DNA from: a virus
UHGV virus genome: UHGV-0300374
Reading direction: 5' to 3' (one strand)
Length of the DNA stretch: 64,000 bases
The position numbers and the translations under genes were made by a program. The notes beneath the pieces were generated by a model. The model saw only the letters and a list, made by a program, of their open reading frames with translations. It was not told the origin of the DNA and did not search any database. Of this stretch, positions 1-64,000 are shown piece by piece. The number at the start of each line of letters is the position of its first letter. Position 1 is the first letter of the stretch.

Positions 1-319
1 TACGGCTGAACAAGCTGAACAGTATCTTCTTGCAGATGTTGAAAAATTCGTTGCAGCAGTTAACAAAGCTATCAAGGTTCCAACTTCTCAGAATGAGTTT
101 GATGCACTTGTAAGTGAAACATACAACATTGGTATCACGGCTATGCAGGACTCCACATTTATCAAGCGCCACAATGCTGGTAATAAGGTTGGTTGTGCAG
201 AAGCTATGCAGTGGTGGAACAAGGTCACAGTCAAAGGTAAGAAGGTCACTTCAAACGGCCTGAAAAACAGACGTAGAATGGAAGCTGACATTTATCTTGA
301 CAGTGTATATCCAAAGTAA
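1..319 (+). CDS. endolysin, GH24 phage lysozyme family, C-terminal part (5' end outside window)
   Basis: Frame-2 translation ...SQNEFDALVSETYNIGITAMQDSTFIKRHNAG...GLKNRRRMEADIYL matches the conserved C-terminal lobe of T4/P22-type lysozymes; stop TAA 317-319. The antisense track ORF 88-291 is rejected. Confidence 0.75.
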   Translation, partial: TAEQAEQYLLADVEKFVAAVNKAIKVPTSQNEFDALVSETYNIGITAMQDSTFIKRHNAGNKVGCAEAMQWWNKVTVKGKKVTSNGLKNRRRMEADIYLDSVYPK

Positions 320-328
320 TATCTTCAT

Positions 329-357
329 AGGCTCCTTCGGGAGCCTTTTTTATTTTC
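329..357 (+). terminator. rho-independent terminator after endolysin
   Basis: Hairpin AGGCTCC-TTCG-GGAGCCT followed by TTTTTTATTTT. Confidence 0.6.
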
Positions 358-370
358 TAAGGAGAAAACT

Positions 371-769
371 ATGAAACTTTGGGCTAGTGACTTTGGAACT
401 TTTAAGTACACTCGTAATGGCTCGCTTGTACGCATTGTCGGGAACAATGTGGTTTCAAGAGGTGACAAGGTATATACACGGTTTACTGTAGAGCTTGTTG
501 AGTTGTCACCTATTGAGTCTGTGAACAATGGCCTGTTCAAGTTTGAGACTTACAATGTCAACGAACATGGACAATTCAACCCTCTTGGTGAAAGTGGACT
601 TGATATTATTTCAGAGCACCCATTGACAAAAGAGCAACTTGCAGGTTACTATAAATCTGTTCTGGAAAGGCAGTTAGCAACACATGAACAAGAAGCTAAC
701 TACCATCTACAGCATTGCGAAACTTTAAGAGCAAAAATCGAACAAGCAGAGAGAGGTTTTTATGAATAA
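371..769 (+). CDS. hypothetical protein
   Basis: 132-aa ORF in a tightly packed same-strand array; no recognisable motif. Confidence 0.45.
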   Translation: MKLWASDFGTFKYTRNGSLVRIVGNNVVSRGDKVYTRFTVELVELSPIESVNNGLFKFETYNVNEHGQFNPLGESGLDIISEHPLTKEQLAGYYKSVLERQLATHEQEANYHLQHCETLRAKIEQAERGFYE

Positions 770-1169
770 AGATGTTAGAGATATTCAAGTAAAGGTTGAC
801 ACATTTGGTCATGATGGTCGAGAAGACATCGGTTTTGCCGACGCAGTAATATTCAAGTGCAACGGAGATTTATTCCTTCGTTTTACAGGGTCTGGAAGCA
901 CCCTTCATCGGGTGCGAGATGATGAAGATGGCTGCCCTGTATTTGGTTGGTTTAACACAGAGTTCCCTCTCTACGTAATCCACTATCCAGATGGTGGAGA
1001 AGACTGGACAACTCAATCAATCTTTGATGAGCTTAATGGTGTTCCAGTTGAGCAAGAAGAGCAAGAAGAGCAAGAACCTGTTGAACTCACCTTCACTTTT
1101 ATCAAAGAAGAGAAAGTGGGTGATTTGTCAGTAACTGAAGCAATTCAAGTCTCACAGGTTATTCGTTAA
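762..1169 (+). CDS. hypothetical protein (acidic, EEQEEQE tract)
   Basis: 135-aa ORF; start overlaps upstream stop. Confidence 0.45.
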   Translation: MNKDVRDIQVKVDTFGHDGREDIGFADAVIFKCNGDLFLRFTGSGSTLHRVRDDEDGCPVFGWFNTEFPLYVIHYPDGGEDWTTQSIFDELNGVPVEQEEQEEQEPVELTFTFIKEEKVGDLSVTEAIQVSQVIR

Positions 1170-1462
1170 TGAGTAAAGTACAGGTTGTTTTCCCTATTTG
1201 TGACTTCTCACTAGAGCGTGAACTAGACCTGTACGAAGAAATTACTGACGAAATTATCTGGTCTGTTGTAGAAGAGGCTATCAAGAAGCTGTATGGTGGC
1301 CTCTTAAACCCATCAAGTAAGAAGTTAAGCACTAAGCAAGTAGCTGACCCATATGTTTCATATGATGCCTACAACAAACCTTTTGAGAATACCTGCTTTG
1401 ACCTTATGGTAGGTAATAACAAAGTCAACTATTTCTTCGTCAGAGAGTTTAACGATGAGTAA
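1169..1462 (+). CDS. hypothetical protein
   Basis: 97-aa ORF; ATGA-type stop-start overlap with upstream ORF. Confidence 0.4.
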   Translation: MSKVQVVFPICDFSLERELDLYEEITDEIIWSVVEEAIKKLYGGLLNPSSKKLSTKQVADPYVSYDAYNKPFENTCFDLMVGNNKVNYFFVREFNDE

Positions 1463-1799
1463 GCTCCATGTCACAGTGTACAAAAACTTCTCAGATATCA
1501 AAGAGTCTTTAACAAATAAGCTTGACTTACAACGTAAAAGACTCTTTTTAATGTACGACATAGACAACTACAACCATCCTAAAGAGTTTAACTACAAAGA
1601 TGGTACAAAGGTCGTTGAATTTGAAGATTCTGTGACGGTGTATGTCAAGCATGACTTACCAGCAAAGTACATAGGGATGTTAGAGTACTACATATTCAAA
1701 CATACAGGTATGCGTGGTGAAGCTGTTAAGATATCTTCTATAGAAGTTTTTGAGAAACCTAACACACAACTTAAAAAGTATTTAATGAGGAAACTGTAA
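1455..1799 (+). CDS. hypothetical protein
   Basis: 114-aa ORF in operon packing. Confidence 0.4.
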   Translation: MSKLHVTVYKNFSDIKESLTNKLDLQRKRLFLMYDIDNYNHPKEFNYKDGTKVVEFEDSVTVYVKHDLPAKYIGMLEYYIFKHTGMRGEAVKISSIEVFEKPNTQLKKYLMRKL

Positions 1800-2380
1800 T
1801 GTCCGAAGAGCAACAGAATATTACCCCACAAGTAACATTAGTCCAACATTTTGGAAATATTGAAGGTTGTATTGCACTTTTTCAACCAAATATCAACTCT
1901 CCTGTAAAAGTTTGCAAGTTGACTATGAATGTCAACAATATCAGTGTTTGCCTTGTTGAAGAGGTTCAATATTTCAAGTTCAATGACAGAGAGGTTGATG
2001 CTGCACTATTGAAGTATCGAGCAAACCTCGAAAAAGATATTGACCACAAAGAACTAGTAACACTGTTTGGTGACCTTCACAAGCTTCTTGAAAAGGTTAT
2101 GAAGCGCACATATTACATGAACAACGGTTCAATCATCACCACTTTGATTTCACCATGTATTTCAGAGCCAATTTTAACTGATGACGGTGGATACTACGTG
2201 GTAGCATCAGCAGATTCTGATTGGTGGATGAAGAACACAGCACTTAAGACAGTGATTGAGGCTATCCGCGAACATATCCCTTCATTCAGCCCGTGGAAAG
2301 GTAAAAGTGATGATTTCATTGCACTATTGAGTGAAGAGAGTAACAAGCGCAGTGCATTACTGCCTAAAAAATACTCTTGA
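1799..2380 (+). CDS. hypothetical protein
   Basis: 193-aa ORF, start overlaps upstream stop. Confidence 0.45.
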   Translation: MSEEQQNITPQVTLVQHFGNIEGCIALFQPNINSPVKVCKLTMNVNNISVCLVEEVQYFKFNDREVDAALLKYRANLEKDIDHKELVTLFGDLHKLLEKVMKRTYYMNNGSIITTLISPCISEPILTDDGGYYVVASADSDWWMKNTALKTVIEAIREHIPSFSPWKGKSDDFIALLSEESNKRSALLPKKYS

Positions 2381-2452
2381 CCGAGTATACAATATTGCTT
2401 ATGATGGGAGCTATCGAGAGGTAGTTCCCTTTTTAGTTTCTGGAGAATAGAT

Positions 2453-2998
2453 ATGGCTAAAGTGAAAGAGCACGATAAAATTATTTTGTATGTTAAACAG
2501 AATCCTTCAAAGAGTGTTGAGGCTGTTGTAACATACATCTCACACAATGGTACAGTTTATTTCCGACCACTGAAGAACTTAGACTTTGACACAACACCAA
2601 ACCACACATTCACTACTTCTGCAAGACTGTGTGCAGGGACTGTATACTCAACTGCTGAGATTGAGTCCTTATCTTTCACAGGTGCTTACAAAAACTTTAT
2701 AGGGATTGCTCTAAAGGACTCTGAAGAATCTTTTAAATTTTTCATGGAGACTAATAAAGGTTGCTACGCACATGTTATGCCAGTCTATAAGAAAGTTGAC
2801 ACAGAGCTTACCAGTAAGTGCGAAGAGCTTAGTAGTGACCTGAAGGAGCGTAAAACAGCTACTCAGAATGCTATTTACATCATTGAGAGGAACCATTTAG
2901 AAGTTCTTTTCAGAGATATGCTAAAAGCAGGGTTTACTCCAAACGAAATTACAAGAGAAACACAACGCCAGTTCAGAAATGCTATGGTGAAAGAATGA
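2453..2998 (+). CDS. hypothetical protein
   Basis: 181-aa ORF. Confidence 0.45.
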   Translation: MAKVKEHDKIILYVKQNPSKSVEAVVTYISHNGTVYFRPLKNLDFDTTPNHTFTTSARLCAGTVYSTAEIESLSFTGAYKNFIGIALKDSEESFKFFMETNKGCYAHVMPVYKKVDTELTSKCEELSSDLKERKTATQNAIYIIERNHLEVLFRDMLKAGFTPNEITRETQRQFRNAMVKE

Positions 2999-3213
2999 AA
3001 AAGTTAACTACAGTTGAAGATTACTACAAACTATCCCTGTTAGAGCAGTATCGCAGAAGCCAGAATATCAGAAAATGCTATGGTAAACACGCTGAAGGTG
3101 ACTTTTACCGTTGTTACGATGCAGATTTAAAAGGTGTAACACCTAGAGGGAAAGTCCTGCAAAGACTTGTTGACCTTGAGTGGAACAAACGATTGAGAGG
3201 GTTTGGAAAATGA
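2995..3213 (+). CDS. hypothetical protein
   Basis: 72-aa ORF overlapping neighbours by 4 nt. Confidence 0.35.
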   Translation: MKKLTTVEDYYKLSLLEQYRRSQNIRKCYGKHAEGDFYRCYDADLKGVTPRGKVLQRLVDLEWNKRLRGFGK

Positions 3214-3713
3214 TTTACGAAGAAAGATACAAAATAGATTACCAGAAGACTGGTCATCATACTTCTCTTAGAGTAACCAAACCGAATGGAGATACCGGTA
3301 TCATAGCACATTTTGGTGGTGATTATTGGTACGGTACAGGTTGCTTTGAGGGCTACAGTCAAGAATACTTGAAAGCTTTCTACAGAGACTTTACAAACGA
3401 CTACAACAGGGTTGTTGACGAAAAGAACAAGTGCATTAAGCATGAATATCATGCCAGAGGCTGCCTAAATATTGTTATGATACTAGTGTTCTTCTTAGCA
3501 ACATTACTAGCTGTATCAGCAATCAGCTACATAGCTCAAGACTTGACAATTACACAGATTACTGCAAAGCTACATGATATCTGGTACTTGTATGTTGTTC
3601 CTTTAGCTGGTATCATCATCTCACTAATGAGGTTCAGAGTTCATAAGAAACGACTTAAGGATTCTGAGGTTAAACTTGAAGAGGTAAGTAAAGAATGCAA
3701 CCTACAATTATAG
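3210..3713 (+). CDS. hypothetical membrane protein (two predicted TM helices)
   Basis: ATG 3210 overlaps upstream TGA (ATGA); hydrophobic segments LNIVMILVFFLATLLAVSAISYI and YLYVVPLAGIIISLM. Confidence 0.4.
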   Translation: MIYEERYKIDYQKTGHHTSLRVTKPNGDTGIIAHFGGDYWYGTGCFEGYSQEYLKAFYRDFTNDYNRVVDEKNKCIKHEYHARGCLNIVMILVFFLATLLAVSAISYIAQDLTITQITAKLHDIWYLYVVPLAGIIISLMRFRVHKKRLKDSEVKLEEVSKECNLQL

Positions 3714-3789
3714 CTGTATGTGTTCGTTTTGCAATCGCTGAAATGATTAACAAGGCAATCTTAAAAGATGCCTATGGAGAGACTAAGTA

Positions 3790-4014
3790 ATGATTAAGAC
3801 ACCTGTACCAATTTTTGGATTTCCTTCTATAGAAGAGTTCAAAGTTTATCTTGACAAAAACTTCTACAACGAGCAGCCTGTTACTTTGCTGAAGAGTGAC
3901 TTATCAGAGCTTCTTGATATGGTTATTAAGGCAACTTCTGAGAAGGAGCCTGAACAGAAAGCTGAGAAGAAGACTAGTAAGAAATCCGATAAGAAGACTG
4001 AAAAGTCTGAGTAA
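3790..4014 (+). CDS. hypothetical protein (Lys/Glu-rich C-terminus)
   Basis: 74-aa ORF. Confidence 0.35.
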   Translation: MIKTPVPIFGFPSIEEFKVYLDKNFYNEQPVTLLKSDLSELLDMVIKATSEKEPEQKAEKKTSKKSDKKTEKSE

Positions 4015-4066
4015 TAACTTAGGGGTTACTTGATAGCCCCTTTGTAGAAACTTAGAAGGTAGCGAA

Positions 4067-4516
4067 ATGAAAGAGCTTATTGGTAAAAGATTGACAGTTT
4101 ACTGCTCTAAAACAAAGAAACCACTCACTTCTGTGAAGGTTTTTGATGTTGACACCACTGGTGTAGAGTACCCAATCCAATGCACAATAATTACTCCATT
4201 CAATGCAGATGATATGGACTTTAAAGAGTGTGAAGTGATATCTTTTAATGCTGATGGGTATTGGAGAGGTAAGTTAAACAAGCAATCAAAAGATTTTGAT
4301 ATGCAAATCCTTATCAATGAAGGCTATATCGGTGTAAAAGATATCCTCGTAGAAGCCTATGAAGAGGGTATAATAGATGTTGTGCATGATGTTGAAGAAG
4401 CTTTAAAGCTCATTATGCCACATTTAGAATCTGGAAAGCTGACTTTAGAAATGTTTAATAGGGTTATTCGGAGAGCTTATGAAAGTAAAAGAGATAGTGC
4501 AAAGAGCAATGCTTGA
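4067..4516 (+). CDS. hypothetical protein
   Basis: 149-aa ORF. Confidence 0.4.
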   Translation: MKELIGKRLTVYCSKTKKPLTSVKVFDVDTTGVEYPIQCTIITPFNADDMDFKECEVISFNADGYWRGKLNKQSKDFDMQILINEGYIGVKDILVEAYEEGIIDVVHDVEEALKLIMPHLESGKLTLEMFNRVIRRAYESKRDSAKSNA

Positions 4517-4943
4517 CAACTCAACTAAAGATGAGATGTACACAGAAATTTGTGATAAGTTGAACTGTTCAAGACATGCTGCTAAGGTTCTTGTACATTG
4601 TTTTATCTGGGAATGCTCAGAAGCTTATATGAAACACGTAGCTTTTGAGAGTTCTCATTTACTCGGTGATGCAAAAATAGGTGTAGCACTAAAAGAGCCT
4701 GAGATGAAAACAGTACCTAAAGTTGGTAATGTGTATAAACTAAAAAATTTTATTACAGGCGAGATTGTTGCAGAAGGTGAAGTGCAACAGGTTTATCATG
4801 ATGGTAAATATCTGTTTAAGATATTCGAGTATGATAGTCGTTACAGACACTTATGTGGTATTACATTTTTAGTTTCAGAGGATGACCTCATAAAGAACAA
4901 TAGTAATAAATTCGCAGTACCAGAATATCAAGTTTTACGATAA
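4479..4943 (+). CDS. hypothetical protein (start may be the ATG at 4509)
   Basis: 154-aa ORF overlapping upstream gene. Confidence 0.4.
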   Translation: MKVKEIVQRAMLDNSTKDEMYTEICDKLNCSRHAAKVLVHCFIWECSEAYMKHVAFESSHLLGDAKIGVALKEPEMKTVPKVGNVYKLKNFITGEIVAEGEVQQVYHDGKYLFKIFEYDSRYRHLCGITFLVSEDDLIKNNSNKFAVPEYQVLR

Positions 4944-4947
4944 TGGT

Positions 4948-5505
4948 GTGATAGATATGGAAAAAGATAACTTAAAAGATGTTGAAGGTAACTATCTAGT
5001 CCTTGACTGGAAGGATGTTCGGGAAGCACTCTCCGAAGAAAATCTTGACTGGTTCGAACAAATTATCTTTGCAGTACGGCATAACCGAGAAGTTGAAAAT
5101 GGTAAAGAGCCATTAGAAGGAATCTTTGTAGAGAGGTCTTATCCGTTCTATGAAGACACTTTGCAGAAAGTTAAGATGTACTTTAAACAGAAGAACCGTA
5201 AAGTGGTCACTATGGTATCTCTTGGTGGACAGAGTATGTCTGTGATGGAAGATATCAACCCTAAGAGACCGAGTAAAGGCGTTTGTATAAAAATCACAGG
5301 ACATGAAGAGTATATCTCAGTTGATGACTTTAGTGCATTCTGTAATGGCTCTTGTGTCTTTAATGGTTTTCACTATGATATCCGAGTGTACCCAATCAAG
5401 GGAGATGATATCATGATGCAGGTATTTGATAACAACAATGGCTTTACTCATTTTTATCAGACAACCAAGTCATCACTAAAAACAGTTCTGGAAACACTGA
5501 TTTAA
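4948..5505 (+). CDS. hypothetical protein
   Basis: 185-aa ORF, last gene of the plus-strand early block. Confidence 0.45.
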   Translation: MIDMEKDNLKDVEGNYLVLDWKDVREALSEENLDWFEQIIFAVRHNREVENGKEPLEGIFVERSYPFYEDTLQKVKMYFKQKNRKVVTMVSLGGQSMSVMEDINPKRPSKGVCIKITGHEEYISVDDFSAFCNGSCVFNGFHYDIRVYPIKGDDIMMQVFDNNNGFTHFYQTTKSSLKTVLETLI

Positions 5506-5514
5506 AATATCTTA

Positions 5515-5542
5515 AGAGCCTCCTTAATTGGGGGCTTTTTAT
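5515..5542 (+). terminator. probable rho-independent terminator
   Basis: Imperfect hairpin AGAGCCTCC-TTAATT-GGGGGCT followed by TTTTTATT. Confidence 0.4.
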
Positions 5543-5544
5543 TG

Positions 5545-7130
5545 AGTAAAATTTACGAAATTTATATTTTTATAAAATTTTATCGGTTGTCCCAACCTCT
5601 GGGTCACCATCATATGTGAACAAAATATCTACCCTTCTTAACAACCTTCTTAATCTTACTCTCTATATAGTTATATAGTACTATATAGTATCTTAGTAAC
5701 TATCTAGTGGTCTTAATAGCCCTCTGTATAGCCCTTCTAAATAGCCATCTAAACACTCTTCTAACAAGCCTTCTAAACAACCTATACAATCATCTTAACC
5801 ATCTCTCTACACACTCTTAGAAGCTCCTATACACCTCTTAATCTCTATGTAAGCTATGATACTCTCTATAGGTGTTCACTAGGTATTACTAAGCCTCTAT
5901 ATAGACTGTTTTAGCCAACTTAACAGGAATATCTTTACAGACCTTATCTCACAAGGTCTAACACGGTACTAACAAGGTATCTTATAAGCCTGTTTCTACC
6001 TGTATTTTAGAAAGACTGTATAGGTAATTATTCAGAATTTTAAAATTTTTATAAAATAGGACTATCAAGTCATTTTTTAGGGTCTTTGAAGGAACTGAAA
6101 AATATCTGATTAGGATGTATATCTGCTTGGTAGCCCTTAACAGCTCCCTTACAAGTACTTTGCAAAATTTTAAAATATCCTTAACAATCTCTTAACAGTT
6201 CTCACATCTTCTTAACAACTCTTCAAAGGTCTTAACAGATTCTTAACAAGTCTAACAAGGTTGTAACAGTTTTCTAACAAGACTTAATAGGGCTTTACAG
6301 AATCTTAACAGATGACTAACAAGAGCTAACAAGTTAATTTTAAAGAGTTATTTTGTTAAGATAATTAACAAGTTTCTAACAAGTGTTTAATCTTTTTAAC
6401 AAGCTATTAACATGGTCACTATCTCTTTCTTATCGTTCCCTTTCCCTTCTTAGTGATTCCTTAAACATACCTCTTAAAAGCTCTCTATAGCTCTCTATAG
6501 CTCTTTATAAGCCCCTTTAAGCCTCTTCCTAGTATTTACCCCCCAACTGTACAGATAGCTCTTTATAGGTCTTTACAGGAGCTTTTAAGGCTATGTCAAA
6601 GACTCTTACAAGGCTTTTACGTGGTCTTAACAGAGATTTAACAAGGGGCTAACAAGTTGCTAACAAGTGCCTTAAAAGCATAACTATGTAGGGTTTGTTA
6701 AGAAATTGTTAAGAAAATGTTAAGGGGGCTAGCATTTACGTAACTTTATAGCCTCTTTTACGTAACTTTGAAGTAACTTTATAGCCCCTATAACATGTTT
6801 TTTAGTGACTAGCAAGGGGGTTGTTTAACCATTCACAAGATACTAACCAGCCTATAAGCTTACACCCTTATAAGATTCTTTTAAGCCTCTATAAAGCCCT
6901 GTAAAGAGCTTTTTAAGATAGGTTAATGCAATCCCTTAAGTTAGGTTGATAAGGCTGTTATAGAGCTTTATAGAGCGTTTAAATGGGCCATCCCCTTTCT
7001 GGGGTTATTGGCTTTTATTTAAGTTGATTTGATAAAAGGTTATAGAGTAGACTATAGAGTTATTGCTTTTAAGGTCTGATAAGATTCTGGAAAGGAAAGG
7101 GAAAGGGATTGTATAAGGATTCGATAGACG
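5545..7130. repeat. ORF-free block of short degenerate direct repeats (YTAACAAG, CTNTATAG, CTTTTAAG units) at roughly 10-11 bp spacing
   Basis: No ORF of 60 aa or more on either strand across 1.6 kb; dense recurrence of cttaacaag / ctaacaag / ctctatag / ctttatag words. Confidence 0.6.
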
Positions 7131-7156
7131 TAAAAAAGCCCCTATTTAAAGGGGCT
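7131..7156 (-). terminator. rho-independent terminator ending the minus-strand small-gene array
   Basis: Minus-strand AGCCCCTTTAAATAGGGGCT hairpin followed by TTTTTTAC. Confidence 0.5.
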
Positions 7157-7194
7157 GTTCAGGTATCTGGGGCTATTTAGCCCCGCTGCGTCGA

Positions 7195-7443
7195 TTAGTT
7201 ATAATCTTGTTTGTTGTAGTACAGGGAGACGATTTTTTCTCCCCAATAGTGATAAGTATAACCATCCTTGAGAACTTCTTGTTTTGTTTCCTCCCAGAAC
7301 TCATCCGAAGGATTATAATCTTTGATGGTCTGACTGATAAGACCTTTCACCATTTCAAAGGCGTTATCAGTGCCTGCAATGTCAAATTTAACATCCAGAG
7401 AGGAAAAACCGAACTCGTTAACAGTAGCGCGGATAGTTGCCAT
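7195..7443 (-). CDS. hypothetical protein
   Basis: 82-aa ORF preceded by a repeat cassette with RBS. Confidence 0.4.
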   Translation of the reverse strand: MATIRATVNEFGFSSLDVKFDIAGTDNAFEMVKGLISQTIKDYNPSDEFWEETKQEVLKDGYTYHYWGEKIVSLYYNKQDYN

Positions 7444-7509
7444 TTTTGAATCTCCTAGTTTAAGGGTTTTATTTAATGGGGAGGTTATCGCCTCCCGTTG
7501 ATTAGTAAT

Positions 7510-7773
7510 TTACTGCATATTGGCGTATGTTGCAAGCCTTTTTTCGTTGTATTTTGTAAGAATCTCACAAGATAAAACATCATATTTTGTAACAGCTTTG
7601 CCTTTGTCGAGGTCAAAGAATCCAAATGATTTACCATCTTTGAATCCGACAACTTCGTAAGATTCTTTAATGATTTCACCATTGAACAAATCGCTTTCGA
7701 TACGGTGGAATAATGCTACATCCTCTTTGTCGGTTGCAATTTGTAAAAGAGTGGTCAGTTCGACGTGTTCCAT
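7510..7773 (-). CDS. hypothetical protein
   Basis: 87-aa ORF with upstream cassette. Confidence 0.4.
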   Translation of the reverse strand: MEHVELTTLLQIATDKEDVALFHRIESDLFNGEIIKESYEVVGFKDGKSFGFFDLDKGKAVTKYDVLSCEILTKYNEKRLATYANMQ

Positions 7774-7834
7774 TTTGAATCTCCAGTTTAGGATTTTATT
7801 TAGTGGGGGAGGTCATCCCCCGTTGATTGACAAT

Positions 7835-8365
7835 TTACAGACTTTTGATTGTCTCGTCAATATCTTTTTCAATTTCTCTTAAAGTTTTTTCTAAGTTCTT
7901 GATATTCAGCATTAACCCCTCTCCCAGTGTCTTAGCGTAACCATTTGGGCGATGGTCATAAAGCTCGATTTCTTCCACTTCGTAAAGGCTGACATTGAAG
8001 CCCCCTACCCCGTAGGCTGTGGATGAAGTGCCTTCCGGTGCTTTGTAGTACTTATTGAGATTCTTTAAAGAGCGCTCGTAAGCCATACGATAACCGTTTA
8101 ACACTGTTTTAGTGCAATCTCGTACACCTTCACACTGTACCGCATACTTTTCTAAGAACAGCGGGAGGAGTTCCGCTACCGCTTGCATGAAGTTCGATAC
8201 TACAACGGTAGAAACATTACGACGATGAACGTAATAAGCCCCGTTTTCTGATTTAGTGATAGTTGCGAAATGTTCACCATTGCAACGGAATTCATAGGTA
8301 TCTTTTACAGGCTTTGACATGACATGAATTGAACGGATGTAGTTGATAGCTTTGAACTTGTTCAT
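7835..8365 (-). CDS. hypothetical protein
   Basis: 176-aa ORF with upstream cassette. Confidence 0.45.
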   Translation of the reverse strand: MNKFKAINYIRSIHVMSKPVKDTYEFRCNGEHFATITKSENGAYYVHRRNVSTVVVSNFMQAVAELLPLFLEKYAVQCEGVRDCTKTVLNGYRMAYERSLKNLNKYYKAPEGTSSTAYGVGGFNVSLYEVEEIELYDHRPNGYAKTLGEGLMLNIKNLEKTLREIEKDIDETIKSL

Positions 8366-8589
8366 TTTAGAATCTCCTAGTTTAAGGGCTTTGTTTAGTG
8401 GGGAAGTTCATTCCCTCCCCGTTGATTAGTAATTTACTTGTTTTGATATCTGATTGCAAGCAATTTTTTAAGCTTATCTATAAAGAAATCTTTTAAGTGA
8501 ATCCCTTTTAGATAAACCCCCTCGAACAAAGTTACCAATGTCAATGGGTATTGTCAACACTTTTTTAAAAGTTTTTTATAAGTTATTGA

Positions 8590-8931
8590 TTAACTGATGA
8601 ATATTTTTTCAGGCTTTACATAGCTGATACGCTGACTTTTTAGCAGGTCATCCCAGATTAACGCGGCGATATGGGCATAACCGGATTCACGTAAAAGTTT
8701 CATTGTTTTACTTCTCGTTTCAAAACGGCTTGCATAGTACTCACTATTCAGTGTCGTTTTATTCCCTTCGTTGTCTACATGGATAATCTGCATCACTTGA
8801 AAGGGGCTTGTGTCCTCGCCTTTATTCCACTGTTCAAAGTATTTTAGGCACTGCATAGGTGACATCTTATCACTGACCTGAGTTGACCAAGATGCGCCAG
8901 CTTTATCGGTAATTACGGTTACATAAGCCAT
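8590..8931 (-). CDS. hypothetical protein
   Basis: 113-aa ORF with upstream cassette. Confidence 0.45.
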   Translation of the reverse strand: MAYVTVITDKAGASWSTQVSDKMSPMQCLKYFEQWNKGEDTSPFQVMQIIHVDNEGNKTTLNSEYYASRFETRSKTMKLLRESGYAHIAALIWDDLLKSQRISYVKPEKIFIS

Positions 8932-9021
8932 TTTTAGATTCTCCAGTTTAGGACTTTATTTAGTGGGGAAGGTCATTCCCTCCCCGTTGATTGACAATTT
9001 ACAGATTTTTATCAGGCTTGT

Positions 9022-9255
9022 CTAGTCTTTTTCAATGATAATTTCATACTGACCATCAACACTATCGAAATAGATTCCGTCGTCATCTTCTGTCTTAAAG
9101 TAACACTGAATATCATCACTTGCGGGGTAGTCTTGCCTTGCTATCTGGCAAACTTGAATAGCATTTTCTTTACTTCCTGTAAACTCTTCAAGCCCTTTAA
9201 AATCGCATGAATGACCGTTACAAATAGAAAGGATGAGGTAAACGGTTGTAAGCAT
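9022..9255 (-). CDS. hypothetical small protein with hydrophobic N-terminus
   Basis: 77-aa ORF; N-terminus MLTTVYLILSICNG; preceded by a different stem-loop (agccccttacaggggct) and RBS GGGAGG. Confidence 0.35.
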   Translation of the reverse strand: MLTTVYLILSICNGHSCDFKGLEEFTGSKENAIQVCQIARQDYPASDDIQCYFKTEDDDGIYFDSVDGQYEIIIEKD

Positions 9256-9321
9256 GATTTAAGCCTCCCAAAAGCCCCTGTAAGGGGCTAAATAGTGTTT
9301 ATAAGGTGATTGCATAGGTTT

Positions 9322-9864
9322 TTAGAAAAAGCTCTTTAAATCCTCTTCTGTGATGTTTCCTGTTAGTGTATCCATGATGTCACAAAAAACCTGAATACTG
9401 TCCGACTGTTGAACACTTTTAGCAAGAAGCTCCAGAGACTCATCAAGATAATTTAAATTTGGGTTATCCAATGAAGGAAGACAAAAAGGTGAAAACATGG
9501 CATTAAATTCAGTGATGTAAACCTTTTTAATCCAGCTTATATCAAAATACTCTGTAAAACTTGCCACGCTCGACATATTATCACAAGAATAATCATCATT
9601 CAACTCATCCTCTGGAATATCAAGTTCCAAGATAACAATATTTTGAGTTTTCATCTGAAAAGCTGCCGTTATAGTGGCATTGCCAAGAGCTTGCTGGATA
9701 CCTTCAGAGATTATTTCTTCCTCATCGTCGCCATAGATTTTATTTTCTGGATACACGTAAAAATTGCCGTCCATATCCGAACAATTCCATGCGCCTGATG
9801 GTTTATCACCGTTATTAATCAGGTTGAGGAAATTTTCTTGAGTAGTACCGTGAAAACATTTCAT
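9322..9864 (-). CDS. hypothetical acidic protein; possible minimal ADP-ribosyltransferase-like fold (weak)
   Basis: 180-aa ORF; N-terminal CFHGTTQENFLNLINNG then GNFYVYPENKIYGDDEEE, reminiscent of H-G-[ST] and aromatic motifs of H-Y-[ED] ADP-ribosyltransferases; unverified. Confidence 0.45.
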   Translation of the reverse strand: MKCFHGTTQENFLNLINNGDKPSGAWNCSDMDGNFYVYPENKIYGDDEEEIISEGIQQALGNATITAAFQMKTQNIVILELDIPEDELNDDYSCDNMSSVASFTEYFDISWIKKVYITEFNAMFSPFCLPSLDNPNLNYLDESLELLAKSVQQSDSIQVFCDIMDTLTGNITEEDLKSFF

Positions 9865-9949
9865 TTTTGAATCTCCAGTTTAGGATTTAGTGGTAAAGCT
9901 CTTTATCTGGGGCTTAAGATATCAACTTTTAAGCCCCTTGTAAAGTACT

Positions 9950-10153
9950 TTATTTGTTATTTTTGACAACTTTTAAAACTGCAAGATAACCTAAGCAATA
10001 AGAATCCCCGAAGAGAGTTCTACCCATGAAAGAGTCCTCTTTGATATCCTTTGCAGTGACAGTTTTTTCTACGCCGTGGGAAAGGACTACATCACCGACT
10101 TTAATATCTTTGATGTGTGCAGTCTCGATAGATACGCCGTTAATAATAGCCAT
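9950..10153 (-). CDS. hypothetical protein (starts MAII)
   Basis: 67-aa ORF with upstream cassette. Confidence 0.4.
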   Translation of the reverse strand: MAIINGVSIETAHIKDIKVGDVVLSHGVEKTVTAKDIKEDSFMGRTLFGDSYCLGYLAVLKVVKNNK

Positions 10154-10238
10154 TTTAGAATCTCCAGTTTAGGATTTAGTGGTAAAGCTCTTTATCTGGG
10201 GCTTAAGATATCAACTTTTAAGCCCCTTGTAAAGTACT

Positions 10239-10487
10239 TTATTGCGTCTTCTTCGTAAATATTAGTTTTACAGCGATTGTTGGAAGCTCTTCGATATTTG
10301 TAAATAGTGTTACTTTTTGAGTAGTAACCTTGTAACCGTTTTTTGCAGCGTAACCCGTAAAGCGGTTAACCGTGTAGCTATATGTTTTTGGTGTATTGTC
10401 TGGCATATGGTACAGGAAAGGTTTGCCTAAATTTTCTGGTTGCGTCAACAGTCGGCAAGTATCAGGGATATTTAAAAAATTCATCAT
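10239..10487 (-). CDS. hypothetical protein
   Basis: 82-aa ORF with upstream cassette. Confidence 0.4.
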   Translation of the reverse strand: MMNFLNIPDTCRLLTQPENLGKPFLYHMPDNTPKTYSYTVNRFTGYAAKNGYKVTTQKVTLFTNIEELPTIAVKLIFTKKTQ

Positions 10488-10550
10488 TTTAGAATCTCCA
10501 GTTTAGGACTTTATTTAGTGGGGAAGGTCATTCCCTCCCCGTTGATGTGT

Positions 10551-10579
10551 AATTTAATCTATCTAAAAATCAGTGTCAA
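10551..10579 (-). promoter_or_regulatory. sigma70-like promoter within cassette (minus strand TTGACA-N17-TAAATT)
   Basis: -35 TTGACA (10574-10579) and -10 TAAATT (10551-10556), 17-nt spacer, upstream of stem-loop and RBS for gene 10239-10487. Confidence 0.5.
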
Positions 10580-10588
10580 CAAAATTTT

Positions 10589-10993
10589 TTAAAGTTCTGC
10601 ATAAATTGCATCACAGATATTACGGAAGTCATGATTAGTCAAATTACGCTGCAACCAAGTGGCGAAAAAGTCAGCGATTGCAAAGTTAGCATCATACTCG
10701 ACAGATAGCCACACTTTAACAGCAAATCGGAACATTTTCAAATCTAACTCTTTATTCATTACCTTAGATTTGCCTAACATGTCGGACATTTCATATTGCG
10801 CACCGTCTAGCGTGATACCTGCTGCAACGTCAGCCAATGAATTTTTTACGTTTTCAACGTCTAAAATAACGCTTTGAATCTTCCCGATAATGTTGTGCAA
10901 TGTCTCATCAGGTGCTGATGACGTAATAACATTAATCCGGTTGACGGTCAAACGTGCTTTTAAAATTGATAATTCACGGTTATTAATAGCCAT
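10589..10993 (-). CDS. hypothetical protein (starts MAIN)
   Basis: 134-aa ORF with upstream cassette. Confidence 0.45.
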   Translation of the reverse strand: MAINNRELSILKARLTVNRINVITSSAPDETLHNIIGKIQSVILDVENVKNSLADVAAGITLDGAQYEMSDMLGKSKVMNKELDLKMFRFAVKVWLSVEYDANFAIADFFATWLQRNLTNHDFRNICDAIYAEL

Positions 10994-11078
10994 TTTAGAA
11001 TCTCCAATTTAGGATTTAGTGGTAAAGTTCTTTATCTGGGGCTTACTTTATCGAACTATAAGCCCCTTGTAAAGTACT

Positions 11079-11351
11079 TTATACTAAATGCAGCTTTTTA
11101 CCTTTTACTATAATGTAACTCGATGCGCTATTGCTTTGCACATCCTGATAAATTCTGCGCAAACGTCCTTCGTAGTATACTTTCCAACTGGTTGGAATCT
11201 TTTTCCCGTATCCTGTAGCAGTTTTTTGGAGTCCTGCAACTTGCCAATCCAAAATGTGCTGTTCAGCTTGTAAATCCTCGAAGTGCATTACACCGTTCAC
11301 ATAGTGGCGTAGGGTTACGTTTAAGGTGCGACCGTTGTTAGTAGTGTACAT
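11079..11351 (-). CDS. hypothetical protein
   Basis: Track ORF 11079-11393 trimmed to ATG at 11351, preceded by AGGAG RBS. Confidence 0.4.
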   Translation of the reverse strand: MYTTNNGRTLNVTLRHYVNGVMHFEDLQAEQHILDWQVAGLQKTATGYGKKIPTSWKVYYEGRLRRIYQDVQSNSASSYIIVKGKKLHLV

Positions 11352-11376
11352 TTTAAAAGCTCCTAGTTTAAGGGTT

Positions 11377-11535
11377 TTATTTTGACAGTTCACTAATTAA
11401 GACATCAAAGATTATATCATTATCTGCTACAGTTGCAACACCAGTGATATAATCAATTTCTAGGATAACAACAACTTTCGTACATAAACCGTCATCTATA
11501 TCATTCCAGACAACTTTATCACCTGCACAAAACAT
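11377..11535 (-). CDS. hypothetical small protein (52 aa), missed by the 60-aa ORF cut-off
   Basis: ATG immediately after a full variant-a cassette (RBS GGAGA); translation MFCAGDKVVWNDIDDGLCTKVVVILEIDYITGVATVADNDIIFDVLISELSK. Confidence 0.3.
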   Translation of the reverse strand: MFCAGDKVVWNDIDDGLCTKVVVILEIDYITGVATVADNDIIFDVLISELSK

Positions 11536-11599
11536 TTTCAGAATCTCCAGTTTAGGACTTTATTTAGTGGGGAAGGTCATTCCCTCCCCGTTGATGTGT

Positions 11600-11628
11600 A
11601 ATTTAACCTATCTAAAAACCAGTGTCAA
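11600..11628 (-). promoter_or_regulatory. sigma70-like promoter within cassette (minus strand TTGACA-N17-TAAATT)
   Basis: Same architecture as 10551-10579; -35 overlaps the stop codon of the upstream gene. Confidence 0.5.
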
Positions 11629-11957
11629 CAGTTTTGTTTTCGTTTGCTCAATTCTTGAACAATTACAGCATGATAGTCTTTTAAATCACTGATATTTAAA
11701 GCATTTATCAGAGAGTTATAATCATCGACTAACTGAAAATTATCTTTGAAGATGTCACTTATCTGATAGGTTTTCGCTTTATATCTGAAGCTCATCTCTA
11801 GCCGCTTTATTTGCTCATCACTGAGGCGCCCTAGAAAGCTTTCTACAAGGTTATTACTAACCTGCTGTGTGATTGACTTATTTGCTAGATTATAGGCTTT
11901 ATATGCCTTATATAGCGCGAAAATGGCAATGATTGCAGTGATACCAGTCATTAACAT
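11625..11957 (-). CDS. hypothetical membrane protein (N-terminal TM helix)
   Basis: 110-aa ORF; N-terminus MLMTGITAIIAIFALYKAYKAY. Confidence 0.4.
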   Translation of the reverse strand: MLMTGITAIIAIFALYKAYKAYNLANKSITQQVSNNLVESFLGRLSDEQIKRLEMSFRYKAKTYQISDIFKDNFQLVDDYNSLINALNISDLKDYHAVIVQELSKRKQNC

Positions 11958-12247
11958 GGTGTTTCCTCTTTACGTGATACTTTGCCATTTACAGTTATCT
12001 CATAGGATTCTAATAAATCGCTTTTAGACTTTACAGGACTTTTAAAAGTATCATCATAAATATTAACTTGCAATACAGGCTTTTTATATTCCCTACAACT
12101 ATTCCATAAGCAAATCACTACACGACGGCCTTTTATTTTGCCGTGTAACCATTCCATAACATCATGACTATTCCTTGATGTTTCAATGAAATCAATTTTG
12201 TTGAGTAATTTGCTTATACTTTCACGGACTCTATTTGATAATTTCAT
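11951..12247 (-). CDS. hypothetical protein
   Basis: 98-aa ORF with upstream cassette. Confidence 0.4.
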   Translation of the reverse strand: MKLSNRVRESISKLLNKIDFIETSRNSHDVMEWLHGKIKGRRVVICLWNSCREYKKPVLQVNIYDDTFKSPVKSKSDLLESYEITVNGKVSRKEETPC

Positions 12248-12337
12248 TTTGAATCTCCTAGTTTAAGGGTTATTTTGATAAATCTCTTTATCTGGGGCTA
12301 TCATATCAGCTTGTTAGCCCCGTGTAAAGAGGTCTAT

Positions 12338-12850
12338 TTAGTTCTTAAAGATATTCATCACTGAATCTTTTAATGCTTCCAAGCGTTCTAATACTTCAGT
12401 TTCTGCGTCTGAATTGTTCACCTCTTCTTTTAGTCTATCCTCTAAATCATCGCCGTCACTATAGCACCAATCAAAGGCATATCCTAGATAAAAACTCTCT
12501 AAAACCGTGTTGCCATTTGCATCGATAACTTTCGCGGCAAGGTTGTATTCTGAAGCCTCTAAATCTCTTTCTAGTTCTTTCTGTAAGCTGGTGTAAGCCT
12601 CTTTTGATGGGTTTTCCCGGCCTTGTTTTGCATAGTCACTTGAAAGCTGTTTAAGGCTGTAATGCAAAGGGATTGCATATTTAAAATCATTATGCTGACA
12701 GTTAGGATTTTTAACAGTCACACCGCCTTGATGGTCGTTTGTAAACTCCCAATTATCGAGATTATGGCTTGCTTCGTAGCAATTTACCGCTTCGTAGATG
12801 ATGGAAAATTTTTCTTTTACAACTTCAAAGGTAGCGTCTACAGTTTTCAT
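12338..12850 (-). CDS. hypothetical acidic protein
   Basis: 170-aa ORF with upstream cassette. Confidence 0.45.
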   Translation of the reverse strand: MKTVDATFEVVKEKFSIIYEAVNCYEASHNLDNWEFTNDHQGGVTVKNPNCQHNDFKYAIPLHYSLKQLSSDYAKQGRENPSKEAYTSLQKELERDLEASEYNLAAKVIDANGNTVLESFYLGYAFDWCYSDGDDLEDRLKEEVNNSDAETEVLERLEALKDSVMNIFKN

Positions 12851-12935
12851 TTTAGAATCTCCAGTTTAGGATTTAGTGGTAAAGCTCTTTATCTGGGGCT
12901 TAAGATATCAACTTTTAAGCCCCCTGTAAAGTACT

Positions 12936-13229
12936 TTATTTGTTAATTTTCAGCTTTGCATAACTTCTCATTGTACGAATGGGGGATGTTAATGCTACGC
13001 GTCTAATGTATGCCTTTTTCGTGTATACATTTGTCTTCCCGATAGTGTTTACACATGTAAAAAGGTTTATCGGTGAATTTTTTAACTTCAACTGTTTATC
13101 AACCTTCACGCCCCACCTTACAGCAGATTGTTTTCCGTTGTCAACCACTTTCCCGCATAACTTTTTAGCCATGATACGAGCGTCATCACGAGTCTTTGCG
13201 GTAATTACAACGTTTTTGATAATAGCCAT
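12936..13229 (-). CDS. hypothetical basic protein (starts MAII)
   Basis: Track ORF trimmed to the ATG that directly follows the cassette. Confidence 0.4.
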   Translation of the reverse strand: MAIIKNVVITAKTRDDARIMAKKLCGKVVDNGKQSAVRWGVKVDKQLKLKNSPINLFTCVNTIGKTNVYTKKAYIRRVALTSPIRTMRSYAKLKINK

Positions 13230-13315
13230 TTTTAAGTTCTCCAATTTAGGATTTAGTGTTAAAGCTCTTTATCTGGGGCTTACTTTATCGAACTATAAGC
13301 CCCTTGTAAAGTACT

Positions 13316-13699
13316 TTATTTGTTAATTTTGAAGATAGTTACATAACCATCGCTGCCGATGATTTGTGATGCTCCAGCTTTTTCTACTTGATAGCCCATA
13401 TTTTCAAGATGGTAAACAGCATCATCATAACCATATGCGCCGCCCTGATAACGTCTCTTATCACATCTTACTAATACCTTTCCACGTCCTGCCAGTGCAT
13501 TTAGTACGGCTTTTTCACTTGAAAGTGTACCATCTAACATGGTTGCCGTGTAATGGTTGATTCTATTCCCGTTTACATCATACTTAAAATTGAATGCGTG
13601 AACAACGATAATGTTACCTTTAAAATTTTCATCAAGTGACTTCTCCAGTGCGTTGCGAAAGTTGTCTTTGTTGATGAATTTAGGTGCACGATATGCCAT
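13316..13699 (-). CDS. hypothetical protein
   Basis: 127-aa ORF, first gene of the array. Confidence 0.45.
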   Translation of the reverse strand: MAYRAPKFINKDNFRNALEKSLDENFKGNIIVVHAFNFKYDVNGNRINHYTATMLDGTLSSEKAVLNALAGRGKVLVRCDKRRYQGGAYGYDDAVYHLENMGYQVEKAGASQIIGSDGYVTIFKINK

Positions 13700-13762
13700 T
13701 TTTGAATCTCCAGTTTAGGACTTTATTTAGTGGGGAAGGTCATTCCCTCCCCGTTGATGCAA

Positions 13763-13791
13763 ATACTAGATAACCACGTTCAAAGAGTCAA
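13763..13791 (-). promoter_or_regulatory. sigma70-like promoter (minus strand TTGACT-N17-TAGTAT) for the small-gene array
   Basis: -35 at 13786-13791, -10 at 13763-13768, 17-nt spacer, followed by cassette stem-loop and RBS. Confidence 0.45.
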
Positions 13792-13912
13792 GAAAAATTT
13801 TAAAAATATTTTTAGCAAAACTGTAATGAAACGGGCGCACACGACTACCACAAAACAGAACACAAATCAAGAATTATTTTTCAATCCGCTACAAATTTTT
13901 CTCTTGACTTTT

Positions 13913-13943
13913 GGGGAGAGGGGGAGTAAGAGGGGGAGAGGGG
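13913..13943 (+). other. 31-nt polypurine tract with G-quadruplex potential (GGGG AGA GGGGG AGTAAGA GGGGG AGA GGGG)
   Basis: Four G-runs of 4-5 separated by loops of 3, 7 and 3 nt in an AT-rich non-coding region. Confidence 0.5.
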
Positions 13944-13964
13944 TTGGTCTGGCTCTATATAAAA

Positions 13965-14155
13965 ACCTACCTGCACGATTCTAAAATGATTTTTCTTGCC
14001 CGACCTGAGCGGGGTCTGCACGTTTTGAAAATGAAAAAGCCCTTTGGAGATTACCTGCACAATTTGAAAATGAATTTTCTCTTTGGAGTTCAAAATTTTC
14101 TCTACAGATTTCTCTATAGAAATATACCTGCACAATTCTGAAATGAAAAAGCCCT
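13965..14155. repeat. four direct repeats, consensus ACCTGCACAATTYTGAAAATGA
   Basis: Copies near 13968, 14015, 14053 and 14125 in the non-coding region between the macro-domain gene and the small-gene array. Confidence 0.55.
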
Positions 14156-14219
14156 CCTTACCTGAAAAATTTACCAGATAAGAAAGGCTTAACCTATTGT
14201 GAATATTCTACAGAGTTTC

Positions 14220-15005
14220 TTAGTTCTTTGCGTCTAAGAAGGTAACTTCTGGTGAAGAGAAGATTGCCTCGATATCCTCATCAGTTCTTGCATAGATATA
14301 AGCTTCTGCATCACTACCAAATGTTACAGCAATTCTGTGATTGCTCTTTGACAGGTGGGTAACTAGAGCGTTACTTAGAGACATCTTTTCAACCGGAGGG
14401 TTACTTTGATGTATCTTACCTTTTCTTCGTCTGAAGAGGGTAACTGCATTATCCGTGAACACTGCTACACCTGCAAAGTATTCTGGTTCACAGTAGTTCT
14501 TCCAACCTGAGAGTAACTTGTGGTACATCTCTCCTTCATAGACATATAGATAAACATCTACACTCTTCATAACCTGATTGATGATAACTGTGACGGCTTG
14601 AGAGTCTAGTCCACCGATACCTGCACCAATCATAGGTAACCCAACTTTCTTCAACTGATTGACTTCACAGTATCTGTTAAGTTGTTTCAAAGATGACTCT
14701 AAAGCACTGTATCGGGCATCTTTACCAGTCTTAAGCTGAGTGTAAAGGTTAGCTATACGGCCTTGTTCTAAACGTGCTACAGAGAAATTACCCAGTAAAT
14801 TTTCACAGGGTTTGTGACCTATACCACCTGCATAGAGGTAAACTTCTGTATCGGTCTCATATGCTTTTGGGTAAAGTTTAGAAATCTTGTCAGCGATACC
14901 TGCACCCATTAAATTCATACAGTTGCAACCGTGACCAATAATATCAAACTTACCTTTATCAAATGCTGAGAAGATATCCCCATTGATGATTTTTACAATA
15001 CCCAT
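14220..15005 (-). CDS. macro-domain protein (TARG1/OARD1/DarG-like, ADP-ribose binding or hydrolase) with uncharacterised C-terminal domain of about 110 aa
   Basis: IINGDIF...DIIGHGCNCMNLMGAGIADKI and VGLPMIGAGIGGLD resemble the two glycine-rich ADP-ribose-binding loops of TARG1-type macrodomains. Confidence 0.6.
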   Translation of the reverse strand: MGIVKIINGDIFSAFDKGKFDIIGHGCNCMNLMGAGIADKISKLYPKAYETDTEVYLYAGGIGHKPCENLLGNFSVARLEQGRIANLYTQLKTGKDARYSALESSLKQLNRYCEVNQLKKVGLPMIGAGIGGLDSQAVTVIINQVMKSVDVYLYVYEGEMYHKLLSGWKNYCEPEYFAGVAVFTDNAVTLFRRRKGKIHQSNPPVEKMSLSNALVTHLSKSNHRIAVTFGSDAEAYIYARTDEDIEAIFSSPEVTFLDAKN

Positions 15006-15206
15006 TTAGCATCTCTCCCAAGATTCTTTATCTTCTGAAGGTTTTACACGTTGTCCTTCGTGGTCTACCCAGATACATCCACAACCTTCACAGATTACTG
15101 GCATTGCATAGCCAGCTTTAAAGTCATCTTCAGTGATAAGACCTTTTAAGTCACCTGTATCACGTCCGAACATTTCGATAGAACAGTCTTTGCAGAAGTC
15201 AGCCAT
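15006..15206 (-). CDS. hypothetical zinc-ribbon protein
   Basis: Trimmed to MADFCKDCSIEMFG (ATG at 15206, RBS AGAGG); CxxC...CEGCGC. Confidence 0.4.
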   Translation of the reverse strand: MADFCKDCSIEMFGRDTGDLKGLITEDDFKAGYAMPVICEGCGCIWVDHEGQRVKPSEDKESWERC

Positions 15207-15426
15207 GAATAATTGCCTCTTGAATGATGATACCTTTACCACAACGACTTTTAAAGTTTTCCAATGGTTCAGAGATGAAGCCACGTAAGCAGTCAGTGAA
15301 TACTAAGTTCTTCCTGTAAGCTATCACATCATTTGCTGTAAATGGGATGACCTCATTTCGTCCAATGAACACTGCTGACCTGATAAGTTTTCGTGTCTTT
15401 TTATCTCTGGCTAGTATTACTTTCAT
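15199..15426 (-). CDS. hypothetical protein
   Basis: 75-aa ORF in operon packing. Confidence 0.35.
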   Translation of the reverse strand: MKVILARDKKTRKLIRSAVFIGRNEVIPFTANDVIAYRKNLVFTDCLRGFISEPLENFKSRCGKGIIIQEAIIHG

Positions 15427-15727
15427 AGTTTACCTTCTCGGTTAGCTCATATAAATCAACATGCTCAATACTATCAATGTTGATATCAATCTTTTTGAAA
15501 CGCTCCTTCACTTCGTTGTCAGTCATCCATATCAGACACCAATGATTATGGATGGATTCTTCAAGAAGTTCAACACAATCTTTGAAAGTTTTTGTATCAC
15601 TTCTCGTTCCAACTACTGCGATTGTTCCATATAGCCACTTACCATTGCCATAAGACACTTGTGCTACGCCAACTTCTTTACCTTTCTCGTAGTAAACGGC
15701 TACAAAGTCTCTTCCATTAATCTGCAT
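15401..15727 (-). CDS. hypothetical protein
   Basis: 108-aa ORF. Confidence 0.4.
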   Translation of the reverse strand: MQINGRDFVAVYYEKGKEVGVAQVSYGNGKWLYGTIAVVGTRSDTKTFKDCVELLEESIHNHWCLIWMTDNEVKERFKKIDINIDSIEHVDLYELTEKVNYESNTSQR

Positions 15728-15729
15728 AG

Positions 15730-15999
15730 TTACTTCCTCGTTTTAAGAACTGCTAAGATTTCTTTAGAGTCTGGTAAGAACCATGTGTAGTGATTCTCTT
15801 TGATTTCTGGATGAGTGTCAACCTTTATTTTGCACTCTTTACCAACATGCTTAAGCTGTGCTGTGACACCTTGCATAAAGATATGGCACATCACATTATC
15901 CATAATGGTTGGTAAGAAATCAATTCGCATATAAGTTTCTTTTGGTCGTGGCAACAGTAAGTAACCTTCTACATAGAAAGTGTCTTGATTCTCTGTCAT
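15730..15999 (-). CDS. hypothetical protein
   Basis: 89-aa ORF. Confidence 0.4.
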   Translation of the reverse strand: MTENQDTFYVEGYLLLPRPKETYMRIDFLPTIMDNVMCHIFMQGVTAQLKHVGKECKIKVDTHPEIKENHYTWFLPDSKEILAVLKTRK

Positions 16000-16265
16000 T
16001 GCTGCTTATTCCCTAATAAAATCATGTCAATAAGGTTGTTAGCTTTGATTGTGCACTGGTAAAAGCCGTCACGATAGAACTCAAGGGCTGCTGCTACATC
16101 ACTGCCTGTGTTACCTTTGATGATATACCGTGATTCTTCTTGAGTGTACTTATCACTCTCACTTACTTGGGAGTTTTTGAATGTACTGCTCACTTTGTTC
16201 GTTGAACACCCTGACATAGTTATCAGTAACACAAACATTATAAAACTCTGGCTTAGTTTTTTCAT
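15996..16265 (-). CDS. outer-membrane lipoprotein, o-spanin (Rz1-like) candidate
   Basis: Signal peptide with lipobox-like ...LITMSGC; start lies inside the 3' end of the upstream i-spanin-like gene in another frame. Confidence 0.45.
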   Translation of the reverse strand: MKKLSQSFIMFVLLITMSGCSTNKVSSTFKNSQVSESDKYTQEESRYIIKGNTGSDVAAALEFYRDGFYQCTIKANNLIDMILLGNKQQ

Positions 16266-16506
16266 ATGTTAGTACCTCTTTTGTATGCTTATTCTTAGCA
16301 AGCACATCTTTCAAATCATTTTTGTAATTGGTGCTCAGTGTGACTAACCCTTCCTGATAAGCATCTTTAGCAACACTTATGAGCTTTTGATTGTTTAGCT
16401 CAGTTTCAGCAACTTGATAGTCTCTGTAAGAGTATCCTCCCCAGACACCTGCACCAACTAAGAAAACAATTATGAAAGTAGCTTGACAGAACTCTTTAAA
16501 TGTCAT
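16159..16506 (-). CDS. i-spanin (Rz-like) candidate
   Basis: N-terminal TM helix FIIVFLVGAGVWGGY followed by a predicted periplasmic helical domain; overlaps the lipoprotein gene. Confidence 0.45.
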   Translation of the reverse strand: MTFKEFCQATFIIVFLVGAGVWGGYSYRDYQVAETELNNQKLISVAKDAYQEGLVTLSTNYKNDLKDVLAKNKHTKEVLTYEKTKPEFYNVCVTDNYVRVFNEQSEQYIQKLPSK

Positions 16507-16520
16507 TTAACAATCTCCTG

Positions 16521-16547
16521 AAATGAAAAAGGCTCCCGAAGGAGCCT
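16521..16547 (-). terminator. rho-independent terminator or attenuator
   Basis: Minus-strand AGGCTCC-TTCG-GGAGCCT followed by TTTTTCATTT. Confidence 0.5.
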
Positions 16548-16558
16548 GTATCTTAACC

Positions 16559-17023
16559 TTAACCGAGGACTTTAGCAAGGACATTTGCAGCCATCGAAGA
16601 AGCTTTTGCAGCAGCAGCTACCCCAGCTTTGACAGTGCTATCCTTGATAGCAGATACCGTTGCAGCATCAGTAAAGAGATAAGTAGTTGTTTTAGAACCA
16701 CTTGTAAAGGAAAGCATAAGAGCAGTTTCCAGATTGAAAGAGCGATACGGAGCACCTTCTTTAACGATACCTTCAGCACCTAATTCTGAAGCCATCCCCA
16801 TATCATAGATAGTCATCAGGTTTTCTTTGTGTGCTGTGGTTGAGCCAGAACCCTTTACGTGTTTCTTAACATTCAAAAGAGCACGATACTCTCGGATGTT
16901 ACCGTCTGCTTTTACGTTGACAGCACGGAAGATTTTACCCTCAAAGTTGCTCTTGATAATGTTACGAACTACTTCAGATTTGTTTGCCGTAACGTCAAGT
17001 GCTACCGTAATGATATTGTTCAT
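16559..17023 (-). CDS. hypothetical protein (Ala-rich C-terminus)
   Basis: 154-aa ORF. Confidence 0.45.
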   Translation of the reverse strand: MNNIITVALDVTANKSEVVRNIIKSNFEGKIFRAVNVKADGNIREYRALLNVKKHVKGSGSTTAHKENLMTIYDMGMASELGAEGIVKEGAPYRSFNLETALMLSFTSGSKTTTYLFTDAATVSAIKDSTVKAGVAAAAKASSMAANVLAKVLG

Positions 17024-17033
17024 AAGTTTTCTC

Positions 17034-17729
17034 TCAATGTTTAACTAACATGGTTTTGATGTGTGGAAGGATTCTGTTCACCTTCTGCACATTCTTCTCT
17101 GTGTCTTCTATAAAACATACTATATTAAAGTAAGGCAGAATGCAAGACTGAATCATCCTCACTTTCAAACTTTCTGCACTTATAGAGTTAGTCCCAAAAC
17201 CACGCATAAAAAGCATGTAGTCATGCTCTGTGTTATGCCTTAAAAACATCTCAGTAGGTATTCTCTGAGATTCACCTCTCGCTGTCAAGAGTCCAACAGC
17301 AGCATGATTAGCAATTGCATCAATGATATTGAAAACATACGTTGGTTTTGCTCTTACAGAGTCAAGAAGATTAGTGTACTGCGAGAATGAACCGTCAGTC
17401 AATTCCGTTGAACAATCTTCGTGATTAAAATTTGTAAGAACACCATCAATATCTGCTAAGATGAGATTCCCTTTTTCTACAAGGTCTTTATTGACTATGA
17501 CTAAGCTATCACGACTTACACCTATAGTTTGTCCAGTCTCTTTATCTACAACATTCACAATTGGCTCTGATGTGTGAAACTCTTCTAGTGAACATACAAC
17601 TTCTCTTGCAGTGTCTTCAAAATCCCTACACTGTTCTGGAGTCCATACACAGGAATCAAGACCTAACTCATAAGGATGTAAGTCATAAGCGTGACACAGT
17701 ACTTCATCAGACTTTTTTAATTTTTTCAT
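17034..17729 (-). CDS. HAD-superfamily hydrolase, possibly NT5C-like 5'(3')-deoxyribonucleotidase, with N-terminal extension
   Basis: LILADIDGVLTNF (HAD motif I, DxDGV), GLLTARGES (motif II), CFIEDTEKN (motif IV-like). Confidence 0.5.
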   Translation of the reverse strand: MKKLKKSDEVLCHAYDLHPYELGLDSCVWTPEQCRDFEDTAREVVCSLEEFHTSEPIVNVVDKETGQTIGVSRDSLVIVNKDLVEKGNLILADIDGVLTNFNHEDCSTELTDGSFSQYTNLLDSVRAKPTYVFNIIDAIANHAAVGLLTARGESQRIPTEMFLRHNTEHDYMLFMRGFGTNSISAESLKVRMIQSCILPYFNIVCFIEDTEKNVQKVNRILPHIKTMLVKH

Positions 17730-18255
17730 GGTTTACCTTAGAAATGTTTGTTGCAAATTCACATTGAGCAATAACTTTCATGTTGTTATAGACATCTTGA
17801 GAATATTTCTTAGCTTTAGGGATTCTGTACGAATACCCAGCATTATATGATGCTAAAACTTTTTGTAAAGTCTTCTTTGACTTTGGCTGACCATGCACCT
17901 TTGTCCAAAACTCAAGCTCTTTGTGAGTTTCCTTCGCAGCATAATCAAAGTCTCTTAAGAGTTTCTTTTTAGCCACATTAGGGCTAATTTTGTTACGCTT
18001 TACAACAGTCTTCAAGTGATTCTGGAAAATACCATAATCATGTGTCTTTTTATTCTCTACCTTCAGACCTAACTCTGACTCTTGTAAGGCTATAGCAGCT
18101 AGAGTGATACCCCAACCTTTACCCATGTTATTCTCACCATACTGGTAAGCTTTTAACATGTTTACTTTTTGGCTAATTGATAGCTCTGGGCAGTTAACTG
18201 CATAAGATAAGTGTGCTGTAAACATTAAGCACAAACCTAGAATCAATTTCTTCAT
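17707..18255 (-). CDS. secreted lytic transglycosylase (SLT domain) with signal peptide
   Basis: N-terminal MKKLILGLCLMFTAHLSYA; SLT motifs ALQESELG (catalytic E-S), YGIFQN, LASYNAGYSY. Confidence 0.6.
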   Translation of the reverse strand: MKKLILGLCLMFTAHLSYAVNCPELSISQKVNMLKAYQYGENNMGKGWGITLAAIALQESELGLKVENKKTHDYGIFQNHLKTVVKRNKISPNVAKKKLLRDFDYAAKETHKELEFWTKVHGQPKSKKTLQKVLASYNAGYSYRIPKAKKYSQDVYNNMKVIAQCEFATNISKVNHEKIKKV

Positions 18256-18312
18256 TGGTTCTCCTGTTTAGTTTATCGTGACAACAATTATACAGTACTC
18301 TGCACAAAACAC

Positions 18313-18340
18313 AAATAAAAAAGGCCGCCGAAGCAGCCTT
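18313..18340 (-). terminator. rho-independent terminator after rIIB-like gene
   Basis: Minus-strand AAGGCTGC-TTCG-GCGGCCTT followed by TTTTTTATTT. Confidence 0.5.
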
Positions 18341-18355
18341 TTAAGAAATTACTTA

Positions 18356-19465
18356 TTAGATTTCACGTTTACGTTGGGAGATAAGTTCTCCAGCAGTACC
18401 AACGATGACATGTAAAGCTTCAGTCTTGCCATCCCATGCTTTCAGCACTTTACGTTGATTATCAACGATTGCTGCAACTTCATAACGAGACGAGCGCATC
18501 TTCATATCGTTGTAATCAGTTGGTACGGATACAACGTCTCGTGGATGGACACGAACCTTCAGAATTGTATCACCTGAGAAACAACGAACATAATCCCAAG
18601 CACCAACATGAAGACCTTGAGAGCAAGTCACGTTACGGTTATTATCAACCATCCAACGTGGCATTTCTACAATGTTACCCAAATCATTAGGTACTCTGTA
18701 GGTGTGGGAGTCAACCAGCTTGCCTTCACGAGTAGATACTTTCTTCCAACCAATGATGTAGCCTTCTTCATCAATTTCAACATCAAGGTGAGATACGAAG
18801 CCCCAAAGTTGTTCTACGGAATCTTTAGATGGGTTTTCCATCAGTTTTTCGAAGAACATCACAAGACGTTCGAAACCTTTATCTCCAGTCTTCATCATGT
18901 GAAGAATACGGTCAACCAGAGTAGAACGCATCTCAACAGCACCGTAGAATAACTTGTCACCTTTGATTGTGATAGCACCCTGAGTGAAGTTTTCGATAGA
19001 CTTACGAATGTTCATCAGTTCAAAGGCTTTCTTGAACTCACCTTTCACAACATGAACTACAATCTCTTGATAGTTCGGATGAGTAGACTCAACAATTTCA
19101 GACTCTGAACCGTAAGTCATAATTACAGAGTCACCAGTAATCATGTACTCAATCTTGTCATCTTTCTGCATAGCTTCATGCAGTTTATTTACTGGAGCTT
19201 TCTGTACAGCATCTTTAACAACCTTTTCAACTGGTTTGCCAGCTTTCTTTTTAAAAGTCTTAGCAACTTGCTTCAAAGTCTTCGTAGCTGGTGTAGAAGT
19301 CGCCTTCTTCTTCCCTTTTAAGGTTGCTTCATGACGCTCTACAGCACGACCAACTGAACGGGTTGAAGTATTGAACTTCTGTGCAATAGCTGTTTTAGTC
19401 AGCTTACCTTCTTTAACCAGTTTGTAAATTTCTGCGTCAATCTGTGCTTTAGTTTTAGTAGTCAT
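18356..19465 (-). CDS. rIIB: rIIB-like protein (assigned by position downstream of rIIA; weak)
   Basis: 369-aa ORF immediately downstream of the rIIA-like gene, same strand. Confidence 0.45.
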   Translation of the reverse strand: MTTKTKAQIDAEIYKLVKEGKLTKTAIAQKFNTSTRSVGRAVERHEATLKGKKKATSTPATKTLKQVAKTFKKKAGKPVEKVVKDAVQKAPVNKLHEAMQKDDKIEYMITGDSVIMTYGSESEIVESTHPNYQEIVVHVVKGEFKKAFELMNIRKSIENFTQGAITIKGDKLFYGAVEMRSTLVDRILHMMKTGDKGFERLVMFFEKLMENPSKDSVEQLWGFVSHLDVEIDEEGYIIGWKKVSTREGKLVDSHTYRVPNDLGNIVEMPRWMVDNNRNVTCSQGLHVGAWDYVRCFSGDTILKVRVHPRDVVSVPTDYNDMKMRSSRYEVAAIVDNQRKVLKAWDGKTEALHVIVGTAGELISQRKREI

Positions 19466-19544
19466 CTTATTACTCTCTCTTGTTAGTTAATAAATCATTT
19501 TGTAAGGCTATTCTAAGGGGCTTCAAAGCCCCTTGTCAAACACT

Positions 19545-21911
19545 TTAATCGTAAATTGTAGTCCCTTCTGGAACACACTTCACATCAAAGCCTAAGAACT
19601 TACTCACTTCGATGGGTGACACTTTATTCCAATCTAAATGAGAAAGCAAGAAGTTTTCTTGTTTTCTTTTTGAAAGGTAGTTTGTCACCTTAATGACCAT
19701 GCGGTCACCAGCTTTCTTAATTTTCTTGTACAGCTTTGTATCATTGTCAAGGCAGTCTTTCAAAGTTTGCAACCTACTAATAGTGTAAGTATATGCAAAC
19801 GGTGCAGCAACGTATTGGATTTTACCAAACATTGCCTCTACAGCATCTTCATTACCTTCTAAGAAGATAGTTTTGTTTGTATCCCGTGAATAACAATAGC
19901 CACGAGAAATCTTCCTGTTATTGAACGTAAAGTTTCTGGCAATAATCCAACTGCTTGTAAGGTCGAGGACACCATTCATATAGATACGTGTCATATACCT
20001 GTTATGATTAATCCAATGAACATCAGTTAAGCTGTCGTTCAAGAGTTTCTCATCTACTTCAATCCAGTCTTCTGGTATCTTTTTCCAATTTGCTTTTCGG
20101 AAAACATAGACTGTCTTACCTGTAACATTAGCAACTGACTTAGCTACATCTTCTGGAGATGAGCAAAAACATTCACCATCAACTGTGTCACCGACTGCCT
20201 TAATGTAAAGCTGAGGTTCTTCAATTGTGTCAAAGTCCTCTGAAACCTCTTTATAGGAAGCTACACCTTCTGCTGGAACAGCTTTCCAGAGTTTTACAAC
20301 ACCTCTTACAGCTTCTTTACGCTGATAGTGATGTTCCTTATCAGACATCTTCACAATCTTTAACAAGCTTTTATCAAGTTTGTGTAGATTGATTAGGTCG
20401 TCTAACTCTTTTTCAGTCGAGAATACAAACACAATACCATTATATCTGTGAAACAGACTTGACTCACTGGCGTAGTCTCGACATGCACCACGCAGAATCT
20501 GATTGCGGCCTACAGTCTTTTCAGTACCGTTTTTATTGCGACGGTCATTAATCACGAACAAAAACTGTTCAATTTGGCTTTTACGCATTGCACCAAAGAT
20601 ATTGAACATGCTCGCCTCTTGAGTGTAGGAAAGTGCTGTTGCACGAATCTTACTCTCTAAAGAGTTGAACTTAACATAAGCAACTGGATTGTATAGGTAG
20701 TCCACTTTAGGAATGTTGTTTCCTTTACTGTCAACCTTAATATTACCTTTGCCGTCACGTTCATAGATGACTGAGCCGTCCTCTGCGTAGATAATTCCAC
20801 GACGAATGTTTAGTAATTCTTCTTCCAGAGAATCAAGCTTAACACCTCCCCACTCTAGCTTTGGACACACAACATTAAACATCTCTCGTGAGTTCAAGCG
20901 TAACTCAGCATAAGCCTGTGCAGCATCCATGAGTGTAGGTTGACTATTAACTTTCTTGATAACATCCTTTGTAATTGCTTCAGTTATCTTTTTAGTAGCC
21001 TCGATGATAACATTTTTTGTCGTGTCATTCATCTGCAATGCTTCACGAGAAGCTGCAATAGCAACTGAACCAATAGGCATGTAGATGTTTACAAGGTCTA
21101 TGCTCCTGCGGAAAAATTCTGGTAATACTTTGAAGAAATCATCACCAAGTAATGCCTCCATATTAACTGGGTAGGCAATATTACCCATAACCACGTTAAA
21201 CTCTGTTCTATTGCTGCTTGAACGCCAGCTATGCTTATGAGTCATGGCATCATAGACACCTTCTTCACGAGCAATCACATCCATATCCGCTAATATATCA
21301 TTATACTCCACATTACTCTCTGGTTTTACAGCAAAGTATGAGTATACATTACCAGCCTCTTCAAAGAACTTTGAAATACGGTGGTCAGCAACTGCCACAC
21401 GTACAGCTAAACCATTAGGTTCTTTTGTTGGGTTAGTGGTCAGTTTAGTTACTTGAGGGATACCATTCTCAAGATAAACAGAGTACTTATTAACAACACC
21501 GTCAACATAGCTAGACACTGTGAATGACTGAGCAATTGCAAATGGTGATTTTGAGCCGATACCCATTGCACCAATGTAGTCATTAGAGTCATTCTTCGTA
21601 GAAGCCCCATAGTTTAGGTACAAACTCATAACTTTATCATGAGTTAATCCAGTTCCAAAATCACGAACTTCAAAGTAAGGCTCAAAACGAGTAGGCAAAT
21701 GCACATGGAACGGGATGTTCTCTTTTCCAGCCTCTTTCTGAGCATCTACTGCGTTACATGACAGTTCACGAATCACTGCCCTTTCTTTAAAGGTATATAC
21801 ACCAGAACTCAAAAGGCTGAACATTTCAGGTGTCATTGTAATCTGTGCTTGAGACGTCTCTAAAGAAGTTGAACTCTTAATCACTTCTGCGTGGTCGTTT
21901 ACCATGCGCAT
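19545..21911 (-). CDS. rIIA: rIIA-like protein with N-terminal GHKL/Bergerat-fold ATPase domain
   Basis: 788 aa; N-box RELSCNAVDA, G1 RDFGTGLT, G2 GAMGIGSKS; size and pairing with downstream gene fit rIIA/rIIB. Confidence 0.6.
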   Translation of the reverse strand: MRMVNDHAEVIKSSTSLETSQAQITMTPEMFSLLSSGVYTFKERAVIRELSCNAVDAQKEAGKENIPFHVHLPTRFEPYFEVRDFGTGLTHDKVMSLYLNYGASTKNDSNDYIGAMGIGSKSPFAIAQSFTVSSYVDGVVNKYSVYLENGIPQVTKLTTNPTKEPNGLAVRVAVADHRISKFFEEAGNVYSYFAVKPESNVEYNDILADMDVIAREEGVYDAMTHKHSWRSSSNRTEFNVVMGNIAYPVNMEALLGDDFFKVLPEFFRRSIDLVNIYMPIGSVAIAASREALQMNDTTKNVIIEATKKITEAITKDVIKKVNSQPTLMDAAQAYAELRLNSREMFNVVCPKLEWGGVKLDSLEEELLNIRRGIIYAEDGSVIYERDGKGNIKVDSKGNNIPKVDYLYNPVAYVKFNSLESKIRATALSYTQEASMFNIFGAMRKSQIEQFLFVINDRRNKNGTEKTVGRNQILRGACRDYASESSLFHRYNGIVFVFSTEKELDDLINLHKLDKSLLKIVKMSDKEHHYQRKEAVRGVVKLWKAVPAEGVASYKEVSEDFDTIEEPQLYIKAVGDTVDGECFCSSPEDVAKSVANVTGKTVYVFRKANWKKIPEDWIEVDEKLLNDSLTDVHWINHNRYMTRIYMNGVLDLTSSWIIARNFTFNNRKISRGYCYSRDTNKTIFLEGNEDAVEAMFGKIQYVAAPFAYTYTISRLQTLKDCLDNDTKLYKKIKKAGDRMVIKVTNYLSKRKQENFLLSHLDWNKVSPIEVSKFLGFDVKCVPEGTTIYD

Positions 21912-21939
21912 AATACTTTCCTCTCAGTTTACTGTTAAA

Positions 21940-22116
21940 TTACTTATTAAACATTTTACCAGAACCACCACACATAGGGCAACATCCTGCCCTTATGTAC
22001 CCCTCTCCATTACAGTAGTCACATTTTTTGTGCTCTGCAAAGTACTTACAAAGGAGGTAAACAAATACTGCTACACTACCAAGTGACAGTAAAATTTCTA
22101 TCCAATATGCTTGCAT
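21940..22116 (-). CDS. hypothetical small membrane zinc-ribbon protein (58 aa)
   Basis: Below the track cut-off; MQAYWIEILLSLGSVAVFVYLL... then CDYC...CPMCGG; RBS GAGG upstream. Confidence 0.3.
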   Translation of the reverse strand: MQAYWIEILLSLGSVAVFVYLLCKYFAEHKKCDYCNGEGYIRAGCCPMCGGSGKMFNK

Positions 22117-22433
22117 GACTCACCTCTCATATTCTTGTAAAGGATAAAGCTTCTGTCATGGACAATACTTGTAGACACTGCAAAGTTACTTTCAAGCATC
22201 TGTTTGTTTGGATTGTAGAAGCTTTCTTTAAACTCGTCAAGTGCAAATTGGTGGTTGTCTGGAAGACCTTTTACACAAACCTTTATTGTGATTGCTGCTG
22301 CAACCTTACCAGTCAGTTCTTCTTTAGCTGCTACTAAAATTTTGTTAAGAAACTTTTTACCATCTTCAGGTTTCTTAATGTTTTCCCAACGTTCTTCTAG
22401 GACAATGTTAATGTTCATCTCTTTGATTTTCAT
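22098..22433 (-). CDS. hypothetical protein
   Basis: 111-aa ORF downstream of the Nampt-like gene. Confidence 0.4.
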   Translation of the reverse strand: MKIKEMNINIVLEERWENIKKPEDGKKFLNKILVAAKEELTGKVAAAITIKVCVKGLPDNHQFALDEFKESFYNPNKQMLESNFAVSTSIVHDRSFILYKNMRGESCKHIG

Positions 22434-22446
22434 AGTCTTCTCCAGA

Positions 22447-22473
22447 AATTAAAAAAGGCTCCCGTAGGAGCCT
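22447..22473 (-). terminator. rho-independent terminator after Nampt-like gene
   Basis: Minus-strand AGGCTCC-TACG-GGAGCCT followed by TTTTTTAATTT. Confidence 0.55.
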
Positions 22474-22487
22474 CTTATCATATACTT

Positions 22488-24269
22488 TTAAAGCTGCTTG
22501 TCAATATTATTTCGAATATCACCAAGAGTTGTGTAGCCGAACTGCTCAGAGTCACTAAAGACTAGACGTAAAGCACAAGCTGGGTGTTCAAGTGCATCTG
22601 CAAAGCTCTGGAACCCATAGCCATCTACAGCTTTCAGCTTATCACCATCCCACATAGGCGCTACACCACCAAAGGCAGATTTCTTAACACCACTATCTGT
22701 TTTAGGGTCTTTTGCAAGCATAATCTCTTTACCACCAATGCTTGCAAGAGTTGCTTTGACAGCAAATGCAAAGGTGTCACGAGTCATGTACTGGTAAGTG
22801 TAAGAGCCTACACCAAACACTACGTTAGAGCTTGCAAAACCCATTTCATACAGACGCTTCAGGATTTCGTTTGCACGTTCCAGCGTGATAGAGTCGCCAT
22901 AAATAAGTCCAATATGCTCATCCAGTACTTTAAAGCCTTTAGAGTTAATAGTTCCCCCAAAGATGTTGTACAGTGTCTTAATAGCTCCATCAATCTCAGC
23001 TACAGGACGTGTTACAACGTTTGCAGAACCAACCATATAAGCATTTTTCAACATCACTGTATCAGCAACTTCAAAGTCTTCTCTGTCAACAACCATCTCG
23101 TAGCCTTCTGACAGTAGCCATCCAGCAATACCATAGTTGATGTTCTCAAGCTTCATGTTCAGAACAGCATTCAACATTGTGTCACTGGCTTCCAGCTTGC
23201 TTAGGTGCTCGTAATAAGCCTTCTTAGCACATTCTAAGTGGATTGCTTTATAACCTGTGACAATATGTACAGGGTCTCCAGAGTCAGGACGAATTACCAG
23301 TTTGCCATCACGTTCCATAATTTCTTTACGGAGTGCTGGTAAAATTTCTGACACAGTTCTCCAGAAGTTATAAGTGTCTGAAACAACACTTGCAATACCA
23401 GTTGGGTAAGTTTCTGTTAAGAAACGACGGAAGGTTTGTAACTCACCTTTAAAGCGTCTTTCTTCTTCAATCAACTCATTACCACCTTCCCAAGCAATGT
23501 TTGCACACATTACAGAGTGTTCAGTGGCTGGTACAGAACTACCAATATCAGAGATTGGGTAAGACTGTCCATAGATGCGTTTAGCCGTGTATACAGCAGG
23601 GAAGCTATCGGTTCCTTTAAAGCTGGTTAAGTGACCTACAGCGTTAAATGCGTCATCAGTAAAGCCGGACATACCACGCATAGCAAAGTCGTGACACTGA
23701 TAAGGTAAATGTAGGTCGTTGTCACAAGTAAGGTCAGCCCACTTCTTACATATACGTTTGTAGTGCAATGCAATAGTCGCAATGGTGCAAGCCTTCCAAA
23801 TCTCAGCAGAGAAAGCATCTTCCAGATAACCTGCTACCCAATGGAAGCCTGAAACAGTGTTCTGGAAGACAATCATTGGGACACGCATCGGGACAACTGT
23901 ACCTTCTTCTACAGCATATACTTCAACTGGTAGATAACCTAAATCGTGGAGTGCTTCCCAATGCTCTCGACCGATAGCATCTTTGCCCAGAACACCATTC
24001 ATGACTTCTAAGATTTCGTCAATTGCTTCTTTTTTGTCACGTTCAAAGAACGTAGCATTCCAGTGGTCTATCAAGTAATCTTTAACAAAACGTTGAATAC
24101 CAAAAGCGACTACACCATCAATTGCTAATGGACTGTTAAACCATTTGTTGCTACGTGGTGTCAGGTTGAACATCAAATATTCTGTTGCACTAGGGTACTG
24201 GTAAACATGACCAGATTTGTAAGCATCTGCGTTTAAACCTGCTGGTACTGCATAAAGTGATTTAGTCAT
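22488..24269 (-). CDS. nicotinamide phosphoribosyltransferase family protein (Nampt/NadV-like; candidate Namat of NAD+ reconstitution pathway 1)
   Basis: 593 aa; N-terminus ...NADAYKSGHVYQYPSATEYLMFNLTPRS typical of the NAMPT family; adjacent to a Prs-like gene. Confidence 0.85.
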   Translation of the reverse strand: MTKSLYAVPAGLNADAYKSGHVYQYPSATEYLMFNLTPRSNKWFNSPLAIDGVVAFGIQRFVKDYLIDHWNATFFERDKKEAIDEILEVMNGVLGKDAIGREHWEALHDLGYLPVEVYAVEEGTVVPMRVPMIVFQNTVSGFHWVAGYLEDAFSAEIWKACTIATIALHYKRICKKWADLTCDNDLHLPYQCHDFAMRGMSGFTDDAFNAVGHLTSFKGTDSFPAVYTAKRIYGQSYPISDIGSSVPATEHSVMCANIAWEGGNELIEEERRFKGELQTFRRFLTETYPTGIASVVSDTYNFWRTVSEILPALRKEIMERDGKLVIRPDSGDPVHIVTGYKAIHLECAKKAYYEHLSKLEASDTMLNAVLNMKLENINYGIAGWLLSEGYEMVVDREDFEVADTVMLKNAYMVGSANVVTRPVAEIDGAIKTLYNIFGGTINSKGFKVLDEHIGLIYGDSITLERANEILKRLYEMGFASSNVVFGVGSYTYQYMTRDTFAFAVKATLASIGGKEIMLAKDPKTDSGVKKSAFGGVAPMWDGDKLKAVDGYGFQSFADALEHPACALRLVFSDSEQFGYTTLGDIRNNIDKQL

Positions 24270-24314
24270 CTTTTAATCTCTCTCAAAATGGGGCTTTCAA
24301 GCCCCTATAAACTT

Positions 24315-25196
24315 TCAATCAAGGTTTGCTACAGTAACTTGACCATAATGTGTTAAGCCACGGTCTTTAGCTTCGCCTAAAGAGTTTGTAGTGTAAATAT
24401 GGTCGATACCATTGTCAAGAAGGTTTTCAACACCTTTAGAGAAGATACCATGTGTTACATAAAGCTCAACACGTTTTGCACCTGCTTCACGAAGATGTTT
24501 AGCTGCTTCTATGAAGGTTCGACCACCATCACAGATATCATCAAGAATCATAACAGTTTTATCTGTCAAATCAACATCATCAAGGATTCGCATACCAGTA
24601 ATTTCTCCAGTCTTAAGATTTCGCACCTTAGACATTGTGATATATGGTTTATCCACCTCTTTAGCAGTCTCTGCAATCTTCTTAGAAGCACCTGCATCTG
24701 GGGCTACTAAGTAATCAACCAGTGGGTCATTTGCATAGTGGACTGCAATTTCCTTTTGAGGAATACTCTGGAAGCAGTTAAACAGGTTATCTGGTGCATA
24801 ACTGTGAGGGTCAACTGCACAGACTGCACCAAACCCCATTGCATTGACCTGTTTAGCAAAAACCTTTAAAGCTGCTGCATCACCTTTAAACATGTGACGG
24901 TCGTATCGTGCATTTGGCAAGTAGTAAAAAATGACAGTCTTCAGGGCATAATCATGAGGAACTAAATCGTCAATTGCTTCTTTAGCCAGTGCCACAGCAA
25001 ACAGTGTGTCTTTGTCATAACCCTTTACAATCATAACCACATTGTTAATAGATGATGCTGCATAAGCAGTAAAATCAACAAGCTCTTGTGAAAAGTGGCC
25101 ACCAATCTCACCAGAAGGGAATTGGATGATGTTAAACTCTTCTTCATGAGTTCCTTTAGTCGGTGAATGAATTGTGACACGGATAGATGTTTTCAT
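24315..25196 (-). CDS. ribose-phosphate pyrophosphokinase family protein (Prs-like; candidate Adps of NAD+ reconstitution pathway 1)
   Basis: FPSGEIGG near the N-terminus and PRTase loop VMILDDICDGGRT; start trimmed to ATG 25196 (RBS AGAGGAAA), the track start being a TTG. Confidence 0.8.
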   Translation of the reverse strand: MKTSIRVTIHSPTKGTHEEEFNIIQFPSGEIGGHFSQELVDFTAYAASSINNVVMIVKGYDKDTLFAVALAKEAIDDLVPHDYALKTVIFYYLPNARYDRHMFKGDAAALKVFAKQVNAMGFGAVCAVDPHSYAPDNLFNCFQSIPQKEIAVHYANDPLVDYLVAPDAGASKKIAETAKEVDKPYITMSKVRNLKTGEITGMRILDDVDLTDKTVMILDDICDGGRTFIEAAKHLREAGAKRVELYVTHGIFSKGVENLLDNGIDHIYTTNSLGEAKDRGLTHYGQVTVANLD

Positions 25197-25207
25197 AGTT
25201 TCCTCTC

Positions 25208-25486
25208 TCAATCAAAAGTTACGTTTGTTACTGCCATTGCAGATTTGCATTTTACAGGGTCTACAACGTGGTAAAGTACACTACAGTTACCTGTGCTGTC
25301 TGGTACAGGCTTTACCCATTGCTGCTTTATAGTTGGCTCTCCTAAGTCTTTGTAAGAACCATCTGTAAAGTTGTTTACCATCTCAAGTGCAATTGGTTCT
25401 GGAACATGACCACGTATCATGTACATCTCACAACCATTACCTCCTTCACTGACTAATGGTAAAATCTCCCACTTTTCTTTAGCCAT
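25208..25486 (-). CDS. hypothetical protein
   Basis: 92-aa ORF directly upstream of the Prs-like gene. Confidence 0.4.
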   Translation of the reverse strand: MAKEKWEILPLVSEGGNGCEMYMIRGHVPEPIALEMVNNFTDGSYKDLGEPTIKQQWVKPVPDSTGNCSVLYHVVDPVKCKSAMAVTNVTFD

Positions 25487-25994
25487 TATAAGTTGCCCTA
25501 TAAACTGTCTCGAACTTCAACAGGAGAGATATTGCCAAATCTGTATAGTTGTTGTCAAGCACATCTGGCATATTATTTTTGATATATTTCTCTTGCTCTT
25601 CATAGGTCATCTTAGGGATGCTTAGAAGGATATCTCCTTGCTTCTGGTTATCAGCTTTAGTTTGGATAAACCAGTTCGCACAGTGATGTTCACCACCTTT
25701 TGTAACAGGCTTGTGGTGGCCTAGTGTAAATGTTTGCTTACCCGTATACCTGCAAAGATTGTTCAGTGTTGCAATGGTGTTCTTCACAACACACCATTCA
25801 TACAGGTTATCTATTGTGTAGTATGGGTAATAACGGACAAGTGCTCTTTCACGGAAGTTATCATGATTCCAAAGAACCATGTGATTAGAATTTGAAGGGT
25901 CATATTTGTGGGAGTCTATAAACTCTTGACGCTCATCAAAGCTGAGTCTTAGAACTGACATTGCAACCGAACGTTTCAGGTTTGACAGGTACAT
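25479..25994 (-). CDS. HNH nuclease-domain protein (possible homing endonuclease)
   Basis: LGHHKPVTKGGEHHCANWFIQTKADNQKQG fits the HNH core pattern HH-x-P-x-KGG-...-N-...-N-x-x-K. Confidence 0.45.
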   Translation of the reverse strand: MYLSNLKRSVAMSVLRLSFDERQEFIDSHKYDPSNSNHMVLWNHDNFRERALVRYYPYYTIDNLYEWCVVKNTIATLNNLCRYTGKQTFTLGHHKPVTKGGEHHCANWFIQTKADNQKQGDILLSIPKMTYEEQEKYIKNNMPDVLDNNYTDLAISLLLKFETVYRATYNG

Positions 25995-26045
25995 TTTACC
26001 TCCAAAATAAAAAGGGAACCTTTACAGTTCCCCTATAGTATCTGT

Positions 26046-26366
26046 TTACTGAGCTACTTTCAAGATGCTTGTGAATGAAATCTCACTCTCATCCATAAAC
26101 TCTTTTGCTTCTCCAGTAACTTTCACAAAGTTATCTAGGCAGATAATCTTCTTATCTTTCTTGCTGTAGGTTAGCTTAACCTTTTCAATATCTTTCTTAG
26201 AGCTTTTCTCTTCATTAAAGAGCTTCACAGCTTCTTTAAATGGTAGGTATGAACCATCATCGTCGCTAATAAAACCTGTGCCGCAATAGTAGAAGTTATA
26301 TTCTTTAGCCATAAACTGGCACAGTACGAAAATCTGTAATTTGCGAGTGTTATAAACTTTGCTCAT
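26046..26366 (-). CDS. hypothetical protein
   Basis: 106-aa ORF. Confidence 0.4.
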   Translation of the reverse strand: MSKVYNTRKLQIFVLCQFMAKEYNFYYCGTGFISDDDGSYLPFKEAVKLFNEEKSSKKDIEKVKLTYSKKDKKIICLDNFVKVTGEAKEFMDESEISFTSILKVAQ

Positions 26367-26368
26367 GA

Positions 26369-26626
26369 TTATTTAGCCTTCTTATTACGTTTACGGTTAC
26401 GAGCTTTCTTAGCTGCTCGTTTAATAGCTGCTGCACCAGACGGACGGTGGGCTTGTTTCTTACCACCTTTACCACGGCCTACATAGATACTTTTCATAAT
26501 CTCATTAGCCAGCTTCTCATCCATCTTGAAGTTCTGCATAAGGTGAGTCACATCAACACCAGTGAGCATACCTAATGAAGCTAGTGCGGCTTTTACTTTT
26601 GATTTAAAACTATTCCAGAGTCCCAT
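26369..26626 (-). CDS. hypothetical small basic protein (Lys/Arg-rich C-terminus)
   Basis: 85-aa ORF ending KRAAKKARNRKRNKKAK. Confidence 0.4.
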   Translation of the reverse strand: MGLWNSFKSKVKAALASLGMLTGVDVTHLMQNFKMDEKLANEIMKSIYVGRGKGGKKQAHRPSGAAAIKRAAKKARNRKRNKKAK

Positions 26627-26750
26627 TTCATATCTCTCTCAATCTTTTCACAAAATGTTTTAAGTTCTTTTTCAGTGACACAAACGGTTAAGTTTGTTCT
26701 GTAGAACATTGTAAAGTGCCCTTTACCAATAACCTACTTTACGACGAGAC

Positions 26751-27236
26751 TTACTCGGCTCTCCATTGACAATCGCCTTGCCACCCATACTCTTTTCTCC
26801 AGAGGTTTTGGTTATCAGAACCACGATATGGTTTAACTGTTGGTTTAGATGAATCATACTTACCATCAATCACCACGTCAACATATTTCATTACATCTAG
26901 GTGAATTTTTTCGTGTAACTGAAAACCTGTCCAGAGCCAGATAGATTTTTCTGGGTAAACGGTTTTAATACGTTTGCATATGTTGGTAACCTCTTGAATG
27001 TTTCTATCATCCAGAGGTTCTCCACCAAGTATTGACAGCCCACTGATGGCATTATCATCCATTAACTTAATGATGCCATAAAGGTTTGCATAAGTGAACT
27101 CTTTACCAGCATTAAACTTCCAAGATTCCTTATTAAAGCAACCTTCACAGTGATGCTTACAACCAGCTACGAAGAGGCTTACACGAACCCCTTCACCATT
27201 AGCTGTGTCAAATGGTCGAATCTCCATGTAATTCAT
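26751..27236 (-). CDS. nrdG: anaerobic ribonucleotide reductase activating protein (radical SAM)
   Basis: CKHHCEGC radical-SAM cysteine cluster near the N-terminus; size and location beside nrdD. Confidence 0.8.
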   Translation of the reverse strand: MNYMEIRPFDTANGEGVRVSLFVAGCKHHCEGCFNKESWKFNAGKEFTYANLYGIIKLMDDNAISGLSILGGEPLDDRNIQEVTNICKRIKTVYPEKSIWLWTGFQLHEKIHLDVMKYVDVVIDGKYDSSKPTVKPYRGSDNQNLWRKEYGWQGDCQWRAE

Positions 27237-27245
27237 CTAGTTACC

Positions 27246-27545
27246 TCACCAATACATATAAGTGTTCTTAGCGGATTTCTTTGGAGACTTGCTATCAATA
27301 TCAAAATCTTCATCTAAGAAGGATGTCTTAGAAAGCTGCCTTATTTGTGTTCTTGTAAGACGTTTAGTGGCCTTCTTAATCTCTCTACAAGGCTGGCTTG
27401 TGAAGTCGTAAGAGCCACCTTTTCTGGACATCATATCAGAATGGAAGTAGACATCTGAAGCATTTTCTCTGTTACGTACCTCATTTCTCCACTCATAGAG
27501 TCCATGAACGTTCTTTAAACCTTTTCTTCGAATTGTTTTACTCAT
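27246..27545 (-). CDS. hypothetical protein
   Basis: 99-aa ORF. Confidence 0.4.
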   Translation of the reverse strand: MSKTIRRKGLKNVHGLYEWRNEVRNRENASDVYFHSDMMSRKGGSYDFTSQPCREIKKATKRLTRTQIRQLSKTSFLDEDFDIDSKSPKKSAKNTYMYW

Positions 27546-27937
27546 TCAAACACCACCTGACAAGGAACCTGTTTAGTAATAAATTCTTCACAGTGCTCTT
27601 TAATGAAGTTTTGTAATGGTACACAATCTTGTGCGCAAGTCATTAACATAATGTACTCTGGATTCATGATGTTTTCAAGACTGTAGAAGACAACATCATC
27701 AGATAGTTCGTGACCATCTTCTTCAGACCAAGTTCCAGTGACTACAGCTAATTTGTCAAGCAATTCATTAGGCAATGCTACACCATCTTCTACAGAATCA
27801 CTTAGAACATTGTCGCCGATATACAATGTGAAGACCGTGTGGAATGTTGAGTATCTTACGTGATTCTTTTCACAAGAGCCACACTCTGAGGCATAATCTT
27901 TAATCCACTCTAACTGTTTTTGGCTCAACTTAATCAT
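27542..27937 (-). CDS. hypothetical protein
   Basis: 131-aa ORF. Confidence 0.4.
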   Translation of the reverse strand: MIKLSQKQLEWIKDYASECGSCEKNHVRYSTFHTVFTLYIGDNVLSDSVEDGVALPNELLDKLAVVTGTWSEEDGHELSDDVVFYSLENIMNPEYIMLMTCAQDCVPLQNFIKEHCEEFITKQVPCQVVFE

Positions 27938-28134
27938 AATTTCACCTTAGTTGGTAATGCACTGAATGCTATGACTAACCCTAAAAATGGTTTGAAGCAT
28001 GACCATAAATCCATCTGACCATGATATGAGAAACTCCATTGTGGGTCTGAAAAACCCCATACCATAACACTAACCCCAAAGAAGAAGACTAGAATATGGA
28101 GTATGTATATCAACGCTTTTGATATCTTAAACAT
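27934..28134 (-). CDS. hypothetical small membrane protein
   Basis: 66-aa ORF with hydrophobic segments. Confidence 0.3.
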   Translation of the reverse strand: MFKISKALIYILHILVFFFGVSVMVWGFSDPQWSFSYHGQMDLWSCFKPFLGLVIAFSALPTKVKL

Positions 28135-28287
28135 TTTAACTTACCTTTCAATTCACAATAAGAGAGTCCTAAAAAGAACCCTAGTAAGACAGAACCTATG
28201 AACAACCCAATAATACTCTCTGCCATATCTAACATCCAATAAAAAGGTGATGTAAGCCTATCAAGACTCACACCACCATGTCAAGTT

Positions 28288-30432
28288 TTACATAGAAACT
28301 CTGTCACGAATCTCAGCGATTTTTGCATCGTTCATTCGGGATTCACCTTTAATCTTAGTCCATCCAAGATACCCACACACCCTGTTAATCACAGAGATAT
28401 CATGTGAGTGACAAACTTCACATTCTTCAACATCAGCCTTTGGCCTGTTACCACAATGTTCACAGATTGCTAAGTCAAAGTTAAGTCCCTGATAGAAACC
28501 TTTCAACATTCCTCTTGTAATACAGCTCTTAAGTGCTGATAAGTTTTCTGGGTTAGCTACTCTTACATACTGGATTCTACCGCCTCTACAGATATGGAAG
28601 AATGGCTCTTCTAAGTCCTGCTTCTCAAATGGTGAGATGTCTGCTGCAACATTCATATGGAAACTGTTTGTAAAGTATTCCTTATCGGAAACACCTTTGA
28701 TAACCCCAAACATATCTCTGAACTGTTTTAGCTGAGTCCCACATAGTGATTCTGCTGGAGTACCATAGACGGCATATAAGAAGCCATCTTCATTTTTAAA
28801 CTCTTCGGTTTTCATGTTAATGTATGCCAGAACATCATATGCAAAACTATAGCTTCCAACTTCATGAAGTCGTTTACCTTCAGCAAGAACAGACAACTCA
28901 TCAAGCGCAGTAACACCAAAAGAAGCTGTGAAGGACTTCACAATATCCCAACCAACCTTGTCAGTAGGTTTCTTAGTTCCTTTGTACAGACCACCTTGTG
29001 TGAACGCAAGAGGGTTAGAACTTGCTGGCATATTAGCAATCATTTCGTAGCGTTTCTTGTGGAAGTTGCGAATCATCTCTAGGTACTTATCAAGCTCTTT
29101 CCAGAAATCTAAACCATTCTCTTTAGAATACTGGTAAATCATTGGTAAGTTCAAAGATACAGCACCAATATTAGCACGACCAACGTAGAACTCTTCTCCA
29201 TTCTCGTTAAGATATGGGGATAAGAAAGCTCTGCAACCCATCGGTGAAATTACCTTGCCAGAACGCTCAAAAGCTTCTGCTACAGCACCATGACCAGATA
29301 CACTTAAGAAATCTGGATACATCGCTTTAGAGCAACACTCAATAGCTTTGCTGTACAGTTGGCCTTGACAGATATTCTCATCGTGTCTCTTCTGGTCATG
29401 AATATAAACCAGTTTAGGGAATACAACAGGCTTCTTACTCTTACCTTGTCCATTCATGCGAACATCAAGAATGGTGTTTGCAATCATGTATTGCAGTCGG
29501 TTGTCTTCATTAGACATATCTGAGTCAAGTAATCCAAATGTCAAAGTTGTAAATGCAAAATCACCACGGCTACAAGGTACAGTATTTAGTTTCATTTCGA
29601 GTGACTGGAAACCCTGAGTTAATTCAAGCTGTAGCTGCTCCATGACATAATTGTGGTAATGTTCTTTAGGAATACCATAAGATGCTGCTTTCTCAGCATG
29701 ATAGCGTAGAGACTTCTTAGCATACGGCACAAGTACCTTATCAATCTCTGCTAAAGTAAAACCACCAAATTGCTGTGCAGTTGCTGAAAGAACTACGTCA
29801 CCAATAACCTGTAAGGCCGACAGCACAGACTTCGGTTCACAATATTCGATGCCAGACATTTCAAAGCCACCTTTCAGGACTTTACCAATGTCAAACAGGC
29901 AACAGTTGATACCACCAAAAATTAGGTCTCTTAAATCATGGATATAGATAAACCCTTTTTCAATGGCTTCAAGTTCCTCTGGTGTTAAATGGTACTGTTT
30001 AAAGATTTCTTTAGTCAGATAACCACGAATAATTGAACCTTTTGTAGAAATTAAACTGCTGTCAAAGTTAGCATTCTCTCTGTCACCTAAGAAGAGTGTA
30101 TCTCTGGTCTTCTGGTAGAGTTCATCCCAATTTTGAGCAACTTCTTTACGGTAATTTCTATATGTTGAGTAAGACTCATAGATTTCGTGATTGACTTCTG
30201 CCAAAGCACCCTCAACAATACTGTGAATATCATTTACCGAAATTAGCAAATTATTCTGCTTAGTGGACTTTACCAGAATCCTCATAAATGCTGACTCAAG
30301 AGCTTGAGTAACATCTGGTGGAAGCTCTTTATAACCAACTCTGTTAGCTGACTTTGTGACTGCTGCTAAAACTTTTTTGATATCAGGTTCTTCAAGTGAG
30401 CCATTCTTTTTAATAATCTGTACTTTGTTCAT
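28288..30432 (-). CDS. nrdD: anaerobic ribonucleoside-triphosphate reductase (class III)
   Basis: 714 aa; C-terminal Zn-ribbon CEHCG...CEVCHSH and glycyl-radical motif RVCGYLG. Confidence 0.9.
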   Translation of the reverse strand: MNKVQIIKKNGSLEEPDIKKVLAAVTKSANRVGYKELPPDVTQALESAFMRILVKSTKQNNLLISVNDIHSIVEGALAEVNHEIYESYSTYRNYRKEVAQNWDELYQKTRDTLFLGDRENANFDSSLISTKGSIIRGYLTKEIFKQYHLTPEELEAIEKGFIYIHDLRDLIFGGINCCLFDIGKVLKGGFEMSGIEYCEPKSVLSALQVIGDVVLSATAQQFGGFTLAEIDKVLVPYAKKSLRYHAEKAASYGIPKEHYHNYVMEQLQLELTQGFQSLEMKLNTVPCSRGDFAFTTLTFGLLDSDMSNEDNRLQYMIANTILDVRMNGQGKSKKPVVFPKLVYIHDQKRHDENICQGQLYSKAIECCSKAMYPDFLSVSGHGAVAEAFERSGKVISPMGCRAFLSPYLNENGEEFYVGRANIGAVSLNLPMIYQYSKENGLDFWKELDKYLEMIRNFHKKRYEMIANMPASSNPLAFTQGGLYKGTKKPTDKVGWDIVKSFTASFGVTALDELSVLAEGKRLHEVGSYSFAYDVLAYINMKTEEFKNEDGFLYAVYGTPAESLCGTQLKQFRDMFGVIKGVSDKEYFTNSFHMNVAADISPFEKQDLEEPFFHICRGGRIQYVRVANPENLSALKSCITRGMLKGFYQGLNFDLAICEHCGNRPKADVEECEVCHSHDISVINRVCGYLGWTKIKGESRMNDAKIAEIRDRVSM

Positions 30433-30450
30433 TATTGCCCCTTTACATGC

Positions 30451-30472
30451 TAAAAAGGTCTCCGAAGAGACC
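30451..30472 (-). terminator. rho-independent terminator
   Basis: Minus-strand GGTCTC-TTCG-GAGACC followed by TTTTTA. Confidence 0.5.
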
Positions 30473-30480
30473 CTTTCATT

Positions 30481-30687
30481 TTAAATCTTTTTAGAAAACT
30501 TTGAAACGAGTTTTCTTAGTTTTTCAGTGATGCCTAGCTGTATCTCTAATATTTCAAAGATAACCCATAGTAACATGGCTCCAAACAATGAACCTTGTTC
30601 AAAATCAGTAAATAGGTTAACAACAAGCATACCAATCACAATAGCTGGTGCATCAACAACCAAACCTTCCCAAAGGCGTTTAAGCAT
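30481..30687 (-). CDS. hypothetical small membrane protein
   Basis: 68-aa hydrophobic ORF. Confidence 0.35.
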   Translation of the reverse strand: MLKRLWEGLVVDAPAIVIGMLVVNLFTDFEQGSLFGAMLLWVIFEILEIQLGITEKLRKLVSKFSKKI

Positions 30688-30922
30688 TATTCACCTCTGC
30701 CATAAAATTCTGTAGCGTTCCAACAGGTTTTAGGTTTTGACCGTCAGTTTTCATGATGAATGGCATCTGACGAACTGGCATCTGTGCAATATCCATCAGG
30801 TCTGGCAGTTCATAATCCTGCCCTAACATTCTCACAACATGGTCAATACCACGAGCTTTCGCAAAATTCTTTGCAGTCTCACACTGAGGGCATCCAGTTT
30901 TGGAGTAAATTACATAAGTCAT
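30680..30922 (-). CDS. nrdC: glutaredoxin/NrdH-like redoxin (thioredoxin fold)
   Basis: 80 aa with CPQC active-site motif near the N-terminus, adjacent to nrdB. Confidence 0.6.
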   Translation of the reverse strand: MTYVIYSKTGCPQCETAKNFAKARGIDHVVRMLGQDYELPDLMDIAQMPVRQMPFIMKTDGQNLKPVGTLQNFMAEVNNA

Positions 30923-32055
30923 TAAGGAACCTCTAAAAATCCACTATTCAAATCATCTACAACAGTATTCAATAAATACGCACCGTTCTGTTGCTCCTGA
31001 TTAGCATTCTGCTCTTTATCAATTTCCATCTTCTTAATCATATACTTCAAAGGTGGTTCTTTAGGAGCTACAAAATCTCTGGGAATGCCAAACATATCAT
31101 ACAGTGGGGCAGCATTATAGTAAACCCACTCATGAAGAAGCTTTGTATTTAACCCAACTACAGCACGTCCTTCGGAGAAGATATAATACGACCATTTCTC
31201 TTCACTTTCAACTACTTCATCTAAGATTACTTTAATCTCTGGAAGAATTTGTTGGAAAGCTTTTTGCCACTCATCATCTCTTAAAGTTTCTTTTAAAACT
31301 TCAATATCAATTTTAGTGTGAAGGATTTCGTCAAGCATAATTTTCTGGACAGCTTGAGCAATACCCTGAAATTTATCTTGAGCATCAAGTGCAAAAGTAC
31401 ATGCAAAGGATGCCATAAAAGATATACCTTCAAGTGCAGTCACTGCAAACAACCCTTTTAGAATCACTTTATGGAAGTGTAAAGGGTCTTTGTCCAGAAG
31501 TGAGTCACGCACATAACTCAGACGATAGTTTATACCTTCATCCAGTAATTCTTCAAGAACACGATTCACAGTTTTTAATCGGTCTTGCACAGCAACATTC
31601 TGGTTAATCTCATCTAAGATTGTTTCAGGGTTTTTAATACATTGTCTTACAATCTCTGAGTAAGTAAGAGCATGTAGGTTTTCAATCTCAGATTGCTTCA
31701 TAATTGCAGTTGCATAGATGTCATCAGAGATAAAGGGTGCAAAGGCAAATGCCAAGCTCTTAGCAACTTGAGTGTCTGCTTCCCATTGCCACTTAAGAAT
31801 CTCAAGCATTACACCTGACATTGATGCTGGGACACTCTCAAAATCAAGACGTGATTGTTCAAAAGGGAACTCATCTTCTGACCAGTCTTGTGCTTTTTGT
31901 TGTTTATAAAGTTCAAAGATTTTTGGGTAGTGCTTATTGAGTGAGTCAAAAGTTTTTCTCTCACCACCTAAAAAGATTGGGTGCTGGTTAATCATAGCGT
32001 GATTTCTCCTTTCTTTATCATTTCTAAGGCTTGTTTTCTGTCTAAAACTTCCCAA
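30922..32055 (-). CDS. nrdB: ribonucleotide reductase small subunit (class I)
   Basis: 377 aa; R2-type helical ferritin-like protein by length and local similarity; sits directly beside nrdA. Confidence 0.8.
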   Translation of the reverse strand: MGSFRQKTSLRNDKERRNHAMINQHPIFLGGERKTFDSLNKHYPKIFELYKQQKAQDWSEDEFPFEQSRLDFESVPASMSGVMLEILKWQWEADTQVAKSLAFAFAPFISDDIYATAIMKQSEIENLHALTYSEIVRQCIKNPETILDEINQNVAVQDRLKTVNRVLEELLDEGINYRLSYVRDSLLDKDPLHFHKVILKGLFAVTALEGISFMASFACTFALDAQDKFQGIAQAVQKIMLDEILHTKIDIEVLKETLRDDEWQKAFQQILPEIKVILDEVVESEEKWSYYIFSEGRAVVGLNTKLLHEWVYYNAAPLYDMFGIPRDFVAPKEPPLKYMIKKMEIDKEQNANQEQQNGAYLLNTVVDDLNSGFLEVP

Positions 32056-32251
32056 TTCTCTTTGTTAAACATCTCATAAGGTCTTGCGTAGATTTTACCA
32101 TCTGATGTAGAGATGTAAGAGGCTCCAGTGACCCATAAGTCATCATTCTGCTTTATCATGATACCTGTGCTGCTCACATAGTATAATGTTTTGCGGGGTT
32201 TGTAGAGCAAGTATATTGGTCGCTCATGTTTTTCTATTAAATCTTTCATGG
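31992..32251 (-). CDS. hypothetical protein between nrdA and nrdB
   Basis: Trimmed to ATG 32251 (RBS GGAGAG); 86 aa; no nuclease motif recognised. Confidence 0.35.
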
Positions 32252-32304
32252 TCTCTCCAAAGTTATTTTTAGAGGGTCTTTTACGACCCTCATAGTTATT
32301 AAAA

Positions 32305-34539
32305 CTAAACACCACAACCCTCGCAATAAGCATCTTGCAGTGCAGATTTACCTACACCAATGCGACTGTTAAGGTAGTACATGGTTTTCATACCTACCGA
32401 GTTGGCATAAATCATGTACTTCAAAGCTTGAGCCAATGATACCTTCTTAGCTTTTGCGTAGTCAACATAGAAATCTGAAGAGATAGCTTGACCAGTGAAC
32501 TTTTGAACAATTGCATAACAATCAATCAGGTCAAAGGTGTCAATACCCCAAGCAATTTCATATACATACTTCAACTCTTCATAATCTGGAACAATAAACA
32601 GCACGTTACCAGTTGCAGACTTTTTAGTTAAAATAAAGTCACGAATTGGGTACAAGCCATTTGTCGTATTAGTTGCCAGTGAAGAACTCTCATTAGGCAT
32701 GTAAGCTTCTAATACAGAGTTTCGGATTCCACCATTTTCTTTGATACGTTGTGCTAAGTCATCCCAATCATATCGTAGTTTTGCATCATGCTTTTCATCA
32801 ATCTTCTTGTTAGCTGTCTTTGGAGGAACCCAGCCTTCAGGATACTTAGTGAACTTCATGTACTCTGGAACGCCACGCTCTTTAGCAAGTCTCAGAGAGG
32901 CTTCATGCAGATAGTAAGAGTGCATCTCTGCCAGTTCATGAAGTTTCGTTTTACCTGCTCGTGAAGAGTAGTTCACGTAGTTCTTCGCAAGGTAATGAGC
33001 CACATTTGTAAGGCCAATCCCAACAGAACGACGCTTCTGAACATGGTTGCGCATCGATGGATACGGATAATCCATAAGGTCAATAACGGAGTCAACCATT
33101 GCAAGAGCATAATAAGCAACGTCAGCGTATTCATCTTCTGAAATTCTCCCTGCAACCAAACTAGCTAGGAAGCAAAGAGCCACCTCACCATCCTCTTTCA
33201 CAGCATCGTCTCTGTAAAGGTCTGTCTCTTTCTCAAAACCATACACTGGCAACACAATTTCCATACAAAGATTTGACATCTTCAATGGTTCTTTAAATGG
33301 TGTATGTGTGTTTGCGTTGTTAGTGAAGAATGGATACACACGACCTGTAGCATAACGCTGTTGAATAAACAGCTTAGCAATTTCACGAGCCTTGACTCGT
33401 CTGTGCTTAACTCCTGAATGTACTGCGTGACCAACTGCCATAGCAAACTCATCAGCAGATGCTGTGTAGAACATGTCATAGAGTTTTGGTGCATCTTTGT
33501 AAGAGAATAGCAACCAATCTGTATCATACTGAACACACTGCCAGAAATAATCGTTTGTGCCGAATGAGTAGTCCATCTCATTAATACGTTTAGAAGGAAC
33601 CGTTGTAGGGTGCTTCAAACGCAGTAAATCTTCAATCTGCGGGTCTAGAGCAGTGTAGAAGTTATTAGCTGAACCACCACGACTCTTCTGTTTGTTTGCC
33701 TCTACAGATGAACGTACAAGCTTGTAATAAGGCAGTTTACCCATGTGTTCGATAGTGTTTTGACGGATACCATCACCAATAGTGCGAGTCTCCATCAGCA
33801 TACCGATACCAGCTTGCTTTGTAGTCATATCATAAGCAACCTTTGCAGCAATACCAAGTGATTCAGCAGTATCGTTTGCCTTAATCAAGCAGCATGACGC
33901 ATAACCTGATTTAGTTGCCCTCAAACCGTTTAAATAAGGCGTAGGAGCGTTAATCTTCAGGTCAGATAGGTAAGTGTACAGCTTGATAACATCTTGCAGT
34001 CTACGGTGCTTTGGTTGCTTCTCAAAGGCTTTCATAGCCATACCCATAAACATAAATTGTGGTGACTCAAAAAGTCTTCCCGTTTTAATATCACGGATAC
34101 CATACTTGTCTCTGAACTGTTTCAAGACTGCATAACCGTAAGAGATATCTTTTGAGTGCACGATGTAACCTTGCAGGTATTCAAGTTCTTCCTGTGAGTA
34201 ATCCATCTTCTCCCAAAGTCCTGCTCTCTCCATATTTTTAACGAAGGTAATCAGCGTAGGAACCTTAGTAAAGCCTCCAAAGGCTTCTTTGTAGATAATA
34301 CCCAAAAGCAGTCGTCCAGCCATATCTGAGTACTCTTGAGTTTGTTTATCAACACAAACATCAATCATGGCTTGGTGCATCTCTTTTGTAGTGCAACCCT
34401 CATAGACACGTTTCATAGCTTCCATAGTGACTTCTGACCAGATAATTCCACGTTTATCTGCCCATGATGCCCACTTATTCAGTCTTTCTGGGTCAAAGCT
34501 TACTACTGTACCATTTGATTTTTTAATTGTCTTAATCAT
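32305..34539 (-). CDS. nrdA: ribonucleotide reductase large subunit (class I)
   Basis: 744 aa; N-terminal ATP-cone-like region and C-terminal CEGCGV thiol pair; conserved RNR core segment ...NLCMEIVLP... Confidence 0.9.
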   Translation of the reverse strand: MIKTIKKSNGTVVSFDPERLNKWASWADKRGIIWSEVTMEAMKRVYEGCTTKEMHQAMIDVCVDKQTQEYSDMAGRLLLGIIYKEAFGGFTKVPTLITFVKNMERAGLWEKMDYSQEELEYLQGYIVHSKDISYGYAVLKQFRDKYGIRDIKTGRLFESPQFMFMGMAMKAFEKQPKHRRLQDVIKLYTYLSDLKINAPTPYLNGLRATKSGYASCCLIKANDTAESLGIAAKVAYDMTTKQAGIGMLMETRTIGDGIRQNTIEHMGKLPYYKLVRSSVEANKQKSRGGSANNFYTALDPQIEDLLRLKHPTTVPSKRINEMDYSFGTNDYFWQCVQYDTDWLLFSYKDAPKLYDMFYTASADEFAMAVGHAVHSGVKHRRVKAREIAKLFIQQRYATGRVYPFFTNNANTHTPFKEPLKMSNLCMEIVLPVYGFEKETDLYRDDAVKEDGEVALCFLASLVAGRISEDEYADVAYYALAMVDSVIDLMDYPYPSMRNHVQKRRSVGIGLTNVAHYLAKNYVNYSSRAGKTKLHELAEMHSYYLHEASLRLAKERGVPEYMKFTKYPEGWVPPKTANKKIDEKHDAKLRYDWDDLAQRIKENGGIRNSVLEAYMPNESSSLATNTTNGLYPIRDFILTKKSATGNVLFIVPDYEELKYVYEIAWGIDTFDLIDCYAIVQKFTGQAISSDFYVDYAKAKKVSLAQALKYMIYANSVGMKTMYYLNSRIGVGKSALQDAYCEGCGV

Positions 34540-34554
34540 TTTTGAATCCTACAG

Positions 34555-34579
34555 ATGAAAAGAGCCTCCGAAGAGGCTC
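34555..34579 (-). terminator. rho-independent terminator upstream of nrdA
   Basis: Minus-strand GAGCCTC-TTCG-GAGGCTC followed by TTTTCATCT. Confidence 0.5.
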
Positions 34580-34584
34580 CTAGT

Positions 34585-34920
34585 TTAAATCTTGAAAATT
34601 TGCTCATTCTGCCACATATCGTAAAACTTATCACTTACTTTTGTGACTGAAGAAGTGTGCATACAATTCAGGAGCCATGATGATGTATTATCATCCATAA
34701 TTGTTTCAAGTTTTTGTGTAACGTTCACATCCATGTCTGCAACAACGTAATTACCTCGCATCTTGCAAACAATCCTTCCAAACAAGATTGCACTTCTTCC
34801 TCTTCGGTCATCACAGTACATGACTGTGTCTCCGTGCTTGATATCTTGTCCGATACTGTCAACACCTAACTTAGCACCTGAGATAATGTCATCATAAGAT
34901 AGCTTTTTTGTTTTAGACAC
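34585..34920 (-). CDS. hypothetical protein
   Basis: 111-aa ORF. Confidence 0.4.
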   Translation of the reverse strand: MSKTKKLSYDDIISGAKLGVDSIGQDIKHGDTVMYCDDRRGRSAILFGRIVCKMRGNYVVADMDVNVTQKLETIMDDNTSSWLLNCMHTSSVTKVSDKFYDMWQNEQIFKI

Positions 34921-35245
34921 GGTATTTCTCCAAGTTTCTTTTTAGATATAACCAACCATAGTCAGTCCTTTCTACACCCATGAAGAGTGGAGCCATTACA
35001 ACTTTCCCAAAAGTATTTCTGTGTTGGCAGATTTCAAAAGAATACTCTTTCTCAATATCAATCCCATATTTGTACAGGACTGCTTTTAAAACTTGTTCAT
35101 TGTCCAGAAGTGTATCTGGAGTCTCACCATATTTTTCTAGTAACGGGTCATTCATAAACACCGTCATAGAAATATTGTAGTTTGAGAAGTGGCTCTTCTG
35201 AGCCACACCCTCTTTATTAATGTTCTGTGAATCCATTATAACCAA
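34913..35245 (-). CDS. hypothetical protein
   Basis: 110-aa ORF. Confidence 0.4.
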   Translation of the reverse strand: MVIMDSQNINKEGVAQKSHFSNYNISMTVFMNDPLLEKYGETPDTLLDNEQVLKAVLYKYGIDIEKEYSFEICQHRNTFGKVVMAPLFMGVERTDYGWLYLKRNLEKYRV

Positions 35246-35972
35246 CCCCTTTTAACCAGCACTTCAGGTTATTAGCATCATAATTCAGTTTCGGGTATGA
35301 GGTTACATGGAACTGCTCACCATCATAGTAGACAATATCTGCAATCCATAGTCCATTCTCTTTACAGAAATCTTTATCTGCTTTAGAGGTAATTGGATTA
35401 ACTTCTACAAAACCATCTACACCCAAATCCTTTAAGCTACCTACAATACCTTTGCAGATAACGCATGTCTCAGATACTACCACAAAAAGTTCTTGGCTTT
35501 CAAGCTCTACAATGTATTCACCAAGCTGCACTTTAGGGAGATTTGATTGCTTCATAATCTTCCCATCGGCTGCACGGACAATCGCATACCACTCTTTACC
35601 ATCAACCACTGACATTCTGATGATACACTCTTGACCAGTACGCTTCTCAACATCTGCAAGACGCTTTAAAGCTTCTTCATAGTCATCTGTGTACTTCAGG
35701 TCATTATTATGGCAAACAGCTTTCATAGCACCGTTATGGTCATGTTGTGACAGATAAATCAGACCATCAAGAACATATTGCAAATCTGCCTGAGCATCCA
35801 GTGTCTCAATGGGGTCTTTCTCTTCAATTGCTTTTACAAGCTCTTTTGCTTCTTCAAGCATACACAGAGACTGGGATTTTAAAGATTCCCAATACTCATC
35901 ACTGTAAGGTTGCTTTTGAGTGTTTCCACAACGAAGATTCCAGTTTTTTACTGCTTCTCTTGAGTTAAACAT
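35217..35972 (-). CDS. hypothetical protein (possible MazG-like all-alpha NTP pyrophosphohydrolase N-terminal domain; weak)
   Basis: 251 aa; EEAKELVKAIEEKD...LDAQADLQYVLDGL loosely resembles the MazG EExxE/D motifs. Confidence 0.4.
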   Translation of the reverse strand: MFNSREAVKNWNLRCGNTQKQPYSDEYWESLKSQSLCMLEEAKELVKAIEEKDPIETLDAQADLQYVLDGLIYLSQHDHNGAMKAVCHNNDLKYTDDYEEALKRLADVEKRTGQECIIRMSVVDGKEWYAIVRAADGKIMKQSNLPKVQLGEYIVELESQELFVVVSETCVICKGIVGSLKDLGVDGFVEVNPITSKADKDFCKENGLWIADIVYYDGEQFHVTSYPKLNYDANNLKCWLKGVGYNGFTEH

Positions 35973-36210
35973 TTGGACTCCTTAAAAATCTGTTAACCTT
36001 TAGCTCTCGTGTTTCAATATATTCCAGATGCTCACGTAACTCTTGACGTTTAAGCATTAGGTGTTGCATTTGAGATTCAACAGCTTCAACTTCTTTAATT
36101 ATTGACTCTCTGGCATTTGCAAGAATGCGCTCAAGTTCTTCAATCTTGCTGTCAACCTTTGCTACATGACTCACAGCTTTACTTTTGTTAAACATTTTAT
36201 TCTCTCTCAA
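35965..36210 (-). CDS. hypothetical coiled-coil protein
   Basis: 81-aa ORF. Confidence 0.35.
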   Translation of the reverse strand: MRENKMFNKSKAVSHVAKVDSKIEELERILANARESIIKEVEAVESQMQHLMLKRQELREHLEYIETRELKVNRFLRSPNV

Positions 36211-36216
36211 TAGTTA

Positions 36217-36714
36217 TCAAGCACAATTCGCTTTCATTACCTTATGGATTCTTTTTTCAGCATCTTCATAAGTTTCTTTAGTGATAAACTTAATTGCTGC
36301 AATGTTGGCATTGTAGAAGAGTCTGAGCTTAGAGTCAATCCTTTTTGTCATTACATCAAATTTATGTTGGAGGTTTGCTTCACCATAAACTAGGCCACCT
36401 TTCGTGTAGTAGGTTTGGATAATGTAAAAGTCAAAAAATTCTTTTCCAAAGCTCTCAATATCTTTTTTAATATACTCAGAAGAAGTCTCATAAGTCATCC
36501 AATCACTTTCCTTAGTGACTACCTTCTTCCGAGTCTTGCCAGCAACTTTTCTTTTGGTCACACTATTAAGCTGTTTCTTTCCGATATAATATTGTCCGGT
36601 TTTCTTACAGTATACTAAATAGACAAAGCCAAAATGTTTAGTGGGGTCAACTTCCCCACATAAAGATACCCAATGACCATAGGTAGGGCAATTGCCAAAT
36701 CCTTTAATCTTCAT
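36217..36714 (-). CDS. GIY-YIG nuclease-domain protein (possible homing endonuclease)
   Basis: FGFVYLVYCKKTGQYYIGKKQ matches the GIY-(10-11)-YIG motif. Confidence 0.5.
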   Translation of the reverse strand: MKIKGFGNCPTYGHWVSLCGEVDPTKHFGFVYLVYCKKTGQYYIGKKQLNSVTKRKVAGKTRKKVVTKESDWMTYETSSEYIKKDIESFGKEFFDFYIIQTYYTKGGLVYGEANLQHKFDVMTKRIDSKLRLFYNANIAAIKFITKETYEDAEKRIHKVMKANCA

Positions 36715-37744
36715 TCATACACGGCTCCCAATTATATTTCTTAAAAGAGAAATTATCTTTTGGATTTCTCTCTTGATAAGCTAGGAAAAAATGCTGTTCC
36801 ATTAACTCTAACGGTGTCTTTGTAATAGTCTGTCCATCCCATGACACATAGGTATAAGAGTCTTTTTTAGCATAAAGTTCATAGATAGCATCAAGACACT
36901 CTTTGTAGGTCTCTTTACCATCTAAAGCATTCATCACAGCTACTTTACCAGCACCTTTAAGGCCAAAGTAGTTGTCTGCATTATCTCCAGCAACAGCCTG
37001 ATAACACAAAAATTTAAAACCTACACCAACTGTTTTTGCAGCTTTTGGTTTTGATTTGATAGGACAATCCCAGATATCACCAACATTATTATCAGCAATA
37101 AAAATTAGTGGTGACTTTTCATAAGTCATATCAATACAATAAGTCCCTTCAGCTTGTCGAAGGTCTTTGTCAATACTCATAAGAGCAGCCTTCTTACCCA
37201 TCTTTTCAGCTTTAGCAATTACGATGGAATCGGCTTCGAAGCCTCCCTTTAAGAGCTTGAACTCTGGTCTTGACAGAAGATATTCACGACAAGCAACTAA
37301 GTGTGTTGGTGTGACAGCATCTTTACGGTTACCTTGATATTGGTGCTCAAGACCTTTAATGTCTTTATGTTTATGTACACCCTTCTCTGTTAAGTAGCCT
37401 ACCCAAGTTCTTTCTTTACCAACAACCTTAAGCCATTCCTGAAGAACCTGCTGAGTAGCCATGATAGCTTCTTTTTCACTCTTAGCTTCTTTCCAAGTCT
37501 GTCTTTCCCATTCATCTTCATCAAATGTCAGGCCAAGCTCTTCCACAAGGATTCTCTGGTCTGCTAACCATCTTGCAGCATCTTTTGCATTATCAAATGG
37601 TTCAGATTCTTCTGCTGTGAGTTTATTGACATATTTATATTTTGCTTTCTCAACTACACAAGCACCTTTATAGGCAATGCTATCAGAGTCAATAAAGACA
37701 TGTGTAACTGAATCGGGAAGTTTTGTTAGTGTATACTTCTCCAT
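36704..37744 (-). CDS. 5'-3' exonuclease / flap endonuclease (T7 gp6-like)
   Basis: 346 aa; VFIDSDSIAYKGA N-terminal acidic cluster, SIDKDLRQ and IWDCPIKS resembling T7 exonuclease segments CDKDFKT and LWDC. Confidence 0.6.
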   Translation of the reverse strand: MEKYTLTKLPDSVTHVFIDSDSIAYKGACVVEKAKYKYVNKLTAEESEPFDNAKDAARWLADQRILVEELGLTFDEDEWERQTWKEAKSEKEAIMATQQVLQEWLKVVGKERTWVGYLTEKGVHKHKDIKGLEHQYQGNRKDAVTPTHLVACREYLLSRPEFKLLKGGFEADSIVIAKAEKMGKKAALMSIDKDLRQAEGTYCIDMTYEKSPLIFIADNNVGDIWDCPIKSKPKAAKTVGVGFKFLCYQAVAGDNADNYFGLKGAGKVAVMNALDGKETYKECLDAIYELYAKKDSYTYVSWDGQTITKTPLELMEQHFFLAYQERNPKDNFSFKKYNWEPCMNED

Positions 37745-37806
37745 TGTGACTCTCCATATGAAAAAGCCCCATACTAAGTACAGGGCTTTAAAGTAACTTT
37801 TAGAGA

Positions 37807-38664
37807 TTAGTCTTCTGTATCGAAGTCTTCATCTTCTTCGTCATCTGGGTCTGGCAAGTCTTCATCGTCACCATCATCAGAATTGTTCGAAGGTTTGTGG
37901 TCTGTTGCGTCTTCTTCAGTGATTTCACCATTATCTTCAACACCATCAAGACCAAGCATAGCCAGTTCGTCTTCATCCAGTTCAGGTTCACCGTTAGCAC
38001 CGTTACCACCAGTGTAAGGTACAAGAGTATCAATGATAAACTGTTCCTGAATAGGTTTTGTCAGAACATTGTTCTCAAAAGTGTAGAAGTGAGTAGAAAG
38101 AATCACACTACCAAAAGAACCGTTACCAACTGCAATATCTGGATGAATTACATCATAGTTCTTGTCATCTTCATGCTTATCGGATGCTTGAGCTTTGATT
38201 TTCTTCATCGGCTGTTTAACAGCTACACGCTTACCATTTACTTCTTCAATCAGCATTACAGGGAATGACTGTTTAGCTGTCCACACAGCACCATCTTTAT
38301 AAGCTGCTGCACGACTTACTTTCAAGATGTAGTAAGTGTCTGCTTCAAATGGTGGTTTGCAACCAAACTTCTCTTCGAAGTCATCTGCATCAACTGCTTC
38401 AGTAGTAACTTTATCCCAACCTTCTGGGTTTTTCTTAGACTTAGTAAACTCTTTAAACAGCTTGTTACCATCTTCTGCCAGAATTGAAACACTGTAGTTG
38501 CAGTCTTTGCCTGGGAATTTCTTATCAATGGATTTACCTTTTCCCGGACGTGGTGAAGTGTTCAGGTAATAAAACCAAACATCTTTCAGAAGGTAACGCA
38601 GAGTTTGACGTTCAGTACCATTGTACTTCTCTACCGGAGCTTTCATTTTAACAACTTTAGACAT
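37807..38664 (-). CDS. single-stranded DNA-binding protein candidate (T7 gp2.5-like, acidic C-terminal tail)
   Basis: 285 aa ending in a highly acidic tail ...DDEDLPDPDDEEDEDFDTED; located in the replication module. Confidence 0.45.
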   Translation of the reverse strand: MSKVVKMKAPVEKYNGTERQTLRYLLKDVWFYYLNTSPRPGKGKSIDKKFPGKDCNYSVSILAEDGNKLFKEFTKSKKNPEGWDKVTTEAVDADDFEEKFGCKPPFEADTYYILKVSRAAAYKDGAVWTAKQSFPVMLIEEVNGKRVAVKQPMKKIKAQASDKHEDDKNYDVIHPDIAVGNGSFGSVILSTHFYTFENNVLTKPIQEQFIIDTLVPYTGGNGANGEPELDEDELAMLGLDGVEDNGEITEEDATDHKPSNNSDDGDDEDLPDPDDEEDEDFDTED

Positions 38665-38882
38665 TATTTAAACCTCTATCTCAATTTATGAAGAGTACCA
38701 ATTCTAATTTGTTGATACTCTATTGTCAAACATTAATTACTGGAAGTTGTGCTTATCTTTAGAAGCTGCTTTACGTGCAGTTTTTCCAGTTCTTACACGC
38801 TTCTCTTCATAGTATTTTGCTGGTTTACCAGCAGTGGCTTTTAAGGAATCCCCAAAAACTTGTTCAAATGCTTTAGAGTGTT

Positions 38883-39176
38883 TCATGATATTCTCCGATA
38901 TACTTGATATTCAAACACATTTTCTTTAATTATAAACAGCCAACCAATATTATGTCGAGGTATAGTAATAGTGACTGTTATCATACTGTGATGGAACTTT
39001 TCTTCTACCTCAACGCCTCCATCACATTTCATGTAGAGCATTCTATAGAACCTATCAACCTTTGTCAAACACTCTTCCTGAAATTCATTTAAACTTTTTT
39101 CTTCAAAGAAGGGTATGAACCCCTCTCTTTTGTAACTATCACTCAGTTTCAAACGGGCAGTCATCTGCATCCTCAC
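38883..39176 (-). CDS. hypothetical protein
   Basis: 97-aa ORF. Confidence 0.35.
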   Translation of the reverse strand: MRMQMTARLKLSDSYKREGFIPFFEEKSLNEFQEECLTKVDRFYRMLYMKCDGGVEVEEKFHHSMITVTITIPRHNIGWLFIIKENVFEYQVYRRIS

Positions 39177-41130
39177 TTAATACAGGTGGAATCGTTGAGC
39201 TTTGACGCTGTTCTTCAGTATAGACTTCACCAGTCTCACGGTCAAACACTTCATCCTCATAATGAGGTAAAGAGTCGTCATAATGGTCTTCAGCTTCACC
39301 AATACCAAACTGTTGACGAATATTTTCTGCTGCACCATCAATGTCAACACCACATCCAGAAGCTTTGATAAGACGTCCTGTGTCTGGATTGTACCAAGTA
39401 TGACCAGCAATACCTGTTGACTTACCATGACGACGACACTTAGTTAACTTGATTTTTGTCAAGTTTTTCTTAACAGGGTCTGGGTCAACCTTGTTACGCA
39501 TTAACAGAATGTTGTTCATGGAAATCTGGAAATACGCACCAGAACCCTTAATATCCTCTTCAGAGATATCTCCACCTTCAGAGTTAGCTTTCTGACCACC
39601 TGCACTCTTACGAACGTGACAAACGTTTACCTGTGCATACTGGTAGCGTTTGCAACGACGTAATAGTTCAGACAAGACTTCCTCTTCATCCGTATCAGAA
39701 CGTGACAGAGCCAATGTAATAGGGTCAAGAATAATAATCTTACAGTCTAAACTGTTAACAAGATAGTCAACAAACTCCAGCAGGTTATCTTGGTCAATCG
39801 CCCCTTGATGGTCAACGATATGGATGCGACGACCTTTTGAAAGCTCTGCGTGTGCTCCCTTTAATTCATCCCAATCCCGTTCATCATAAGGAATCTCAGA
39901 AATCTGTTTGCTCAGGTGGATTGCACAGAGCATTTCCATCAACTCTTCATAGGTATCTTCTACAGGAATTACACCGATATTATAATCAGTTTCTTTCCAA
40001 GCTGAATAAATCATCTCACGAGTGTAAGCTGACTTACCTACTGAAGATGGTGCTGCAATAGTCGTAATCTCACCTAAACCGTAACCACCGTAAGTTAGCC
40101 TGTTCAAGTCTCCGAAAGATTCTGGAAAAGGAATCAATGGAATCTGACCACGATTCTTCATTGCCTCAAAACCGTCTGCAAAGTTCTTGATACCAGCAGG
40201 GCAGTAACGAGGTGCATTGTAGATACGCTGCTTAAACCCTTCCAGAACTGTATCTTTCTCTTTATAGAACTTTGTCCACCATTCATTAAGGTCTTTTACA
40301 CCTTCTGGATACTGGAATAAACGAACCTTCTCAATAGGTAGGATGCCAGCAGCCTCTTTTGTTGCTTTAGCACCTGCTTCATCGTTATCAAAGCACAAGT
40401 AAATCTCATCAAATGATGTAATGTACTGATAGTTGTCTTTGATAGACTTAATGTTTGCACCTGATGGAACAGATACGTGACAGTAGTTCTTACGACGAGA
40501 CTTATCTTTAATTGCCAGAGAAGTCATGTAGATTGCCGTAGCACATTCCATCTCACCTTCCCAGATGAATAGACGGTTGCCACCTTCTGGAGCAATCCAT
40601 GAACCGAACATTGCCAGTTCACCTTTAATGTCTCCAACACCACCTGAAAAGTCTTTTAGCTTACCACGTAGGTGTTCTTTTGGATGGTCCTCTGGGTAAC
40701 GGTGACGAACACGGTAGCCAACATGTTCTAGTTTGCCATCTTCATTACGTTTGTAAGTCGGATAGAAATGTGCATCAATTTCACCATCACTGTCAATGTC
40801 AACCTTGATACCTAAGCGTTCAAGAACTTTTGCAGGAATCTTCCTGTCTTTCAAGTCCATTGCTTCAAGGTTTTCTTTTACATCGTCTAAATCCATTCCA
40901 CGGAAAGTACGGTTTTTATTATCTGAACCAGTAGAATAAGTGCTCACAATTTGTCCTTTATCAAAATCCCACTCTGGGAAACCTTTATTACAACTAAAGC
41001 AAGTCATTGAATAAGAATCATCGTCGTGATGGTAGATTGAGCCAGCATCTGATGAACCACAACGTGGACATGCACAATGACCAACAAACTGACCAGCCTC
41101 TTTCAATTTACGACCTTTAGACATTAGCAC
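39139..41130 (-). CDS. bifunctional DNA primase-helicase (T7 gp4-like)
   Basis: 663 aa; N-terminal Zn-ribbon CACPRCGSSDAGS...CFSCNKGF, then C-terminal DnaB-type helicase domain with Walker A GLGEITTIAAPSSVGKSAY. Confidence 0.85.
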   Translation of the reverse strand: MLMSKGRKLKEAGQFVGHCACPRCGSSDAGSIYHHDDDSYSMTCFSCNKGFPEWDFDKGQIVSTYSTGSDNKNRTFRGMDLDDVKENLEAMDLKDRKIPAKVLERLGIKVDIDSDGEIDAHFYPTYKRNEDGKLEHVGYRVRHRYPEDHPKEHLRGKLKDFSGGVGDIKGELAMFGSWIAPEGGNRLFIWEGEMECATAIYMTSLAIKDKSRRKNYCHVSVPSGANIKSIKDNYQYITSFDEIYLCFDNDEAGAKATKEAAGILPIEKVRLFQYPEGVKDLNEWWTKFYKEKDTVLEGFKQRIYNAPRYCPAGIKNFADGFEAMKNRGQIPLIPFPESFGDLNRLTYGGYGLGEITTIAAPSSVGKSAYTREMIYSAWKETDYNIGVIPVEDTYEELMEMLCAIHLSKQISEIPYDERDWDELKGAHAELSKGRRIHIVDHQGAIDQDNLLEFVDYLVNSLDCKIIILDPITLALSRSDTDEEEVLSELLRRCKRYQYAQVNVCHVRKSAGGQKANSEGGDISEEDIKGSGAYFQISMNNILLMRNKVDPDPVKKNLTKIKLTKCRRHGKSTGIAGHTWYNPDTGRLIKASGCGVDIDGAAENIRQQFGIGEAEDHYDDSLPHYEDEVFDRETGEVYTEEQRQSSTIPPVLSEDADDCPFETE

Positions 41131-41317
41131 CTCTTCGTTGTAGTTCTGCCTTCAATCCATTTTCAATCTTGTCCAGTTCATGAATCTCATCTGCAATCTC
41201 TTTCCTTCGTGATTCAACTCTCTTAAGACGTTCAATCATTACCTCATTGGAAAGAGATGAGAGTTCCACTAAACGATGGTCAATAACTTTAAAATTATCT
41301 TTTACTCTCATCTTCAT
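41117..41317 (-). CDS. hypothetical coiled-coil protein
   Basis: 66-aa ORF. Confidence 0.35.
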   Translation of the reverse strand: MKMRVKDNFKVIDHRLVELSSLSNEVMIERLKRVESRRKEIADEIHELDKIENGLKAELQRRGANV

Positions 41318-41325
41318 TCTCTCTT

Positions 41326-42069
41326 TTAAATTTTCAGGATAGCTCTTAACTTGCTTTCAAGGTCTGCAAGAGTACCATTATTATGAATAATGTCACGCGC
41401 ATATTTGGTAGAAATCCCATTTTCTGAAACATGTGACGAAACCTTATCCACATTGTCTCTTTTTACTTCAATAGTTTGGTGTGCAAATCTGCTCAGCCAC
41501 TCAGCTTCAGAGTCAAACCTTAAGTCACTGATTAAAACAACACCGTCCTGATTCTTAAGTGAGCAAACGTCAAAGAAATTTACCATTCGTTTTTCGAGGT
41601 CTTTAGCCCAGAATTTGTCACCCATAACTTTACGGATAACTTCAGTACCCCAAATCTGTTGAACCTGTCTTGATGAAAATTTATACTTTTTACTAAATCC
41701 CAGACGTGTTAATAGAGTCGGTTTAGCAACCTTCTTTAGTTCCATAATTAATCGTCCGGTTAACTCTGACATGAGTTTGAAGTCCGTATGATAACGTTCG
41801 CCTCTGAAGGTAAACTCCATAGCTTCTGTGACCTTGAACATCAGTTCAGAGTATGATAAATCAAAAACCTGTGGAGTCTCTTTAGTTTCACCGTACAGGT
41901 CATTCCAAGTCAAGTCAAATATCCTTGATGCAGAGAGTTTAAGGTTGTCTGCATAGGCCATTACTGCAACATTGTAGCCATACTCATCTTCTAGGATATT
42001 CTTAACAATAGAACATGAGGTGTCTTTTCCAGAACGTGCCTTTCCAGTAAATGCGATAATATTACTCAT
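41326..42069 (-). CDS. deoxynucleoside monophosphate kinase (T4 gp1-like)
   Basis: N-terminal P-loop IIAFTGKARSGKDT similar to T4 dNMP kinase LSGVKRSGKDT. Confidence 0.6.
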   Translation of the reverse strand: MSNIIAFTGKARSGKDTSCSIVKNILEDEYGYNVAVMAYADNLKLSASRIFDLTWNDLYGETKETPQVFDLSYSELMFKVTEAMEFTFRGERYHTDFKLMSELTGRLIMELKKVAKPTLLTRLGFSKKYKFSSRQVQQIWGTEVIRKVMGDKFWAKDLEKRMVNFFDVCSLKNQDGVVLISDLRFDSEAEWLSRFAHQTIEVKRDNVDKVSSHVSENGISTKYARDIIHNNGTLADLESKLRAILKI

Positions 42070-42130
42070 TCTATCTCCATTAATTACTAAAAAGCCCCCA
42101 ACTAAGGAGGCTTGTAAGGTTTATAAAGAC

Positions 42131-42943
42131 TTAGTGCAGTTGGTCAGTATTAGTCTGTGAATACTCTTTTTCAGCCATAGCTGAGATTTGCTTCACAAAA
42201 TCATCACCAAAGTTAATGCGCAGCTTCTCTTCAATGATTGAAGCACCAATGCTCACCAGAACATCATTGATTGCTTGCATACTCACACCACCAGTCATAC
42301 TCTCAATGAACTCAATGCTTGTGCCCATCATCTGTGAAAGCTGGATTAGTGCAACGATATTCATCATCGTGGAGATGGCTGGAATCATCAATGCAACTTT
42401 CACCTGAAGTGGCTCTATGTCAGCTACAGAATCATTTTTTACAGCTTCTTCCAAAGAATCTTTGGTTTGCTGGATAATCTCTTTGATTCGTGGGTTTAAT
42501 TCCTCTACACCCCAATCAAGTTTTTCATATCGTGACAGCTTCTCTTCCATGCGCTTCTCAAGAGCAGCCATAACAGCACTCGTTGACGAAATTAATAGGT
42601 TAACTAGCTCATCATAACCTAAGAGCAGTAGCGAGTCTTTTTCTTCAGAGGTCATGGCAATATAGTCATTTTTCTGCATCTCATAAAAAATGAACTCTGC
42701 AAGAGCATCAACACCTACAACAATAGATGCTAAAGCAAGTGTTTTGTCACACAGCATCATATTAACCTGTTCTGCAAAAGCACCGTTATCAGACTTGTCT
42801 TTAGGCAGGTTATAGCTTGCAGGCATAAACTGTTCTGTATAGTTGTTTCCACGAAGAATCATAGCCATGCTTTCTACGGCATTGATTAAGAATGCTTCGT
42901 CAATACCTTTTTCTTCAAGCATTTGTTCTACATTGATATTCAT
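42131..42943 (-). CDS. hypothetical protein
   Basis: 270-aa ORF. Confidence 0.4.
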   Translation of the reverse strand: MNINVEQMLEEKGIDEAFLINAVESMAMILRGNNYTEQFMPASYNLPKDKSDNGAFAEQVNMMLCDKTLALASIVVGVDALAEFIFYEMQKNDYIAMTSEEKDSLLLLGYDELVNLLISSTSAVMAALEKRMEEKLSRYEKLDWGVEELNPRIKEIIQQTKDSLEEAVKNDSVADIEPLQVKVALMIPAISTMMNIVALIQLSQMMGTSIEFIESMTGGVSMQAINDVLVSIGASIIEEKLRINFGDDFVKQISAMAEKEYSQTNTDQLH

Positions 42944-42944
42944 A

Positions 42945-43367
42945 TTATTTCTCTCTCAGTTGGTTAAGTTTCTTTCTAGAACATTTTAAGTTTTCGGATG
43001 AAGAAAAGTCAAGTGTCTTTTCAGAACGTGGATAGTAATGTCTATCCCAAGAAGTTTCAACATCATTAATCAGTGACGCTAGATTACACAGGTCTGTACC
43101 ACTTTGCAACCTCTTTTTAAGAGAATCTAGTAAAGCAACTGTGTCTTTAGCTTTACGTCTAGCTGTAGCAACATCTTTCATATGCTCAAATACAGAGCAT
43201 TTTAAGTCATCTTCATAGTTTTCAGACAACTCTATTTCATGTTGTATATCAACCATTCTCCTGTGATGGTGAGCATATTCCCGTTGAGCAGCAATGTCAA
43301 GTTCTTCCAACTTCTGCAAAGCTCTAACAAAGTCAGCTATGTCTGGGTGAACAAACATTTTCTGCAT
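42945..43367 (-). CDS. hypothetical protein
   Basis: 140-aa ORF; first gene of the minus-strand block, divergent from DNA polymerase. Confidence 0.4.
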   Translation of the reverse strand: MQKMFVHPDIADFVRALQKLEELDIAAQREYAHHHRRMVDIQHEIELSENYEDDLKCSVFEHMKDVATARRKAKDTVALLDSLKKRLQSGTDLCNLASLINDVETSWDRHYYPRSEKTLDFSSSENLKCSRKKLNQLREK

Positions 43368-43624
43368 GTAAGCCTCTTTTAAGTAACTATTAAGTTTTAA
43401 TCTTTTATCTTAACGTATTCTATACGTTATACTTTAAAGCTTTTTAAAAGCTATTAAATAATCTTTTAAGAGTTTTAAAGTATCTGTATAGTTAAACTGT
43501 TAAGTAACCTTTTAAGTAAAAACCCACTTCGCAAAGATTAACACCTTGTCAAGTGCATTGTCAACTTGCTTTTTATAATTTTTTGCAGTAATGTATGAGG
43601 TTAATGATTTTAGAGGGAGTAAAA

Positions 43625-46324
43625 ATGGAAAACATAGATTTTAAAAACTTACATTTAGTTGGTGATACAGAAACTGATGGTTTACTCCTTGAGTTCACTA
43701 AAGTGCACGTAATGGCTTTCGCAGACTATAAATCTGATGATGAAGAGCCACCTGTATGGGTCTTTACAGATGAGCCTATCCTCGGTCACAAGTATACCAA
43801 GTACATCAAGGGTGGCTTACGTGAAGGTATTGAGTTTGCGTTAAAGGCAAAACGTCTTTGCATCCACAACGGTCTCGGTTATGACTGGTGGGTTTTCAAT
43901 CACATTGCACCTGATTTATGGAACTTTGATAATCCAAAGTGTAAACCGTGGAGTAATTTCTTTCAGGATTCTCTTATCCAGTCTCGTGTTCAGTGGATGG
44001 ATAGACCAACTCCAAAGGGCTATAAAGGTGCTCATGGTTTGGCTGCATGGGGTGCTCGTGTTGGTGTTCGTAAACCAGAGATTGAGCATTGGGGTGTGTG
44101 GAATGCAGAAATCTTCACTCGTGTTGTAGAAGATATACGTATTAACGCCAAAACTAAACGGGCACTTGATAACGAGTATCTCAAGCTTAAGAAGTGTGGT
44201 ATAGACACTTATGAAACTTACATGCGAGCTAAAGAAACATCTTTCTGGATGAGTCAACAAGCTATCAATGGTTGGAAAGCTGATAAAGAGCTTATGGAGT
44301 TCCATGTAAAGGAGCTTGACAAGTTGACTAATGAGCTTGCTTCAGAAGTTGAACCACATCTTCCTCCAACTATTAAGACTAAAGGTAAAGTCACTGGAGA
44401 AGAGTTTGCAAAAGCTTGGAATGAGTATGTTGAAGCATTCGGTCATACAGATGGACTGAAGAGAATCACCAAGTACCCTAAGACGAAGTACCGTCAGCAG
44501 GTACGTAACGGTGAGATGCAAACATATGAAATCAAGCCATTTGGTAAGCCAACTACAAAGATTTTTAACATTGAAAAGAGAAATTGCTATACACCAACCA
44601 ACTCTGTAACTGGTGAAGAGTACAAGGAAGGTTTTGTAGCAATGAGGGATGCTCGTGCAATTTGCAATGAGTTGAACGCAAAGATTGGTAAGAAATGCAA
44701 AGACTGGAAGCCAGTAAAAACAGTCAAAACTGTGAAGTACTATAACAGCCACGTTGTTAACCACTTTGAACTTGAGTCAAGTCGCTACACAGGTTTGATT
44801 GATGCACCATATACACCAATTGAGTTTGAAGTTTCTCGTATGACTCAGGTAGCAGTTGTTAAAGACTACTTGAAATCAGTTGGTTGGATTCCAGATGACT
44901 GGAACTACAAGAAAGACTCAGACGGTCGCCCTGTCAAAGTTTGTCGTTTCAAAGACAATAAAAAGATGATTACAAAACATCCTAAGTGGCAGGAAATGGT
45001 GGAACGATGTGGTTTAAGTTATGTTGAACATGAAGGTGTCCAGTACATTGAGCATAACTGGTCTGTGAAGAAATACACAGATTTGCTTGAGCCTTGCTTA
45101 ATCCGTACTTCACCAAAACTTACTGAATCATCTTATGATACGATTGAAGGTGAGCTTGGACAGAAGATTGCTAAATACTATACTTTGATGCACCGACGCA
45201 GAACTATTGAGAACTCAAAGGATGATGAGAAAGGTTGGCTAAACCAGATTCGTCCAGATGGTCGCCTTAGTGCTGGTGCAATGGTATTTGGTACTTCAAC
45301 TGGACGTATGACACAGTATGGTATTGTAAACGTACCGTCTGGTGCTGCTGTCTACGGGGAACCAATGAGGGCAGTGTGGATTTGTGAAGAAGGTACTAAC
45401 GTTGTCTCTGTAGACATGAACTCAGCCCAGCTAGTTCTCCTTTGCAACTTTATGGGTGACAAAGACTTCACCAAAGCTGTAACGCAAGGTAAAGAAGAGA
45501 TTGAGTTTATTCGTCAAGAAGATGGACGCTATTACTGCAAACACTTTGATGAGTATCTCAATCCAGAGATTGATAAGTACCTTCGCTATGACTCTGAGAA
45601 TGACCTTTACGTTGTCTACTCAGGGACTGATGCACACACACTGAACAGTATTTACTTTAACTTGAATGATGAGCAGGATATCTTGACTTGCCGAGCTACT
45701 CAGGATGAGAATCTTCTTCATGAGATTAGCAAGGGTCGTAAGAAAGCTAAGAATGGTATCTATGCACTGCTGTTCGGTGCAGGTGATGAGAAGTTTGCTA
45801 AGACAATTAAAGCTGCAACTACTCAGGAAGGTGCACTGACTAAACAGACTTACTTTATTCGTTTGCCTAAAATTAAGAAGCTGCTTGATGACTTGGAAGC
45901 TGACTACAAAGCAACTAAAAAGGCACTTGAAGAGGTGTTTGGTAAGACTGCTGCAATCTCTAAAGGGGGTTTTGTAAAGGTTGCTGGAGCTTGGTTGTGG
46001 TGTAAATCCCCACACAAACTGTTGAACTATCTTTTGATGGGTTCAGAGGCTCAGATTCAAAATGAGGCAATTAACCTTGCTTGTCGTCGTATGATTGACG
46101 AAGGTTTGATGAAGTTAAATGGTCGTCAACCAGCTATTGGTGCTCGTTTGCTCTGCGCATATCACGATGAGACGAGTTGGGAATGTCCAGAGAGCATGAC
46201 GACAGATGTGAAAGCAGTCACTGACTGGTATTATGGACAAGCTTCTAAAAACTTAGGTCTTAAGAAAGAAACACTTGTCACAGGTACTGGTAAGGTTGGT
46301 AAAAGCTGGCTTGAGGTACACTAA
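43625..46324 (+). CDS. DNA polymerase, family A (Pol I / T7 gp5-like) with 3'-5' exonuclease domain
   Basis: Start trimmed to ATG 43625 (RBS GAGGGAG); Exo I LVGDTETDGL; motif A VVSVDMNSAQL; motif B RKKAKNGIYALLFGAG; motif C CAYHDE; C-terminal His. Confidence 0.85.
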   Translation: MENIDFKNLHLVGDTETDGLLLEFTKVHVMAFADYKSDDEEPPVWVFTDEPILGHKYTKYIKGGLREGIEFALKAKRLCIHNGLGYDWWVFNHIAPDLWNFDNPKCKPWSNFFQDSLIQSRVQWMDRPTPKGYKGAHGLAAWGARVGVRKPEIEHWGVWNAEIFTRVVEDIRINAKTKRALDNEYLKLKKCGIDTYETYMRAKETSFWMSQQAINGWKADKELMEFHVKELDKLTNELASEVEPHLPPTIKTKGKVTGEEFAKAWNEYVEAFGHTDGLKRITKYPKTKYRQQVRNGEMQTYEIKPFGKPTTKIFNIEKRNCYTPTNSVTGEEYKEGFVAMRDARAICNELNAKIGKKCKDWKPVKTVKTVKYYNSHVVNHFELESSRYTGLIDAPYTPIEFEVSRMTQVAVVKDYLKSVGWIPDDWNYKKDSDGRPVKVCRFKDNKKMITKHPKWQEMVERCGLSYVEHEGVQYIEHNWSVKKYTDLLEPCLIRTSPKLTESSYDTIEGELGQKIAKYYTLMHRRRTIENSKDDEKGWLNQIRPDGRLSAGAMVFGTSTGRMTQYGIVNVPSGAAVYGEPMRAVWICEEGTNVVSVDMNSAQLVLLCNFMGDKDFTKAVTQGKEEIEFIRQEDGRYYCKHFDEYLNPEIDKYLRYDSENDLYVVYSGTDAHTLNSIYFNLNDEQDILTCRATQDENLLHEISKGRKKAKNGIYALLFGAGDEKFAKTIKAATTQEGALTKQTYFIRLPKIKKLLDDLEADYKATKKALEEVFGKTAAISKGGFVKVAGAWLWCKSPHKLLNYLLMGSEAQIQNEAINLACRRMIDEGLMKLNGRQPAIGARLLCAYHDETSWECPESMTTDVKAVTDWYYGQASKNLGLKKETLVTGTGKVGKSWLEVH

Positions 46325-46385
46325 TTAGTATTGACAAGGTGCTCATGGAAGAGTACCTTATACAATATCTTATATAGGAGGGCTT

Positions 46386-46595
46386 ATGAGCCACCGTGGA
46401 AGAACCCATGCAGCAATGATGAAAGGTGCTTCAAAGGAAACTATCAAAAATCGTAAGCAGAAGTTGTTTGAGAGAATGAACAGGTTAATTGACAATTCAT
46501 CTCTTTCAGGTTCTGAGAAGGTTTTCTTGAAAGGTAATCTGAAAAGTATTGCACAAGAACTTATTGACATTGAGTATTGGAGACATCAAAAATGA
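46386..46595 (+). CDS. hypothetical protein
   Basis: 69-aa ORF with AGGAGGG RBS. Confidence 0.4.
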   Translation: MSHRGRTHAAMMKGASKETIKNRKQKLFERMNRLIDNSSLSGSEKVFLKGNLKSIAQELIDIEYWRHQK

Positions 46596-46810
46596 CACTT
46601 GCAGACGTTATTCAGCAACTTCATGATAACTGCTACACTCCAGATTTAATTCAGGAGATGTCCATTGTAGTCATGCCTAGCAAGTTCGTAAAAACCTTTA
46701 ACAACGACGCTTTAAGGTCTACACACATCCTTATCGTTGACGGTAAGATTGCAAAAGACCGTACTGGAGTACTCAAAGGTGAACGTATTGATATTCTGGA
46801 GTTGCTATGA
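46592..46810 (+). CDS. hypothetical protein
   Basis: ATGA overlap with upstream stop. Confidence 0.4.
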   Translation: MTLADVIQQLHDNCYTPDLIQEMSIVVMPSKFVKTFNNDALRSTHILIVDGKIAKDRTGVLKGERIDILELL

Positions 46811-46953
46811 AGAAAATGTACAGTCTCTGGGGAAGGGTTGGTAAAGGTTTTGACTGGACACTTCTTCGTTCAAACGTTAAACGTAGTGAATTGCCAGAAC
46901 TCATCACTCACTATTTAAAAACATACAGAGAGGTAGACTATCGTGAACAATAA
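46807..46953 (+). CDS. hypothetical small protein (48 aa)
   Basis: ATGA overlap with upstream stop; below the track cut-off. Confidence 0.3.
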   Translation: MKKMYSLWGRVGKGFDWTLLRSNVKRSELPELITHYLKTYREVDYREQ

Positions 46954-47200
46954 GGTTAAGAGTTGTGTGAAAACAATGGTTGCACTTGGAGTAATTTTTC
47001 TGGCTGGCTGCAACCCTTCTTATGAAGATAAAAATGCTTCTTACAGCCTCCCACCAGAGATGCAAGATTGCAGAGTATACAAGTTACATGGTGATGCTAT
47101 AAGTAGGGATATTGTTGTGGTCAGATGTCCAAACTCTCAAACAACAACATCTTATAGCTATGGCAAAAATGGTCAATCACATACCACGGTTATTGAGTGA
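46943..47200 (+). CDS. small lipoprotein
   Basis: Signal peptide with lipobox VIFLAGC followed by a short mature domain. Confidence 0.45.
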   Translation: MNNKVKSCVKTMVALGVIFLAGCNPSYEDKNASYSLPPEMQDCRVYKLHGDAISRDIVVVRCPNSQTTTSYSYGKNGQSHTTVIE

Positions 47201-47210
47201 GGTTTTCACG

Positions 47211-47417
47211 ATGGAAGTATTAGTAAACTACATCTATCGTTATGATGTCGTTCACTCCACTACAACTGTAGCTCAACGCAATCCAATAGTTCCACGAGAA
47301 GGTGAGCTTGTTCGCATTGATGGTTGGACTTACACTGTGGAAAGCATCATTCATAAGTTTGATGTTGCTGGTGATGTTCAAGTTATCGACGTGGAAATTG
47401 GTGGTAAGAGAAAATGA
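47211..47417 (+). CDS. hypothetical protein
   Basis: Track ORF trimmed to the ATG following the lipoprotein stop. Confidence 0.35.
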   Translation: MEVLVNYIYRYDVVHSTTTVAQRNPIVPREGELVRIDGWTYTVESIIHKFDVAGDVQVIDVEIGGKRK

Positions 47418-47581
47418 AATCTAAGCAAACAATGACAGATGCAATCTTCACAGTACACAGTTTCGAAAGGTTGCACATTAAAGATGTAAAAAATACACCA
47501 AAATGCGTTGTACATTTCATTAAAAGACGTAGTGAGAGGTCTTATATAAAATCTGACACAGGCGAGAGTACAAATGGGTAA
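47414..47581 (+). CDS. hypothetical small protein (55 aa)
   Basis: ATGA overlap with upstream stop; below the track cut-off. Confidence 0.3.
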   Translation: MKSKQTMTDAIFTVHSFERLHIKDVKNTPKCVVHFIKRRSERSYIKSDTGESTNG

Positions 47582-47792
47582 AGATAATAAATTTCAGAAC
47601 GCAGTTCTTACAGAAGATGGTGAGCTTGAAACATTCATTCTTCGTGTTGATGGTAAGTTATTCCGGTGTCGTTGTGGGTCAAACTGTTTCCATAAACCAG
47701 ATAAAAACGACTTAGAGCTTTACGCATGTAATGCCTGCAACACTTGGTATCACTCAGAGGTTAAAAATGACAATTCTGTACAAACAAAATAA
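47574..47792 (+). CDS. hypothetical Cys-rich (zinc-finger-like) protein
   Basis: CRCGSNCFH...CNACNTWYH. Confidence 0.4.
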   Translation: MGKDNKFQNAVLTEDGELETFILRVDGKLFRCRCGSNCFHKPDKNDLELYACNACNTWYHSEVKNDNSVQTK

Positions 47793-48870
47793 AGATGGTT
47801 CCTTCAACGTCTGGTCATGTGTTGCTGTAGGTGACAAAGTTATCACAACCTATGGTAAAGAAAATGGCAAGATGATGTTTGAAGAGTACACAGCAGAGCC
47901 TAAGAACATCGGTAAAAAGAATGAGCGTAATGCTGAACAGCAAGCTCTCTTTGAAGTTGCTGCTAAGTATAAAAAGCAAGTTGACCGTAAAGGTTATGCT
48001 TACACAAAAGAGTCTGCACAGAATACTGAGAAGGTAGGTGTACAGCTTGCTCATGATGCTGCAAAGGTTAGTCATGCAAAGTATCTGAAGTTCCCTGCTG
48101 ATGCTCAACCAAAACTTGATGGTGTCCGTTGTAGAATTTCAAGACACTTAAGCATTGGTAGTGTATTCACAGCATACTCTCGTGAGAATACTGTTTATAA
48201 AATCCCTACTGAACTAATACCCGACATTATGGCAATGTTAAGGCTCCACAAAGATGTTGATGAATTTGATGGAGAGATTTATGCCCATGGGTGGGACTTA
48301 GAAGATATTGTCTCCATGATTAAAAATGAAGACAATCCTGACAGACACCTGCTCAAGTTTTACTGGTATGATATTTGTGACAGCACTAAGACGTGGCCTG
48401 AGCGTAGAGATATTATTGAGACTTCACCATTGAATGACTTTAGAGATGGCTGTAGGGTTGTTCCTGTTAAGTCTCGTCGTGTAAATTCTTGGGAAGAGTT
48501 TGATGAAGCTCATGATAAGTGGGTTGAAGCTAAGTTTGAAGGTGCAATGTACCGTTCAATCTCTGAAGAATCTTTCTACGAGTGTTGTCACCGTTCATAC
48601 TTCTTGATTAAGCACAAGAAGATGCACACTGAAGAGTTTAAAGTGACTGGTGTAAAGACTGATAAGCGTGGTCATGGTAAGTTCGTTGTAGAGACTCTTC
48701 CTAACGTCTTTGTAGATGTTTCATGGAAAACTACTCATGAGAAGAAACAGTATCTTGCTGAGCATCCTGAAGAATTTATCGGGAAACCTTTAACGGTTCA
48801 GTTCCAGAAGATGACTCGTAAAGGTTCTTTACAGTTTCCTGTAGGGCTAGTTATTAGGGATTATGAGTAA
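47767..48870 (+). CDS. ATP-dependent DNA ligase
   Basis: Motif I KLDGVRC (KxDGxR adenylation lysine); start chosen at ATG 47767, uncertain. Confidence 0.7.
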   Translation: MTILYKQNKDGSFNVWSCVAVGDKVITTYGKENGKMMFEEYTAEPKNIGKKNERNAEQQALFEVAAKYKKQVDRKGYAYTKESAQNTEKVGVQLAHDAAKVSHAKYLKFPADAQPKLDGVRCRISRHLSIGSVFTAYSRENTVYKIPTELIPDIMAMLRLHKDVDEFDGEIYAHGWDLEDIVSMIKNEDNPDRHLLKFYWYDICDSTKTWPERRDIIETSPLNDFRDGCRVVPVKSRRVNSWEEFDEAHDKWVEAKFEGAMYRSISEESFYECCHRSYFLIKHKKMHTEEFKVTGVKTDKRGHGKFVVETLPNVFVDVSWKTTHEKKQYLAEHPEEFIGKPLTVQFQKMTRKGSLQFPVGLVIRDYE

Positions 48871-48873
48871 ACT

Positions 48874-49020
48874 ATGTTCAGTACAGTCATTCTATTTATA
48901 CTGGTTGTCTTTGTATTGTCATACGTTGCAAGTAAGCTTTTGGACACATCTTTTGCAATGGGTGTCTTGTTTACAATCTTTTGTTTCGTGACGCATATAG
49001 CTATCAGAACTTTTTTATAA
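48874..49020 (+). CDS. hypothetical small hydrophobic membrane protein (48 aa)
   Basis: MFSTVILFILVVFVLSYVASKLL...MGVLFTIFCFVTHIAI; two hydrophobic segments; below the track cut-off. Confidence 0.3.
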   Translation: MFSTVILFILVVFVLSYVASKLLDTSFAMGVLFTIFCFVTHIAIRTFL

Positions 49021-49026
49021 AAGTTG

Positions 49027-49054
49027 TTGACATAGAAAATTTGGTGAGTATACT
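49027..49054 (+). promoter_or_regulatory. sigma70-type promoter (TTGACA-N16-TATACT)
   Basis: Perfect -35 at 49027-49032 and -10 TATACT at 49049-49054. Confidence 0.55.
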
Positions 49055-49087
49055 GAGCATCATAAACCAACGGGTACTCACCAGCAT

Positions 49088-49330
49088 CACTTAAGAGTCT
49101 TTGAAAAGGGTTTTTAAGTGATGTAATGCGTGGCTCGGTGCAGTGAAGTATGGTGGGGTAGGGTATAATATGGTGCGGTAATGTATGGGTAGTTAGTCTC
49201 AGCTACATTAAAATGAGACTTACCTTTTTAAAAGGTCTTTGGAGAGGGTCTTTTAATAAGGTCTGGTGTAGTAGGGTTGGGCATGGTACGGTCCGGTGTG
49301 GTGTGGCACGGTATGGGTGGATGGTAGTAG
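49088..49330 (+). repeat. GT-rich repeat unit copy 1 (hairpins plus degenerate GGTNN pentamer blocks)
   Basis: cacttaagagtctttgaaaagggtttttaagtg hairpin, GT-rich block, gggtagttagtctcagctacattaaaatgagact hairpin, aaaaggtcttt...gggtcttttaataagg, second GT-rich block; recurs at 50480-50865. Confidence 0.6.
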
Positions 49331-49406
49331 CCACGTTAAAAATCTACCAAGTTTCTAAAGAGTCTTCTGTTGAGGGTTCTTTACAAACAACTTAACAATC
49401 AACTAA

Positions 49407-50012
<606 letters not shown>

Positions 50013-50014
50013 TT

Positions 50015-50455
50015 ATGAATACAAAAGCATTAGCAGCAAAGTTTAGTTACGGTGACACTGTATCACATTCTGAGATGGATACCTTCTTAGGTATTGTGAA
50101 ACCAACTTATCAAGGTGACATTGTTAAGTACGAAGATGAAATGAAGGCTTATGCGCTTACACGTCTAAACCGACTTGAGAAGTTTATTGAGAAGCTTCTT
50201 AAAGAAGAGAAGATTTATCTGGTTGCTTCAATGGGTGTTGGTTATCGTGTGGTTGAACCTAAGCATCAAGCAACTATTGCAAAACGTAAAATGTCTGGTA
50301 AGATTGGTCGCGCTTTAAAGCAAGCCACTCAAGCGATTGAGAATGTGAACACTATGGCACTTAGCCATCAAGAACGTTCACGACTAATTGAACAGCAAAA
50401 CCATTTAGCTGCTATGAAAGCTAACATTAACAAGCAACGTAGAAAACCTTTCTAA
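50015..50455 (+). CDS. hypothetical protein
   Basis: 146-aa ORF. Confidence 0.45.
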   Translation: MNTKALAAKFSYGDTVSHSEMDTFLGIVKPTYQGDIVKYEDEMKAYALTRLNRLEKFIEKLLKEEKIYLVASMGVGYRVVEPKHQATIAKRKMSGKIGRALKQATQAIENVNTMALSHQERSRLIEQQNHLAAMKANINKQRRKPF

Positions 50456-50466
50456 GTTGACTAGGT

Positions 50467-50490
50467 AGCCTCTTCGGAGGCTCCTTTTTA
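50467..50490 (+). terminator. rho-independent terminator
   Basis: AGCCTC-TTCG-GAGGCT followed by CCTTTTTA. Confidence 0.6.
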
Positions 50491-50865
50491 AAAGGTCTTT
50501 AAACAGGGTCTTTTAATAAGGTTTAGCTAGGTGGGGTCAGGTCAGGTTAGGTGCGGTATGGTATGGGTAGTTAATCGGAGCTACATTAAAATTCGATTAC
50601 ATCACTTAAGAGTCTTTTAAAAGGGTTTTTAAGTGAGGTGTGGTAAGGCGCGGTTAGGTATGGCGCGGTCAGGTCAGGTGAGGTTTGGTGAGGGTAGTTA
50701 GTCTCAACTACATTAAAATGAGACTCACCTTTTTAAAAGGTCTTTAAAGAGGGTCTTTTAATAAGGCGGGGTACGGCTCGGTCTGGTTGTGTGATGTTCG
50801 GCTTGGTTAGGTAATGTATGGAAGGATGGCAGTAGCCTTATAAAAAATCTGCCAAATAAGCTATA
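50480..50865 (+). repeat. GT-rich repeat unit copies 2 and 3
   Basis: Same conserved hairpin/spacer words as 49088-49330, with sequence-divergent but compositionally similar GGTNN blocks. Confidence 0.6.
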
Positions 50866-50872
50866 AAATCTG

Positions 50873-50901
50873 TTGACAAGTCAGGTGTTATAGCTTATTT
50901 T
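50873..50901 (+). promoter_or_regulatory. possible sigma70-type promoter (TTGACA-N17-TATTTT)
   Basis: -35 TTGACA at 50873-50878; weak -10. Confidence 0.35.
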
Positions 50902-50945
50902 TATACTCAATGTAATACAAAATTCAATATAACTTTGAGGTCATT

Positions 50946-51329
50946 ATGAAAAAGATTTTATTAGCTGCTGCAATGGTTATGGCAATGAATTTACCAGTCA
51001 ATGCAACAGAACTCCCAAATGTGGACTTGTCAGGTGTTCCAGAAGATACTTGCCAGATTGTAAAAGGTGTTGCTCTAGCTAATGGTGAGCTACTGAAACC
51101 AATCTCTGAAGAGTCTTTGACAGAGATGACTGATAAGGTGACTGACTATCAATATCGCGTTCTTGCAGAGTATTTCCTGCAATCTGCAAATATTAAAGAG
51201 AAACACCATGATGATATTGATGTACAGGCGATGCTCAATCATCGTATCCAGTTTAAAGAAGATTTGATGCAAAAAGCTATGTACGGTGTTGAGTATTTCT
51301 TAGAAAACAGAAGCTGCACAGGTATTTGA
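50946..51329 (+). CDS. hypothetical secreted/periplasmic protein (signal peptide)
   Basis: N-terminal MKKILLAAAMVMAMNLPVNA. Confidence 0.45.
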   Translation: MKKILLAAAMVMAMNLPVNATELPNVDLSGVPEDTCQIVKGVALANGELLKPISEESLTEMTDKVTDYQYRVLAEYFLQSANIKEKHHDDIDVQAMLNHRIQFKEDLMQKAMYGVEYFLENRSCTGI

Positions 51330-51330
51330 T

Positions 51331-51543
51331 ATGGCTCTTAAAAAGTTACATCCCAGAAGCGGTTATGGTAAGATAATTGACGATACAGACGGCTTTACAG
51401 TCTTTACAGTTATCTGTCAAGATGATTCACAGATTGAAAAGGCTCTTGATGATTATCTTAACGATGAACGTGAAAAGGTTAGGGCTACAAACATAGATTC
51501 ATTGATTGACACTTCACGCAAACGGAAGAAGAAAGATGAATGA
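51331..51543 (+). CDS. hypothetical protein
   Basis: 70-aa ORF. Confidence 0.35.
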   Translation: MALKKLHPRSGYGKIIDDTDGFTVFTVICQDDSQIEKALDDYLNDEREKVRATNIDSLIDTSRKRKKKDE

Positions 51544-51835
51544 AGCTTTTAACCCTTATGCTCCACAAGATGATTGGGAGGCTGATAGAGAGGCTGAAAT
51601 GGAGAGTTATATTTGTCCAATGGATGTAGACGAAATGAGAGACTTCGTTGCACATCGTTTTAAGAGAGAGATTAAATCCAGAGGTCTTTCTCAAGAGCAA
51701 GTTGCTAAAATTTGTGGCATCTCTCAAGCTCGTGTATCCAACATAATCCACCTCACTGGTAATGTTTCCCTTGAGTATATGTTGGAAGTATGTGAAAAAT
51801 TTGGTGTTAATTTTAATTTAAGGTTGGCAGATTAA
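51536..51835 (+). CDS. hypothetical helix-turn-helix DNA-binding protein
   Basis: LSQEQVAKICGISQARVSNIIH HTH-like segment; start trimmed to ATG 51536. Confidence 0.4.
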   Translation: MNEAFNPYAPQDDWEADREAEMESYICPMDVDEMRDFVAHRFKREIKSRGLSQEQVAKICGISQARVSNIIHLTGNVSLEYMLEVCEKFGVNFNLRLAD

Positions 51836-51836
51836 T

Positions 51837-52196
51837 ATGAAACGTGAAAACATTATCCACTCTGAAAACTTCGCATTAGGCTTTTATGGTGTCCCTACTC
51901 ACCTTGAAAAGTATTATGGTGTGAAGATTCTCTCCAATCTCATTATGGCTTACAAAGATGGTAAGATTAAGCATACTGAGAAGAAACGTGTCATGGGCTA
52001 TATGGCTGTTGGTTCAGCAATCTCGAACATTAAGTTGGAAACAACTAGCAGTCAGATTGTAAAAGACCACTTCATCAAAGAGCTTTACCAAAATCTTGAT
52101 GGTGTAGATGTTCAGGCTGTTTGGCTAGATGTTGATGGTCACAACTACACAAGTTTCGTTTTCAAAAACGATGACATTAAGTGTCTGTTCCCATAA
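51837..52196 (+). CDS. hypothetical protein
   Basis: 119-aa ORF. Confidence 0.4.
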   Translation: MKRENIIHSENFALGFYGVPTHLEKYYGVKILSNLIMAYKDGKIKHTEKKRVMGYMAVGSAISNIKLETTSSQIVKDHFIKELYQNLDGVDVQAVWLDVDGHNYTSFVFKNDDIKCLFP

Positions 52197-52209
52197 TAGG
52201 TGATTAACG

Positions 52210-52725
52210 ATGATTGATATCTACTTACAAGATGCTCATGCAGATTTCCTTAAAGAGATGCTTAAAAAGTTTATGGCTTCACAGTATGAGAATGAAGCAT
52301 CTTTTAAAATAGTTACATGTGGTGACGAAGCTGGTTTTGTTGAGATTGAACATGAAGGTACTGGAAAGACTGTTTGTAAGCTACCTGATAGCATGTTCTC
52401 TAAAACGTTCTTAACAAAGACTAGTATAAATGTTAAGCTTGTTCCTCAGATTGAAACATACTCTGGTACAGATTACCCTAAAGGCTTCAAGTCACTGATG
52501 AAACACTTCTTAGATGACTTTGTGAGTAATCTTCTAAGTGAGGTAACAGAAAGCCGTACAATATTAACTGTAGAGAATATAGGGAACACTATCAGGGTTA
52601 CTTCTGACCGATATTCTATGAGCCTCTTCGACTTTGTACCTAAGAACTTTGATGGTATTCTGGATGAAGAAGATGACTGTGTAGACTTTATATTGGTTCT
52701 TGAACCAGTTTTTGAGGTTAAATAG
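52210..52725 (+). CDS. hypothetical protein
   Basis: 171-aa ORF. Confidence 0.4.
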   Translation: MIDIYLQDAHADFLKEMLKKFMASQYENEASFKIVTCGDEAGFVEIEHEGTGKTVCKLPDSMFSKTFLTKTSINVKLVPQIETYSGTDYPKGFKSLMKHFLDDFVSNLLSEVTESRTILTVENIGNTIRVTSDRYSMSLFDFVPKNFDGILDEEDDCVDFILVLEPVFEVK

Positions 52726-52986
52726 ATGAAAATTGAACACTGCTATGAGTCTGATGGAACACCTATCCGATGTCCACATTGTGGGTGTACAGACTTACAA
52801 GGTGAGGTAAGTGAAATAGTCAACGGTCATATTGCTGAAGAGAGTACAAGGTGTACAGGATGTAATGAAATCATTGCTTTCTGGGCTTATGGTTCATACC
52901 AACCTACACCACACTTAATCTACCATAGCAATAAAGCTGTGAAGAGTGTTATCAACTGGTTCATTAAGAAAGGATTTACAAAATGA
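52726..52986 (+). CDS. hypothetical zinc-ribbon protein
   Basis: CPHCGC...CTGCNE. Confidence 0.4.
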   Translation: MKIEHCYESDGTPIRCPHCGCTDLQGEVSEIVNGHIAEESTRCTGCNEIIAFWAYGSYQPTPHLIYHSNKAVKSVINWFIKKGFTK

Positions 52987-53528
52987 TTAAATTAATCTTT
53001 GCAAGTGGTGAAAATGGGGAGTTTGGTACTCCAACTGGTATGCCGTGGCCTCGACATAAACAGGATATGCAAGAGTTTAAGAGACTCACTAAAGATAACT
53101 TAGTAGTAATGGGTAATGAGACTTTTAAGACTCTGGGTAGCAAACCATTACCAGAACGTACAAACCTCGTCTTAACGAACTCTGTTCCATATTTGGGTAT
53201 AGACTTTGACAAAGATGATGTAATGTATGCTAAGGCCAGTAAAGAATCCTTTGGAGCATTTTTGAAGTATCTTGATAGCTCTATTGATGAAGATGTCTTT
53301 GTAATTGGTGGCGCAGGTGTCCTTGTCAATGCTTTACCATATGCTGATGTAGTGTTCCATACTGTTTTCCATAAAGTTACTGAAGAGGTCACTGTACATT
53401 TACCTTTTGAAAACTTCTTTGAGAAGCTGTATGATAACCGTGTATTTGCAAAGGTGCAGTCAAGACCCTCAGATGATGGTAAAGCAACCTTTGAGATTTA
53501 TGTTCCACAAGTAAAAGGACACTTTTGA
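52983..53528 (+). CDS. frd: dihydrofolate reductase
   Basis: N-terminus MIKLIFASGENGEFGTPTGMPWP typical of DHFR; precedes thymidylate synthase as in T-even phages. Confidence 0.8.
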   Translation: MIKLIFASGENGEFGTPTGMPWPRHKQDMQEFKRLTKDNLVVMGNETFKTLGSKPLPERTNLVLTNSVPYLGIDFDKDDVMYAKASKESFGAFLKYLDSSIDEDVFVIGGAGVLVNALPYADVVFHTVFHKVTEEVTVHLPFENFFEKLYDNRVFAKVQSRPSDDGKATFEIYVPQVKGHF

Positions 53529-53529
53529 T

Positions 53530-54429
53530 ATGTCACAAGCTGATTTGAGTTACAAAAATATCCTGAACCATGTTTTATCCGTTGGTGAACTGCGTACTAC
53601 ACGAACTGGGGATGTTATCTCTGCATTTGCTCCACCACAGTTTCGTTTTGATATGAGAACTGGTTTCCCACTCTTAACATCTAAACAGGTGTTTACACGG
53701 CAAGTTATTGGGGAAGCTTTATGGTTCCTGAATGGTGAGAATAAACTTGGTGAACTCCGTTATCGCACTTGGGGTGAAAATGATGGAGAACGTTGGACTA
53801 TCTGGTCAGATGATTTTAAACGTTGGTTAAGCTCTAACTATTCTTCTGAGCAAGACTGGTTAGAAGATGCAGGTGGGAGAATCTACGGGGTTCAGTGGAG
53901 AAACTTTGAAGGTCATAATGGTTGTGTTGTAGACCAGTTAGAAACCTTAGTAACGAAGATGAAAGGTGATATCACAGACCGTTACATGCTTGTTAATGCT
54001 TGGAATGCAGCAGATATTGCAGCTAACTCAATGGCTTTAGCACCTTGTCATGTGCTGTTTCAGATTTATATCACTAACGAAGGTGAAGTTGACTTGCAAT
54101 GGTATCAACGTTCTGTAGACACCTTTTTAGGACTTCCGTTTAACATTGCATCTTATGGTTTTATTCTGGAAGTTCTTTGTAAGATGACTGGATACACTCC
54201 ACGGTACTTGATAGGTGTCTTTGGGGATACTCAGATTTATCAGAACCATATGAAGCAGGTTTATGAACTGATAAACAATGAAGAGTTCCATGCACCTACT
54301 TTTGAGATTGGTGTGCAGCTTAACACTTTAAGTGACTTAAAACATCTTACTGCAAGTGATTTTATTGGTGGCATTAACAACTACCAACATGCAGGGAAGA
54401 TTGAAGCACCTCTGTCAGTAGGCAAGTAA
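53530..54429 (+). CDS. thyA: thymidylate synthase
   Basis: RTGDVISAFAPPQFRFDMRTGFPLLTSK and catalytic LAPCHVLFQ segments. Confidence 0.9.
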   Translation: MSQADLSYKNILNHVLSVGELRTTRTGDVISAFAPPQFRFDMRTGFPLLTSKQVFTRQVIGEALWFLNGENKLGELRYRTWGENDGERWTIWSDDFKRWLSSNYSSEQDWLEDAGGRIYGVQWRNFEGHNGCVVDQLETLVTKMKGDITDRYMLVNAWNAADIAANSMALAPCHVLFQIYITNEGEVDLQWYQRSVDTFLGLPFNIASYGFILEVLCKMTGYTPRYLIGVFGDTQIYQNHMKQVYELINNEEFHAPTFEIGVQLNTLSDLKHLTASDFIGGINNYQHAGKIEAPLSVGK

Positions 54430-54436
54430 AACAAAA

Positions 54437-54460
54437 AAGGCTCCCGTAAAAAGGAGCCTT
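54437..54460. terminator. bidirectional rho-independent terminator between convergent genes
   Basis: AAGGCTCC-CGTAAAA-AGGAGCCTT flanked by A-run and T-run. Confidence 0.6.
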
Positions 54461-54465
54461 AAACT

Positions 54466-54837
54466 TTATTTTTCAGTATTCTTTGTGTTCTTTTCAGTAA
54501 TAGCTTGGAGGGCTGATACTGATTGAGCCAGATTGTTCACACTGTCAGAGAATTTATCAAGAGTTTTGGTAAGTTTTGCGTTTTCACCCTTAACATTCTC
54601 TAACTGAACTTTCTGGTTCTCCATCCCTAGCTGAATCAGTCTCATGTCAGACTGTAAATCACGAATAGCTGAATAGTTACTTTTGGAATAATTACCTAGC
54701 TGCTGTAACTTTGTTGTGACAGACACTTCTTGTTTACCACTTGAAACCTGCATCGTGGTATACATCCCAATAACACTAAAAATACCAACTACAATTGCAC
54801 CAATATTATTTTTAAAAGCTTCCTCTAGCCACTTCAT
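54466..54837 (-). CDS. hypothetical membrane-anchored coiled-coil protein
   Basis: N-terminal TM IGAIVVGIFSVIGMY then a heptad-like helical region. Confidence 0.4.
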   Translation of the reverse strand: MKWLEEAFKNNIGAIVVGIFSVIGMYTTMQVSSGKQEVSVTTKLQQLGNYSKSNYSAIRDLQSDMRLIQLGMENQKVQLENVKGENAKLTKTLDKFSDSVNNLAQSVSALQAITEKNTKNTEK

Positions 54838-55031
54838 TTATTCTCCCCCTTAAAAGCTTTTTCTAAGTTATCTACGAACTCATCATCAATAGGTGTGTCT
54901 GTTTTACTCGCAAGGTATCTTGCAAGCCTAAAGAACACTTTCTCAATCATGTATTCACTTAGAAGGGATAAAATGAGTTTCCAGAAGAAGCTACCTAGAT
55001 TTTTTAGAAGAATTGCTAGGATTGTAGGCAT
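54834..55031 (-). CDS. hypothetical small membrane protein
   Basis: 65-aa ORF with hydrophobic N-terminus. Confidence 0.35.
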   Translation of the reverse strand: MPTILAILLKNLGSFFWKLILSLLSEYMIEKVFFRLARYLASKTDTPIDDEFVDNLEKAFKGENK

Positions 55032-55110
55032 TTAATCACCTCATCAGCCAAGATGGTGAGAATACCCATAAAGAATATTAACACCATCTTAACAATCAGT
55101 CAACAATGGA

Positions 55111-57645
55111 TTAAGCAGTTCTTACCCAAGCCATTAACTTGTAGAACTGGTTAGTAACACTAAATGCTGAACCAGAGCCTGTACCACCAGTATTACCCCT
55201 AACTGTGTGACTGTGAGCACCAATACCTACAGAGTGAGCGTGCCCCCCAGCAGATGCAGCAGTACCGCTAACTGAGTGGGTGTGAGCACCATCATTTTCA
55301 GTCCAGCCAACATGGGTCTGAGCAGAGTTCGAAGATGCAACTCTACCTGATGGAACGTTAGCGTTGTCACCCTGTGAAATTCTGTGTGCGTGTTGCCCAG
55401 CAGATGCAGCAGTACCACTAACTGAGTGGGTGTGAGCGCCAGTACTATTAGTATTCTTCGTACCATAATCAAAAGATGAAGTGGTAGCAGAGAAGCTATG
55501 GGTGTGCGATGGTAAGTTGCCAACAGCTAACGTCACAGAATCTGAACCACCAGTTGTAGCAACATCTGAACCGTTTGCTGCTGCAATTCTGATAGTTCTA
55601 CCAACACCATTGTTCAGGTACGTCCAAGTTAACCCAGGAAGTGCAGTATTAGGGTTAACATTACTATTAAACCACGTTACAATACCTACTGGATAGATTT
55701 TATTAAGGTCTGTAGAGTCACTAATTGCTGTTGCAATCTTCTGGTCAGTTTCAGCTTTAGTGTATGCACCAATATCTGAAGGAGTTGGCTTCAAAATGCT
55801 AGTGTAGTAGTGAGCAATTGTCCCAGCAACATAGCCAGATGGAGCACTGTCAGATGTCTCTGGAGTCTCAAACAACTGCACTGTTGCATTAGATGATGAC
55901 TGAACCCTAGAGGTCGTAGCATTTTGATAGCCACCAACATTACAATAAATGTCATAATTATCACCAGAAGTGTTAACGTAACCAACTTGGTCTACAACAC
56001 CATTAGGTGAGTTCTTCCATGCAACAACATTTAAACCTTTTGGATTATTATTCCCTGTTCTAAGAACAATTTCCGTCTTACAGGCTTGGTCAGCAGAACC
56101 ATAGTTGAAACCAGACCCACCAAATAGTTCAATCACTGCTGTTGATGTTGATTGCGGCATAGTGACAGTAGCAATCTTAGCCCATTTGCCGCCATTACCA
56201 TTGTTAAACCCAGTACTTCTTACTCTCAGATACCTATTGTCGGCAGATGATTTGTTATAGTATCGACCATCAATATTAGTCCAGTCTTGCGGTTGGACCT
56301 GTCCATTAATATACAGGTTCTTATTCACACTAACCAATGTTGGCTCTAGAGAAATTTGAGTGCCTGAAAAGCTGTTATTCAAGGTTACCACGTTAGAACT
56401 AGCACCCCCTACACCTAGCCACCATCTAGAAACGTTCGCAGCATCAACACCACGAAGATATAGTGGCTGCCCCTGTGTCAAATTCCTTAATACCAAACCC
56501 TCATTGTTAGATACAATAGTTTGCACATTCGTGAATGTGTTAGACACATCAAGTTTAGCAAGATTACTTAAAGTCCCTGCTGGGATATATCTAGAGTCGA
56601 TATTAGCCCAATCAGAAGGTTGAACTTGACCATTGATTCTGAAATTCTTGTTTGCTAGGATAAAACCATTATCTAATCTAATATTTGAGCTATATACATA
56701 GTTGTGTAGCAATACAGCGCCTGTGTCATTACCGTTCCCTACATACCATCTGTTGATATTCTGAGAATCAACTCCCTGAATAAATAGTGAGCTGGATGTT
56801 GCATTTTTCAACCTTAAAGCGGCACTGTCACTGATAATGGTTAGTTTTCTGCTAAACGTGTTAGTGCCAGTAAAATTATTGTTAGCAGCTAACTTCGCAA
56901 ATCTCTGATTAGCCGCTGTCTGGGTAAAATATCTAGCATCTAAGTTAGCAAAACTTGAAGGCTGAACTTGACCAGCAATTTGAAGAGTTCTGTTGACTGT
57001 CACCAAATTTTCTAAAATAGCAATTGAAACGTCAGATTTTACATTCTTCAATACAAGATTATTTGTACCATTATTATCATTACCTAGATACCATCTGTTA
57101 GTACCATCTGCATCTTGACCACGCAGATAGAGAGGCATTCCTTGCGTGATATTTTTAATAATAAGGGCTTCATTATCAGAGAGGATAGCTTGAGTACCTC
57201 TAAAGGTATTATTCACAGCCAACCTTGCATATCTTGCATCATTCTCTTCATTAGTTCTCATCCCAAGCTCATTAGGACTTGGCTTATTCAGAGTATGATA
57301 AACAGTTGCCGACCTTGAAGAATCTGCAATAGTTAGTCTAAGGCCGTTTGCGTTGATTTTAAAAGTCTTTAAAACATCCCCAATATTAATCTCAGAAGAG
57401 CCTGTTGGGTCAAATACTGCCTTACCACCGTAAAGTAACTTGACAATTCCTAAGTCACCAGTCATAGTGCTACCAGCAATCTGAACAAATCTTTCAAGTT
57501 TAAAAGATGCTAAGAAGTCTTGATAGGTCATTCGACGGTCTTCATCACCCAGCATTTCAGGTCTCTTTTTAACTCTGACATGAAGAAGGTCGTCTGAACG
57601 GATTGTATCAATTGAGTTTAACTCACTCAACTTGTAATCTGCCAT
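55111..57645 (-). CDS. tail fibre protein with C-terminal His-x-His repeat motifs
   Basis: 844 aa; internal repeats NGQVQPxDWxNIDxRY; C-terminal HTHS...HAH...HSH boxes typical of fibre tips. Confidence 0.6.
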   Translation of the reverse strand: MADYKLSELNSIDTIRSDDLLHVRVKKRPEMLGDEDRRMTYQDFLASFKLERFVQIAGSTMTGDLGIVKLLYGGKAVFDPTGSSEINIGDVLKTFKINANGLRLTIADSSRSATVYHTLNKPSPNELGMRTNEENDARYARLAVNNTFRGTQAILSDNEALIIKNITQGMPLYLRGQDADGTNRWYLGNDNNGTNNLVLKNVKSDVSIAILENLVTVNRTLQIAGQVQPSSFANLDARYFTQTAANQRFAKLAANNNFTGTNTFSRKLTIISDSAALRLKNATSSSLFIQGVDSQNINRWYVGNGNDTGAVLLHNYVYSSNIRLDNGFILANKNFRINGQVQPSDWANIDSRYIPAGTLSNLAKLDVSNTFTNVQTIVSNNEGLVLRNLTQGQPLYLRGVDAANVSRWWLGVGGASSNVVTLNNSFSGTQISLEPTLVSVNKNLYINGQVQPQDWTNIDGRYYNKSSADNRYLRVRSTGFNNGNGGKWAKIATVTMPQSTSTAVIELFGGSGFNYGSADQACKTEIVLRTGNNNPKGLNVVAWKNSPNGVVDQVGYVNTSGDNYDIYCNVGGYQNATTSRVQSSSNATVQLFETPETSDSAPSGYVAGTIAHYYTSILKPTPSDIGAYTKAETDQKIATAISDSTDLNKIYPVGIVTWFNSNVNPNTALPGLTWTYLNNGVGRTIRIAAANGSDVATTGGSDSVTLAVGNLPSHTHSFSATTSSFDYGTKNTNSTGAHTHSVSGTAASAGQHAHRISQGDNANVPSGRVASSNSAQTHVGWTENDGAHTHSVSGTAASAGGHAHSVGIGAHSHTVRGNTGGTGSGSAFSVTNQFYKLMAWVRTA

Positions 57646-57691
57646 TATAAATTTTCCTCTTAAAAGGGGCTATAAAGCCCCTGTAAAGAAA

Positions 57692-58864
57692 TTAAGCTGT
57701 TCTCTGCCATACATACAGTACGAAGGATGGCTGTTCAATATTGAAAGCCTGTCCACTACCAACACTATTTGTGTTCCCACTATGTGTATGCTCAGAAGAA
57801 GAAACTGCCACAGTACCATTGTGTGTATGTGAGCCAATACCAACAGCATGACTGTGAGCACCAATACCAACCGTATGGCTGTGGTTACCAGATGCACCAG
57901 ATGTAACGCTAAAACTGTGTGAGTGTGCACCGTCACTAGATGTCCTTGATGTCCTTCTTGCACCACCACCATCAGAGTCAGCTACAGCATTACCAGTGCC
58001 ATCATTTTCTCTAGGGTACACATCATGGTCATGAGTACCATTTGTACTTGTGTTCCCTGACACACTATGTGTATGATTACCAGTCGTGTTAGTGGTCTTT
58101 GTTCCATAGTCAAAAGAGTTGGTAGTCTTAGTTCCATAATCAAAAGCTGAAATTGACACAGTTGCATTATGAGTGTGACCACCACCACTAAGAGACACAG
58201 AGTGAGAGTGTTGTGGCATGTTATTAACTGACAAAGTGACAGTTGAAGCACCAAATACAGAACCTACTGGTCTTGTATCAGAGTCATAACCAACCAATGC
58301 TCTACCTTTTGAAACTAACTCCCAAGTTCCTCCACAAATTAAATATGTAGAAGGGTTTGCAGAGTTCATGGAAAGATGGATAGTACCTACTGGATAGGAA
58401 GCCTGAACAGCCTTGTACAAGTTATTTACTGCTCTTGCTGTAGCATACTTATCTGCATCTTCGTTATAAAGGTTAGATGTTGTCCAGTTCTGAACATTAC
58501 TCAATCCTACCTGTGCCTTAGTTGTATTATGTGGGTTGCTCTTGTCCTGAATATGCTGTTGAACAAGATTGTTAACCTCTTCTGAAGACATAATCTGTAG
58601 ATTTGCTCTTGCCTGAGCTACATTAGTAACGTCTGATAAGTTATTTGCAGCAACTAACTGAAGAGCATTGATAACGTTATCTAAACCAATTTGTGTTTTA
58701 GTAACACCATGAGGGTTATTTCTTAGGCTTGAGTGTGGAGCAAGTAATTGCTCAAGAGTGCATCTCTTATCCTCAATACCCTGTTTAAGATGGAAGATAT
58801 CACTAAGGTCAATTGGTAAGGCTGCTTGAGGCAAGGCACTAATTTGAATTTCACCTACTGCCAT
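57692..58864 (-). CDS. tail fibre protein (second), with C-terminal His-x-His motifs
   Basis: 390 aa; GNHTHSVSG...HSHSFS...HSHTVGIGAHSHAVGIGSHTHNG. Confidence 0.55.
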   Translation of the reverse strand: MAVGEIQISALPQAALPIDLSDIFHLKQGIEDKRCTLEQLLAPHSSLRNNPHGVTKTQIGLDNVINALQLVAANNLSDVTNVAQARANLQIMSSEEVNNLVQQHIQDKSNPHNTTKAQVGLSNVQNWTTSNLYNEDADKYATARAVNNLYKAVQASYPVGTIHLSMNSANPSTYLICGGTWELVSKGRALVGYDSDTRPVGSVFGASTVTLSVNNMPQHSHSVSLSGGGHTHNATVSISAFDYGTKTTNSFDYGTKTTNTTGNHTHSVSGNTSTNGTHDHDVYPRENDGTGNAVADSDGGGARRTSRTSSDGAHSHSFSVTSGASGNHSHTVGIGAHSHAVGIGSHTHNGTVAVSSSEHTHSGNTNSVGSGQAFNIEQPSFVLYVWQRTA

Positions 58865-58866
58865 TA

Positions 58867-64000
<5,134 letters not shown>

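What the first reader, a model, noticed from the sequence alone, without database searches (positions are those of the whole stretch)
13913..13943. G-quadruplex-capable polypurine tract in an AT-rich intergenic region
Seen in sequence: GGGGAGAGGGGGAGTAAGAGGGGGAGAGGGG is a 31-nt pure purine run with four G-tracts of 4-5 and loops of 3, 7 and 3 nt, fitting the canonical G4 pattern. It sits on the plus strand, so the minus-strand transcript would carry the C-rich complement, immediately upstream of the accessory gene array. Such a tract is unlikely by chance in a genome of about 39% GC. It could act as a structural or regulatory element (G4 or triplex, polymerase pause, recombination hotspot).
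Basis: seen in the sequence. Interest (0 to 1): 0.45.

Follow-up and report, generated by a model that had tools for sequence, protein, structure and literature searches.

The report
G-quadruplex tract in phage control region
A real and statistically exceptional G-rich, four-stranded-DNA-capable tract sits in a Felix O1-like phage, but it is one of two interchangeable 55-base versions of a slot inside a conserved non-coding control region, so it probably modulates that region and is not essential.

Summary
The tract exists exactly at 13913-13943. It has one T, so it is 30/31 purine, not pure purine. It is a perfect 14-nt mirror repeat and scores 2.45 on G4Hunter. It is the only canonical G4 motif in the window and in the whole 87-kb genome of a 97.5% relative. 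None of 1000 simulated sequences contained such a motif.

The window is a Felixounavirus. The tract lies in a 520-nt non-coding region between the terminator of the macro-domain gene operon and the promoter of the terminal small-gene array. That region holds four direct repeats (GCAC-N6-8-AAATGA) found nowhere else in the genome and conserved across four Ounavirinae lineages. It also holds a very conserved UP/-35-like block (TTGACT) that abuts the tract.

The tract fills a 55-nt dimorphic slot:
- At least 34 related records carry the G allele, and Mooglevirus carries a G4-preserving variant.
- 140 records carry an unrelated allele that completes a good plus-strand promoter (TTGACT-17-TGnTAGCCT).
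- Near-identical genomes differ only in this cassette.

Four independent assemblies break inside the tract, and one deletion variant has a junction in it. The tract is not the genome terminus, not coding and not a known RNA.

Best reading (inferred): a promoter-proximal, non-template G cluster that modulates plus-strand transcription over an origin-like or iteron-like element. It is dispensable.

The parts
13913..13943 (+). G tract GGGGAGAGGGGGAGTAAGAGGGGGAGAGGGG: four G runs, loops 3/7/3, G4Hunter 2.45. The C-rich complement lies on the minus strand.
13913..13926 (+). Left arm of a perfect 14-nt homopurine mirror repeat (H-DNA motif). Spacer TAA lies at 13927-13929.
   Evidence: read directly
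13930..13943 (+). Right arm of the mirror repeat.
   Evidence: read directly
13913..13967 (.). 55-nt dimorphic slot. It holds allele A (G tract plus TTGGTCTGGCTCTATATAAAAACC) here. In at least 140 related records it holds allele B (ATTTCCAGATGTGGTAGCCTTGTGAGAAATGGCGACATCCCCACC...). It is the least conserved part of the intergenic region (0.64-0.68).
13870..13912 (+). Most conserved block of the intergenic region (0.91-0.97). It has an A/T-rich UP-like stretch and the -35-like hexamer TTGACT (13904-13909) on the + strand. It is an inverted copy of the UP/-35 of the minus-strand array promoter.
   Evidence: (I2)
13927..13932 (+). TAAGAG at the -10 position (17-nt spacer after TTGACT). It matches 3/6 and lacks the -7 T. 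The TA is invariant in all nine aligned Ounavirinae. Allele B has TGnTAGCCT here (an extended -10).
13970..13989 (+). Repeat unit 1: CCTGCACGATTCTAAAATGA.
14015..14034 (+). Repeat unit 2: TCTGCACGTTTTGAAAATGA.
14054..14073 (+). Repeat unit 3: CCTGCACAATTTGAAAATGA.
14127..14146 (+). Repeat unit 4: CCTGCACAATTCTGAAATGA. It overlaps the T tract of the minus-strand terminator.
14149..14190 (-). Intrinsic terminator (17-bp stem plus T tract) ending the macro-domain gene operon. There is no T tract on the + strand.
13763..13791 (-). Sigma-70 promoter TTGACT-17-TAGTAT for the first gene of the small-gene array. It is annotated as a promoter in phage ASO1B.
14220..15005 (-). Upstream gene: a macro-domain protein, annotated 'phosphatase' in relatives.
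13316..13699 (-). First gene of the accessory small-gene array (127 aa, no Pfam family).

Best explanation
The tract is one allele (the G allele) of a 55-nt exchangeable slot. The slot sits inside a conserved, genome-unique, non-coding control region of Ounavirinae phages. That region lies between the terminator of the rII-to-macro operon and the promoter of the terminal small-gene array.

The slot begins directly after a highly conserved UP/-35 block (TTGACT) that points rightwards on the + strand. It ends at the first of four conserved direct repeats.

Shown:
- The anatomy described above.
- The uniqueness of the tract and of the repeats in the genome.
- The dimorphism of the slot.
- Allele B and the Erwinia-phage homologue carry good sigma-70 promoters in this position and orientation.

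Inferred: the slot is the -10 and initially transcribed region of a + strand promoter whose transcription runs across the four repeats. In the G allele the non-template strand is a G cluster. Any transcription, or negative supercoiling from the back-to-back array promoter, would favour a stable G-rich-RNA/C-rich-DNA hybrid (R-loop) with the displaced strand folding into a G4 or H-DNA. That would gate or modulate the promoter and open the DNA next to the repeats.

I take the repeats to be protein-binding iterons of a cis-acting site, most likely a replication origin activated by this transcription.

The G tract itself is a modulatory, dispensable variant, not an essential element.
For: - The tract is exceptional and G4/H-DNA capable.
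- The four GCAC-N6-8-AAATGA units occur only here, both in the window and in a complete related genome. They are conserved in Felixounavirus, Mooglevirus, Kolesnikvirus, Hafnia phage Zyzzx and a divergent 88-kb relative.
- The block 13870-13912 (UP-like plus TTGACT) is the most conserved part of the region, while the slot is the least conserved.
- TTGACT plus 17 nt plus TA is kept in both alleles. Allele B reads TTGACT-17-TAGCCT with TG at -15/-14, and natural variants keep TGnTAnnCT.
- phiEa104 has canonical divergent promoters: + TTGACC-18-TATACT and - TTGACT-17-TATATT.
- G-rich patches lie on the same (+) strand between promoter and repeats in Mooglevirus and Kolesnikvirus.
- A precise cassette swap between otherwise 97-99% identical genomes shows the two alleles are interchangeable modules.
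- Assemblies break inside the tract.
- The units are DnaA-box-like (8/9 to TTATNCACA) in phiEa104 and the divergent relative L099.
- There is no conserved ORF, no RNA-structure signal and no Rfam family. This favours a DNA-level or transcription-level role.
Against: - In this allele the -10 hexamer is TAAGAG (3/6, no -7 T), so the promoter may be weak or silent here. The scan tool does not call it.
- 140 related records lack the tract, so whatever the locus does, it does without a G4.
- No + strand terminator or product is evident. The transcript would run antisense into the macro gene.
- No transcription, replication or structure data exist for this locus in the literature searched.
- The DnaA-box resemblance is poor in Felixounavirus itself (5-6/9).
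- A + strand promoter is not obvious in Zyzzx or L099.
- GC skew cannot locate an origin, because it follows gene orientation.
Confidence: 0.35

Rival explanations
1. Functionally neutral low-complexity allele. The slot is a tolerant spacer between two constrained elements. The G tract arose by slippage or recombination and persists by hitch-hiking. Its G4 potential has no biological role.
For: The slot is the least conserved part of the region. An unrelated allele replaces the tract in 140 records from the same hosts. The tract is no better conserved between genera than the region's average.
Against: A motif this improbable (0/1000 simulations) is retained across Felixounavirus and Mooglevirus with all four G runs kept. 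A G-rich patch lies on the same strand in Kolesnikvirus. Both alleles have the same length (55 nt) and keep TA at the same register, which argues for constraint on the slot.
Confidence: 0.22
2. Recombination or instability hotspot. G4/H-DNA formation stalls replication and creates breaks that drive cassette exchange and deletions at the head of the mosaic accessory-gene array. This would be analogous to the pilE G4 of Neisseria.
For: The LF110P2 variant has a 640-bp deletion (window 13279-13917) with one junction in the tract and the other at another G run. There is a precise 55-nt allele swap between near-identical genomes. Insertions of extra gene cassettes lie within about 200 nt in ekra and KhF3. 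Assemblies break at the tract.
Against: There is only one deletion example. The mosaicism of the array can be explained by its repeated promoter/5'UTR modules. Allele-B phages have equally mosaic arrays. No directionality or donor copies exist as in pilE/pilS.
Confidence: 0.13
3. Rho-utilisation (rut) site. On the minus-strand RNA the tract is CCCCUCUCCCCCUCUUACUCCCCCUCUCCCC. It would load Rho and act as a back-up terminator insulating the array from read-through of the upstream operon.
For: Over 66 nt (13900-13965) the minus-strand RNA would be 41% C and 9% G. Within the tract it is 71% C and 0% G. It lies in an untranslated stretch downstream of a terminator.
Against: A strong 17-bp intrinsic terminator lies 200 nt upstream, so little RNA should reach it. 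Allele B is G-rich on that strand over the corresponding part, so the function would not be conserved. The Kolesnikvirus patch is much shorter.
Confidence: 0.08
4. The repeats encode a tandem-repeat decoy RNA, like a type III antitoxin or pseudo-ToxI. It would be transcribed from the + strand promoter, and the tract would be its 5' leader.
For: The architecture is promoter, then 37-45-nt direct repeats, then a hairpin. In phiEa104 the units are a regular 39/37/37-nt array. Each unit carries an invariant A-rich AAAAUGA. Type III toxins cut A-rich sites such as AA/AU, and phage PhiTE carries a pseudo-ToxI (PMC5086642). One true toxIN-like locus shares the GCAC-N6-AAAATGA core.
Against: In this window the units are irregular (45/39/73 nt) with unrelated spacers. 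There is no toxin gene, no Rfam ToxI hit, no predicted structure and no similarity in E. coli genomes or plasmids. 31 of the 32 bacterial pattern hits are coding repeats or chance.
Confidence: 0.07
5. Part of a small protein-coding gene: the + strand ORF 13911-14141 (Gly/Arg-rich N-terminus) or the minus-strand ORFs annotated in FelixO1 and wV8.
For: ORFs are listed mechanically and are annotated in several records.
Against: Frame and strand differ between close relatives. wV8 has a 2-nt indel. Unit spacing is 39/37/37 in phiEa104. Zyzzx has no ORF of 30 aa or more.
Confidence: 0.02
6. Genome terminus or packaging site. The records and contigs that end in the tract would reflect physical DNA ends.
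For: EC106, LMP34, L018 and L019 end inside the tract.
Against: Experimentally determined direct terminal repeats of Felixounavirus (608 bp in UAB_Phi87, PMC4837284; 618-bp sequence of UAB_69, PMC11350853) map to window 6127-6731, 7.2 kb away. The break positions differ by up to 13 nt. One contig runs into a Nextera adapter. EC106 lacks about 200 nt. These are assembly failures, not physical ends.
Confidence: 0.01

Closest known systems
pilE-associated G-quadruplex with its adjacent sRNA promoter in Neisseria gonorrhoeae (Cahoon and Seifert; cited from memory)
   Same: A G4 motif lies on the non-template strand immediately next to or overlapping a promoter, so that transcription starts in or at the G runs. 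It sits upstream of a highly variable locus.
   Different: There is no evidence here of transcription, RecA dependence or silent donor copies. The tract here is longer, a mirror repeat, and absent from most relatives.
Transcription/R-loop-primed origins: ColE1 RNA II (G-rich RNA with C-rich template), mitochondrial CSB II G4, T4 oriF/oriG (promoter plus unwinding element), T7 primary origin (promoters plus AT-rich region). All cited from memory.
   Same: A promoter is directed into a non-coding region, with a G cluster on the non-template strand close to the start. It is a unique cis site in the genome.
   Different: No replication data exist. The -10 of this allele is poor. The G cluster is missing in allele B. 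No RNase H or primer-processing site can be identified.
Iteron-type origins (lambda ori, P1 oriR, plasmids) and DnaA-box clusters
   Same: Four direct repeats of a roughly 20-nt core in an AT-rich non-coding region, unique in the genome. The units are near-consensus DnaA boxes in Kolesnikvirus and L099.
   Different: Spacing is wide and irregular (39-73 nt). The DnaA-box match is only 5-6/9 in this phage. No initiator gene is adjacent.
Injection-stop (iss) region of phage T5 (Davison, bioRxiv 10.1101/866236)
   Same: A conserved, repeat-rich non-coding region about 8% of the genome length from a terminal repeat. It borders a mosaic block of small early genes and is better conserved than those genes. 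It contains DnaA-box-like elements.
   Different: Two-step injection is unknown in Felix O1-like phages. There are no A1/A2 homologues. The T5 region is 1.2-1.7 kb with palindromes and lies inside the terminal repeat. Which end of this genome enters first is unknown.
Type III antitoxin RNA arrays (ToxI, CptI, TenpI) and phage pseudo-ToxI (PMC5086642, PMC3475682)
   Same: Promoter, then direct repeats of about 36-45 nt with an A-rich invariant site, then a hairpin.
   Different: The repeats are not near-identical tandem copies in this phage. There is no toxin gene, no Rfam match and no host homologue.

Membership tests
Canonical G-quadruplex motif (PQS) | Four runs of at least 3 G separated by loops of 1-7 nt on one strand | tested here: met
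   Runs of 4, 5, 5, 4 and loops of 3, 7, 3
Canonical G-quadruplex motif (PQS) | G4Hunter score above about 1.5 | tested here: met
   2.45 over the tract, the highest in the window
Canonical G-quadruplex motif (PQS) | K+-dependent folding (CD, thermal difference spectrum, ThT, polymerase stop) | not testable with these tools
   Only indirect evidence: four assemblies break inside the tract
H-DNA (intramolecular triplex) motif | Homopurine-homopyrimidine mirror repeat with arms of at least 10 nt and a short spacer | tested here: met
   Perfect 14-nt arms with the 3-nt spacer TAA
H-DNA (intramolecular triplex) motif | Supercoil- or pH-dependent single-strandedness (S1, KMnO4 probing) | not testable with these tools
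   Not testable here
Sigma-70 promoter (+ strand) | -35 hexamer close to TTGACA with an A/T-rich upstream element | tested here: met
   TTGACT at 13904-13909 after AAATTTTTCTC. The block conservation is 0.91-0.97
Sigma-70 promoter (+ strand) | -10 hexamer TAnnnT, 16-18 nt downstream | tested here: not met
   TAAGAG (no -7 T) in this allele, not called by the scan. The feature is met in allele B (TGnTAGCCT) and in phiEa104 (TATACT)
Sigma-70 promoter (+ strand) | Mapped transcription start | not testable with these tools
   No transcriptome data found
Rho-utilisation site (minus-strand RNA) | C-rich, G-poor untranslated RNA stretch of about 60-80 nt | tested here: inconclusive
   41% C and 9% G over 66 nt. 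It lies behind a strong intrinsic terminator, and the composition is reversed in allele B
Iteron or DnaA-box replication origin | Several direct repeats confined to one locus of the genome | tested here: met
   Four units, only here in the 64-kb window and in the 87-kb ekra genome
Iteron or DnaA-box replication origin | Match to the DnaA box TTATNCACA | tested here: inconclusive
   5-6/9 in this window. 8/9 in phiEa104 (CTATGCACA, TTATGCACG) and 7-8/9 in L099 (CTATCCACG)
Iteron or DnaA-box replication origin | Initiation of replication at the site | not testable with these tools
   GC skew follows gene orientation and is uninformative
Type III antitoxin RNA array | Near-identical tandem repeats, then a terminator, then a ToxN/CptN/TenpN gene on the same strand | tested here: not met
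   Spacing is 45/39/73 nt with unrelated spacers. The next gene is on the opposite strand and is a macro-domain protein. No Rfam ToxI hit
Genome terminus / direct terminal repeat | Coincides with the experimentally defined DTR of the genus | tested here: not met
   The UAB_69 DTR maps to window 6127-6731
Protein-coding gene | Reading frame conserved among relatives | tested here: not met
Known structured RNA family | Rfam covariance-model match or significant folding energy | tested here: not met
   No hit at gathering threshold. Only chance-level hits at E of 0.86 or higher. Folding z-scores are +0.53 and -0.75

The most novel reading that the evidence does not exclude
The 520-nt region, meaning the four genome-unique repeats plus the promoter-proximal G cluster, is a previously undescribed cis-acting element of Ounavirinae. 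It would be either the phage replication origin, fired by an R-loop/G4-forming transcript, or a T5-like injection-stop or entry-control signal that separates a terminal 7-kb (8%) block of early host-takeover genes from the rest of the genome. The G4 and non-G4 alleles would then be a natural on/off or strength polymorphism of that element.
Probability: 0.2. Interest if true: 0.75.

Novelty: new member of a known kind. Interest (0 to 1): 0.45.

Why it matters
Felix O1-like phages are used for Salmonella and E. coli typing, biocontrol and therapy. Their replication origin, temporal regulation and the role of their long non-coding regions are nevertheless unknown.

This locus is the only place in the genome with iteron-like repeats, and it carries the genome's only G4 motif. 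Nature supplies two alleles, with and without the G4, in otherwise near-identical genomes. That makes it a ready-made experiment on whether a G-quadruplex or R-loop matters in a phage.

There is also a practical consequence. The tract breaks short-read assemblies, so several 'complete' database genomes start, stop or lack sequence here.

Tried and rejected
- **Genome terminus or pac site.** Rejected: the published DTR maps 7.2 kb away.
- **Protein-coding ORFs on either strand.** Rejected: frames are not conserved.
- **Structured ncRNA.** No Rfam family and no folding signal on either strand.
- **tRNA or tmRNA.** None found.
- **T4-type late promoter (TATAAATA) in the CTCTATAnAAA extensions of units 1 and 4.** No enrichment in the genome.
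- **Units as sigma-70 promoters.** This holds only in phiEa104 (TTGCCA-17-TAAAAT). It does not hold in this window when the hexamers are checked by hand.
- **Sigma-54, IHF, CRP and ArgR consensus comparisons by eye.** No convincing match.
- **Host homologue of the repeats.** None in 5,426 E. coli genomes or 72,556 plasmids.
- **Two-unit pattern scan of 185,579 bacterial and archaeal genomes.** It gave 32 hits, nearly all coding repeats or unrelated arrays. Only one was next to a ToxN-like gene, so it gives no support for antitoxin mimicry.
- **My first G4 pattern search.** It was mis-specified (a fixed 3-nt last loop with four-G runs) and returned nothing. I replaced it with a script.
- **Literature.** I found no mention of this tract, the repeats, an origin or a transcriptome map for Felix O1-like phages. 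PhageMaP supplementary data for Bas63 intergenic insertions are not held.

Full report
**Identity of the window.** The window is a Felix O1-like phage (Felixounavirus, Ounavirinae). The 1.4 kb around the finding is 97-98% identical to phages LF110P2, ekra and UAB_Phi87, and 243 phage records match it. Annotation of relatives gives the following gene order on the minus strand: nicotinamide phosphoribosyltransferase, rIIA, rIIB, lysin, polynucleotide kinase, spanins, small ORFs, a macro-domain 'phosphatase', a long non-coding gap, and then about 14 small hypothetical genes that each have their own promoter. Pfam confirms the macro domain in 14220-15005(-).

**Observation.** The 31-mer is at 13913-13943 exactly as quoted. 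It contains one T (13927), so it is not a pure purine run. It is a perfect mirror repeat: GGGGAGAGGGGGAG-TAA-GAGGGGGAGAGGGG. It is therefore a triplex (H-DNA) motif as well as a G4 motif. It is the only canonical G4 motif on either strand of the window and of the complete genome of the close relative ekra. Its G4Hunter score is 2.45, against |1.52| for the runner-up. None of 1000 order-1 Markov simulations of the window produced a four-run G>=4 motif.

**Anatomy of the surroundings.** The intergenic region 13700-14219 is read here in the direction of the flanking genes (minus strand). It starts with a strong intrinsic terminator (14190-14149). Four direct repeats follow, whose + strand form is CCTGCACRATTYKRAAATGA (13970, 14015, 14054, 14127). 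Next come the C-rich complement of the tract, then a conserved A/T-rich block, and finally the sigma-70 promoter TTGACT-17-TAGTAT (13791-13763) of the first array gene. With up to 3 mismatches the repeat occurs only at these four places in 64 kb, against 0.04 expected. Its core, GCAC-N6-8-AAATGA, occurs only here in the whole ekra genome.

**Conservation.** An alignment of nine Ounavirinae shows the repeat units in four groups: Felixounavirus, Mooglevirus, Kolesnikvirus (Erwinia phage phiEa104) and Hafnia phage Zyzzx. Unit spacing differs between them: 45/39/73 nt here, 39/37/37 in phiEa104 and 53/43/55 in Zyzzx. The only DNA-level similarity between this region and the Erwinia phages is over the units.

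A profile over 29 Felixounavirus and Mooglevirus loci gives the following:
- The block 13870-13912, just left of the tract, is the most conserved (0.91-0.97).
- The units score 0.93-0.96.
- The tract's own slot (13913-13960) is the least conserved (0.64-0.68).

**Two alleles.** The 55 nt between TTGACTTTT and the first unit come in two forms. Allele A is the G tract followed by TTGGTCTGGCTCTCTATAAAAACC. It occurs in this window, FelixO1, wV8, UAB_Phi87 and HY02, and blastn finds it in at least 34 records (low-complexity masking probably hides more). Mooglevirus has the variant GGGAGGAAGGGGAGTAAGAGGGGATGGTGGGG. That variant differs at about nine positions but keeps four G runs (G4Hunter 2.09). 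phiEa104 has GGTAGAGGGGAGGGTGGGCG (1.95).

Allele B, (A/C)TTT(T/C)CAGATGTGGTAGCCTTGTGAGAAATGGCGACATCCCCACC(TACACCCACC), is unrelated in sequence and mostly the same length. It is found in 140 records from the same hosts. IMG/VR contig L006 and phage phiWec177 are 97-99% identical for about 370 nt to the left and more than 1 kb to the right, yet one carries A and the other B. This is a precise cassette exchange. The tract is therefore dispensable, but the slot is a defined module.

**What the slot looks like.** On the + strand the conserved block ends in AAATTTTTCTCTTGACT. This is an inverted copy of the UP/-35 part of the array promoter (inverted repeat I2). Seventeen bases after TTGACT, every aligned genome has TA.
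- In allele B this gives TTGACT-17-TAGCCT preceded by TG at -15/-14. Natural variants (TGTTAGCCT, TGGTAGTCT) keep TGnTAnnCT. By established promoter rules this is a credible extended -10 promoter.
- In phiEa104 the scan finds back-to-back canonical promoters: + TTGACC-18-TATACT and - TTGACT-17-TATATT.
- In this window the same register gives TTGACT-17-TAAGAG (3/6, lacking the -7 T). Here the G tract forms the spacer, the -10 and the discriminator. The scan does not call it.

So a rightward transcription unit over the four repeats is plausible for most of the subfamily. For this allele it is doubtful or weak.

**Things it is not.**
- It is not the genome end. The experimentally determined terminal repeat of the genus (608 bp in UAB_Phi87, PMC4837284; 618-bp sequence of UAB_69, PMC11350853) maps to window 6127-6731. 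That is 7.2 kb from the tract, with the small-gene array in between.
- It is not coding. ORFs across the region change frame and strand between close relatives, and they vanish in Zyzzx.
- It is not a known or obviously structured RNA.
- The repeats have no homologue in E. coli chromosomes or plasmids.
- A two-unit pattern scan of bacterial genomes returned mostly coding repeats. Only one hit was a ToxN-like locus. The tempting comparison with type III antitoxin arrays (PMC5086642) is therefore not supported.

**Circumstantial signs of an unusual structure.** Four independent assemblies stop inside the tract:
- GenBank EC106 starts at the equivalent of 13921 and lacks about 200 nt on the other side.
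- LMP34 ends at the equivalent of 13934.
- IMG/VR contig L018 ends at 13924.
- IMG/VR contig L019 ends at 13925 and runs straight into a Nextera adapter.

The break positions differ, and the true termini lie elsewhere, so these are sequencing or assembly failures at the tract. Separately, a sequenced variant of LF110P2 has lost window 13279-13917, with one junction in the tract and the other at a GGGG run.

**Mechanism.**
- Shown: the motif, its uniqueness, its position against a conserved -35-like block, the dimorphism, and the conserved genome-unique repeats next to it.
- Inferred: the slot is the -10 and early transcribed part of a + strand promoter aimed at the repeats. With the G allele, transcription, or supercoiling from the divergent array promoter, would favour an R-loop with a G4 or triplex on the displaced G strand. 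That would modulate the promoter and open the DNA beside the repeats. I take the repeats to be iterons of a cis-acting site, most likely a replication origin.
- Supporting leads: G-rich patches lie on the same strand in three genera. The units are DnaA-box-like in phiEa104 and in the divergent relative L099 (CTATGCACA, TTATGCACG, CTATCCACG).
- Against: the poor -10 here, the absence of the tract in most relatives, and the lack of any experimental data.

My confidence in this reading is about 0.35. The rivals are a neutral allele (0.22), a recombination hotspot (0.13), a rut site (0.08) and a decoy RNA leader (0.07).

**Comparison with known systems.** The nearest parallels are listed below.
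- From memory: the Neisseria pilE G4 with its adjoining sRNA promoter, and R-loop or transcription-primed origins (ColE1, mitochondrial CSB II, T4 oriF/oriG, T7).
- Iteron or DnaA-box origins.
- By position, the T5 injection-stop region: a conserved repeat-rich non-coding stretch about 8% from the end, bordering mosaic early genes (bioRxiv 10.1101/866236).

Membership in any of these cannot be claimed. The sequence criteria for G4 and H-DNA are met. The -10 criterion for a promoter is not met in this allele. The type III, terminus, coding and Rfam tests failed.

**Verdict.** This is a genuine, improbable G4/H-DNA motif and a new example of a known kind of sequence element. It is interesting mainly because of where it sits and because it is naturally dimorphic. 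Its function is unproven and it is not essential to the genus.

Noticed in passing
window 6127-6731: Homologue (85% identity) of the published 618-bp direct terminal repeat of Felixounavirus UAB_69, so the physical genome ends lie here. It is packed with TGTTA(A/G) repeats: 15 copies on the minus strand in 6001-6500.
   Followed up: partly
window 13913-13943 equivalents in ON210138.1 (EC106), MK482690.1 (LMP34), and IMG/VR contigs L018 and L019: Four database assemblies start or end inside the tract. L019 runs into a Nextera adapter, and EC106, labelled a complete genome, lacks about 200 nt here. The tract is a practical assembly hazard.
   Followed up: yes
L009 (OZ035782.1) versus window 13279-13917: A sequenced variant of Felixounavirus LF110P2 has a 640-bp deletion. 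It removes the first array gene, its promoter and the first 5 nt of the tract. The junction lies between two G runs (CTGGGGC and the tract).
   Followed up: partly
L099:600-1030 (IMGVR_UViG_3300045988_063805, 88 kb): In a divergent relative the units (CTATGCACG..., CTATCCACG...) lie directly beside a cluster of eight TGTTAA repeats like those of the terminal repeat, next to a 148-aa macro-domain gene. No small-gene array lies between the units and the TGTTAA cluster.
   Followed up: partly
window 13732-13752 and about 10530-10560, with further copies through 7700-13300: Repeated promoter/5'UTR modules (annotated DR_1-DR_9 in wV8) precede the small array genes. They include the hairpin GGGGAGGGAATGACCTTCCCC after the -10. 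These repeats explain many extra BLAST places per record and probably drive the mosaicism of the array.
   Followed up: partly
between window about 13693 and 13731; L002 (KhF3) and ekra 6508-7000: Some relatives (ekra, KhF3, ASO1B) carry an extra cassette of about 480 bp with a 62-aa gene (VOG7859). It is inserted between the first array gene and the conserved non-coding region.
   Followed up: no
window 7089-7108: A second polypurine run, GGAAAGGAAAGGGAAAGGGA (20 nt, the longest in the window), lies about 360 nt from the terminal-repeat homologue.
   Followed up: no
L016:2025-2090 (phiEa104): In the Erwinia phage, the tail of one unit (TTGCCA) and the (T/G)AAAAT of the next unit form sigma-70-like promoter matches (10/12 and 9/12). 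This is not the case in Felixounavirus.
   Followed up: partly
L054:about 7128-7181 (Acetatifactor MAG): The pattern scan turned up a bacterial locus with 37-nt tandem repeats (GGTGATGCACAGCCCTAAAATGAGCGAGTGAATAGTG), a hairpin and a downstream ORF that, from memory of the ToxN sequence, resembles ToxN/AbiQ. [quoted passage not shown]
   Followed up: no
allele B, e.g. L026:3513-3612 (minus strand): The non-G allele is C-rich on the + strand at its right end (CATCCCCACCTACACCCACC). It therefore carries weak G runs on the opposite strand, so the strand asymmetry is reversed between the two alleles.
   Followed up: no

What the first reader, a model, noticed from the sequence alone, without database searches (positions are those of the whole stretch)
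13965..14155. Four direct repeats (ACCTGCACAATTYTGAAAATGA) between the macro-domain gene and the accessory array
Seen in sequence: a roughly 22-nt word recurs four times at about 13968, 14015, 14053 and 14125 with only one or two substitutions, two copies followed by AAAAAGCCC. There is no coding potential here. The spacing and conservation suggest an operator array for a DNA-binding regulator, or repeated transcription signals controlling entry into the early accessory region.
Basis: seen in the sequence. Interest (0 to 1): 0.5.

Follow-up and report, generated by a model that had tools for sequence, protein, structure and literature searches.

The report
Conserved four-repeat array in Felix O1-like phages
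Four copies of a 22-base word sit in one non-coding gap of this Felix O1-type phage and are kept almost unchanged in every related phage genus examined, so they are a real, previously undescribed functional element, most likely a row of protein-binding sites, though what binds them is still unknown.

Summary
The window is a Felixounavirus. The four repeats lie at 13968-13989, 14013-14034, 14052-14073 and 14125-14146. On the gene (-) strand the word reads TCATTTYMRAAWYGTGCAGGTA.

The array occurs once per genome, directly after the intrinsic terminator of the macro-domain gene. It lies upstream of the sigma-70 promoters of the accessory genes. It is present in Felixounavirus, Suspvirus, Mooglevirus and the Erwinia Kolesnikviruses, with 3-4 copies.

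The core TCATTT-N7-GTGCA varies about as little as second codon positions of the neighbouring gene. Felix and Erwinia arrays are 87% identical, while the adjacent macro protein is 40% identical.

Several readings were tested and rejected:
- It is not coding.
- It is not the terminal repeat, which lies about 7 kb away.
- It is not a genome-wide promoter motif.
- It is not a structured or Rfam RNA.
- It has no bacterial counterpart.

Published Bas63 knockout data show that insertions in it are tolerated.

Best reading (about 0.3): a row of asymmetric, two-part double-stranded-DNA binding sites for an unidentified conserved protein. It would act as an operator or boundary element controlling transcription into the accessory region. 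Rivals are origin iterons, a tandem-repeat decoy RNA, and weak tandem promoters.

The parts
14125..14146 (-). Repeat copy 4 (TCATTTCAGAATTGTGCAGGTA). Its 5' half is the T-tail of terminator t13. It lies in the spacer of a sigma-70-like promoter.
14052..14073 (-). Repeat copy 3 (TCATTTTCAAATTGTGCAGGTA), preceded by the spacer element CTCCAAAGAGAAAAT.
14013..14034 (-). Repeat copy 2 (TCATTTTCAAAACGTGCAGACC), the 'CGTGCA' variant. It is orthologous to the CGTGCA copy of the Erwinia phages and is preceded by CTCCAAAGGGCTTTT.
13968..13989 (-). Repeat copy 1 (TCATTTTAGAATCGTGCAGGTA), preceded by GGTCGGGCAAGAAAAA. That spacer is nearly identical in the Erwinia phages.
14149..14190 (-). Intrinsic terminator of the macro-domain gene (t13 of Felix O1). 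The loop, 3' arm and tail (AAATTTTTCAGGTAAGGAGGGCTTTTTCATTT) are homologous to the repeat unit (AAATTGTGCAGGTAATCTCCAAAGGGCTTTTTCATTT).
14121..14149 (-). Sigma-70-like promoter overlapping copy 4: TTTTCA (14149-14144), 17 bases, TATATT (14126-14121). The form TTTTCA-17-TAnnnT is kept in 20 of 26 relatives. It is lost in Suspvirus-type and Erwinia phages.
14074..14124 (-). Long gap between copies 4 and 3. It holds two extra copies of the spacer-type element (TCTATAGAGAAAT / TCTGTAGAGAAAAT) and no core motif. This is consistent with a decayed fifth unit.
   Evidence: (family D4)
13913..13943 (+). G-rich tract, a perfect purine mirror repeat GGGGAGAGGGGGAG-TAA-GAGGGGGAGAGGGG (C-rich on the gene strand). 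It flanks the array and is replaced by an unrelated segment in the Bas63-like subclade.
13842..13870 (-). Candidate upstream promoter for the accessory genes: TTGATT (13870-13865), 17 bases, TGG-TAGTCG (extended -10), with A/T-rich UP-like sequence upstream. Conserved in Felixounavirus, Mooglevirus and Suspvirus. Read by eye from the alignment.
   Evidence: inference from sequence
13763..13791 (-). Sigma-70 promoter of the next gene: TTGACT-17-TAGTAT. It is followed by the 5'UTR hairpin GGGGAGGGAATGACCTTCCCC (13752-13732; repeat DR_6 of phage wV8).
14220..15005 (-). Macro-domain ('phosphatase') gene. The array follows it in every genus.
13316..13699 (-). First gene of the accessory region (homologue of wV8 gp014; function unknown).

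Best explanation
The repeats are a single-locus array of three to five asymmetric, two-part recognition sites on double-stranded DNA. On the gene strand the core is TCATTT, then exactly 7 A/T-rich bases, then GTGCA.

The array arose by tandem duplication of the 3' arm and T-tail of the terminator that ends the conserved early operon (up to and including the macro-domain gene). It has been kept since before the Ounavirinae genera split.

It occupies the stretch between that terminator and the sigma-70 promoters that drive the small accessory genes running towards the genome end.

I infer that an unidentified, highly conserved sequence-specific protein (host or core phage) binds each site as a monomer or asymmetric unit. 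The occupied array would then act as an operator or boundary element:
- The first site lies inside the spacer of a sigma-70-like promoter that sits immediately after the terminator.
- The next sites lie in that promoter's transcribed leader.
- Occupancy would therefore set how much transcription restarts or reads through into the accessory region.

Shown: the repeats, their uniqueness in the genome, their conservation and constraint, their non-coding nature, their position relative to terminator and promoters, and their dispensability in the laboratory.

Inferred: that they act as DNA rather than RNA, that a protein binds them, and the regulatory outcome.
For: - **Significance and uniqueness.** Four copies are present against 0.44 expected. 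The motif and its sub-motifs occur nowhere else in the 64 kb window, and nowhere else in the complete UAB_Phi87 genome.
- **Conservation.** The array is present in all four genera sampled. It is present in 26 of 26 loci retrieved through the macro protein, that is, independently of the motif, at fixed offsets from the stop codon.
- **Constraint.** Nucleotide diversity is 0.014 at the 11 core positions, 0.061 in the linker and 0.060 in the spacers. In the adjacent gene it is 0.027, 0.018 and 0.136 at codon positions 1, 2 and 3. Felix and Erwinia arrays are 87% identical over 108 aligned bases, while the neighbouring macro protein is 40% identical.
- **Old, separately maintained copies.** Copy-specific variants are orthologous across genera, for example the CGTGCA copy and the GGTCKGGCAAGAAAAATCATTTT spacer. 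The copies are therefore old and are not being homogenised.
- **Site geometry.** The core has a strictly fixed length (always 7 bases between the two invariant blocks) and an A/T-rich linker, whereas the distance between copies varies. This is the geometry expected for rigid duplex recognition at independent sites.
- **Weak RNA case.** Both strands fold less well than shuffled sequence (z +1.6 and +2.4) and nothing in Rfam matches.
- **Position.** The order is terminator, then array, then promoters. Copy 4 overlaps TTTTCA-17-TAnnnT in 20 of 26 relatives.
- **Dispensability.** Insertions in Bas63 'gene 96', an ORF drawn across the array, are neutral on all laboratory hosts. The downstream accessory genes are also neutral, which fits an element serving non-essential genes.
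Against: - No binding protein was identified. The neighbouring genes have no recognisable DNA-binding domain.
- The sites are direct and asymmetric, unlike classical dyad-symmetric phage operators.
- The promoter overlapping copy 4 is not kept in Suspvirus-type or Erwinia phages, although the repeats are. Promoter occlusion therefore cannot be the whole conserved function.
- Copies 1-3 lie 100-300 bp upstream of the main accessory-gene promoters, which is far for a simple operator.
- Conservation this strong for an element that is dispensable in the laboratory points to a conditional role not captured by this model.
- No transcriptome data exist for any Ounavirinae phage in the searchable literature.
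Confidence: 0.3

Rival explanations
1. Iterons of a phage replication origin. A phage initiator or replisome component would bind the direct repeats and open nearby A/T-rich DNA, helped by transcription from the neighbouring promoters.
For: - There are three to five non-palindromic direct repeats of about 22 bp in a conserved 520-bp non-coding region, with A/T-rich stretches and promoters nearby.
- Conservation is comparable to that of the replication and morphogenesis modules, the only parts well conserved between Felix O1 and the Erwinia phages.
- Non-essentiality does not exclude an origin if origins are redundant, as in T4 and T7 (general knowledge).
Against: - Cumulative GC skew has its minimum at about 43.5 kb (the divergent primase-helicase / DNA polymerase region) and shows no inflection at 14 kb.
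- No initiator gene is adjacent.
- The primase-helicase is of the T7 gp4 type (Toprim + DnaB_C) with no recognisable origin-binding domain.
- Spacing is irregular (37-77 bp) and shifts by 2-8 bp between genera, so helical phasing is not kept.
- Insertions in the array carry no fitness cost in Bas63.
Confidence: 0.15
2. The array is transcribed and acts as RNA. It would be a tandem-repeat decoy or platform, processed into or bound as units of about 37-45 nt. The model is the type III antitoxin ToxI and the phage 'pseudo-ToxI' that neutralises the ToxN abortive-infection RNase.
For: - Unit length is 37/37/39 nt in Erwinia phages and 39/45 nt here, in the range I recall for type III antitoxin repeats (34-45 nt; ToxI is 36 nt).
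- The units are non-identical, as reported for TenpI.
- Copy number varies between 3 and 4-5.
- Every unit carries the invariant AAAUGA on the + strand, which contains the AA/AU-type ToxN cleavage motif.
- There is a phage precedent.
- The element is dispensable on laboratory hosts, as a counter-defence element would be.
- It lies next to genes of counter-defence flavour (macro domain).
Against: - Similarity to ToxI is at chance level (p about 0.35), and no Rfam family matches at E up to 10.
- No related array was found next to a toxin gene, or anywhere, in bacterial species-representative genomes, PLSDB plasmids, E. coli complete genomes or metagenomes. All true matches are Ounavirinae phages.
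- No convincing promoter-repeats-terminator unit exists on either strand.
- The strictly fixed 7-base linker, combined with variable spacing between copies, suits duplex recognition better.
Confidence: 0.13
3. Four tandem weak host-RNA-polymerase promoters (repeated transcription signals) that restart transcription after the terminator.
For: - Copy 4 scores 9 of 12 as TTTTCA-17-TATATT.
- In Felix-type phages, copies 4, 3 and 1 are each followed at the right distance by TAnnnT (TAGAGT/TATATT, TAATCT, TAGGTT), and the block upstream is A/T-rich like an UP element.
Against: - The invariant bases (TCATTT, GTGCA) fall mostly in the promoter spacer, not in the -35 and -10 hexamers.
- The -35 equivalents of copies 3 and 1 (AATTCA, AAATCA) match TTGACA at 2 of 6 positions.
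- Copy 2 has no -10 element.
- The -10-like hexamers are lost in Suspvirus-type and Erwinia phages while the repeats persist.
- The motif is absent from all other promoters of the genome.
Confidence: 0.1
4. A neutral relic: slipped-strand duplications of the terminator tail with no function of their own.
For: The unit is visibly homologous to the loop, 3' arm and tail of terminator t13. Strand slippage readily creates such arrays (discussion of pseudo-ToxI).
Against: - Core positions vary about ten times less than third codon positions of the adjacent gene.
- The array survives, copy by copy, between genera whose flanking protein is only 40% identical.
Confidence: 0.03
5. Part of a small protein-coding gene, as annotated in public records (wV8 gp013 on the gene strand; Phi87_49/50, bas63_0096/97, Sf13 gp58 and Pr103Blw_00144 on the opposite strand).
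For: In Felix-type phages copies 1-3 are spaced 45 and 39 bases apart, so one 51-codon frame on the + strand reads through three copies.
Against: - Spacings are 41, 43, 37, 73-77 bases in other lineages, and there are 2- and 4-base indels inside the supposed ORFs.
- The start codons are not conserved.
- No ribosome-binding site is present.
Confidence: 0.02
6. Terminal repeat or packaging signal of the linear genome.
For: Felix O1-type phages have short direct terminal repeats of about 0.6 kb. Such repeats are usually non-coding and rich in short repeats.
Against: - The annotated 581-bp terminal repeat of Pr103Blw lies about 6 kb beyond the array.
- Its homologue in this window is at 6129-6729.
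- The SpeI map of UAB_Phi87 places the ends in the same region, not at the array.
Confidence: 0.01

Closest known systems
Iteron arrays of phage and plasmid origins (lambda ori O-protein sites, P1 and F plasmid iterons)
   Same: - Three to five direct, non-palindromic repeats of about 20 bp at a single non-coding locus.
- A two-part core about one helical turn apart, as for Rep proteins that contact two successive major grooves.
- A/T-rich DNA and promoters nearby.
   Different: - No initiator gene adjacent or recognisable.
- Irregular spacing without helical phasing (37-77 bp).
- No GC-skew signal.
- Dispensable in Bas63.
- The replisome is of the T7 type, which classically starts from transcripts rather than iterons.
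Type III antitoxin ToxI and the phage phiTE 'pseudo-ToxI' decoy RNA
   Same: - Tandem direct repeats of about 36-45 nt.
- Non-coding.
- Variable copy number.
- An A-rich AA/AU-containing motif in every unit.
- Carried by a virulent myovirus and dispensable on naive hosts.
   Different: - No significant sequence or covariance-model similarity to ToxI.
- One 73-77-bp gap in the array.
- No clear promoter-repeats-terminator unit.
- No bacterial cognate array or toxin found.
Injection-stop region (iss) of phage T5 with its conserved DnaA-box cluster
   Same: - A conserved non-coding repeat cluster several kb inside one genome end: about 7-9% of the genome here, 7.9% in T5.
- It is more conserved than the surrounding small early genes.
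- In my recollection the T5 pre-early genes are likewise transcribed towards the terminus.
- In the Erwinia phages each copy is a one-mismatch DnaA box (CTATGCACA / TTATGCACG).
   Different: - Felix-type copies, including those in this window, match the DnaA box at only 6 of 9 positions.
- There are no large inverted repeats or palindromes.
- The array is not inside the terminal repeat.
- Two-step DNA transfer has never been reported for Felix O1-type phages.
Monomeric AraC-family sites (the MarA/SoxS/Rob 'marbox'); recalled from memory, not tested
   Same: An asymmetric site of about 20 bp with a GCAC block and an A-rich block, separated by about 7-8 A/T-rich bases. On the + strand the motif reads TGCAC-N7-AAATGA.
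   Different: Only about 9 of 14 specified marbox positions match, and the spacing is off by one base. No evidence that any host AraC-family protein binds here.
Promoter-early stem-loop (PeSL) cassettes of T4-type phages (recalled from memory; not looked up here)
   Same: Repeated regulatory modules in the hyperplastic early region. The neighbouring accessory genes of this phage do carry repeated promoter-in-hairpin modules.
   Different: The four repeats themselves are not hairpins and not good promoters. They do not flank gene cassettes, and they occur at one locus only.

Membership tests
Iteron-type replication origin | Three or more direct repeats of about 17-22 bp | tested here: met
   Four 22-bp copies
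Iteron-type replication origin | Regular, helically phased spacing of the repeats | tested here: not met
   Spacing is 45/39/73 here, 45/41/75 in Mooglevirus, 39/37/37 in Erwinia phages and 43 in wV8
Iteron-type replication origin | A cognate initiator protein, usually encoded next to the iterons | tested here: not met
   The ten neighbouring proteins have no Rep or DNA-binding domain. The primase-helicase is Toprim + DnaB_C only
Iteron-type replication origin | Replication starts there (skew inflection, marker frequency, essentiality) | tested here: not met
   No skew change at 14 kb; the minimum is at about 43.5 kb. Insertions are neutral in Bas63. Direct mapping is not possible with these tools
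Type III antitoxin (ToxI family) or phage pseudo-antitoxin | Tandem direct repeats of about 34-45 nt | tested here: inconclusive
   37/37/39 in Erwinia phages and 39/45 here, but there is a 73-77-bp gap and the units are non-identical
Type III antitoxin (ToxI family) or phage pseudo-antitoxin | Sequence and structure match to ToxI | tested here: not met
   No Rfam hit at E up to 10. Local alignment to ToxI is at chance level
Type III antitoxin (ToxI family) or phage pseudo-antitoxin | Promoter upstream of, and terminator downstream of, the repeats on one strand | tested here: inconclusive
   - strand: promoter at copy 4 but no terminator after copy 1. + strand: the hairpin of t13 lies downstream, but the only candidate promoter (TTGACT-17-TAAGAG) lacks the -7 T
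Type III antitoxin (ToxI family) or phage pseudo-antitoxin | A cognate bacterial array next to an endoribonuclease toxin | tested here: not met
   None found in GTDB representative genomes, PLSDB, E. coli complete genomes or JGI metagenomes. Sensitivity is limited for strain-specific plasmids
Sigma-70 promoter class | -35 and -10 hexamers at 16-18 bp spacing | tested here: inconclusive
   Copy 4 scores 9/12. Copies 3 and 1 have TAnnnT but poor -35 elements. Copy 2 has none. The features are lost in Suspvirus-type and Erwinia phages
Sigma-70 promoter class | The same signal recurs in front of other transcription units | tested here: not met
   The motif is found only at this locus in the window and in the whole UAB_Phi87 genome
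Classical dimeric-repressor operator | Dyad symmetry within each site | tested here: not met
   The sites are asymmetric. No inverted repeat matches the motif
Direct terminal repeat or packaging site | Located at the physical genome ends | tested here: not met
   The terminal repeat maps to window 6129-6729, 7.2 kb away
DnaA-box cluster (T5 iss-like or oriC-like) | 9-mers matching TTWTNCACA | tested here: not met
   Read by eye: the copies in this window give ACCTGCACA (6/9). Erwinia-phage copies give CTATGCACA or TTATGCACG (8/9)
Structured non-coding RNA | Stable or conserved secondary structure | tested here: not met
   z-scores +1.59 and +2.43, that is, less stable than shuffles. No Rfam family matches

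The most novel reading that the evidence does not exclude
The array is transcribed and works as a tandem-repeat decoy RNA of a new family, with no detectable sequence similarity to ToxI. Each 37-45-nt unit carries the invariant UGCAC-N7-AAAUGA. The units would titrate or inhibit a host RNA-cleaving or RNA-binding defence protein, as phiTE pseudo-ToxI does for ToxN. That would make it a subfamily-wide, constitutively carried RNA counter-defence.

A still bolder variant that is also not excluded: the array is a DNA-entry pause site analogous to the T5 injection-stop signal.
Probability: 0.1. Interest if true: 0.75.

Novelty: new member of a known kind. Interest (0 to 1): 0.45.

Why it matters
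Felix O1-type phages are diagnostic and therapeutic workhorses, yet how their transcription and replication are controlled is essentially unknown. The Felix O1 genome paper states this openly.

This array is one of the most conserved non-coding elements found in their genomes. It is more constrained than the neighbouring genes and is shared by four genera infecting Salmonella, Escherichia, Shigella, Citrobacter and Erwinia.

It marks the boundary between the conserved early operon and the fast-evolving accessory (likely host-takeover or counter-defence) genes. Identifying what binds it would give a first handle on regulation in this subfamily.

It would also correct spurious ORFs in many database records. 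It would tell phage engineers whether this convenient 'empty' gap is a safe insertion site. If the RNA-decoy or DNA-entry readings were true, the element would be of much wider interest.

Tried and rejected
1. **Terminal repeat or pac site.** Rejected using the SpeI map of UAB_Phi87, the annotated repeat of Pr103Blw, and mapping to window 6129-6729.
2. **Coding ORFs on either strand.** Rejected by frame-breaking indels and spacings.
3. **Known RNA family or structured RNA.** No Rfam hit, and both strands fold worse than shuffles.
4. **tRNA.** None in the window.
5. **Homology to the ToxI antitoxin.** The shared GTGCAG(C/G)TAG and AGAAATTCA strings are at chance level.
6. **Bacterial or plasmid counterpart.** A two-copy pattern scan of 185,579 species genomes and of JGI metagenomes, plus blastn against PLSDB and E. 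coli complete genomes, found only Ounavirinae phages and unrelated repeats.
7. **Single-copy pattern scan of viral contigs.** This gave mostly chance matches. The real arrays were all on Felix-like contigs of about 85-90 kb.
8. **More distant macro-domain phages (L158, L159).** They have no array.
9. **GC-skew support for an origin.** None at this locus.
10. **Candidate binder among neighbours.** Pfam and PHROGs gave only 'unknown function'.
11. **Host-factor consensus matching by eye** (IHF, Fis, CRP, LexA, sigma-54, sigma-E, sigma-32, NusB boxA, Tus-Ter, CsrA). No convincing match. DnaA boxes fit only the Erwinia-phage copies. A marbox-like geometry was noted but is weak. None of this was tested by a tool.
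12. **Literature.** No description of this array, and no transcriptome of any Ounavirinae phage, was found.
13. **The + strand promoter TTGACT-17-TAAGAG.** Considered, then judged more likely to be part of the UP-like upstream region of a gene-strand promoter.
Full report
**What the window is**

The region is 94-98% identical to many Felixounavirus genomes (Felix O1, wV8, UAB_Phi87, LF110P2 and others). The window runs opposite to the Felix O1 numbering, so the genes around the finding are on the - strand.

**The observation**

Four direct copies lie on the + strand at 13968-13989, 14013-14034, 14052-14073 and 14125-14146. A degenerate 19-mer finds exactly these four, plus one 3-mismatch hit elsewhere in the 64 kb. 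Chance expectation is 0.44, and no shuffle reached five hits.

On the gene strand the unit reads TCATTTYMRAAWYGTGCAGGTA. At copy 4 it is the T-tail and 3' stem arm of the intrinsic terminator of the macro-domain gene (14190..14149; terminator t13 in the Felix O1 paper). At copy 2 it is a hairpin-less relic of the same sequence.

**Anatomy on the gene strand**

The elements run in this order:
- macro-domain gene (15005..14220; Pfam Macro)
- terminator t13
- copy 4, abutting the T-tail
- a 51-base gap holding two spacer-type half units
- copy 3, copy 2, copy 1
- a C-rich tract; on the + strand this is a perfect purine mirror repeat, GGGGAGAGGGGGAG-TAA-GAGGGGGAGAGGGG, at 13913-13943
- an A/T-rich conserved block with a candidate extended -10 promoter (TTGATT-17-TGG-TAGTCG, 13870..13842)
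- the promoter TTGACT-17-TAGTAT (13791..13763)
- a 5'UTR hairpin
- the first accessory gene (13699..13316)

The repeat unit is visibly homologous to the loop, 3' arm and tail of the terminator. Compare AAATTTTTCAGGTAAGGAGGGCTTTTTCATTT with AAATTGTGCAGGTAATCTCCAAAGGGCTTTTTCATTT. The array therefore probably arose by slipped duplication of the terminator's downstream half.

**Distribution**

The array is present, always directly after the macro gene's terminator, in four genera:
- Felixounavirus
- Suspvirus (SUSP2)
- Mooglevirus (KMM4, Sf13)
- Kolesnikvirus phages of Erwinia (Hena2 and two viral contigs)

In a sample chosen independently of the motif (26 viral contigs retrieved through the macro protein), 26 of 26 carry four copies at near-constant offsets from the stop codon.

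The VpaE1-like lineage (ECML-1, VpaE1_ev035) has a different macro allele and terminator and only three copies. One metagenomic contig also has three.

In the complete UAB_Phi87 genome the motif occurs only at this locus. In the window its sub-motifs are not enriched elsewhere.

Pattern scans of viral contigs, 185,579 bacterial species genomes and JGI metagenomes were run, together with blastn against plasmids and E. coli complete genomes. They found no true relative outside Ounavirinae phages.

**Selection**

Within Felix-type phages (n = 19), nucleotide diversity is as follows:

| Positions | Diversity |
|---|---|
| 44 core columns (TCATTT and GTGCA) | 0.014 |
| 7-base linkers | 0.061 |
| Spacers and terminator | 0.060 |
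| Macro gene, codon position 1 | 0.027 |
| Macro gene, codon position 2 | 0.018 |
| Macro gene, codon position 3 | 0.136 |

Between Felix-type and Moogle/Susp-type phages the terminator-plus-array segment is 78% identical, against 70% for the macro gene. Between this phage and an Erwinia phage the arrays align at 87% identity over 108 positions, while the macro proteins are 40% identical.

Copy-specific features are orthologous across genera, namely the CGTGCA copy and the spacer GGTCKGGCAAGAAAAATCATTTT. Each copy has therefore been maintained separately for a long time, without homogenisation.

The core has a strictly fixed length: always 7 A/T-rich bases between the two invariant blocks. The distance between copies, in contrast, drifts (37-45 and 73-77 bp; 2- and 4-base indels).

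**What it is not**

- **Not coding.** The spacings and indels break all the ORFs that public records draw over it: wV8 gp013, Phi87_49/50, bas63_0096/97, Sf13 gp58 and Pr103Blw_00144.
- **Not the terminal repeat.** UAB_Phi87 has a 608-bp repeat, and its SpeI map places the ends about 6 kb away. Pr103Blw has an annotated 581-bp repeat whose homologue is at window 6129-6729.
- **Not a known or structured RNA.** No Rfam match at E up to 10. Both strands fold worse than shuffled controls (z +1.59 and +2.43).
- **Not a general promoter class.** It is a single locus.
- **Not essential.** In the published Bas63 PhageMaP screen, 'gene 96' scores +0.24 to +0.98 on all hosts shown. Gene 96 is the ORF drawn over copies 1-4. 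Its scores are like those of the neutral macro gene and unlike those of essential genes, which score -1 to -2.7.

**Weighing mechanisms**

*Favoured reading.* A fixed-geometry two-part core with an A/T linker, independent site spacing and lack of RNA structure point to recognition of duplex DNA by an asymmetric or two-domain protein.

The array's position is between a strong terminator and the promoters of the accessory genes. Copy 4 also overlaps TTTTCA-17-TAnnnT in 20 of 26 relatives. Both observations suggest an operator or boundary role for transcription entering the accessory region.

The weaknesses are these:
- No binder was identified.
- The sites have no dyad symmetry.
- The promoter-like context is lost in Suspvirus-type and Erwinia phages, although the repeats persist.

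*Iteron-type origin.* This is the classical alternative. Against it:
- There is no skew signal; the cumulative minimum is at about 43.5 kb.
- There is no initiator, and the primase-helicase is of the T7 gp4 type.
- The spacing is not helically phased.
- The array is dispensable.

*RNA decoy.* The precedent is ToxI and phiTE pseudo-ToxI. This reading fits the unit length, the variable copy number, the invariant AAAUGA on the + strand, the dispensability and the genomic neighbourhood. However, similarity to ToxI is at chance level, no cognate bacterial locus was found, and no clean transcription unit is visible.

*T5 injection-stop analogy.* The T5 signal is a conserved repeat cluster with DnaA boxes at 7.9% of the genome. 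The analogy is intriguing because the array lies about 7-9% of the genome length from the right end, and because the Erwinia-phage copies are one-mismatch DnaA boxes. The copies in this window match at only 6 of 9 positions, and no two-step DNA transfer is known for these phages.

**Novelty**

I found no description of this array in the Felix O1, wV8, UAB_Phi87 or comparative Felixounavirus papers, and no transcriptome for the subfamily.

It is best filed as a new, undescribed member of the general class of direct-repeat cis-acting arrays, with its partner and output still to be found.

**Verdict**

- Interest is moderate.

Noticed in passing
window 13913-13943 (+ strand): A perfect homopurine mirror repeat, GGGGAGAGGGGGAG-TAA-GAGGGGGAGAGGGG. 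It is a textbook triplex (H-DNA) and G-quadruplex motif in a genome of about 37% GC. A G/C-rich tract is kept at this spot in all genera, but a Bas63-like subclade replaces it with an unrelated segment that is G-rich on the other strand. Public assemblies break here: the LMP34 record ends inside it, and VpaE1_ev035 carries what looks like a Nextera mosaic-end junction (CTGTCTCT|AGAGACAG, recognised from memory) in it.
   Followed up: partly
window 6129-6729: Homologue (89.6% identity) of the annotated 581-bp direct terminal repeat of phage Pr103Blw. The physical genome end of this phage type therefore falls inside the window, in the large non-coding gap where the GC skew changes sign.
   Followed up: partly
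window 13265-13312 and 12885-12932 (- strand): Repeated promoter-in-hairpin modules in front of accessory genes: TTTACA, then the stem GGGGCTT...AAGCCCC enclosing the -10 (TAAAGT / TATCTT). They correspond to the 57-bp direct repeats of Felix O1 and to repeats DR_1/7/9 of wV8. They resemble the promoter-early stem-loop cassettes of T4-type phages.
   Followed up: partly
window 13732-13752 and about 11567-11600: The same G/C hairpin, GGGGAGGGAATGACCTTCCCC, recurs in the 5' leaders of two accessory genes (wV8 DR_6). One public record annotates it as a terminator on the opposite strand.
   Followed up: no
window 15006-15206 (- strand): A 66-aa protein with two CxxC pairs (a likely zinc ribbon), encoded immediately upstream of the macro gene and abutting it. 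It is conserved in all genera, has no Pfam family, and belongs to a PHROG of unknown function. It is a possible small nucleic-acid-binding protein worth testing against the array.
   Followed up: partly
public records: wV8 gp013; Phi87_49/50; bas63_0096/0097; Sf13 gp58; Pr103Blw_00144; KMM4_00017: Small 'hypothetical proteins' are annotated across the repeat array or the G-tract on one strand or the other. Frame-breaking indels between genera show these are spurious gene calls.
   Followed up: yes
L162 (ECML-1) 2600-2800; L163 (VpaE1_ev035): A lineage with a different macro-gene allele and a different terminator stem (compensated changes). It has only three repeat copies; the position of copy 3 is taken by an unrelated 50-base segment.
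   Followed up: partly
window about 42943-43595: Minimum of the cumulative GC skew, at the divergent gap between the primase-helicase operon and the DNA polymerase gene. This is the most obvious alternative place for a replication origin or the main early divergent promoters.
   Followed up: no
window 36217-36714 (- strand): A SegE-like GIY-YIG homing endonuclease gene within the replication and nucleotide-metabolism module.
   Followed up: no
L001 (KhF3) 1501-2416 versus window 13300-13733: Many relatives carry about 480 extra bases just downstream of the array region, at or near the gp014 homologue. This shows that gene content turns over immediately next to the invariant array.
   Followed up: no

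Follow-up and report, generated by a model that had tools for sequence, protein, structure and literature searches.

The stretch of viral DNA analysed here (64,000 nucleotides, hereafter the window) is a Felix O1-like myovirus genome, a Felixounavirus with 97–98% nucleotide identity to phages Andreotti and Meda. It carries an overlapped pair of spanin genes and, upstream of them, a gene for a small SLT protein of the T4 Vs.1 type with a predicted export signal. A Felix O1-like phage, overlapped spanins and an exported Vs.1-type SLT together form what we regard as a highly probable joint explanation of this region. All three open reading frames (ORFs) that a first-pass annotation had proposed for the spanins and the SLT are present, on the minus strand. 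The same genes are annotated as i-spanin and o-spanin in Andreotti and Meda, and several GenBank records call the SLT a "putative lysin"; these assignments, like the scattered layout of the lysis genes, were already known for the Felix O1-like group. What is new concerns the Vs.1 family, which occurs in more than 2,100 phage records and of which 167 diverse members show a near-universal signal peptide, an invariant active site and a co-occurring cysteine pair.

Layout of the lysis genes

The papers describing Felix O1, Moogle and Meda report lysis genes that are scattered as in T4, with no holin-lysin cassette. The window has the same layout, and the proposal of the first-pass annotation that lysis functions are split between loci is correct. 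The lysozyme fragment that it had placed at the start of the window is confirmed:

2–319, plus strand: GH24 endolysin, C-terminal 105 codons (Pfam Phage_lysozyme, E = 7.5e-26; ortholog of Felix O1 gp35)

This fragment lies in the opposite-strand block, 3' of the tail genes, and in relatives the gene is annotated as lysin or endolysin and directly follows a 'putative tail protein'. The SLT gene does lie upstream of the spanins, at 1.2 kb from the i-spanin start rather than the two kb first estimated. In a search for a holin, the two-transmembrane ORF nearest the lysozyme was 3210–3713, and beside the SLT gene, where the first-pass annotation had suggested looking as well, the only membrane-protein ORF is the i-spanin. 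The SLT thus does not look like a canonical holin-dependent endolysin in a lysis cassette: it has a signal peptide, and no small multi-transmembrane ORF adjoins it. A third wall enzyme beside the lysozyme, the 'D-alanyl-D-alanine carboxypeptidase' annotated in phage nataliec, was set aside for want of Pfam support, and an NCBIfam search with five proteins returned nothing useful.

The overlapped spanin pair

Two genes and their overlap make up the spanin locus:

16159–16506, minus strand: i-spanin, 115 aa (ORF; phrog_1152; annotated as I-spanin in Meda and Andreotti)
15996–16265, minus strand: o-spanin, 89 aa (ORF; lipobox; phrog_4180; annotated as O-spanin in Meda)
16159–16265, minus strand: doubly coding overlap, 107 nt (from the coordinates and the frame offset)

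Judged by their sequences, the two genes are the known overlapped two-component spanin of the Felixounavirus group, with every sequence feature present. A published spanin census lists Felix01/FO1a/UAB_phi87 among the overlapped two-component spanins (Kongari et al., 2018). The i-spanin is 100% identical to that of Meda and matches the 'Rz-like spanin' profile phrog_1152 over its full length (E = 1.1e-41). It has the layout of a type II inner-membrane protein, with one hydrophobic segment (residues 6–24) as its N-terminal membrane anchor and a periplasmic domain after it. The N-terminal transmembrane helix of the first-pass annotation therefore stands, while the helical periplasmic domain is weakly supported (a single-sequence AlphaFold model is all-helical at a pLDDT of 47, too poor to use). 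The C-terminus contains a conserved EKTKPxFYNxC...FNE block, and Cys92 is invariant in the alignment, down to phiEco32.

The o-spanin begins with MKKLSQSFIMFVLLITMSGC, a lipoprotein signal whose lipobox, M-S-G-C20, is followed by S-T; with Ser rather than Asp at +2, the protein is predicted to be sorted to the outer membrane. Its C-terminus contains a conserved ALEFYRDGFYQC..NNLIDMIL block, and it matches phrog_4180 with E = 2.2e-50. The gene starts within the i-spanin gene in another frame and ends 163 nt past the i-spanin stop, so that the 107-nt overlap encodes residues 81–115 of the i-spanin and residues 1–35 of the o-spanin (signal peptide and linker) in different frames. Both genes have a Shine-Dalgarno sequence. 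The same arrangement is found in Moogle, phiSUSP1, Erwinia phiEa21-4 and Felix O1 (ORF6/ORF7), and the out-of-frame ORF, the lipobox cysteine and the periplasmic Cys71 are kept in the first three of these, down to 36% identity, a degree of conservation far beyond chance. That a lipoprotein gene with a lipobox begins within the i-spanin gene, out of frame with it, and that the pair has an overlapped Rz/Rz1 architecture had both been proposed from the window itself; both proposals were borne out, and near-identical phages annotate the pair as I- and O-spanin.

Each partner has one invariant periplasmic cysteine, Cys92 in the i-spanin and Cys71 in the o-spanin, for which a disulfide is predicted. 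Periplasmic cysteines are needed in two-component spanins for intermolecular disulfide bonds (Kongari et al., 2018). By analogy with lambda Rz/Rz1 and T4 PseT.3/PseT.2, the i-spanin would be seated in the inner membrane through its N-terminal helix, and the o-spanin would carry a lipid on Cys20 and be delivered to the outer membrane. The two would bind through their periplasmic ends, be covalently dimerised via Cys92 and Cys71 and, as for the lambda and T4 spanins, fuse the inner and outer membranes once the wall is destroyed.

An 89-residue lipoprotein that lacks any proline, whereas lambda Rz1 is proline-rich, that has an unlabelled best PHROG (4180) and that matches the Rz-like spanin PHROG weakly (phrog_456, E = 3.4e-4) might instead act alone as an outer-membrane lipoprotein, perhaps in superinfection exclusion like T5 Llp or Cor, with the overlap incidental. 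We consider this very improbable. Its gene is obligatorily paired with, and overlaps, that of a strong Rz-like i-spanin, an arrangement conserved across the Ounavirinae, both partners keep a periplasmic cysteine as spanins do, T4 PseT.2 is likewise a larger, structured o-spanin that is not proline-rich, and the o-spanin call was made both by the CPT spanin tool (OSP, in Meda) and in the published census.

The spanins of Felix O1 (ORF6/ORF7), Moogle and Meda are identical or nearly so to those of the window, with the same 107-nt overlap, lipobox and conserved cysteines; nothing of substance differs, and all are known from sequence. The T4 pair, PseT.3/PseT.2, shares the two-component logic, a gene location away from the holin and endolysin and beside a pseT-type gene, and transcription long before lysis. 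Its architecture is separated rather than overlapped, and its cysteines differ, with none in the periplasmic part of the i-spanin and two in the o-spanin, as against one per partner in the window phage. Homology between the two pairs was rejected, as no sequence similarity was detectable; the likeness is architectural only.

The SLT gene and the Vs.1 family

The SLT gene opens a group of three genes flanked by terminators:

18319–18342, minus strand: intrinsic terminator after rIIB (terminator scan: 10-bp GC-rich stem and T-run; annotated in Meda; conserved)
18287–18294, minus strand: extended -10 promoter-like element TGTATAAT, read from the sequence, 32 nt upstream of the SLT start codon
17707–18255, minus strand: Vs.1-family secreted SLT/GH23-like enzyme, 182 aa (ORF; phrog_600; ortholog of Felix O1 ORF3)
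18199–18255, minus strand: predicted cleavable Sec signal peptide of the SLT, residues 1–19, MKKLILGLCLMFTAHLSYA, with the predicted cut before VNCPE
17034–17729, minus strand: 'polynucleotide kinase' gene, 231 aa (phrog_3970)
16559–17023, minus strand: conserved 154-aa protein, Felix O1 ORF5 (phrog_2267, E = 4.2e-50; function label unknown)
16530–16547, minus strand: intrinsic terminator, after the 154-aa gene and ahead of the i-spanin gene (terminator scan; annotated in Meda)

The first terminator sets the SLT transcription unit apart from the rII genes. The TGTATAAT element, for which a promoter function can be inferred, is kept in phiSUSP1 and PC79-13 despite differing flanks and was not found in the Erwinia phage or the metagenomic relative. 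The SLT would be co-transcribed from this sigma-70-type extended -10 promoter with the HAD phosphatase and the 154-aa protein. The 'polynucleotide kinase' gene overlaps the SLT gene by 23 nt, an overlap that is conserved, and its product resembles only the HAD 3'-phosphatase half of T4 PseT: in BLASTP the match to PseT was weak (E = 0.05) and aligned only around the DxDGT motif, and a HAD_PNKP domain is marked as faint for the homolog at locus L021. The 154-aa gene, the last before the terminator preceding the spanins, has orthologs at L021 and in the Erwinia phage. No convincing sigma-70 promoter was found in the sequence between that terminator and the i-spanin start. In Felix O1, RT-PCR transcripts of ORF3 (SLT), ORF6 (i-spanin) and the lysin ORF35 all peak at 25 min, and in T4 both vs.1 and the i-spanin gene pseT.3 are of the early-RNA/middle-protein type.

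By profile and pairwise comparison, the SLT is an ortholog of T4 Vs.1 (PHROG 600, function label unknown). The phrog_600 profile matches the SLT with E = 1.9e-57 and T4 Vs.1 itself with E = 2.1e-68, the two proteins align at 32% identity (E = 2e-16), and the Felix O1 GenBank record names ORF3 a '20.7 kD protein in vs-regB intergenic region', that is, T4 Vs.1. They have the same length, a signal-peptide-like N-terminus and the ES, GxFQ and SYNxG motifs; the T4 protein differs in lacking the cysteine pair, and its gene has regB and vs as neighbours in place of rIIB and pseT. Homologs were found in 2,122 phage records. T4-like phages have the gene between regB and vs, which are its neighbours in most relatives too, and in Vibrio and Aeromonas phages it sits by nrd genes. 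That vs.1 weakly resembles the SLT domain has been noted before (Nolan et al., 2006), and our literature search for a tested function of the family returned only this domain note.

Several apparent patterns did not hold. A homolog labelled 'Campylobacter coli' (P0020) is not bacterial, as its contig carries a PhiKZ-type chimallin gene. Linkage of the SLT gene to rIIA/rIIB holds within the Ounavirinae, including a 37%-identical metagenomic relative, and was rejected beyond them: the large upstream genes proved to be of the nrd type in Vibrio phage XZ1, and in Det7 the neighbours have no known function. Adjacency of SLT and spanin genes is likewise not general, being confined to the Ounavirinae and the Cronobacter S13/LPCS28/Citrobacter Ci1 group.

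The N-terminus of the SLT has the features of a cleavable signal peptide. Its h-region (LILGLCLMF), a short and strongly hydrophobic stretch, leads into S-Y-A and, past the predicted cut, V, a layout found family-wide; the n/h/c organisation and the small residues at -3 and -1 are common to members from all ten phage lineages inspected. On heuristic judgement the segment does not resemble that of a SAR endolysin, which is weakly hydrophobic, rich in Gly/Ala/Ser and devoid of a signal-peptidase site. We scored 167 Vs.1-family proteins (147 new and 20 earlier homologs, giving 168 match rows) with a simple heuristic, and 151 of the 168 rows had a signal-peptide-like N-terminus; the others were mostly apparent miscalled starts or signal anchors. 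A cleavable signal peptide thus appears to be near-universal in the family.

The active-site motifs of the family-1 SLT/GH23 enzymes (E-S, GxxQ and AYNxG...Y) are present and conserved as QES (E59-S60), G75-I-F-Q78, S136-Y-N-A-G140 (within SYNAGYSY) and Y151. The first-pass annotation, which had read a signal peptide and these motifs from the window, is upheld, for the signal peptide by the heuristic. E59, Y137, G140 and Y151 are invariant in 167/167 members, and S60 is kept in 161. The Pfam profile PF01464 gave 19.4 bits, just below its gathering threshold of 21.3, and the distant homologs P0015, P0016 and P0018–P0020 have precomputed PF01464 hits. The predicted fold is lysozyme-like, alpha-helical and superimposable on solved transglycosylases, with EtgA as the best sequence match among solved structures (E = 7.5e-5). 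It matches transglycosylases and hydrolytic g-type lysozymes about equally, and the sequence cannot tell a transglycosylase from a hydrolytic muramidase. The SLT has cysteines at positions 22 and 165, close to its two ends, and in the family the N- and C-terminal cysteines co-occur (78 members have both, 77 have neither and 10 have one), a pattern implying a disulfide in the periplasm; a Cys22–Cys165 bond very probably joins the ends of the SLT. The signal peptide, the invariant active site and the cysteine pair together point to an intact periplasmic enzyme of the lytic-transglycosylase type, whose export would not depend on a holin.

Candidate roles of the exported SLT

In the model that we tentatively favour, the SLT would be made as a pre-protein, lose its Sec signal peptide by cleavage and reach the periplasm without a holin. 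There the mature protein (~163 aa), with the lytic-transglycosylase or goose-lysozyme (GH23) fold and Glu59 as the catalytic residue, may act before lysis as an accessory wall-cutting enzyme of low or restrained activity, conditioning the sacculus or helping to dismantle it. Lysis itself would be carried out mainly by the cytoplasmic GH24 endolysin, a holin and the spanins, as in T4 with its scattered lysis genes. Classical T4 genetics established that e mutants do not lyse; Vs.1 therefore cannot replace the endolysin, and any contribution it makes to lysis would be minor. A periplasmic role unrelated to lysis, the other option of the first-pass annotation, is a candidate reading that our analysis neither shows nor excludes.

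Known exported enzymes suggest other roles. The endolysin of Campylobacter phage F352 has the same architecture and size (188 aa; ~185 aa for the pair compared), with a cleavable signal peptide and a single SLT domain, and comes from a T4-related phage with scattered lysis genes; in E. coli lysis assays sodium azide, which inhibits SecA, blocked its action, and a holin had to be co-expressed. The signal-peptide endolysin Lys44 of Oenococcus phage fOg44 is similar in concept. The SLT might accordingly be a second signal-peptide endolysin, exported by Sec, inactive in the energised periplasm and activated when a holin collapses the membrane potential, so that Felix O1-like phages would have two lysis-competent muralytic enzymes. 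The coincident peaks of Felix O1 ORF3, lysin ORF35 and i-spanin ORF6, the invariant catalytic residues and the 'putative lysin' labels fit this idea, yet we think it unlikely. The F352 enzyme was rejected as a Vs.1 member, as it belongs to phrog_12395 and, outside the signal peptide, aligns with the family neither by profile nor pairwise; lacking detectable homology, it is therefore an analogy only. It is also the sole endolysin of its phage, whereas the window phage has a canonical GH24 endolysin as well. T4 e mutants fail to lyse even though they carry vs.1, whose RNA is early.

EtgA and the family-1 transglycosylases MltE, Slt70 and MltC are, like the SLT, small Sec-exported single-domain enzymes with a GH23 fold and a catalytic Glu-Ser, at ~20% identity; the window SLT differs in being phage-encoded, outside any secretion-system locus and without a known partner such as EscI. 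A 'space-making' transglycosylase like EtgA, VirB1 or FlgJ would open the wall locally for an envelope-spanning structure, here most plausibly the spanin complex. We find this rather doubtful, given that vs.1 lies by regB/vs or nrd genes elsewhere, that a distant Ounavirinae-like contig has no spanin near its SLT homolog, and that the genes may be linked only through descent from a common ancestral T4-type accessory block (rIIA/B, vs.1, pseT, tk.4). The spanins of lambda and T7 are not known to require an enzyme of this kind. Many phage SLT domains belong to tail or internal-core proteins, and T7 gp16 and phiKZ gp144 appear lower in the fold hit list; that the SLT travels in the virion and pierces the wall during infection is nevertheless highly unlikely, since it is a single small domain with a predicted cleavable signal peptide, is absent from the 17 proteins that mass spectrometry detected in Felix O1 virions and is encoded in the rII/pseT accessory block, away from the tail genes.

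A broader proposal, to which we give only a small chance, is that the Vs.1 family is a conserved, catalytically intact and disulfide-stabilised periplasmic transglycosylase that is exported well before lysis to do a dedicated pre-lysis job in large virulent myoviruses, namely Straboviridae, Ackermannviridae, Ounavirinae and some jumbo phages. That job would be to open the wall for assembly of the spanin complex or to prepare the sacculus for quick action by endolysin and spanins. If so, Gram-negative phage lysis would have in Vs.1 a fourth component that has escaped recognition so far, and function rather than history would explain why the gene lies repeatedly beside spanin and pseT genes in two distant lineages.

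Among the large conserved phage protein families still without a function is that of T4 Vs.1, with more than 2,000 relatives. The signal peptide, invariant active site, co-varying cysteine pair and co-expression with lysis genes make a testable case for an active periplasmic wall enzyme. Typing, biocontrol and therapy all make wide use of Felix O1-like and T4-like phages, and an unrecognised envelope-acting enzyme could affect when these phages lyse their hosts, how large the burst is or how they behave on stationary-phase cells.

Spanins and the separate lysin locus of a Felix O1-like phage

The 2.8 kb around the spanin and SLT genes aligned over its full length at 97–98% identity to numerous Felixounavirus genomes, Escherichia phage Andreotti and Salmonella phage Meda among them; 258 phage records matched this region. 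Their annotated order is rIIA, rIIB, a 'putative lysin' or hypothetical protein, polynucleotide kinase, a hypothetical protein, i-spanin, and o-spanin, and the genes from rIIA to o-spanin are ORF1 to ORF7 in the Felix O1 reference. No tRNA genes were detected in positions 1–64000; as Felix O1-type genomes carry ~22, the tRNA cluster must be located elsewhere in the genome, beyond the window. The features of the locus and the distant lysin are as follows.

2–319, plus strand: GH24 endolysin fragment
15996–16265, minus strand: o-spanin, 89 aa, starting at 16265 inside the i-spanin gene in a different reading frame
16159–16506, minus strand: i-spanin, 115 aa, with a single hydrophobic segment (residues 6–24), matching PHROG 1152 'Rz-like spanin' over its full length (E=1.1e-41)
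16547–16530: terminator immediately before i-spanin
17707–18255, minus strand: SLT protein, 182 aa
18294–18287: extended -10 element, TGTATAAT, after the rIIB terminator and before the SLT gene, conserved in Suspvirus relatives
18342–18319: strong terminator after rIIB

Both overlapping spanin-like reading frames called in the first-pass annotation were found as described. The two genes overlap by 107 nt, with o-spanin continuing 163 nt past the i-spanin stop, and each has its own Shine-Dalgarno sequence. The o-spanin N-terminus, MKKLSQSFIMFVLLITMSGC, has a lipobox whose Cys20 precedes Ser-Thr, and the doubly coding stretch encodes the conserved i-spanin C-terminus in one frame and the o-spanin signal peptide and linker in the other. 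This overlapped arrangement is kept in Mooglevirus, Suspvirus, and Erwinia Kolesnikvirus phages. One periplasmic cysteine per protein was invariant in the alignments (Cys92 of i-spanin, even in podovirus phiEco32, and Cys71 of o-spanin), consistent with intermolecular disulfides being the rule for two-component spanins (Kongari et al., 2018). Unlike lambda Rz1, the o-spanin lacks any proline, which is not disqualifying because the T4 o-spanin is likewise larger and structured (Kongari et al., 2018); no sequence homology of the window spanins to those of T4 was detectable. The pair is already known in Felix O1-like phages, as overlapped two-component spanins are listed for '(Felix01, FO1a, UAB_phi87)', '(FSL_SP-010, FSL_SP-012)', and '(phiEa104, PhiEa21-4)' (Kongari et al., 2018). 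An 89-aa gene of unknown function (15730–15999, minus strand; phrog_4391) forms an ATGA overlap with the o-spanin stop codon and occupies the corresponding site in Moogle, phiSUSP1, and Felix O1 (ORF8), suggesting translational coupling to the spanin genes.

The GH24 fragment is the ortholog of the Felix O1 lysin gp35 (Phage_lysozyme, E=7.5e-26) and lies directly 3' of a tail gene, in a block of opposite orientation. The Felix O1 genome paper describes gp35 without an adjoining holin gene, as with T4, and the Meda announcement identified no holin. Dispersed lysis genes like those of T4 have already been described in the papers on Felix O1, Moogle, and Meda. The first-pass observation of spanins and a secreted transglycosylase far from the GH24 enzyme was confirmed; its interpretation, that lysis functions are split between loci or that the SLT protein has a non-lysis role, held in part, and the supported part was already in GenBank and the literature.

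Several other genes and regions of the window were also inspected. Two genes after the endolysin, the phage nataliec ortholog of 762–1169 is annotated 'D-alanyl-D-alanine carboxypeptidase', a label left unsupported by the lack of any Pfam match for this protein at E up to 0.01. Directly upstream of rIIA, a 58-aa reading frame (21940–22116, minus strand) encodes one TM helix at the N-terminus and, at the C-terminus, two CxxCxGxG-like motifs of the DnaJ zinc-finger type (CDYCNGEG...CPMCGGSG). Judged by position it is probably the counterpart of Felix O1 gp131, which Whichard et al. named among the holin candidates, but it looks atypical for a holin. Finally, a 1.7-kb gap without reading frames (5506–7194) separates divergently oriented gene blocks, is flanked by terminator-like inverted repeats (5507–5540 and 7133–7166), and coincides with a flip in GC skew. 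It is dense with short iterated motifs (CTTAACAAG, CTAACAAG, TAACAG), including an 18-nt family in nine copies and a 41-nt family in six, and could be an iteron-type origin or regulatory region; its phage nataliec counterpart is annotated only as 'repeat_region'.

The SLT protein and the Vs.1 family

The SLT product scored 19.4 bits, slightly below the Pfam SLT threshold of 21.3, and falls in PHROG 600, 'unknown function' (E=1.9e-57). In our first homolog set E59, G63, Q78, Y137, N138, G140, and Y151 were invariant, the best solved-structure match of the set's profile was the type III secretion transglycosylase EtgA (E=7.5e-5), and the AlphaFold model was confident (pLDDT 85.5, pTM 0.80). These motifs, the EtgA match, and the model indicate that the enzyme class proposed initially was right, a class within which sequence cannot separate a transglycosylase from a hydrolytic muramidase.

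By translated search, 2,122 phage records contain a homolog; most are T4-like phages, with Escherichia, Klebsiella, Vibrio, Aeromonas, and Acinetobacter as hosts, and Ackermannviridae are also represented. T4-type genomes carry the gene between regB and vs, the position of vs.1. The window protein is 32% identical to T4 Vs.1 (E=2e-16), both match PHROG 600, and the GenBank label of Felix O1 ORF3 reads 'hypothetical 20.7 KD protein in vs-regB intergenic region'. On these grounds we identify the SLT protein as the ortholog of T4 Vs.1. Nolan et al. (2006) had remarked on a marginal match of vs.1 to SLT and suggested 'some role in cell lysis'; we found no paper testing Vs.1 function.

When 1.84 billion representative proteins were searched exhaustively with a profile, 598 clusters matched at E up to 1e-10; almost all are single-domain proteins of 160–200 aa. 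We scored 167 proteins (147 new from this search and 20 earlier homologs; 168 match rows). By a simple heuristic, 151 of the 168 rows have a signal-peptide-like N-terminus, and for most of the others a miscalled start or a signal anchor seems the likely reason; a classical n/h/c signal peptide, with small residues at -3 and -1, was seen in each of the ten lineages inspected. In the HMM alignment of the 167, E59, Y137, G140, and Y151 were invariant, with S60 kept in 161 proteins, G63 in 164, and W117 in 155. Two cysteines, one following closely on the predicted cleavage site and one near the C-terminus, were both present in 78 proteins and both absent in 77, with only one of them in 10; such striking co-occurrence is what a structural disulfide would produce in an exported protein. 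The signal peptide, invariant active site, and Cys pair together lead us to predict an active enzyme under selection, working in the periplasm and arriving there without a holin. The ortholog is not a virion protein according to the Felix O1 genome paper.

Gene neighborhood and timing of expression

The Ounavirinae share a conserved block, rIIA-rIIB-(x)-SLT-HAD phosphatase-154 aa-(x)-spanins-...-Macro/Tk.4, which is present in Erwinia phages and, minus the spanins, in a 37%-identical metagenomic relative, where no spanin was found near the SLT gene. Elsewhere vs.1 adjoins regB/vs or nrd genes. Given these varied neighborhoods, the SLT-spanin link is suggestive, not general, and may be a mere trace of a common T4-type accessory pool (rIIA/B, vs.1, pseT, tk.4).

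Other arrangements were seen in more distant phages. The T4-like Cronobacter phage S13 (L013 1498–2680) has alc, a vs.1 homolog, PseT.3/PseT.2-type i-spanin/o-spanin, and pseT, an order shared by LPCS28 and Citrobacter phage Ci1. A Macro/Appr-1-p gene (T4 Tk.4-like 'phosphatase'; 14220–15005) lies ~1 kb downstream of our spanin pair and just downstream of the spanins in Erwinia phiEa21-4 and podovirus phiEco32 (L016 1095–1497; L017 1939–2379), suggesting a spanin-plus-macro module common to unrelated phage families. In a 'Campylobacter coli' contig (L019; GCA_053226485.1, 214,766 bp), 1.4 kb separate the SLT homolog P0020 from a gene for a PhiKZ-type chimallin, the phage-nucleus shell protein, which makes this contig look like a jumbo phage of the nucleus-forming kind within a Campylobacter assembly.

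After the -10 element come the SLT gene, the 'polynucleotide kinase' gene (17034–17729), the 154-aa gene, and a terminator. The second of these overlaps the SLT gene by 23 nt, an overlap that is conserved. Its name, used everywhere, looks like an over-annotation: the product aligns weakly (E=0.05) and only to the HAD 3'-phosphatase half of T4 PseT, has the HAD motif ADIDGVLT, and showed no P-loop kinase motif on reading its sequence. By published RT-PCR in Felix O1, ORF3 (SLT), ORF4, ORF6 (i-spanin), and ORF35 (lysin) belong to a class peaking at 25 min, ORF2 and ORF5 peak at 10 min, and morphogenesis genes at 60 min; in T4, vs.1 and pseT.3 are 'early RNA, middle protein' and pseT.2 is 'early/early'. 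These classes indicate that the SLT enzyme is made with the lysis proteins, well before lysis.

Possible roles of the SLT enzyme

Gene structures, motifs, fold, family membership, conservation, and published expression classes, all either read from sequence or shown, can be joined into a putative pathway. Transcription would use the extended -10 promoter; the protein would be Sec-exported, cleaved after Ala19, and closed by a Cys22–Cys165 disulfide, and would cut glycan strands with Glu59 as the catalytic acid. What this activity might serve is a matter of guesswork. T4 e mutants do not lyse, which argues that Vs.1 cannot replace the endolysin. That the SLT protein is itself a signal-peptide endolysin activated by a holin has an experimental precedent in Campylobacter phage F352, but the F352 enzyme is not homologous to it, and we consider this unlikely. 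An enzyme that makes space for spanin assembly strikes us as quite improbable.

Our tentative guess, which we would place somewhat short of even, is that this member of the widespread Vs.1 family is a restrained accessory wall enzyme put in the periplasm ahead of lysis.

Follow-up and report, generated by a model that had tools for sequence, protein, structure and literature searches.

The adjacent adps and namat genes of this phage very probably form a functional NARP1 counter-defence operon of Felixounavirus, judging from their sequences. The window (the whole stretch of viral DNA analysed, 64,000 nt) covers ~62 kb of a ~87 kb Felixounavirus (FelixO1-like) genome and is collinear with positions 14366–76713 of Bas63 (Escherichia phage JohannRWettstein, MZ501086), which belongs to the same genus and likewise carries NARP1 between nrdG and rIIA. 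The assignment is made because of the orthology to Bas63, the selectivity-clamp signature of Namat, an Adps loop with an experimentally tested lysine, and the failure of Adps to reach the Prs equivalog cut-offs. All four support the NARP1-type function proposed in a preliminary description of this DNA. NARP1 is already characterised in Felixounavirus, the genus of its discovery, and the locus reveals no new biology. The minor details that it adds concern the 5´ allele of adps and a distal Macro-domain gene.

Organisation of the operon

Both genes are intact, lie on the minus strand and are immediately adjacent, as in the published adjacency definition of NARP1. The gap between them (24270..24314) is 45 nt, and the ORF list and spacer sequence thus confirm the co-directional pair described earlier. 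The features of the locus are as follows.

14220..15005, minus strand: Macro-domain 'phosphatase', 261 aa (full-length PF01661, 31.4 bits)
22445..22476, minus strand: intrinsic-terminator-like hairpin (22476..22453) and T-run, 11 nt past the namat stop (terminator scan, sequence, fold)
22488..24269, minus strand: namat, predicted nicotinamide ADP-ribose transferase, Nampt family, 593 aa (ATG start, 585/593 residues or 99% identical to Bas63_0080)
24290..24305, minus strand: small hairpin GGGGCU-UGAA-AGCCCC, then AUUUUG, in the 45-nt adps-namat spacer (sequence, folding)
24315..25196, minus strand: adps, predicted ADP-ribose pyrophosphate (ADPR-PP) synthetase, Prs family, 293 aa (ORF, ribosome-binding site, 227/293 residues or 77% identical to Bas63_0079)
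25208..25994, minus strand: two ORFs upstream of adps, 171 aa at 25479..25994 and 92 aa at 25208..25486 (ORF list)

The adps reading frame extends to an upstream TTG (24315..25211). The real start is the ATG at 25196, which follows the ribosome-binding site GAGAGAGGA by 5–6 nt and agrees with the Bas63 annotation. The protein has 293 residues; the length of 294 given earlier counts codons including the stop. Both Prs motifs reported in it, FPSGEIGG and VMILDDICDGGRT, were found, and it matches the Pfam families Pribosyltran and Pribosyl_synth and PHROG 619 (1.5e-96). The namat product begins MTKSLYAVPAGLNADAYKSGHVYQYP, and its description as a 593-aa NAMPT-family protein is borne out by the ORF and by matches to NAPRTase (6.7e-35), NAMPT_N and PHROG 448 (4.8e-202). 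Chance is no plausible source of these family matches.

The left edge previously given to the locus, 22447, lies 41 nt past the namat stop, and the stretch between holds the terminator-like hairpin. This element (-16.6 kcal/mol, z = -3.6; none of 200 shuffles was as stable) is the probable end of the transcription unit. The spacer hairpin (-12.8 kcal/mol, z = -2.6) is identical in Bas63 and was not called by the terminator scan; it may act as a partial terminator or an RNA-stability element. The two ORFs upstream of adps may be co-transcribed with it, because they are placed between adps and another terminator-like hairpin (26034..26012, terminator scan). They match PHROG 3500 and PHROG 4726, families without assigned function, and are orthologous to Bas63_0077/0078, outside the published 79–80 deletion. 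No evidence of their membership in the pathway was found, and neither contains a Macro or RyR domain.

The corresponding Bas63 operon (bas63_0079/bas63_0080) has the same gene order, the same protein lengths (293 and 593 aa) and a 45-nt spacer, and the Bas63 genome likewise yielded no NMNAT. It differs in the small gene bas63_0081, which follows namat in Bas63 and is absent from the window, and in carrying another allele of the first ~500 nt of adps.

Published activities and the residues that carry them

NARP1 was first defined, genetically and metabolically, by deleting Bas63 genes 79–80 (Osterman et al., bioRxiv 10.1101/2024.02.11.579819). On SIR2-HerA the deletion phage yields ~20-fold fewer plaques and NAD+ restoration is lost. 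ADPR-PP (m/z 720.010) appears only when wild-type phage infects cells with the defence system. Counter-defence was also shown with FADO lacking NARP1 on DSR2 and with SpβL1 NARP1 against Thoeris, DSR1, DSR2 and SEFIR, and 4.3% of sequenced phages are reported to carry NARP1. Conversion of ADPR and ATP to ADPR-PP and on to NAD+ was shown for enzymes from SpβL1, Paenibacillus foliorum and DyoEdafos. In Bas63, whose enzymes were not purified, the evidence is metabolites detected during infection. What is said of the window's chemistry (SpβL1 enzymes) and of its anti-defence effect (operons of Bas63, FADO and SpβL1) is taken entirely from this literature on orthologs. The in-vitro chemistry comes from the homologs of Bacillus phage SPbetaL1 (SpβL1; Adps WIT26982, Namat WIT26983; PMC12774641), which are encoded by an adjacent adps-namat pair and are 29% (Adps) and 46–48% (Namat) identical to the window proteins.

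In the proposed pathway, a host effector with a SIR2, TIR or SEFIR domain would cleave NAD+ into ADP-ribose and nicotinamide. Adps would then transfer pyrophosphate from ATP to the free ribose of ADP-ribose and so form ADPR-PP. Nicotinamide would displace the pyrophosphate in the Namat reaction to give NAD+ directly, without an NMN intermediate or NMNAT, and the restored NAD+ pool would allow the phage to complete infection. We infer from sequence that the window proteins, including the divergent N-terminal allele of Adps, would act as their orthologs do.

The selectivity-clamp helix of Namat, GSYTYQYMTRD (residues 488–498), fits the published Namat motif GSxΦxΦxΦTRD, and its Tyr490 and Tyr494 align with Phe392 and Tyr396 of SpβL1 Namat. 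The adenine clamp comprises Tyr490, Tyr494, Thr496, Arg497 and Asp498 together with the loop Lys42-Trp43. In published Namats the stacking residue of this β1-β2 loop is either an Arg at the third position or a residue that follows Lys or Tyr. The window loop (Ser-Asn-Lys42-Trp43) has the Lys-then-stacking-residue form described for Bas63, whose own loop differs only by N41D, whereas SpβL1 uses Arg40. All catalytic residues are kept (Asp15, Tyr17, Phe195, Arg198, Asp221, His251, Arg327 and Asp329, equivalent to Asp13, Tyr15, Phe189, Arg192, Asp215, His245, Arg306 and Asp308 of SpβL1), and Arg306 and Asp215 are essential in SpβL1 Namat. Every residue that lines the nicotinamide pocket in the SpβL1 crystal structure is conserved. 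Five of the six residues contacting the NMN ribose and phosphate are identical, with Ser190 replaced by Ala196, and the remaining contacts to NAD+ are either kept or conservatively replaced. Two segments of the Felixounavirus Namat have no counterpart in SpβL1, one of ~15 aa near residue 260 and one of ~63–77 aa at ~351–427.

Among solved structures, the window Namat matches the SpβL1 Namat entries 9w5w and 9w5x best (432 bits, compared with 140–180 bits for Nampts), and the SpβL1 origin of 9w5x was confirmed. Identity is 45–48% to Namats with Adps encoded next to them (SpβL1, ICP1, Tomato) but 29–30% to the Nampts of D525 and RB43, and tblastn gives at least 295 bits for Namats and at most 205 bits for Nampts. 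These two Nampts represent NARP2 (Nampt plus bifunctional Nmnat, Vibrio phage KVP40 type), which also restores NAD+ and in which a Nampt fold likewise couples nicotinamide to an activated ribose. In NARP2 Nampts, however, GGGLLQ(Q/E)xxRD replaces the aromatic clamp, NAMPT_N scores 86–115 bits rather than the 25 bits of the window Namat, and no Prs-like gene is adjacent. Profile placement, suggested in the preliminary description, does not tell Namat from Nampt with NCBIfam models; clamp, identity and structure scores favour Namat. As a discriminator NCBIfam was rejected, since NF006629 (labelled 'nicotinate phosphoribosyltransferase' by NCBI) is passed by a NARP2-type Nampt and by the window Namat alike (469 bits, cut-off 405).

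By its profile scores Adps lies outside housekeeping Prs. It falls below every NCBIfam Prs equivalog cut-off (best equivalog 104.6 bits, cut-off 296), scoring 91 bits on the E. coli-type Prs model (cut-off 297; E. coli Prs 533) and 120 bits on the broad subfamily model TIGR01251, barely above the cut-off of 113 (E. coli Prs 423). Lys190 aligns with the active-site Lys162 of SpβL1 Adps, whose change to Ala abolishes activity. This residue sits within KxR[ND]xxTG[EDN]I, a flexible-loop motif that six phage Adps have in common and E. coli Prs does not have. Bas63 Adps is itself one of the query sequences of the published Adps clade. A search for solved structures returned no Adps, the best PDB matches being archaeal Prs (60–68 bits), and the literature search found no Adps structure paper.

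Alternatives to the NARP1 assignment

The pair shares its folds with housekeeping E. coli Prs and bacterial or human Nampt, as well as the chemistry of pyrophosphoryl transfer from ATP to ribose C1 and of displacement by nicotinamide. It could be read as a general metabolic booster for classical salvage, in which the Prs-like protein makes PRPP, the Nampt-like protein makes NMN, and host NadR or PncC/NadD completes NAD+. Database names and the Pfam and NCBIfam models do call the pair Prs and Nampt, and the operon adjoins the nucleotide-metabolism genes nrdG, nrdD, nrdA/B, td and frd. NARP2 needs an Nmnat, a nucleotidyltransferase often fused to Nudix, and the preliminary description had reported no NMNAT in the window. 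Pfam, phmmer and motif searches agree. Among 101 window ORFs, CTP_transf_like and Nudix have no match at E <= 0.0067; E. coli NadR and NadD, searched with phmmer in the six-frame fragments of both the window and the complete Bas63 genome, give nothing better than E = 3; and the motif G..F.P..[HT].GH is absent from six-frame translations of both. An NMNAT elsewhere in the genome, which would have pointed to salvage, was likewise not found in the whole of Bas63 by phmmer or motif. For Bas63 outside the window, where Pfam covered the best 25 of 40 families, the absence is based on phmmer, the motif search and the record annotation. The E. coli queries and Pfam stand in place of a phage Nmnat: beside the NARP2-type Nampts considered as a source, the gene of Vibrio phage D525 is preceded by a 361-aa ORF that has no Pfam match, and RB43 has no adjacent candidate.

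The earlier argument that the missing NMNAT favours NARP1 reached the right conclusion by a weak route, as the window is ~62 of ~87 kb and host activities are usable. Absence of a phage NMNAT does not by itself decide against classical salvage, because the NadV route could draw on host NadR or PncC/NadD. The lines of evidence named at the outset decide the case. An assay meant to test ribose-5-phosphate as substrate yielded no product with SpβL1 Adps, and the window Adps scores far below the E. coli-type Prs cut-off. E. coli Prs, 23% identical to it, has DKRRPR in place of the Adps loop and a C-terminal extension that the window protein lacks. The adenine clamp of the window Namat is absent from Nampts; Namat offered both substrates makes only NAD+, and in cells free of defences NARP1 phages cause no overproduction of NAD+. 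Classical salvage is in our judgement extremely unlikely to be the function of the pair. Some salvage flux may nevertheless accompany the NARP1 reactions, because Namat makes NMN from PRPP and nicotinamide in vitro and passes the Nampt-family equivalog NF006629.

The divergent part of adps raises a separate question within the NARP1 assignment. Its first ~500 nt show 60–83% nucleotide and 66% amino-acid identity to Bas63. Among the N-terminal 180 residues 118 are identical (62 differences), compared with 109 of 113 (96%) in the C-terminal part, and the change is abrupt: directly upstream of the breakpoint the nucleotide identity is 97%. The alleles are bimodally distributed in the database. 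Such a pattern could mean that the window allele differs functionally from that of Bas63 (in substrate range, in regulation, or by being impaired), so that the operon would not be Bas63-like. The divergent part has ω = 0.17 (0.08 in the C-terminal part) and a saturated dS of 1.4. Both alleles are therefore under purifying selection after an old split, and positive selection or decay as the source of the divergent 5´ part is rejected. Moreover, the two alleles do not differ in any catalytic motif (NARYDRH, DPHS, APDAGA and the Lys190 loop), the window allele outnumbers that of Bas63 (156 records vs 97), and the functional SpβL1, FADO and ICP1-type Adps are far more divergent (25–31% identity). 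A functional departure from Bas63 is considered very unlikely. It is also very unlikely that the two ancient N-terminal alleles, beside a near-invariant Namat, are kept in Felixounaviruses by selection for different function. If they were, they might differ in the ADP-ribose derivatives accepted or in sensitivity to a host factor targeting Adps, and the window allele would act differently from that of Bas63.

The Macro-domain gene 7.5 kb downstream of namat, ~14 genes away on the same strand, encodes the only Macro protein found. It could extend the operon in the manner of NARP1-AP, dephosphorylating ADPR-1''-phosphate made by aRES and supplying ADP-ribose to Adps in trans. PF01661, which it carries at full length, is one of three Adpp-type Pfams of the published screen, and that screen was limited to two genes from NARP1 and would therefore miss a distal gene. 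However, its relatives are TARG1/OARD1 and the DarG antitoxin macrodomain rather than Poa1p-type Macro_2. Homologs were recovered from 2855 phage records, some of them of T4-like phages with the annotation Tk.4, and genetic work identified T4 Tk.4 as AdfM, an anti-DarTG2 factor. The family therefore does not seem to be linked to NARP1, because T4-like genomes such as RB43 have a stand-alone Nampt without adjacent Adps. By sequence, the protein resembles T4 Tk.4/AdfM more than Adpp. As the leading reading of 14220..15005, Adpp was rejected for these affinities and for the position beyond the two-gene neighbourhood, and a NARP1-AP-like role is highly doubtful. Within that neighbourhood, the genes at 25208..25994 and 21940..22433 contain no Macro domain. 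RyDEP, a RyR-domain cADPR glycosidase, is found inside or beside some NARP1 operons; Pfam scans gave no RyR match among the window ORFs.

Annotation and predicted resistance

The practical value of the NARP1 assignment is annotation. More than 200 Felixounavirus records name the pair ribose-phosphate pyrophosphokinase and nicotinamide or nicotinate phosphoribosyltransferase, and Namat and Nampt are not told apart by the present models of NCBIfam and Pfam. NARP1 can be distinguished from salvage simply and reliably by three features in combination: the GS[YF]xYxYxTRD clamp in the Nampt-like protein, an adjacent Prs-like gene with the KxR[ND]xxTGxI loop, and no Nmnat. With this operon, phage-therapy candidates of the genus are predicted to withstand NAD+ depletion of the SIR2, TIR and SEFIR types; resistance to aRES, the producer of ADPR-1''-phosphate, does not follow from it.

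The adps-namat operon and its counterpart in Bas63

The Prs-family gene adps and the Nampt-family gene namat, proposed in the preliminary description as a NARP1-type pair (Adps converts ADPR and ATP to ADPR-pyrophosphate, from which Namat forms NAD+ with nicotinamide), are both intact; as stated there, they are co-directional and separated by 45 nt (here 24270..24314). The operon comprises the following elements.

26034..26012, minus strand: terminator-like hairpin (terminator scan)
24315..25196, minus strand: adps, intact ORF of 293 aa, ATG at 25196
24290-24305, minus strand: adps-namat spacer element, a 6-bp GC hairpin (GGGGCU UGAA AGCCCC) with a following AUUUUG, unchanged in Bas63 (Escherichia phage JohannRWettstein)
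22488..24269, minus strand: namat, intact ORF of 593 aa (ORF list)
22476..22453, minus strand: strong terminator-like hairpin with T-run, past the namat stop codon

The ORF list extends adps to an upstream TTG (24315..25211); the biologically sensible true start is the ATG, which is preceded by GAGAGAGGA and yields 293 aa. The motifs quoted earlier (FPSGEIGG, VMILDDICDGGRT and NADAYKSGHVYQYP) were all found in the sequence. The span first assigned to the pair, 22447-25196, holds for the genes, except that its left edge overshoots the namat stop and takes in the terminator-like hairpin. Pfam identifies NAPRTase and NAMPT_N in the 593-aa protein and Pribosyltran and Pribosyl_synth in the 293-aa protein, with PHROGs E-values of 1e-96 to 1e-202 for the pair. 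The two outer hairpins enclose four genes: adps, namat and two ORFs, of 171 and 92 aa, both without an assigned function. The spacer hairpin could act in transcription attenuation or in stabilisation of the adps message. A near-consensus sigma-70-like promoter (22477-22504, minus strand; TTGACA, 16 nt, TATGAT; 11/12 matches) extends across the 3´ end of namat right up to the terminator hairpin; a transcript initiated from it would start inside the hairpin and run into the gene at 22433. A clean 345-bp indel at 22431-22439 distinguishes the window from Bas63, in which bas63_0081 (114 aa, PHROG 20372, function not assigned), missing from the window, follows the namat terminator.

Megablast with the operon matched 261 phage records (best 97% identity), nearly all of them from Escherichia, Salmonella and Shigella phages of the genus Felixounavirus (FelixO1-like), and the wider window follows the same pattern. 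Positions 14366-76713 of the Bas63 genome (87.1 kb) are collinear with the window, which thus holds ~72% of a Bas63-type genome. In Bas63 (MZ501086), bas63_0079 (293 aa) and bas63_0080 (593 aa) are also 45 nt apart, a layout identical to that of the window, and both operons lie between nrdG and rIIA. Window Namat matches Bas63_0080 at 585/593 residues and window Adps matches Bas63_0079 at 227/293. NARP1 was discovered in Bas63, where loss of operon 79-80 lowers plating on SIR2-HerA ~20-fold and abolishes NAD+ restoration, and where ADPR-pyrophosphate appears only in defence-carrying cells infected with wild-type phage (bioRxiv 10.1101/2024.02.11.579819).

Adps and Namat compared with Prs and Nampt

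Window Adps reaches 120 bits with the broad TIGR01251 model, compared with 423 bits for E. coli Prs, and falls below every NCBIfam Prs equivalog cut-off; with the E. coli-type equivalog it scores 91 against a cut-off of 297 (E. coli Prs, 533). Its PDB relatives are distant (archaeal Prs, 60-68 bits; E. coli Prs, 47 bits). With window Adps as phmmer query, the four distant Adps scored 110, 85, 67 and 60 bits and E. coli Prs 47 bits. Six Adps were aligned with E. coli Prs: those of the window and Bas63, the biochemically characterised enzyme of Bacillus phage SPbetaL1 (SpβL1), that of FADO, which has been tested genetically, and those of Tomato and ICP1. Window K190 aligns with SpβL1 K162, whose Ala substitution abolishes Adps activity. 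In the surrounding loop, all six Adps carry the motif K-x-R-[ND]-x-x-T-G-[EDN]-I, whereas E. coli Prs has DKRRPRANVS at this position.

The solved structures nearest to window Namat are 9w5w/9w5x (432 bits, compared with 140-180 bits for bacterial and mammalian Nampts). The SPbetaL1 gene is 100% identical to the 9w5x sequence; both entries are therefore the structures of SpβL1 Namat reported in PMC12774641, in which a 'selectivity clamp' of Namat was defined. HMMER alignment shows that the catalytic core residues named in that paper are conserved, as D15, Y17, F195, R198, D221, A248, H251, R327 and D329. The clamp is also present: it consists of Y490, Y494, T496, R497 and D498 plus the K42-W43 loop, in the form that the paper ascribes to Bas63, a Lys followed by the stacking residue. 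In a MAFFT alignment, window Namat has GS[YF]TY[QA]Y.TRD in common with three Namats encoded beside an Adps gene (SpβL1, Bacillus phage Tomato, Vibrio phage ICP1), whereas the Nampts of Vibrio phage D525 and RB43, which stand alone, have GGGLLQ instead. Identity to these groups is 45-48% and 29-30%, respectively. The Nampt-family equivalog NF006629 is passed by both window Namat (469 bits) and D525 Nampt (488 bits), so HMM names alone cannot decide between Namat and Nampt. Felixounavirus Namat also carries two lineage-specific insertions, of ~15 aa (residues ~258-275) and ~63-77 aa (residues ~351-427), neither of which occurs in Nampts or in the Namats of SpβL1, ICP1, Tomato and FADO; insertion length differs among other phage Namats.

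The alternative is classical salvage, in which Prs and Nampt would feed an NMNAT. The reported absence of NMNAT from the window was borne out by Pfam, phmmer and motif searches. CTP_transf_like and Nudix were not among the Pfam matches listed for 101 window ORFs (longest list: best 25 families, last E = 0.0067); the genome part beyond the window was examined via Bas63 (Pfam, best 25 of 40 families). E. coli NadR and NadD gave a best phmmer E of 3.1 against all six-frame fragments of the window and whole Bas63, and an NMNAT motif-context regular expression had zero matches in the same fragments. On its own, a missing phage NMNAT, taken in the preliminary description to favour NARP1, would not rule out classical salvage, because host NadR and PncC/NadD could supply that step. 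That gap is closed by the Bas63 experiment in which host pncC and nadR were dispensable for the NARP1 effect (bioRxiv 10.1101/2024.02.11.579819). The same preprint reports no phage in which NARP1 and the Nampt-Nmnat route NARP2 occur together. Orthology to Bas63 79-80, the Namat clamp and the Adps loop motif support the NARP1-type reading, and, judged from sequence, the window pair very probably works as NARP1.

Two adps alleles in Felixounavirus

The operon is 93-99% identical to that of Bas63 at the nucleotide level, except for approximately the first 500 nt of adps (window ~25200..24700), where only 60-83% is reached and the upstream boundary is abrupt. Divergence from Bas63 is distributed as follows.

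adps codons 1-170: dS 1.41, omega 0.17
adps codons 171-293: dS 0.39, omega 0.08
namat, all codons: dS 0.19, omega 0.03

By tblastn, the N-terminal 180 aa of Adps are bimodal, with 156 records at 90-99% identity, 97 at 60-80% (including FelixO1) and zero between. The identity patch, the substitution rates and this bimodality therefore indicate that two old, discrete N-terminal alleles circulate in Felixounavirus, swapped by recombination and both under purifying selection. The window carries the commoner allele and the experimentally tested Bas63 the rarer one. All catalytic motifs are identical between them, and a functional difference is very improbable.

Other window features and the annotation of NARP1

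NARP1 has two known extensions, the Macro-domain phosphatase Adpp, at most two genes from the operon, and the RyR-domain glycosidase RyDEP; neither an Adpp-type Macro domain nor a RyR domain was found in the operon's neighbour genes (Pfam, PHROGs). The sole Macro protein of the window lies 7.5 kb downstream.

14220..15005, minus strand: Macro protein, 261 aa, N-terminal domain PF01661 (31.4 bits)

Its closest structures are TARG1/OARD1, its best NCBIfam match is the DarG antitoxin macrodomain, and its homologs span 2855 phage records, some annotated Tk.4, with 'phosphatase' in relatives. In T4, Tk.4 was identified as AdfM, which counters DarTG2. Given this likeness and the distance, the protein was set aside as a NARP1 part and treated as a separate counter-defence gene, probably one that counters ADP-ribosylation of DNA. 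The last ~100 aa of the protein contain no known domain and are confined to Felixounavirus-like phages.

Elsewhere, nrdD (28288-30432, minus strand) is whole, whereas that of Bas63 is split by a ~740-bp insertion with the homing endonuclease bas63_0068; a SegE-like GIY-YIG endonuclease match lies elsewhere within 21940-43367. No tRNA genes were found in the window. At a switch of gene orientation and GC skew, 1.7 kb without ORFs (5505-7195), bounded by GC hairpins (5507-5540 and 7133-7166), contains ~20 copies of CTTAACA(A/G) / CTAACAAG, which lie in either orientation and are often spaced by 11 nt; this stretch may serve as a replication origin or as a field of regulatory iterons.

The system itself is an established one, the archetypal NARP1 operon from the very genus that yielded the discovery; among sequenced phages, 4.3% are reported to carry NARP1. 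Public names for homologs of 22488-25196 are ribose-phosphate pyrophosphokinase, nicotinamide or nicotinate phosphoribosyltransferase, and even nadR. Such names, together with an equivalog that passes Namat and true Nampt alike, indicate that automated annotation systematically hides NARP1.
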